Shown here one piece after another: positions 1 through 64,000 of a stretch of 64,000 nt of DNA (its first letter is position 1; each line of letters begins with the position of its first letter). Both the position numbers and the translations under genes were made by a program. The notes under the pieces were generated by a model. The model had not been told where the DNA came from and searched no databases. It saw only the letters and a program-made list of their open reading frames with translations. This DNA is from Phaeosaccion multiseriatum (lineage: Eukaryota > Protista > Ochrophyta, other classes). The DNA lies in NCBI GenBank assembly GCA_965112735.1, contig OZ218962.1, positions 2,852,001-2,916,000 on the forward strand. The letters run 5' to 3'.

Positions 1-726
1 GCGCCAGTAGCAGCGCCATTCGGCGATACGCAGCAGGCGCAGCAGCTGGCTATACAGCGATGGCACCTGTAGCAGCGGGGGCCACCGTGCCGCGAAGGTA
101 GCCCGTTCTCCGAACAGCATCACCAGAAGGCCGGTTCAGAGGCGCGTAGTGAGAGCATTCTCTTGGGGAAGCTTTGAAGGGCGCGCCCCTGCCAGACACG
201 GCTGTGTATGTATGTATGCAGGGTCTGAGCTTTCAGTAATATTCATTTCCTGAAGAAATTAAAAGCAAGCGCACACGCATCCGCCCCGCTGCACCCCTGG
301 CTGGGCGGTGGGTTCGTGCATCTGCTACTCTCTCCTCCCGCCCGAGATTTCATCTGCGCCTCCCGTGCTACGATCCAAGCCCCTTCTCTGCCGTCTTCGA
401 TTCTTATCAGCGTATCCATGAGCCATGAACCAAGAGGTAGTGAATGTCCCTAGAGACGCACGCTCGTTCCTCCTTCTCATCTCCTCATGGCACTAGTGCC
501 AGAGCCCCCAGTCGCTGGTTGGTTCTCCTGTTGGTTCTCCAGTGGTCTCCACAGGTGAGCGCACACACGACCCCTCGCACCTCGACGTCAGCCCTCCCTC
601 CCTCCGGCACTGGCACTGGGTACTGCGCTGGGGTCCTGACGCCTGATACTTGGACGGGTCGGGGCGGGGGGGGGGTGGATTTGACGTTCGCACAGCCCCA
701 CACGTAAGCTTACGTGAGCTGCCCCG

Positions 727-3268
727 TCATCCGTCGTCGTGCTGCCCCACTCCGCTGTCGTTCTCGTCCTCTAAGCGAGTAACATTGAGCCCCTGGGGTA
801 GATCTGCGGGCAGCGGGCAGTCTCTCTCTCCCAAGCTTCAGCTCCCTCAGGCCAGCAGGGAGGCCCTCCAAAGGGCACACGTACCACCGTCCCAGCTTCA
901 GAGTCCGCAGAGAAGCAGGCAGCTCCAATGGGAGGTTAAGGCATTGCCCCATCACCACCTCCTCCACACCGCAAGGAAGGACCAATTGCTGATTAAACTG
1001 TGAGTTCCAGTCAAAAGTGATCTTCTTGAGCGAGGCAGGCAGCTCCACAGGGAGGGTAAAGGCGTACCCCATCATCACCTCCTCCACACCGCAAGGAAGG
1101 AACACGTGCTGATTGAAGTGGTTGACGAATATCATCATCTTCAACGAGGAAGGCAGCTCCAGAGGAAGGTCAAATCCTCTCCCATCTCCACACTATATGG
1201 AAGAGTCACGGGCTGATCGAAATTCTGCCAAATCTGATTTTCTTTAGCGAGGGAGGCAGCTCCAGAGGGAGGTTAAAGTCGCGCCCCATCACCACCTCCT
1301 CCACATCACAAGGAAGGACCACGTGCTGATTGAAGCTCCCACCAAATGTAATCTTCTTGAGCGAGGCAGGCAGCTCCAGTGGGAGGTTAAACTTCTCCCC
1401 CATCACCACCTCCTCCACACCGCAAGGAAGGTCCACGTGCTGATTGAAGAACTTGCGAAATTTAATCTTGTTCAGCGAGGCAGGCAAGTCCAGAGGGAGG
1501 TTAAAGTCACAACCCATCACCACCTCCTCCACACCGCAAGGAAGGTCCAAGTGCTGATTGAAGTGCTGGCCAAATCTGACCTTCTTCAGCGAGGCAGGCA
1601 GGTCCAGTGGGAGGTTAAACTCACGCCCCATCACCACATCCTCCACACCACAAGGAAGGACCACGTGCTGATTGAACCTCCCACCAAATGTAATCTTCTT
1701 GAGCGAGGCAGGAAGCTCCAGTGGTAGGTTAAACTTCTCCCCCATCACCACCTCCTCCACACCACAAGGAAGGACCATCCGCTGATTGAAGAACTTGCGA
1801 AATTTGATCTTCTTCAGCGAGGCAGGGAGGTCCAGAGGGAGGTTAAAGTCACACCCCATCTCCACCTCTTCCACACCGCAAGGAAGGACCACCTGCTGAT
1901 TAAAGCTCCCACCAAACGTAATCTTCTTCAGCGAGGCAGGCAGCTCCAGAGGGAGGTTAAACTTCTCCCCCATCACCACCTCCTCCACACCACAAGGAAG
2001 GGGCATGTGCTGATTGAAGTTCGATTTCCAGTGAAACGAGATCTTCTTCAGTGAGGAAGGCAGGACCAAGGAGCGGTTAAAGGCCTTCCCCATCACCACC
2101 TCCTCCACGCCGCAAGGAAGCACCACGTGCTGATTGAAGAAAAAGCCGAATTTGATCTTCTTCAGTGAGGCAGGGAGCTCCAGAGGGAGGTTAAAGTCAC
2201 GCCCCATCACCACCTCCTCCGCACCACAAGGAAGGACCACGTGCTGATTGAAGAAAATGCCAAATGTGATCTTCTTGAGCGAGGCAGGCAGCTCCAGAGG
2301 GAGGTTAAAGCATTGCCCCATGTCCACCTCCTCTACACCACAAGGAAGAACCACGTGCTGATTAAACTTGCAACCAAGTCTGATCTTCTTCAGCGAGACA
2401 GGCAGGTCCAGAGGGAGGTCAAACTCATGCCCCATCTCCACCTCCTCCACACCACAAGGAAGGACCACGCGCTGATTGAAAGTCTTGCCAAATGTGATCT
2501 TCTTGAGCGAGGCAGGGACCTGCACCAGCTTGTTGAACTGAGGACCAAACTGCACCTCCTCTACTGTACTCGGTAAACACAGGTGGGCCTGGCCGAAGTC
2601 CTGGTCCAAAGAGTCGAAGAAGCGGACCCGCTTCACTGATCGTGGCAACAGCGAAAGTACCCTGAAAACGAGAGCCTCATCAGCAACAACCTTGGCGATG
2701 AGCATTGAACAAGACCTTGCCTCTGCTTGTCCGCTCTTGAGGCCAAGCTCCACAGCCGCAACGCGAAATGACCTCTTTCGAGCTTCCCTTCGCTGCGTCT
2801 TTGCCCTTTTCATCTCCACCGACCGTCGGACACCTCCCCCAGTCGTCACATCGTTTTCCTCCTTCCGCTGCCTCTGCGCCTTCTTCGCCCCGCTCCCCCC
2901 GGCACTGCTTCCCTCAGGCGTCATATCAATAGGAGAGGACGAAGGGTGCTCCTCTTCCTTCTTCCGTTGCCCCTTCGCCTTCTTCCGTTGCCCCCGGACT
3001 GTCGAACGCTCCCCCCCTTCCCTCTTCCCTCAGTCTTGTCATTGGAGCAGCACGAGGCAGCATCCATCTCTTCCTCGTCCTTCTTCTGCTGCTCAAGCAT
3101 ACCCAGCATCCGCTTCTGCACAGCCTTGGGCATGTCGTCGTTGATCACCAGAAGGCGGGAGGTGACCTCGTCGACCTCGTTGCGCACTCCCCACAGAGAT
3201 TTGCTGGGGAAGAGGCACGCCACAGTTCGCAAGGCCACCGTGGCCACCTTCGAAGCATTGTCCGCCAT
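727..3268 (-). pseudogene. FNIP-repeat protein gene A, frameshifted
   Basis: ORFs 2921-3298, 1206-2924 and 710-1144 are colinear pieces of one gene. The N-terminal domain (LRTVACLFPSKSLWGV...LVINDDMP) is homologous to genes B/C, followed by ~30 LPxxxxxxxxGxxFNxxxx units and the C-cap LRTLKLGRWYVCPLEGLPAGLR. Frame breaks fall near 2991 (G5 run), ~1222, ~1177 and ~822 (AG run). Confidence 0.8.
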
Positions 3269-3364
3269 CCCCTGGAAGCTGCTATTCTGTGCCTCCACTC
3301 TCTCCCCTCTTTTGTTTTATATTACTGTACATGATGCCATCTGCGCTGCCTAAAAGTAACGAGG

Positions 3365-6356
3365 GGAAGGCGGAGCACCAACACGATCCATCAGATCGTC
3401 GCCGCACTCACAGATCATTTTTTTTCTTTTTTCTTTCTTCTCTCTATTCTTTCTTGTGCGGGTGGCCTTTCTCAACCCGCGATCGAACGAGGCTAGAGCA
3501 GAGAGGACGGGATGGAGCGAGCGGGGAGAGGCGGGGGGGGGGGAGAAGCCTCCAAGGGCGTGGTGAGTTTAGTACCTTGGAGCAGCGCGGGGCCAGCGGC
3601 TCTGAAAAGTGTGGCCTGCCTCTTCCCTAGCAAAGCTCTGTGGGGAGTGTGCAAGGAGGTGGATGAGGCCACCTCCCGCACTCTGGTCATCAACGCCGAC
3701 ATGCCTGAGTGTATGCAGCTTCGTATGCTAAGTTTGCTGAAGAACCAGAAGGAAGCGGACGCGAAGAAGGATGCTTTTTCATTCTGCTTAGAGCCGGCGG
3801 GTGCTGCTGAAGAGGTGGGGAAGTCGGGAATGATCCAGGAGAGGCAAGAGGAGGAGGAGGAAGAACAGGCAGTCGAGGCGGGCACGGGTTTCTTTCGCGT
3901 TGTGGCTGTGAAGCTCGGCCCTAGCCGCGGCTCTTACGGCGGCGTTGACATGATGCCCGCTGACAAGGCTCTCGCTAAACAAGCATTGGCGCTGCTGCCA
4001 GCATCAGTCAAGCGCGTTACTTTCTCCCACTTTTTCAATCAAGCCGGCGTGTCGCTACCAAGCACAGTCGAGGAGGTGGAGATGGGGCGGTACTTTAACC
4101 GCCCTCTGGAGCTGCCTGCTTCGCTCAAGAAGATCGTATTTGGCTGGAAGTTCAATTGGCACGTGGACCTTCCTTGCGGTGTGGAGGAGGTGGAGATGGG
4201 GTGCGACTTTAACCTCCCTCTGGAGCTGCCTGGCTCGCTCAAGAAGATCAAATTTGCTTTGTATTGCTCTGAATTCAATCAGCACTTGGACCTTCCTTGT
4301 GGTGTGGAGGAGGTGGAGATGGGGAAGTGCTTTAACCACCCTCTGGAGCTGCCTGTCTCGCTCAAGAAGATCGAATTTGGAAAGGAGTTCAATCAGCCCC
4401 TGATCCTTCCTTGTGGTGTGGAGGAGGTGGTGATGGGCAGGTGCTTTAACCACCCTCTGGAGCTGCCTGCCTCGCTCAAGAGGATCAAATTTAGACAGGA
4501 CTTCAACCAGCAGCTGGTTCTTCCTTTTGGTGTGGAGGAGGTGGAGATGGGGTATGCCTTTAACCTCCCTTTGGAGCTACCTGGCTCGCTCAAGAAGATC
4601 AAATTTGCGGATGGCTCTAAATTCAATCAGCCGTTGGTCCTTCCTCGTGGTGTGGAGGAGGTGGAGATGGGTTGGGACTTTAACCTCCCTCTGGAGCTGC
4701 CTATTTCGCTGAAGAAGATCACATTTGAGAATAAGTTCAATCAGCACGTGGACCTTCCTTGTGGTGTTGAGGAGTTAAAGATGGGTTGGGACTTTAACCT
4801 CCCTCTGGAGCTGCCTGCCTCGCTGAAGACGATCATGTTTCATACACAATCACGGTTCAATCAGCAATTGAACCTTCCTTGTGGTGTGGAGGAGGTGGAG
4901 ATGGGGGAGGATTTTAACCTCCCTCTGGAGCTGCCTGGCTCGATCAAGAGGATAAAATTTGGAGAGCACTTCAATCAGCAGCTGGTTCTTCCTTTTGGTG
5001 TGGAGGACGTGGAAATGGGGCAGTACTTTAACCTCCCTCTGGAGCTGCCTGCCTCGCTCAAGAAGATCAGATTTGGCCAGCGGTTTAATCAGCACGTGGA
5101 CCTTCCTTGTGGTGTGGAGGAGGTGGAAATGGGGTTTGCGTTTAACCTCCCTCTAGAGCTGCCTGCCTCGCTCAAGAAGATCACGGTTGACCGGTCGTCC
5201 ATCTTCAATCAGCCGTTGGTCCTTCCTTGCGGTGTGGAGGAGGTGGTACTGGGGCAGTTCTTCGATCAGCCTCTGAAGCTGCCTGCCTCACTCAAGAAGA
5301 TCACATTTGGCCTTTTTTTCAATCAGCAGCTGGTCCTTCCTTGCGGTGTGGAGGAGGTGGAGATGGGGCGTGACTTTAACCACCCTCTGAAGCTCCCTGC
5401 TTCTCTGCGGACTCTCGAGCTGGGACGGGAGTACACCTGCCCTTTGGAGAGCCTGCCTGCTAGCCTGAGGAGGCTCACAGTTGGGGAGGAATGCCAGCTG
5501 CCTGCAGATCTACCCGAGGGGCTTCGAGTGACTCGCTGGTGAGGAGGGTGATGGGACAGAGAACAACGCACAGCGCAGCACAGCTATCGTAGGCCCTGCC
5601 TCAAGAGGGAGGAGGTCTCAGCAGGAGGTGCGGCAACCGAGGGGGGACGAGCAGCGTAGCCAACAAGGAAGTAACTTGTCACCTGTCCGTCTTACAGTGC
5701 AGAGAGGAGCTGCGGGGAGGAGCGGGGGGAGTGCGAACACACATCCTCCACAGTTAAAGCTGCAGGGGAAGACCTGGGTTGGCTGTGCGGTAGGAAGGGC
5801 GGAAGAGGTGTGCGGGGGGGGGGGATGCTCAGGACAGAGGATGGAGAGGGCTGGCACCGATCGTTGGAAGAGAGGAAAACCCACTGTAGCGAAGGAAAAG
5901 GGTGCAAACACGCGAAAGCGACCCCCCCCGCAAATTAATTAACCTTAAACCCTTCACTCCAAAGAGTCACACCATGCTGCCTTGCCAGGGGCACCAAGTT
6001 TGAAATTTGATTTTCCTCCGCTGCCCGGCTGGTTTCTCCATAGAAGGACCCGTTCCGCGCTGCAGTCGCAGGCCCTTCCGCGGCGCCTATGAAGAAGGAA
6101 TGCTCCTTGCAGGATTGCTTGGTCTAAATCCTACACTCTTGCCCCCCTCCGGTGGTCTCTGCCTATACCTCTCTGTGACTCCCCTTAACTTCGCTGGCAC
6201 CATCTGGTACCATCTGCCTGCCCATCGCGTCTTGTGGCTGGGGAGTGGGGTGGGCCCCCCTATACACAGCCAGGAAGGGCCCGACTTGGCCAAGCCCACA
6301 CCCAACAGCACCCGTCCCTCCACTTCACGACTAGGTCCACCCGCCCAGCTATCTTT
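3365..6356 (+). repeat. Segmental direct duplication, copy 1 (copy 2 at ~12588-15356)
   Basis: Shared upstream motif GGAAGGCGGAGCACCAACAC...ATCGTCGCCGCACTCACAGATC, homologous N- and C-terminal coding parts, and a near-identical 3' flank ending at CCGCCCAGCTATCTTT in both copies. Confidence 0.93.
3512..5542 (+). CDS. Intronless FNIP-repeat (LRR-like) protein B, 676 aa, 24 repeats plus C-cap
   Basis: Uninterrupted ATG-TGA ORF with alternating units LPASLKKIxFGxxFNQxxx and LPCGVEEVEMGxxFNLPLE, matching the FNIP repeat pattern (FNxP.LP.SL..L.FG). Confidence 0.92.
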   Translation: MERAGRGGGGGEASKGVVSLVPWSSAGPAALKSVACLFPSKALWGVCKEVDEATSRTLVINADMPECMQLRMLSLLKNQKEADAKKDAFSFCLEPAGAAEEVGKSGMIQERQEEEEEEQAVEAGTGFFRVVAVKLGPSRGSYGGVDMMPADKALAKQALALLPASVKRVTFSHFFNQAGVSLPSTVEEVEMGRYFNRPLELPASLKKIVFGWKFNWHVDLPCGVEEVEMGCDFNLPLELPGSLKKIKFALYCSEFNQHLDLPCGVEEVEMGKCFNHPLELPVSLKKIEFGKEFNQPLILPCGVEEVVMGRCFNHPLELPASLKRIKFRQDFNQQLVLPFGVEEVEMGYAFNLPLELPGSLKKIKFADGSKFNQPLVLPRGVEEVEMGWDFNLPLELPISLKKITFENKFNQHVDLPCGVEELKMGWDFNLPLELPASLKTIMFHTQSRFNQQLNLPCGVEEVEMGEDFNLPLELPGSIKRIKFGEHFNQQLVLPFGVEDVEMGQYFNLPLELPASLKKIRFGQRFNQHVDLPCGVEEVEMGFAFNLPLELPASLKKITVDRSSIFNQPLVLPCGVEEVVLGQFFDQPLKLPASLKKITFGLFFNQQLVLPCGVEEVEMGRDFNHPLKLPASLRTLELGREYTCPLESLPASLRRLTVGEECQLPADLPEGLRVTRW

Positions 6357-7480
6357 GAGGGGTTTGCTCGCCTCTCCATCTCTCCTAGCTAGTGTGTGTG
6401 TGTGTGTGCCCTTGAATGACAAGGAACAAGAACCCCCCCCTCGACCCCTGACGTGCTATCGACCACATTCTCGAGCATGCTATCGGCCGCTAGCCGATAG
6501 CAGATAGCACGCCGGCTGACGCCGGCAATATGCCGGCAATAGCAGATAGCAGATAGCACGGAAGGGGACGCTGCCCTGCCTACCCATCGTCGGTCTGAAT
6601 AGGAGAAGACGTGGAGAACGAGGTCAAGGTTGTCCACAACATTATGAAGGAAATGGCGGGCAAGGTAGTAAGTAGCATTACGCATCACAGCCAGCCACTG
6701 CCGTGCTGCGGATGTGTGACCTGGTGGTGGTCCCGTGGACGCGGCGGGGAGAGTGGCCCAGATCGGGAGATACGAAGACTTGGCCGCTCGGGACGGCCTC
6801 CTGCGGGCGATGCTGCACGCCGCTGACCCTGCTGGGCCTCCGCACCACGGCAGAGCGGTAGCTAGGAGGGTGAAGAAGGGGAAGGCCGCTGGGGCGAGTG
6901 GCTGTGCGCCAAGCAACTCCGGGCCAAACTCCAACTCCTCAAGTCACACCGTGCGTTTCACCCCTCGTTTGAGCCGTCACCGGAGCTGAGTGGCCTCTGG
7001 CCGAGAATAGGCGCCCCACAACCAGGACGGCGGGGGCGCGATTCCTCATGAGAAGAGACGGATGGCCTCAACCACGGCGGTCGCTCGCGGAGACTGGCCG
7101 AGGCAGGAGGCAGGAAACGCACGTCCCAGGCAGGTGATGAACGGAGGGAACGAATCCCGCGCTATATTCAGTCCTTCAGTGGATCAAACGCGACGCCCAA
7201 TGGTGCTTGCGCATGAGGCAGCACAGAGGCACGGAGAGGCAGAGAGCGAGAGTGTCAAGAGCGAGCGCAGCGAACGCGACGAAACGAGAAGCAACGCCTT
7301 CTTCCTCCCTGCGGAGAGAAGCTGTGGCGCAACTCCTCCCCTGCCGCGCAGAAGACTAAGAGGGTTCGCTCTTTGAAGTTTCAGTTTCAGTTGCGACAAG
7401 GACGTTACAGAAAAAATTCCTCGGCTCGCCCACATTTTTTCTTTCCTTTCCCTCATTCATTTCTTTCCTAGCTGGAAAGG

Positions 7481-10305
7481 ATGTCTTTGCCTGATGCTAT
7501 AGCGGCCGCAGAGGCCGTTGTGCTGCAGCTCAAGCAAGAGATTGAGGATGCGTTCCCGTCAAGATGCGCCATAACGTCGAGCGATTGCGCAGCGTCCCAC
7601 AATGACGCTTGCCAGAGCACCAGGAGCGGGGCAACTTGCGAGACAGAGGAGGTGCTCGACGAGTGCGAGGAGGAGTCTTGCGGGTGAGCAGGGAGTGAGC
7701 ACACCTCATCACCGCGCCGAGACTTCCCAGCGAAAGCTTGTCCCTCACTCTGCTGCCCTCTGCTGACCATCTGCGTGGCTGAGCGACGCAGGTATCTCGT
7801 AGATAAAACGCTGAGCGTGGTGAGGATCCCCGCGGCTCTAGCTGATGGAGACAGCGGAAACCCCACCGACGCAAGTGTAATAGAAGCTGCATGCTTCTCT
7901 GGGCTTGTCGAAGGTACTGAGAAGGGGGAGGGGCAGGGCACGCAGCAGCCAGAAGTCCAGCTTCCCCCCCTCAACAATATACTCTCTCCCTCTCCTTTCC
8001 TGTTCAGACTCTTTGAAGTCTGCTTACGACGAAAACAAGGAGGCATACGGACTTGAATCAGCCTACTTTGGAAGCTGGAGCGGTCTTCTGAGGTACTTTC
8101 CTGGCGTCGCTCAGGAGGAATGCGGCTCGTACGACCCGCGGGTAAGGTACGTGGCTACTACGCACTCGCTCGTCATGCACCTCGCTTAGCTATCCGCTCT
8201 TCTAGGCGAGGATGGTGTGGTGACGGCTTCTGGCCTCTTGGCTCTCCCGGTCCTGTCCGCGTCGGTCTCTGTACGCAGGCCCTGGTTCATTGGAGCTAGT
8301 AGTGGGCCCAAGGATGTCGTCATCATCCTCGATACTTCGGGAAGCATGGGCGACGGCAAGATGGAGCTGGCCATTGAAGCGGTGCAGACGGTGCTCACCG
8401 GCATGACCTTCGACCACTACGTCAACGTCGTCGCTTTCGACTCCTCGGCAGAGGTGCTCAGCCTCAACAGTAACTCGCTGGTGCAGGTACTGGGGTTGTC
8501 TATCTGGACAGCTCCTCCTCTCGCTCCCTCTTTGAATCGTTTGTTTTCACAATCTGCGCGTTGCGTGCCCCCTCTCGCTCTTGTTCGTACTGCCCAGGCC
8601 ACGGAAGACAACCTGCTTGCTCTGTCCGAGCTCGTCGGAGATCTGTCTCCCAGCGGCGGGACGAACTTCTATGACGGTGAGAAAAGGCAGGCCCTGAAGA
8701 TGCTCTCTGAGAATCTTGTCTTGTTGCTTCTGTACTAATGTAACGAGTCTCTGGTCGTCATCCCATCCCGTTCATGTACTCCACAACGCTCTGCGGCAGC
8801 CTTCGACACGGCTTTCGATCTTATTGAGAGGTGAGTTCAAGTCAAGCAAGCAGTAGGGCCGTTGAACATCAGATGTCCTGCTCTGGAGGCCAGGGTTACC
8901 GCATTCAGCTTAGCTTCTCACCTCACTTGCTTATTCTGCTTGCTTGCTTCGTTGGTGGCCACCATTGCTCTTCTTTCTTCTTTCCCTCGCCCTCCTTTCA
9001 CAGCTCCGTCTCTAGCGGCAACACGGCGGGATGTCACACGACAGTACTTTTCCTCACTGATGGTAAGTCAAGGCCCGTTGGTGATGCATCGCTGCGCAAG
9101 TCGCACTGTGAACGGACATGACTCACGTACGAGCACCCACCACTCGCTCCCAACCCACCTGGCTGCTCCTGTCTGCTCTTGCTACCGGCTTCAGGTGAAA
9201 TCAGTGTTGGACCGCTGGATCCGTTGGACACGACAGACCTCATCGAGACCAGAAACGCCAACATTGGGGCGGAGATCTTTACCTTCTCGTTCGGCGAGAA
9301 CGCAGACCAGGACACCACACAGACGATAGCCTGTGAGACGGACGGGGTCTACCGTCATGTCAGCGACACTGACGATCTCACGGGGGCAATGGCGTCTTAC
9401 TACCAGCTCTACGCCGTCGGGAGTGGAAACAGCAGCTCACAAAACGTCACAACCTGGACAGAGCCCTACGTCTTCGACACGGGCGGCCATTTAGGCACTA
9501 CTTGCGCGTCGTCCGTGTACGACCACAGCACCAGGTAGGATAGCGGATAGGCAGGCCCGGTCCCTCGTTGAGGCCGGTCTCCCTCATCCGCCCCTTGCTC
9601 TGCGCGTCGTCTCTCTCCTCTCCGCAGCCCCTCCACCTTTCTGGGGGTGGTGGCAGTGGACTTTAAGCTGTCGACCTTCACAGACCTCAACGTCGAGTAC
9701 AGTGTCGTCTTGGACCAGCTCGTCGCAGAGTCCAGCACGTGCCCAGCCTTCGAGCTGTCTGAGTGCGACAAGCAGGCCTACAGAGCCTCCATCTCCGACG
9801 TCAGCGTGTGCGATGGCCAATGCGAGTCCACTCAGGTTAGTCTTTGGGGAGTCGACGGAGGTTAGGCGAAGTCTGTGTGTTGTGTCCTCCCCTCCAACCG
9901 CACGAAAGGGCTGATTCCCGTCCCTACTCTGCCCCTCTCCCCGCTACAGGACCTCACTCCCGAAGACTGCATGCCCGCCGAGGAGTACCCAGCGACGCTA
10001 TGGACCAACACGGACGCCTCTGATTGGTCATATGTGGAGCGGGCGTGTTGCGACACGAGTTCCACAGCTGCGGAAGTGAGCGAGCAGCAGACCTGCTTCG
10101 AGAGCGGGCTCGGGTCCGTCTTGTCCTCAGGAGCGATTGCTGGGATTGTTGCCGGTTGCTTCGTGTTGCTTGCGTGCAGCATTATCCGCTGTGCCTGGCG
10201 AGACAGCAATAAAAGGAAGGTGATGGGTTCTGGAGGAGGAGTCCACCAGCCGGCACAAATGCCGCAGCCGAAACAGCCGGTGCCGCTTCAACAGCCACAC
10301 ATGAT

Positions 10306-10337
<32 letters not shown>

Positions 10338-10576
10338 TCGTGCAACAGCCGCAATACATGCAGCCGCAGCCGCAAGTCGTGTTGATGCAGCAACCGATGC
10401 AGCAGGCGATGCAGCAGCCGATGCAACAGCCGATGCAGCAACCGATGCAGCAACCAATGGGCAGTCCCGTCGGCACAGGGTACGTAGTGAGCTCATCCCC
10501 ACAGGGTCCTCCTGCCTATGCGGCCGTTCCTCAGCAGCAGCAGCATGATTCAGCACCGCCCTCATACCAGCCCTAA
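7481..10576 (+). CDS. Alpha2delta/CACHD1-like protein: VWA_N/Cache + VWA, single TM helix, Gln-rich cytoplasmic tail
   Basis: GT-AG exons at ~7481-7683, 7792-7913, 8008-8146, 8279-8486, 8598-8676, 8800-8830, 9004-9062, 9195-9534, 9628-9835 and 9950-10576 join in frame. Motifs: YFGSWSGLLRYFP, YDPRVRPWF, PKDVVIILDTSGSM (MIDAS), GGTN, LFLTDG, IACET, WTEPY, LGVVAVD; TM GAIAGIVAGCFVLLACSII. The true 5' end is uncertain because an acceptor-like site lies at 7469-7471. Confidence 0.88.
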
Positions 10577-10659
10577 CAAGTGACGTATCGATGATGAGAG
10601 CGAGAGCCCGGAAAGCCTTTGGAGTAGTAGTAGCGTACAAACATATATAATTCTTCATT

Positions 10660-10688
10660 TTATATATATATATATATATATATACATA
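10660..10688. repeat. (TA)n microsatellite between convergent 3' ends
   Basis: Directly visible. Confidence 0.9.
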
Positions 10689-10720
10689 CACTGTTGTACG
10701 GATGTGGGCGACCTTAACCC

Positions 10721-11692
10721 CTAACTTGTTGCGTAGTAAATGGCGACATAGACCAGCAGGAAGATCGAGAAGGAGTTATTCCCCTTCTTTTCTGTGCCTT
10801 TCATCTCTGCAGCGATATCGTTCACCCCCGAGGCATTGACCTTCATACGCTCCTCCATCGCCTTGAGCTTGCCCGTGGGCGTGGCTGGCCCGTGGCACTG
10901 CTTGTCTAAAATTGCCACCCGCCGCTGCCCCTTAAAGCTGCTGAAGACTCGACACATGCACCTGGTGGCGGAGAGGGGGAGACAGAGAGACAGCCAGAGA
11001 GAGACAGAGAGAGACAGAGAGAGAGAGAGATTCACGTAACATAAGAGTCAGGTTTTATGGAGTGGGACGGCCTCACGAGGTCGCACACTCGCACGCAGCT
11101 TGGAGGCCGCGTACTCGGAGCACCGCACCTGAATGTCGCGCAGCACCATGAGCACATCCTGGTGCCCTTCCTTCAGGGCGAGGAGCATGTCCCTCGTTTG
11201 CTTGTCCACGTCCACGTGCAAGTAGTTGCCCACCCCAAGCTGCGGCAGCCGCTCAAAGCCCTACATGCTTTCGCGAGTGGAGGCCGGGCCTCCCCGTCAG
11301 GTGTGTCAGATCTCGAGTCGAAGACATCCATGCTGCTGCTGGTGCTGATGGTGGTGGTGGTGGTGGTGTTGCGTCCCTGGACGGAGTACTCCAGCGGTAG
11401 TAGCGGGGGGGAGGACGAGGACGGGGGCGGGGAAGAGAAGCCGCTCCTGGTGGCATACGCCTCCTCTCCTCCCCCCACTCCTCCTCCTGCCCACTCTGAT
11501 TCTCGAGCGTTACCACCTCTGGCACCACCTCCAACCCTTCCCTGACCCCCGGACACGCCCGTAGTGGAGAGCATGAGGATCCTCATGGTCAGCTTCACGA
11601 GGGTCTCTGGGACGAGATGGTCGCCTCGTTGTACCACCACCCCGTTCACCCCGCAGCTCCGTAGCTCAGCGTCTTGCTCGTGTTGGGTATCG

Positions 11693-11756
<64 letters not shown>

Positions 11757-12560
11757 AAGGAGATGGGGGGGGGACTAGCAGATAGATGTGGGCCTGGTCG
11801 TTTCTGTTATGCCGCAGAAACCGCGCCATCTCCTTGCCCACAAAGTACGGACTCGTGTGCTGGGGCTCCGAACACCAGCAGACAGACGACGACGACGGCA
11901 ACGTCGACGACGACGACGACGAGGAGGAGGAGAAAGGTCCAGCAGTCTTCCCCCTCTGCTGCTCCTGCTCATGTCCAGCGCAACTACGACTTGCATCTCC
12001 CTTCTGCCAGTGATGGTGCCAGTGATGGTGCCAGTGGTATCGATGAACACGACATCGTACTGAGCCCTGAGTGTGGTGCCTAGCCCATCACCCGGGCTTG
12101 CCCCTCCCCGGCGAACGTCGAACACAAGGGGGGTAGAAGCGGGCACCATGCGTGCTCCACAAAGTCCGAGTGCCTCTCCCACACCCGCCACTGCCCTCCT
12201 TGATGGTAGAGCACTGGGGCCGCAAGCAGGGGCGATCACGACCAGGACACGAATGGCCTTTACTTGCACCGCGGGTGGCGGTGCCGGAGTGGGCAGCATG
12301 GGGGGAGCACGTGCCATGCCTCTCCCCCTGCCTCGCCCGCACTGCCTCCCTCGGTCGTCGCATCATCAGAATGGCCCCACTGCCTCTTCGTCTTCTTCGC
12401 CCCGCTCCCACCGGCACCGCTTCCGTCCGTTGTGGTAGCAATTGAGGACGAAGAACTCCTTCTCGCCTCCTCTTCCTTCTTCTGTTGCCCCTTCGCCTTC
12501 TTCCCCCCCGACCACTGGACCCTCCTCCCCTTGCCTCTTCCCTCAGTCTTGTCATTTGGG
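10721..12560 (-). pseudogene. Degenerate response-regulator receiver-like gene fused to an FNIP gene A-type linker
   Basis: Receiver-like elements occur in order across two frames: IRVLVV, QYDVVFID, GKEMARFLR, AHIYLLV, ELRSCGVNGVVVQ, PETLVKLTMRIL. At least three frame breaks. 12370-12560 is homologous to 2870-3045. Confidence 0.45.
11696..11755. repeat. (GCA)n trinucleotide tract (~20 units)
   Basis: Directly visible; reads as poly-Ala on the minus strand. Confidence 0.95.
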
Positions 12561-12587
12561 CAGCCTTTTGTGCTTCTTCCATATGCC

Positions 12588-15356
12588 GGGAAGGCGGAGC
12601 ACCAACACCCACGACATCGTCGCCGCACTCACAGATCTTTGTTTGGGTGACGATCGCGTGACCTTCCATCTATCAACTATCTCCTAAAATTCACACCGAA
12701 ACGAGCCAGACCGGAATGGAGCGAGCGGCGAAAGGCGGGGGGGAAGAAGTATCCAAGGGCGTAACTAGGTTAGTACCTTGGAGCAGCGCGGGGCCAGCGG
12801 CTCTGAGAAGTGTGGCCTGCCTCATCTCGAACAAAGCTCTGTGGGGAGTGTGTAAGGATGTGGATGAGGTCACCTCCCGCACTCTGGTGATCAGCACCGA
12901 CATGCCTGAGTGTGTGCAGCTTCGTATGCTAAGCTTGCTGAAGAACCAGAAGGAAGCGGACGCGAGGAAGGTTGCTTTGTCATTCTCCGTAGAGCCTGCG
13001 GGTGGTGCTGAAGAGGTGGGGAAGTCGGGAATGATCCAGGAGAGGCAAGAGGAGGAAGACGAAGAGCAGGCAGTCGAGGCGGGCAGGGGTTTCTTTCGCG
13101 TCGTGGCTGTGAAGCTCGGTCGTAGCCTCCCCCCCTACCTTGACGTGACAACGGCGTTTATCGAAAGTACGACTCCTAACACCGCTGAGGACAAGGCTCT
13201 CGCTAGAAAAGCATTGGCGCTGCTGCCAGCATCGGTCAAGCGCCTTATTTTCTCCGACAGTTTCAATCAAGCCGTGTCGGTACTAAGCACAGTCGAGGAG
13301 GTGGAGATGGGGTGTCACTTTGACTCCCCCCTGGACCTGCCTGCCTCGCTCCAGAAGATCAGACTGGGCCAGAAGTTCAATCAGCAGCTGCTCCTTCCTT
13401 GTGGCGTGGAGGAGGTGATAGTGGGGGGTGACTTTAACCTCCCTCTGGAGCTGCCTGCTTCAGTGAAGAGGATCATATTTGTTGGGAGCTCGAACAAGTT
13501 CAATCAGCCCCTGATCCTCCCTTGCGGTGTGGAGGAGGTGGGGATGGGGAATGGCTTCAACCTCCCTCTGGAGCTGCCTGCCTCGCTCAAGAAGATCAGA
13601 TTTGGCTTCACCTCTACGTTCAATCAGCACATTGACCTTCCTTGTGGTGTGGAGGAGGTGGACATGGGGTGTGGGTTTAACCTCCCTCTGGAGCTGCCTG
13701 CCTCGCTCAAGAAGATCAGATTTGGGTATGACTCACACTTCAATCAGCACTTGGACCTTCCTTTTGGTGTGGAGGAGGTGGAGATGGGGTTTCACTTCAA
13801 CCTCCCTCTGGAGCTGCCTGCCTCGCTCAAGAAGATCACATTGGGACATATGTTCAATCATCACGTGGACCTTCCTTGTGGTGTGGAGGAGGTGGAGATG
13901 GATTGGGTCTTTAACCTCCCTCTAGAGCTGCCTGCCTCGCTCAAGAAGATCACATTCGGATATATGTTCAATCATCACGTGGACCTTCCTTGTGGTTTGG
14001 AGGAGGTGGTGATGGGGAAGTGCTTTAACCTCCCTCTGTCCCTGCCTTCCTCGCTCAAGAAGATCGAATTTTGTGAGTACTCACGGTTCAATCAGCAATT
14101 GGACCTTCCTTGTGGTGTGGAGGAGGTGGAAATGGGGTATGACTTTAACCTCCCTCTGGAGTTGCCTGCCTCACTCAAGAAGATCAAATTTGCAGGCTGG
14201 TTCAATCAGCACTTGGTTCTTCCTTGTGGTGTGGAGGAGGTGGAGATGGGGTTTCACTTTAACCGCCCTCTAGAGCTGCCTGCCTCGCTCAAGAAGATCA
14301 AATTTGATATGGTCTCGAATTTTCATCAGCTTTTGGTCCTTCCTTGCGGCGTGGAGGAGGTGGTGATGGGACAGTCCTTCAACCTCCCTCTGGACCTCCC
14401 TGCTTCTCTGCGGACTCTCGAGCTGGGACGGGAGTACACCTGCCCTTTCGAGAGCCTACCTGCTGGCCTGAGGAGGCTCACAGTTGGGGAGGAATACCAG
14501 CTGCCTGCAGATCTACCCGAGGGGCTGGAGGTGACTCGCTGCTGAGGAGGGCGATGGGACAGAGGACAACAACGCACAGCGCAGCACAGCTATCGTAGGC
14601 CCTGCCTCAAGAGGGAGGAGGTCTCAGCAGGAGGTGCGGCAACCGAGGGGGGACGAGCAGCGTAGCCAACAAGGGAGTCACTTGTCACCTGTCCGTCTTA
14701 CAGTGCAGAGAGGGGCTGCGGGGAGGAGCGGGGGGAGTGCGAACACACATCCTCCACAGTTAAAGCTGCAGGGGAAGACCTGGGTTGGCTGTGCGGTAGG
14801 AAGGGCGGAAGAGGTGTGCGGGGGGGGGGGATGCTCAGGACAGAGGATGGAGAGGGCTGGCACCGATCGTTGGAAGAGAGGAAAACCCACTGTAGCGAAG
14901 GAAAAGGGTGCAAACACGCGAAAGCGACCCCCCCCGCAAATTAATCAACCTTAAACCCTTCACTCCAAAGAGTCACACCATGCTGCCTTGCCAGGGGCAC
15001 CAAGTTTGAAATTTGATTTTCCTCCGCTGCCCGGCTGGTTTCTCCATAGAAGGACCCGTTCCGCGTGCAGTCGCAGGCCCTTCCGCGGCGTCTATGAAGA
15101 ACGAATGCTCCTTGCAGGATTGCTTGGTCTAAATCCTACACTCTTGCCCCCCTCCGGTGGTCTCTGCCTATACCCCTCTGTGACTCCCCTTAACTTCGCT
15201 GGGACCATCTGGTACCATCTGTCTGCCCTCGCGTCTTGTGGCTGGGGAGTGGCGTGGGCCCCCCTGGCTGTACGAAGGGCCTGACTTGGCCAAGCCCAAA
15301 CCCAACAGCACCCGTCCCTCCACTTCACGACTAGGTCCACCCGCCCAGCTATCTTT
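12588..15356 (+). repeat. Segmental direct duplication, copy 2
   Basis: See copy 1 at 3365-6356. Confidence 0.93.
12716..14545 (+). CDS. Intronless FNIP-repeat protein C, 609 aa, 20 repeats plus C-cap
   Basis: Uninterrupted ORF. Paralogue of B with the same N-terminus and C-cap (LPASLRTLELGREYTCP...LPADLPEGL.VTR). Confidence 0.92.
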   Translation: MERAAKGGGEEVSKGVTRLVPWSSAGPAALRSVACLISNKALWGVCKDVDEVTSRTLVISTDMPECVQLRMLSLLKNQKEADARKVALSFSVEPAGGAEEVGKSGMIQERQEEEDEEQAVEAGRGFFRVVAVKLGRSLPPYLDVTTAFIESTTPNTAEDKALARKALALLPASVKRLIFSDSFNQAVSVLSTVEEVEMGCHFDSPLDLPASLQKIRLGQKFNQQLLLPCGVEEVIVGGDFNLPLELPASVKRIIFVGSSNKFNQPLILPCGVEEVGMGNGFNLPLELPASLKKIRFGFTSTFNQHIDLPCGVEEVDMGCGFNLPLELPASLKKIRFGYDSHFNQHLDLPFGVEEVEMGFHFNLPLELPASLKKITLGHMFNHHVDLPCGVEEVEMDWVFNLPLELPASLKKITFGYMFNHHVDLPCGLEEVVMGKCFNLPLSLPSSLKKIEFCEYSRFNQQLDLPCGVEEVEMGYDFNLPLELPASLKKIKFAGWFNQHLVLPCGVEEVEMGFHFNRPLELPASLKKIKFDMVSNFHQLLVLPCGVEEVVMGQSFNLPLDLPASLRTLELGREYTCPFESLPAGLRRLTVGEEYQLPADLPEGLEVTRC

Positions 15357-15389
15357 CTCTTTCTCCGACCTCGCATCATCCCCTCATGT

Positions 15390-16627
15390 AAGCGAGTCAC
15401 ATCAAGCCCCTCGGGTAGATCTGCAGGCAGCTGGTAGTCCTCCCCAACCGTAACCTTCGTGAGGCCAGCAGCCAGGTAGGCTCTCCAAAGGGCAGGTGTA
15501 ACTCCACCCCAGCTCGAGAGTCCGCAGAGAAGCAGGCAAGCTCAGAGGGAAGTCACAGTCACGCCCCATCACCACCTCCTCCACTCCACAAGGAAGGAAC
15601 GCGTGCTGATTGAAGTGGTTCACGAATATCATCTTCGTCAGGAAGGCAGCTCCAATTCCTCTTCCTCTCCTCTCCCATCTCCACACTATAAGGAAGAGTC
15701 ACGTGCTGATTGAAATTGTGCCAAATTTGATCTTCTTCAGAGAGAGGAAGGTCCAGAGGGAGGTCAAAGTCACGCCCTATCTGCACCTCCTCCACACCGC
15801 AAGGAAGGACCAAGAGCTGATTGAACTTCCTGCCAAGTCTGATCTTCTTGCGTGAGGCAGGCAGGTCCAGAGGAAGGTTAAACGCATGCCCCGTCTGCAG
15901 GTCCTCAACACCACAAGGAGCGTTCACGTGCTGATTGAAATGCTTGCTAGATTTTGATCTTCTTCAGCGAGGCACGCAGTTCCAGACTGAGGATAAAGCA
16001 ATGCCGTATCTCCACCCCCTCCACACCACAAGGAAGGGACCAGTGCTGGTCGAATAGGGAGTCTTTACCAAATCTGATCCTCTTCAGCGAGGCAGACCGG
16101 TCCAGAGGGACGTTAAACTCCTGCCCCATCACCACCCCTTCCACACCGCAGGGACCAAGTGTTGGTCTAATAGGAGTTTCCACAAAATCTGAGCTTCTTC
16201 ATGGAGGCAGGCAGGTCCAGAGGGAGGTCGACCTCCTCCCCCTCTCCCCTCCTCCCCTTTCCCTCTCCTTCCCCCCTCCTCTCTTTCTCCCAATACTTCC
16301 ATAACTACTTTGCAGTGTCCTGCGTATCCGCATAGGTTGTGAGGCCAAAGCTTCACAACCACCTCAGTACAGGTTCTTCCCGGGGCTGCCTTTTCACAGG
16401 CTGGCCGTGCTTCTCTTCCTGCTTTGCCCCACCCATGCCTCCCGGCCTTCCAGAGCCCCCTCCATAACAAAGCAGTAGAACCCGTAGCATCCTTCAGGGA
16501 AGATGCTGCGCAAACACCGCTCCTCTTCTGCCCTCTGCTGCCGTAGCATACTCAGCAAACGAAGCTGCACACGCCAGGATGTTGATGTTCCCTCAGGGTG
16601 GGTTGCGTTGATCATATCAGATGGCAC
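15390..16627 (-). pseudogene. FNIP-repeat pseudogene D
   Basis: Short broken ORFs (15402-15686, 15559-15927, 15947-16183, 16394-16627) carry FNIP units, an N-terminal remnant VQLRLLSMLRQQ and the C-cap LRTLELGWSYTCPLESLP. Many frameshifts. Confidence 0.85.
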
Positions 16628-17029
16628 TCGATGGCTCGACGAGTGCAGAACGATCCCCCGTCCGTGATAAAGAAGAAGTGAGGGAGAGCGTGGAAGAGGC
16701 GATATGATGCTGTGGGTGTATATAGAGCCCTCGCATCTGCAGGGAAGTTATACGTTCTCTCATTAAAAGCTAGCGAACCCAAAGAGGGAAGCACCACGCA
16801 CGCGCTGCAGGAACGGAAACGGAGATGAGTTGCCTGTTCACACACACCAACCTTGAAACTGATCATTAGGAGCAGTAGCAGCAACAGCAGCAGACATCCT
16901 GGGACGACCTTCATTCCACACGACGCATCCACATACGGCTGTTCTCTGCTGCTGCGGCTTCCATCTACTTTGCAGACGAGCAAAGACAGTACAGGCAGCC
17001 GCGCTTTGCTACGACTGCGCTACCCAACC

Positions 17030-22784
<5,755 letters not shown>

Positions 22785-23203
22785 ATGGGAAGATGGAGGG
22801 ATGGGTGGAGGGATGGGTGGATGGATACTATACCCTAATACCCAGAAGCCAAATAATCACAGCAGCGATGTGTGTCTCTGTGTATGTCTGAGGCGGCTCG
22901 GGTGGCGCTATCAGACTGTCAAGAAATTCTACAAAAATGGACTTTTGTTTACGAACCTTATAGAACCACGTCGTCCTCAAAGTAGTAGGTACGTGTGTGT
23001 ATCTCTATCTAAGATGGCGCTCCTCAACATGTATACTCGAAGAAGTGTGTTACTAACCCCTCTGTCCTCCGGGGTTGTCAATCCTCAGTCCCACGCCTCC
23101 TTGGCGCCTTGTGCCGCTCTGCCTCTTTGTAGTGACCACTCACTGTCCGAGCGAAAGGGTGAGCCCCTCTCGGAATGACCTCCCTCAGCCCTTTGGCTCT
23201 ACC

Positions 23204-26200
23204 TCAGCCCTTTGGCTCTATCTCTGGCTCTATCTCTGGCTCTACCTCAGGCTCTGGCTCTACCTCAGGCTCTGGCTCTGGTTCCAGTTCGGGTTTCGGT
23301 TTCGTGTGAGCTTGCCCCCTCGGGGTGAGCGTGTCGTCCCTTCTCGCTTCACTGTGACTGCCGTTTGTGTCCATATGACTGCGGCTGCCACTCCTCTTGG
23401 CGGTGGCGGTGCTGCCGCTGCTACTGCTGGTGCTTTTCCTCTTAGTTCCGGTCCCGCTCTTCCTCTTCTTCTTACTGCTGCTGCTCCTGCTGCTGCTGCT
23501 GCCTGATGAGAGGCCCCTCGGGGTCTTGCTGCCCCCCCGGGTGTTGTCGTTTGCTGCCATCCTCTCTACGAGGTCCAGGCTGCGGCGGAGTCCCCGAATG
23601 AGTTGCTCTTCGTCGAGCTCGTCCACATCCACAGCATCAGCAGTTGGTGATATCGCAGCACTAGCAGTTGTTGATGATGATTCAGCGGCTGGTGACACGA
23701 CACATGGTGATGGTACAGTTGGCGATACAGCCCTTGGTGATACGGCGGGTGGTGATACCGCCCCAGTACAAGAAGACGCTGATGCTGCTGCTGCTGCTGC
23801 TGCTGCTGCGGAGGAGGAGGAGGAAGGCATCTCACCAGCAGGAGCAGGATGAGCCATGGCAAGAGCATCCTCCGTAGCACAAGTCGTGGCGAGAGGAAGA
23901 GAAGGAGCCGCCGCCGCCACCACCGCAGCAGCAACCGCAGCAGTTGGTGATACAGCCGCAGCTGGTGATACATCAGCAGCAGCAGTTGGTGATACAAGAG
24001 CAGTTGGCGATACACCAGGCGGGTGGGGGGGGCCTTGCACCTGCTTGGTTACCCTCTCCACCTCATCTGCATTGCCGCAGAGCAGCAGTGCTGGCGCTGC
24101 ATCCAAACTGCGCATCACCGCCTCAACGAGCCAACTGTCGGCCCTGATGGAGGCATATGGGCCGGGGGGAGGTGGAGAGGGTATGGGGTCAGTGTAACGG
24201 TTCGCCCTGATGGAGGCATATGGGGTCGGGTAGGAGGAGAGTTCGATAGCGAGGGGCTCGACATTCGGTCAAGTGCTCGGAAGCAGTGTGTGTGTGTATT
24301 GGTTCACTAACTTATGGAAGTAGTGTGTGTGTATCTCTCTTCCTTCACTCCTTCACTAACTTACGGAAAGTAGTGTGTGTCTTCCTTCACTTTTTATATT
24401 CTCTTTTCCTTCACTCCTTCACTAACGTTTGTGTCTCTCTTGCTTCACCCCTTCACTGACGTACGGAAGTAGTGTGTGTCTATATTCTCTTTTCCTTCAC
24501 TCCTTCACTAACTTACGTGTCTCTCTTCCTTCACTCCTTCACTGACTTACCTCGCGTCTTCCATGTCGATCCACTGCAGCCTCTCCCCGAGGGGGGAGTA
24601 CAGCGCGGCCCTTATGTTCAGGCTCTTGAACACGTACACCGCGTACCCATGGGGCTGTGTGGCGCGGAAATCCGCGATGAGGCGGTCACAGTTGGCGTAC
24701 GCCGCCACTCCGAAGCCCTCCCTGACGCCGTGCACCCACATGCCTTACGTATGTACACATGTACATGTGTGTGCGTGTGTTGCGTGTGTGTGCGTGTGCG
24801 CAATGTTACGTGAGAAGGTACAAGGGGTCAGGGGACAGGAGTACTAACGAAAGAGAGGTGGATACGTAGGGGTATGTATGGGTGCCCGCTTGGCCACGAC
24901 AGACTCAGTCTCTTCTCAGTCTCACTCTCCCCCCACTGCCGCATTCCCTTTCACCCACTCACCACTCACTCATTCACTCACTCACTCACTCACTCACTCA
25001 CTCACTCACTCACTCACTCACTCACACACTCACTCCCTGACTCACTCACTCCCTCACTCACTCACTCACTCACTAACTCACTAACTAACTCACTCACTCA
25101 CTCACTCACTCACTCCCTCACTCACTCCCTCACTCCCTCCCTCACTCCCTCACTCACTCACTCCCTCACTCACTCACTCACTAACTCACTAACTAACTCA
25201 CTCACTCACTCACTCACTCCCTCACTCCCTCACTCCCTCCCTCACTCCCTCACTCACTCACTCCCTCCCTCCCTCACTCACTCACTCACTCACTCACTCA
25301 CTCACTCACTCACTCACTCACTCCCTCACTCACTCCCTCACTCCCTCCCTCACTCCCTCACTCACTCACTCCCTCACTCCCTCACTCACTCACTCACTCA
25401 CTCACTCACTCACTCACTCACTCACTCACTCACTCACTCCCTCACTCCCTCACTCACTAACTCACTAACTAACTAACTCACTCACTCACTCACTCACTCC
25501 CTCACTCACCGGTGAAGCTCATGACGCGGTAGAGCCCCCCTATTCCCCCGACGTACATCCTCTTGGGGTCTCCTCTCTCTTGTTCGAGCATCAGCACCGC
25601 CCTGCCCACACCGTGCAACTTGTCCTTGCTCCAGTGACCTTGGGAGGGAGGGAGGGAGGGAGGGAGGGTGGGTGGGAGGGAGGGAGGGAGGGAGGGAGGA
25701 TGGGTAGGAGGGAGGGAGGGAGAGGTGGAGGGAGAGGTGGAGGGAGAGGTGGAGGGAGATGGGGGGGGGGGGGGGAGGAAGGAAGTATGTCCATGAGAGT
25801 GCTCCCGTGCGAAACACCCCTCCTCCCCACCAACACCCACTACCATCCACTGCCATCCCCTTAGCGTTTCCCCTCACCTTCTTGCTCGCGTCCGTCCACA
25901 CACCTAAAGCACCCCTCCCCGTGTCTGAAGCCCCCCTCCCAACCCCCCTCGTAGGTGCAGTAGCCTCGCCCACCATGCTCGAAGCCGAGGGGGCACTTGA
26001 AGCTCTCGTTGTGGTTGTTGCCCCATCTGCAAGCAGGTAGACAGGCAGATAGGCAGACAGGCAGACAGGCAGATAGGCAGACAGGCAGACAGGCAGGTAT
26101 ATAGACAAGAGGTGAGATGAGGTTACGAATGGGATCGTGGATGGTTCGTTTAAGGAGGTGCGCGTGTTGGTTGTTTGTTGAGCGGGCGTTAGCAGGGCGG

Positions 26201-28834
26201 CAGAATCTTATCCGCACACACACACACGCACACACACACACACAAACCCTCCACCTGCTCCTGCTCCTCTTCCTCCTCCTCCCGCACGCACGCACCTGCA
26301 CCGTCCCTGGCCGTGCTTGTGCCCCTTGCGAAAGCTGCCCTCGTATCTGCTGCCATCGGCATCCACTAGCACCCCCTGGCCCGTCATCTCATCCTCGAAC
26401 CAGTCTCCGTCATAGGCCGCTCCGTTGCTCCACACGCGTCGCCCCGTGCCATGCCTCCACCCCGTTGCCCGAGGGAAGCGAATGTCGTGCCCTATGCCCG
26501 GTGACTCGGTCAGGTACTCTCCTGATACGTAGACGTTTGTATATACGTGCAGTACAGTGAAGGAATGCGTGCAGCGAAGGAATGAGTGCAGCGAAGGAAT
26601 GAGTGAATTGAAGGAATGAGACTCTCCTGATAGTAGACGTATGTATATACGTGCAGTGCAGTGAAGGAATGCGTGCAGCGAAGGAATGAGTGCATTGAAG
26701 GAATGAGGGCAGTGGAAGATTGCAGTTGAAGGCATATGGCGCTAGGTCTTAAATCTCGTCCTGTACGCACGGGGGTGTGTGATGCGAGTCGTGAGTGCGT
26801 GCGTGCGTGGGTGGGTGAGTGGGTCGATGTAGTAAGTCAATGGGTGGGTGGGTGATTTGTGGCTAGTGAGGTGAAGTGGGGGGGCTGAGGGGCTGGTGAG
26901 TGATGTGTGCTCTCCTCGGCAAGCTCCCTCCCTCCCTCCCTCCCTCCCTCCCTCCCTCCCTTCCTCCCTCCCTTCCTTACTCCCTCCCTCCCTCCCTCCC
27001 TCCCTCCCTTCCTCCCTCCCTCCCTCTCTCCCTCCCTCCCTCCCTCCCTCCTCCCTCCCTCCCTCCCTCCCTCCCTCCCTCCTCCCTCCCTCCCTCCCTC
27101 CCTCCCTCCCTCCCTCCCTCCCTCCCTCCCTCCCTCCCTCCCTCCCTCCCTCCCTCCCTCCCTCCCTCCCTCCCTCCCTCCCTCCCTCCCTCCCTCCCTC
27201 CCTCCCTCCCTCCCTCCCTCCCTCCCTCCCTCCCTCCCTCCCTCCCTCCCTCCCTCCCTCCCTCCCTCCCTCCCTCCCTCCCTCCCTCCCTCCCTCCCTC
27301 CCTCCCTCCCTCCCTCCCTCCCTCCCTCCCTCCCTCCCTCCCTCCCTCCCTCCCTCCCTCCCTCCCTCCCTCCCTCCCTCCCTCCCTCCCTCCCTCCCTC
27401 CCTCCCTCCCTCCCTCCCTCCCTCCCTCCCTCCCTCCCTCCCTCCCTCCCTCCCTCCCTCCCTCCCTCCCTCCCTCCCTCCCTCCCTCCCTCCCTCCCTC
27501 CCTCCCTCCCTCCCTCCCTCCCTCCCTCCCTCCCTCCCTCCCTCCCTCCCTCCCTCCCTCCCTCCCTCCCTCCCTCCCTCCCTCCCTCCCTCCCTCCCCA
27601 TCCACCTCTACCCACCTTCATAGTACCCTCCATCTCTCCACATGAACCTTCCCCTCCCAAACGGCAGCCCCTTGTACAGCTCCCCCTCATATCGGTCGCC
27701 GCACGCCAGCTTCAGTACCCCCCTCCCGTGGGGACAGCCTCTCTGATACTCGCCTGAGAGGAGGGGTGAGGCAAAAGCAAGAGGAAAGGTGAGACGGCTT
27801 TCTCTTTCTCCATCTGAAGGGTAAGGGGTGAGTCAAAAAGCAAAGGATATGAGATTACTTCTTCCTCTTTCTCTGTCTCGATCTAGGGGGTCATGCCCTC
27901 CACGTACAGAGAGAGAGGGAAGGAGTCGATGGATGGCAGCAGACGGCGCCTCTCTCACCCAGTCTTCCGTAGAACCTTACGTAGTGTGTTACAGGGTGGT
28001 ACGTACCTACGTACATATCTCCGCTCGCGAAGTGCATAACTCCCTCCCCGTGCAGCTCTCCGTCACGGAAACCCCCCTCGTACTTCGATCCGTTAGAATA
28101 GCATCTGATGGATGGCAGTGGATGGGAGGGGATGTTCTTTCAATCGAGTCATAGGCTGGACTGGACTGGCCCCAATCGAGACGTGGAGAGATACACGTAA
28201 TGATGGATGGCAGTGGATGGGTTGGTGATAGATGGCAGTGGATGGGGAAGGGTCCTGCTGTGCCGCACACACATGTACCTGGTGCCGGTGCCGTGCCGCA
28301 TGCCCTGACTGTGTTCGCCCTTGTACCACCCGCGGTTCTTGCTGTAGTTCATCTTGCCTGGTCATGATGAAGGAGGGGAGGAGGGACGGAGGGAGAGTGA
28401 CCAAGAGAGAGAGAAGAGAGGAAAGAGAGGGAGAGGAGAGAGAGAGGAGGGGGAGGAAGAGAGAAGGAATCGGTTAAATGCGGTAAGAGAGAAGGAGGGG
28501 AGGGACAGAATGAGAATGAGAATGAGAGGGCAAGGAACCGGATTCATCCTCCTCTCCTCATCCCTTCGCTCCTCCCCTCCCCTCCCCTCCCCTCCCCTCC
28601 CCTCCCCTCCCCTCCCCTCCCCCCCCCTCCCCTCCTCTCCTCCTTCCTTTTCTCCCCTCCTTCCCTCCCCTCCTCTCCCCTCACCTTTTCCATCGAACTC
28701 TCCTTGGCGCATCTCCCCCCCGTACTCGTCTCCATTGGCGAATTTTATCTTAGCCTGGCCCGTGAGCCTACCGCTGTGCCACTCGCCCTCCCATCTGGTG
28801 CCATTCTTGTCGTTGAGAACTCCCCAGCCGTGAT

Positions 28835-28905
<71 letters not shown>

Positions 28906-30558
28906 ATAGGCAAACGTCAGCAGGGGTGGTGAGGTAACCGCAGCCCACTCACACATGAATCGACTGTCTGACAGATGAGCAGGCGTCACAAGTTTTTACA
29001 GCAGCAGCCACAAATTGAGAAGCGCTTCATACGGACGCCCTTCCGTATGCCCGTATGTCTTCACACATTCCCCATATGCTTAGGGTACATACATATCCCC
29101 CGTGTGCCCTTACGTACTAACTATATGCCCTTACATATACACCTATGGAGGCCCGTGCACCTCTACCTGTTCCTGGCGCACTGCCCCTTGTACGCGTCCC
29201 CGTCCCCGTGCGTATAGAGGTCGTACATATGTTCCCCGTATGCCCTTACATACTCCCCATACGCCCTTACTTAATTTAAACCCATACACCTCTACCTGTT
29301 CCTCGCGAACTGCCCCTCGTACACGTCCCCGTCCCCGTGCGTATAAATGCCATGTCCGTGCTTCCTTCCGTGCTGCCACTCGCCCGAGTACTGACGCCCA
29401 CGGAACTCTTGCTCTCCGTCCATAAGGACCTTGGCGCAGAGGGAGGGGAGGGAGGGAGGGAGGGACGGAGGGGGGTAGGAAGGGAGGGAGAGAGAGACAG
29501 AGAGAGAGAGGGAGATGAAGAGAGGGAGAGCACTCGTTGTGCAGCGATGGGTTTACGGATCTTACCTTGGGGAACACCATGCTGCCACTGCCATGGAAGA
29601 GATTGTCCTTGAACTCTCCTGCGCCGAACGTGTCCAGGGAAGGAAGGGAAGGAGAGAGGGAGGGGGAAGGGAGAGAGAGAGAGGTAAACGGGAGGGAGGG
29701 AGAGAAAGAGAAGAGAGAGCAAGCACAGAGAAGGAGGGAGCAAAAGAGAGAGTGAGAGAGAGGGGAGACAGCAGGGAAAGCGACTCAAAGGGAGAGAGGG
29801 GAGAGAGACAGAGAGAGAGAGTACTCTCCGGTGTGAAGGGAGGTGTGGACAGGGGATGCCCACCGGAGACATATTTCAGCACCTCGTTTATCTGGTACTC
29901 TCCTCCCCTCCCATACCCCGCAACCCACTCTTCCTCTCTCCCTCTCTGTTCTCCTGTCGCCTATTTACTCACTCGCTCACCCACTCACCGATGTACTTGC
30001 CCCCCCCGTGGAACCACGTGGTGCCTTTGCCTTCCTTCTTGCCATCAACGAAGTCTCCCTGCGCAGACAGATTGAATAAATTCGAATGGACGTGCACATG
30101 TTGAGAAGATCGATCATCGAGGAGCAAAAGGAGGGCCCAACGACCCAAAACGGCATCTGTCCAGCGCAACGAAGGCCTCCGGAGAGCTCGCCAACGCTTC
30201 CTGACGCAGGGCTGACCTGAAGACCGCCAGTAGCAGAGCGTCTCCACTTTGTTGCCAGGTAGTAAGTCTCTTTGGTGCTCCGCGGAGCCAGGCCGCGGGC
30301 ATGCAGCTCCTCTGCAGAAAGAGGCACTACAACTCACTCCACGTCAGCTCCTCCGACCCAGTCGAACCAAAGGATTGGAGGTGGGAAAGCACAAGTCATC
30401 GCCGGCACCTTCTCGTTTGTCTGCCCTTGCCGCACCCGCTCCGGCCGGAGCCACTGACTCACCTCGTACCGGTCTCCGTTGGGGTAGGTCTTCTTATCGA
30501 ACTTGTACACCCGACCATCGTTGGTCATTTTGAAGTCGCCTCCCTTTCGCTCAGGCAT
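23204..30558 (-). CDS. MORN-repeat protein with low-complexity (AVSP, EP) C-terminal tail
   Basis: Thirteen exons (~30558-30463, 30058-29989, 29618-29566, 29429-29296, 28836-28686, 28357-28280, 28084-28007, 27753-27616, 26521-26296, 26027-25878, 25638-25510, 24743-24551, 24143-23204) join in frame. They give repeated YxGxW/FxxGxxHGxGxxxxxxG MORN motifs. No kinase domain was seen. Confidence 0.87.
24960..25509 (-). repeat. Intronic (GTGA/GGGA)n array starting at donor
   Basis: (CTCA)n on the plus strand, contiguous with the GTGAGT donor at 25509. Confidence 0.95.
26924..27598 (-). repeat. (GGGA)n microsatellite at intron 5' end
   Basis: (TCCC)n on the plus strand, ~670 nt. Confidence 0.95.
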
Positions 30559-31296
30559 GGTGTGATGTCGCTATCTCGTCTCTCTACTTCTGATGCAGGT
30601 CCTTCGTCTCTTCGCCCTACCTTCCTTGAATCCCTCCCATGGATCCTCACCTCCGTCTCATAGCGACACCACTTCTTTGGCCCCACTCTTCTGCACGGTT
30701 CTGCACATATCCGATCCAGAAGCTGGCGGTTAAGAAAGGAAATCCACAGGTTTCTGCTTTGGGATAAGACCCCAGATCCTTCCGTTACCAGGGGCGAGCT
30801 TGAAAAAAGTACAAAGGATAGCAATAATCAGCAGAAAGCAGCCAAAGAATCAGGGCAAGCACTGAAAGACTGGACGGGCCATCCTCAGGGACCGTAAGAC
30901 AGGACTTGAAAGAACGAACCGCAGAATAGAGAGGCGAAATTCAGTCTCGAGGCCCAGGGCCGATCGTAGAGCTACCAAAGACAACGACCAGGCGAGAAGA
31001 GGAGAGGAGAGGGCCTCTCTAGCCCGGGAGGGACTTGAACCTTCTATCGGTAGGCAGTGAGGCAGGAGATGTCCTACTGTCCACTGTAGAGCGAGCGTTG
31101 TCGTGCTTGACCCTGTCGTCGCGCTCCCACCTCCCACGAGCCCTCCCTTCTGATTAGGGAATCATCTCCTTCACTCTGGGTGAGGGCCGCGAGGGAGAGA
31201 CTGCTTGGCGTACCTGGGAAACACGCAGCTGAGAATGGGGCGTGGCAGTGACAGGCTTCACAGAGGGCCCGCTACGATAGGCTGTTAACCCCAACA

Positions 31297-64000
<32,704 letters not shown>

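Follow-up and report, generated by a model that had tools for sequence, protein, structure and literature searches.

How can two repeat genes share a nearly identical 3' flank and have unrelated repeat arrays next to it? This question is raised by genes B and C, two FNIP/LRR genes in a window of 64,000 nucleotides (the whole stretch of DNA analysed) from the ochrophyte alga Phaeosaccion multiseriatum. An earlier note on this DNA regarded the two genes as recent duplicates, in which the arrays were rewritten between constant ends in the manner of VLR or VSG cassettes, and gave homogenisation of the flanks by conversion as an alternative. Our analysis leads to a different view. B and C are probably old paralogues, and C probably a young chimera produced by homology-driven exchange of blocks with three paralogues.

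Layout of the locus and the FNIP family

The genes and blocks discussed here are listed in Table 1. Genes A and B are arranged head-to-head. A is truncated; BLAST homology of A extends down to 774, and a three-frame reading of 700-1300 showed that the homologous tail at 774-1206 is frameshifted. D carries several frameshifts, has one lesion in common with the tail of A, and is 73-76% identical to A, B and C (BLAST). Block 1 of C spans a truncated open frame on the minus strand, called X, the DNA between the genes, and 190 nt at the 5' end of the CDS. Genes G and E lie on the opposite strand, 90-100 kb from C, and the family cluster is located at C13:2.85-3.00 Mb.

Table 1. Features of the B/C locus (positions within the window)
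Feature	Positions	Strand	Basis or remark
Gene A, FNIP-repeat ORF, 572 aa	1206-2924	-	Pfam PF05725, E=1.6e-64
Gene B, intact intronless FNIP/LRR gene, 676 aa, 24 half-repeats	3512-5542	+	
Shared 3' block at gene B, with the last repeat unit, the C-terminal cap and 3' flank (810 nt)	5393-6356	+	
C block 1, close match to the G locus	11238-12906	+	
Gene C, intact intronless chimeric FNIP/LRR gene, 609 aa, 20 half-repeats	12716-14545	+	
Start of the mixed G/E zone in C	12907-13005	+	zone extends to about 13130
C block 2, near-copy of gene E: end of N-terminal region, half-repeats 1 to 8.5	13006-13790	+	
C orphan segment (old private sequence) with half-repeats 9b to 19	13791-14395	+	
C block 3, close match to the 3' block of B: last unit, cap, 3' flank	14396-15356	+	
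D, decayed FNIP pseudogene, convergent with C	15391-16700	-	three-frame reading, BLAST

B, C and A score 272, 187 and 214 bits against Pfam FNIP (PF05725), for which the cut-off is 21, and about 1900 candidate repeat units were found across the genome. The AlphaFold model of C has a pLDDT of 72, and its solenoid comprises residues 176-609 with a block pLDDT of 72-93. Foldseek with this predicted model gave 6nyr, the circular LRR protein CroV588, as the best PDB match (E=6e-20), and 7zal was also matched (E=5e-6). Both entries are FNIP, or FGxxFN, LRR proteins, 7zal being the second CroV FNIP protein (PMC9525666), and 121 FNIP proteins have been reported from the kelp Saccharina japonica (PMC4421812). 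Thus, C and its relatives resemble the known FNIP proteins in PF05725 scores far above cut-off, in a predicted solenoid nearest to CroV588 and in the existence of a large family in an alga related to the brown algae; an rbcL search placed the genome among the ochrophytes. They differ in that the closest database proteins are only 31-34% identical in sequence and that neither Pfam nor a word search gave any match to the N-terminal region (about 180 aa). FNIP proteins of the Dictyostelium and giant-virus type carry an F-box at the N-terminus; a Pfam scan (E up to 10) of the N-terminal 183-194 aa detected none, although the model is of low confidence there and a divergent F-box is possible. The model suggests that the fold of C is an LRR-type beta-solenoid like that of the solved CroV FNIP proteins. 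Proteins of the B/C type are predicted to be binding proteins with a solenoid fold, and each repeat has a few codons that are hypervariable.

B and C share a 3' block

Comparison in 100-nt windows, which the earlier note had proposed as a check, gave 96-100% identity between 5550-6200 and 14553-15200, and the two 3' flanks agree at 98-99% of positions for about 650 nt. The flanks had been said to differ at about ten positions by eye; we count 8 mismatches between 14568-15210 and its B counterpart. The whole shared block has 20 mismatches in 953 aligned nt (96.9-98.3% identity). Near-identity sets in 18 nt after the start of the last repeat unit and ends abruptly at 6356/15356, the latter position being 34 nt from the D stop.

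It is only this 3' flank that is nearly identical, although the earlier note had spoken of flanks in the plural; on the 5' side, the non-coding DNA of the two genes is 50-69% alike and aligns with large gaps. In the N-terminal coding part, identity between B and C is about 90-93% in single windows and 85% when gaps are counted. B is 83-85% identical to E, F and G in this part, so C is no nearer to B than these are.

In the arrays, the half-repeat counts of the earlier note (24 in B, 20 in C) were right, and so was its statement that the variable slots have no colinear match. The B x C matrix of repeat-unit identity has no diagonal; interior double units are 64-87% identical, with a mean of 0.77 both within and between the genes. 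In the colinear register of B and C, identity is about 92% at scaffold codons against a background of 91.5%, and about 57% at variable codons against 59%. A tree of repeat units, another check that had been proposed, revealed positional pairing of B with C only for the first and last double unit. Hypermutation limited to variable codons was considered as a cause of the difference between the arrays and was rejected, because the scaffold codons are also at background and the tract shared by C and E keeps its variable slots.

Given 5' flanks without relation to one another and N-terminal parts no closer than those of B to E, F and G, B and C as wholes are not recent whole-gene duplicates. It could still be argued that a recently duplicated gene had its array rewritten between constant ends by a fast VLR- or VSG-like cassette process. 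Such a process would explain the 98-99% identical 3' flank beside unrelated arrays, and near-identical ends with unrelated arrays are also found in G/E and in a second cluster on contig 1. In addition, C holds an array block taken from, or common to, E. However, the 5' part of C groups with G and E and not with B, the scaffold codons of B and C are at background identity, and most units of B and the orphan units of C have no donor in the genome. Furthermore, both B and C have complete open frames, of 676 and 609 aa, unlike incomplete germline genes in which non-coding DNA separates the constant ends, and nothing found here supports programmed cassette assembly. We consider this explanation highly improbable, also in view of the E/F pair described below.

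Another explanation is that the genes are old and the 3' flank has been held at 98% by purifying selection on a UTR, a noncoding RNA or an opposite-strand gene. The block is non-coding by Pfam, and there are open frames of about 100 aa on both of its strands. On the other hand, Rfam and Pfam searches gave no match to the block, and from about 186 nt past the stop onward the flank occurs genome-wide only at B and C, being absent from the other members of the family. The flanks of E and F are 8-12% diverged. The identity of the B/C flank ends abruptly at one base and equals that of the other two C blocks, intergenic DNA included. Purifying selection thus has almost no likelihood as an explanation of the flank.

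Gene C is a mosaic of blocks that match three paralogues

A scan of C against its paralogues in 90-nt windows gave windows of 100% identity first to G, then to E and then to B. Block 1 has 18 mismatches in 1292 nt to C13:2954073-2955364 and 2 in 326 nt to the 5' end of G, and block 2 has 14 mismatches in 782 nt to E. The tract cores carry 14 mismatches in about 1590 nt (G), 6 in 650 nt (E, 13140-13790) and 7 in about 630 nt (B), so that the three divergences of 0.9%, 0.9% and 1.1% are indistinguishable. In a breakpoint test, 75 consecutive informative sites were G-like, and were followed by a mixed zone and then by an E-like run with a single exception. The max-chi-square value observed was reached in 0 of 2000 permutations. 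In the mixed zone, 16 sites are E-like and 9 are G-like; these are interleaved with each other and with private sites, and 7 sites fall in neither class. Half-units C1-C8 match E1-E8 at 94-100%, variable slots included, identity between C and E over half-repeats 1 to 8.5 is 98-100%, and C01-C04 are sisters of E01-E04 in the unit tree (support 81-100). C is therefore a mosaic, and its blocks have similar divergence. The sequence comparisons show donor-specific tracts from several paralogues with statistically supported breakpoints.

The left border of block 1 is abrupt, and both outer borders are near-identical to the last base. This is unexpected for simple short-tract conversion of a resident gene and fits either duplicative insertion or conversion to the homology edge. 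The X copy at C is truncated compared with the X copies at the G locus, which indicates that the C locus is the derived copy for block 1. The joins between the C blocks are at homologous, in-frame positions, which indicates that the process was homology-driven. Transposon-style capture of gene fragments was rejected for the same reason, and there are no terminal repeats around the block.

We propose that three blocks of C were copied from, or exchanged with, three paralogues within the time of about 1% divergence. The G-like block would have supplied upstream DNA and the 5' end, the E-like block the end of the N-terminal region and 8.5 half-repeats, and the B-like block the last unit with the cap and the 3' flank (810 nt). 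The 0.6-kb array stretch would be a remnant of an older resident gene. As for the repair mechanism, we infer one of three: gene conversion or homologous recombination between non-allelic copies, or a switch of template in the course of repair. Such exchange of blocks produces new combinations of repeats. The young 3' flank is an exchange tract, and a 98% identical flank beside a different array is the border of a block and gives no reason to think that arrays change or are rebuilt faster than flanks. The data thus favour homogenisation of the flank by conversion or exchange, the alternative that the earlier note had named, over recent duplication of the genes, since the near-identity of B and C is one block in a mosaic of three donors.

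It is possible, although we would hold it only tentatively, that the entire 4.1-kb C block arose when a single break was repaired from ectopic templates, with homology-guided, BIR- or SDSA-like switching of the template from G to E, to resident or unknown sequence, and to B. The equal divergence of the three tract cores is consistent with a single event, as are the abruptness of both outer borders, which is as at a duplication junction, the mixed G/E zone at the first switch and the fact that every join is in frame. However, the differences are few, so equal divergence cannot tell one event from three close ones. Moreover, the 0.6-kb orphan is old and has no donor in the assembly, which suggests that part of the C locus predates the event.

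Private arrays of B and C

The best genome-wide match is 83% for the C orphan and 82% for the B array. In a half-unit search of 277 kb of family loci, few units had a counterpart of at least 95%; in B they were only B5, B18 and B23, whose counterparts are in gene G. The C orphan has no exact match of 60 nt or more in the genome, and the same is true of most of the B array. A fine patchwork of sampled donors was considered for the orphan and was rejected by exact-match tiling. The B array and the distal half of the C array are thus private sequence and look old. The claim that arrays were rewritten by recombination therefore applies to half-repeats 1-8.5 of C, which are E-like, and does not extend to the B array or the distal C array.

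The control pair E/F

E and F are a true whole-gene duplicate pair, in which the array is colinear and has an equal number of units. They are diverged by 4.1% in the N-terminal part, 3.4% at scaffold codons, 10.7% at variable codons and 8-12% in the 3' flank. The array of E/F is thus stable in order and less diverged than the flank, contrary to what rewriting by cassettes would require. Because it remained colinear beside a flank diverged by 8-12%, arrays do not outrun their flanks, and the proposal that the coding array turns over faster than adjacent non-coding DNA is not supported. The three-donor chimera with an intact frame and this true duplicate pair stand side by side, and the pair provides a built-in standard for how fast arrays change.

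Among changed codons of E/F, 44 are non-synonymous and 6 synonymous at variable positions, compared with 19 and 14 in the scaffold. Part of this excess may reflect relaxed constraint, because F is frameshifted. Selection on variable codons would, on our preferred reading of block exchange among old paralogues, add to the diversity of the family. Clustered paralogues, exchange tracts and a non-synonymous excess at variable repeat codons occur together here, and by sequence this cluster looks like one of the resistance-gene type.

Short-read support for the structure of C

The assembly was checked against short-read (Logan) contigs, which collapse paralogues. Contigs of sample S1 (runs X1-X3) match the C-private positions 14002-14233 exactly, and one S1 contig covers 12936-13035 without any difference and carries the interleaved G/E pattern. 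A contig of the independent sample S2 covers 14661 to 15390 and joins the C flank to D. S1 and S2 belong to different studies, and both hold C-specific pieces or the junction of the C flank with D. At position 14946, the B letter and the C letter were both read at similar depth.

These contigs bear on the idea that C is an assembly artefact, in which reads of G, E and B were stitched into one chimeric consensus. The sequences of the family are strongly repetitive, the short-read contigs collapse paralogues so that all but one of the other letters in them equal a paralogue state, and no read spans the C block; among the short-read contigs listed, the junctions 13790 and 14396 are unbridged. Nevertheless, each block differs from its partner by about 1% and C has 0.6 kb of private sequence, and the exact S1 matches, the S2 junction of a B-like flank with D and the two letters at 14946 also speak against stitching. 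We therefore regard an artefact as a very remote explanation. In the short Logan contigs, which collapse paralogues, the same ends were never found around a different array, and none of the RNA runs contains the stretch. Two skip joints in these contigs, with 25-27 nt on either side, are compatible with other members of the family.

Comparison with known systems

Plant resistance genes form clusters whose LRR paralogues exchange sequence by unequal crossing-over and gene conversion, and their exposed LRR residues are hypervariable. The present cluster is similar in its clustered paralogues, mosaic tracts of 0.3-1.7 kb, several donors, non-synonymous excess and pseudogene neighbours. It differs in that the LRRs are of the FNIP class, without an NB-ARC or kinase module, and belong to an ochrophyte alga, in which a link to defence is conjectural; we infer any recognition role of these proteins in the same tentative sense. 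Mosaic antigen genes are formed by segmental gene conversion in trypanosome VSG and Plasmodium var genes, and VLR genes are assembled in lampreys. C is likewise built from segments of several paralogous donors, but its mosaicism is germline and on an evolutionary scale in a normal assembly, and neither an incomplete germline gene nor an expression site nor variation within a clone was seen. TAL-effector arrays of Xanthomonas have a nearly uniform repeat scaffold, a few hypervariable codons and conserved ends. The FNIP arrays resemble them in a scaffold that is near-uniform even at synonymous sites, in a few hypervariable codons per repeat, in conserved ends and in arrays that differ among paralogues, whereas the fold and organism are unrelated and the E/F duplicates keep the order of their array. 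In the brown alga Ectocarpus, LRR exon shuffling has been described in ROCO and NB-ARC-TPR genes (PMC3341825, PMC11378527). This is a related algal lineage in which repeat modules are recombined among candidate receptors. Unlike in P. multiseriatum, each repeat is an exon there; the genes here are intronless, and the blocks span repeat, N-terminal and intergenic DNA.

On our reading, the process at the B/C locus is of a known kind, non-allelic homologous recombination or gene conversion in an LRR cluster, and involves no new diversity-generating machine. This leaves no case here for a mechanism dedicated to generating diversity, and an identical flank beside a different array in this genome is to be read as a recombination border. 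C also offers a clean, datable example of the formation of a new gene in a large family of candidate recognition proteins from a little-studied algal lineage.

Ends of the exchanged tracts

The ends of exchanged tracts may not be randomly placed. A systematic swapping of modules in the germline of FNIP clusters, in which array blocks and end modules are exchanged with preferred breaks at array borders, so that new receptor arrays would form between shared ends much more often than by random conversion, seems improbable to us. What suggests it is that three tracts, B/C, G/E and G/F, begin exactly at the last repeat unit, and that in the second cluster, on contig 1, the 5' ends are 98-100% identical and the arrays are unrelated.

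FNIP-repeat genes of the interval

Four members of the large FNIP-repeat family (PF05725) are present in the window (G000:C13:2852001-2916000 of a 67 Mb genome in 22 contigs), and about 1900 candidate repeat units were found genome-wide. Three further close paralogues, G, E and F, came from a search with the N-terminal region. The proteins belong to the FNIP/FGxxFN leucine-rich-repeat (LRR) class, which is known from giant viruses, Dictyostelium and brown algae (PMC9525666, PMC4421812).

Features in the window and at paralogous loci (window positions unless a contig is named)
Feature	Position	Strand	Remarks
Gene A	1206-2924	minus	FNIP-repeat gene; frameshifted tail, 774-1206
Gene B	3512-5542	plus	FNIP-repeat gene, 676 aa
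VWA frame	8217-8735		unrelated exon-like open frame, von Willebrand factor A domain
Microsatellite	10963-11030		GA-rich
X at C	11238-12317	minus	truncated, interrupted; upstream of C
Gene C	12716-14545	plus	FNIP-repeat gene, 609 aa
D	about 15391-16700	minus	decayed FNIP pseudogene
Tandem repeats	17632-18204 and 18418-18737		shifted self-matches 87-96%; second array with period about 8 nt
X at G/E	C13:2949686-2950805 and 2954319-2955462		
Gene G	C13:2951522-2953804	minus	760 aa
Gene E	C13:2956179-2958503	minus	774 aa
Gene F (L041)	C12:8207-10700		close to contig start, beside simple repeats

All FNIP genes examined are single open frames, whereas HSP90 (G000:C2:1610489-1613230) is split into many exons; the family is intronless within an intron-rich genome. 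The frameshift has one and the same position in the tail of A and in D, and in both a repeat unit is followed by an identical out-of-frame reading, which implies either duplication of a broken copy or transfer of the lesion. The plastid rbcL shares 89-91% identity with its counterparts in Vaucheria, Chrysoparadoxa and brown algae, which makes the organism an ochrophyte (stramenopile) alga to which the protein database offers no close relative. The rbcL gene scores identically on two small contigs (G000:C18:88102-89019 and C21:22185-23102), so the plastid genome may be in the assembly twice.

In the AlphaFold model of C, the solenoid at residues 176-609 is confident and the N-terminal region is poorly predicted. 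Structurally, this predicted fold comes closest to the circular LRR protein CroV588; a second CroV FNIP protein matches too (PMC9525666). The scaffold of each repeat pair is almost uniform, synonymous sites included. The few hypervariable codons of a pair are positions 18-19 (with an optional insert), 15, and 4-6 of one half-unit.

C is a mosaic of three paralogues

Scanning C in 90-nt windows against all paralogues found revealed three near-perfect runs, each to another gene. Positions 11238-12564 and 12581-12906 correspond to the G locus, namely its upstream DNA and the 5' end of the gene (18 mismatches over 1292 nt and 2 over 326), 13006-13790 to E (14 in 782 nt; core, 6 in 650 nt), and 14396-15356 to B at 5393-6356 (20 in 953 nt). 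Along C, the sites that discriminate G from E are G-like 75 times in a row, pass through a mixed zone (12900-13130) and then run E-like with a single exception; the observed max-chi-square of this breakpoint was reached by 0 of 2000 permutations. Across half-units C1-C8, identity to E1-E8 is 94-100% even with the variable slots counted, and in a tree of 50 double units C01-C04 pair with E01-E04. The core divergence of the three tracts is indistinguishable (0.9%, 0.9% and 1.1%). B lies 9 kb from C in direct orientation, and G and E lie 90-100 kb off in inverted orientation.

The remaining 605 nt of C (13791-14395) had no match above 83% in a genome-wide search, and their exact-match profile resembles that of the B array. 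This marks the stretch as old and private. The B array is likewise private genome-wide, except for three units common to B and G.

B and C are old paralogues that share a young tract

The earlier note took B and C for recent duplicates whose repeat arrays had been rewritten faster than the adjacent non-coding DNA. Several of its observations hold. Between 5550/14553 and 6200/15200, identity of the 3' flanks per 100 nt is 96-100%, B and C have 24 and 20 half-repeats, and the matrix of B against C unit identities has no diagonal, the identity of units being 0.77 both between and within genes. With units aligned colinearly from either end, identity is about 92% for scaffold codons (91.5% in the background) and about 57% for variable codons (59% in the background). 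The maximum-likelihood phylogeny of the 50 double units agrees: positional grouping is confined to the first and last unit of each gene, and interior B units never appear as sisters of C units. The similarity of the flanks, however, is limited to the 3' side, as the 5' flanks are dissimilar. The N-terminal coding region of B is 85% identical to that of C and equally close to E, F and G (83-85%). Furthermore, the VWA exon lies between B and C, which are therefore not adjacent tandem copies.

A true duplicate behaves differently. F, on a different contig, copies E colinearly, and a 1-nt deletion breaks its frame. The two correspond over the whole gene with equal unit number. Their N-terminal parts have diverged by 4.1%, scaffold codons by 3.4%, variable codons by 10.7% and the 3' flanks by 8-12%. 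Array order is kept and the array on the whole is less diverged than its flank, contrary to the proposed faster turnover of coding arrays; only the variable codons outpace the rest, via point substitution. Changes in these codons are 44 non-synonymous versus 6 synonymous, and because F is frameshifted, relaxed constraint may account for part of this excess. Against this control, a flank only 1-2% diverged beside arrays with no trace of orthology means that B and C cannot be a duplicate pair with a turned-over array. The flank they have in common is a tract exchanged recently between two old paralogues.

Read support for C

Could C be an assembly chimera? We compared it with Logan short-read contigs from five runs of two samples from different studies, no RNA run among them. 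Contigs of sample S1 (runs X1-X3) match C-private pieces without difference at 14002-14233 and 12936-13035, the latter holding the interleaved G/E pattern. In the independent sample S2 (run X5), one contig crosses from the B-like flank into D (14661-15390). Position 14946 is read with both the B and the C letter, at similar depth. These results make an assembly chimera improbable rather than impossible. All but one of the other deviating letters equal a paralogue state, indicating that the contigs collapse paralogues. None of the short-read contigs listed bridges the junctions at 13790 and 14396; the sides of two joints that skip sequence are just 25-27 nt long, and these joints are compatible with other family members.

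Mechanism of exchange

The inner joins of C are all homologous and in-frame, and C is still an open gene, which points to homology-driven exchange. The route might be non-allelic gene conversion, non-allelic homologous recombination or template switching in break repair, and the blocks could stem from one multi-template event or three close events. At both outer ends the near-identity persists to the last base and then breaks off abruptly, which fits a duplicative copy or conversion reaching the edge of common homology. X, found alongside G and E, is a putative gene, an open frame of about 370-380 aa that is rich in proline and glycine and matches no Pfam family. Since X at C is truncated relative to both copies at the G locus, the C locus is the recipient for the G-like 5' block.

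The tracts of G/E, G/F and B/C all start at the last, atypical repeat unit. A plausible explanation, both for this and for the contig 1 cluster described next, would be that heteroduplex formation halts at the onset of the variable codons (59% identity), or that homogenised arrays are removed by selection.

Six tandem FNIP genes at G000:C1:6.32-6.42 Mb (L018-L023) repeat the B/C pattern of a common end and an unrelated array, but at the 5' end. Their 5' flanks and N-terminal coding regions are 98-100% identical, and their arrays are non-orthologous: lengths differ, every variable slot differs, and units in colinear register are as similar to each other as off-diagonal units or units within one gene.

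Relation to known systems

A literature search found no paper linking FNIP repeats with gene conversion. The evolutionary process at C is that known from clustered plant LRR genes and mosaic antigen genes. In a related lineage, the closest precedent reported comes from Ectocarpus, where LRR exons are shuffled (PMC3341825); that process operates on exons, unlike the exchange in the present FNIP genes.
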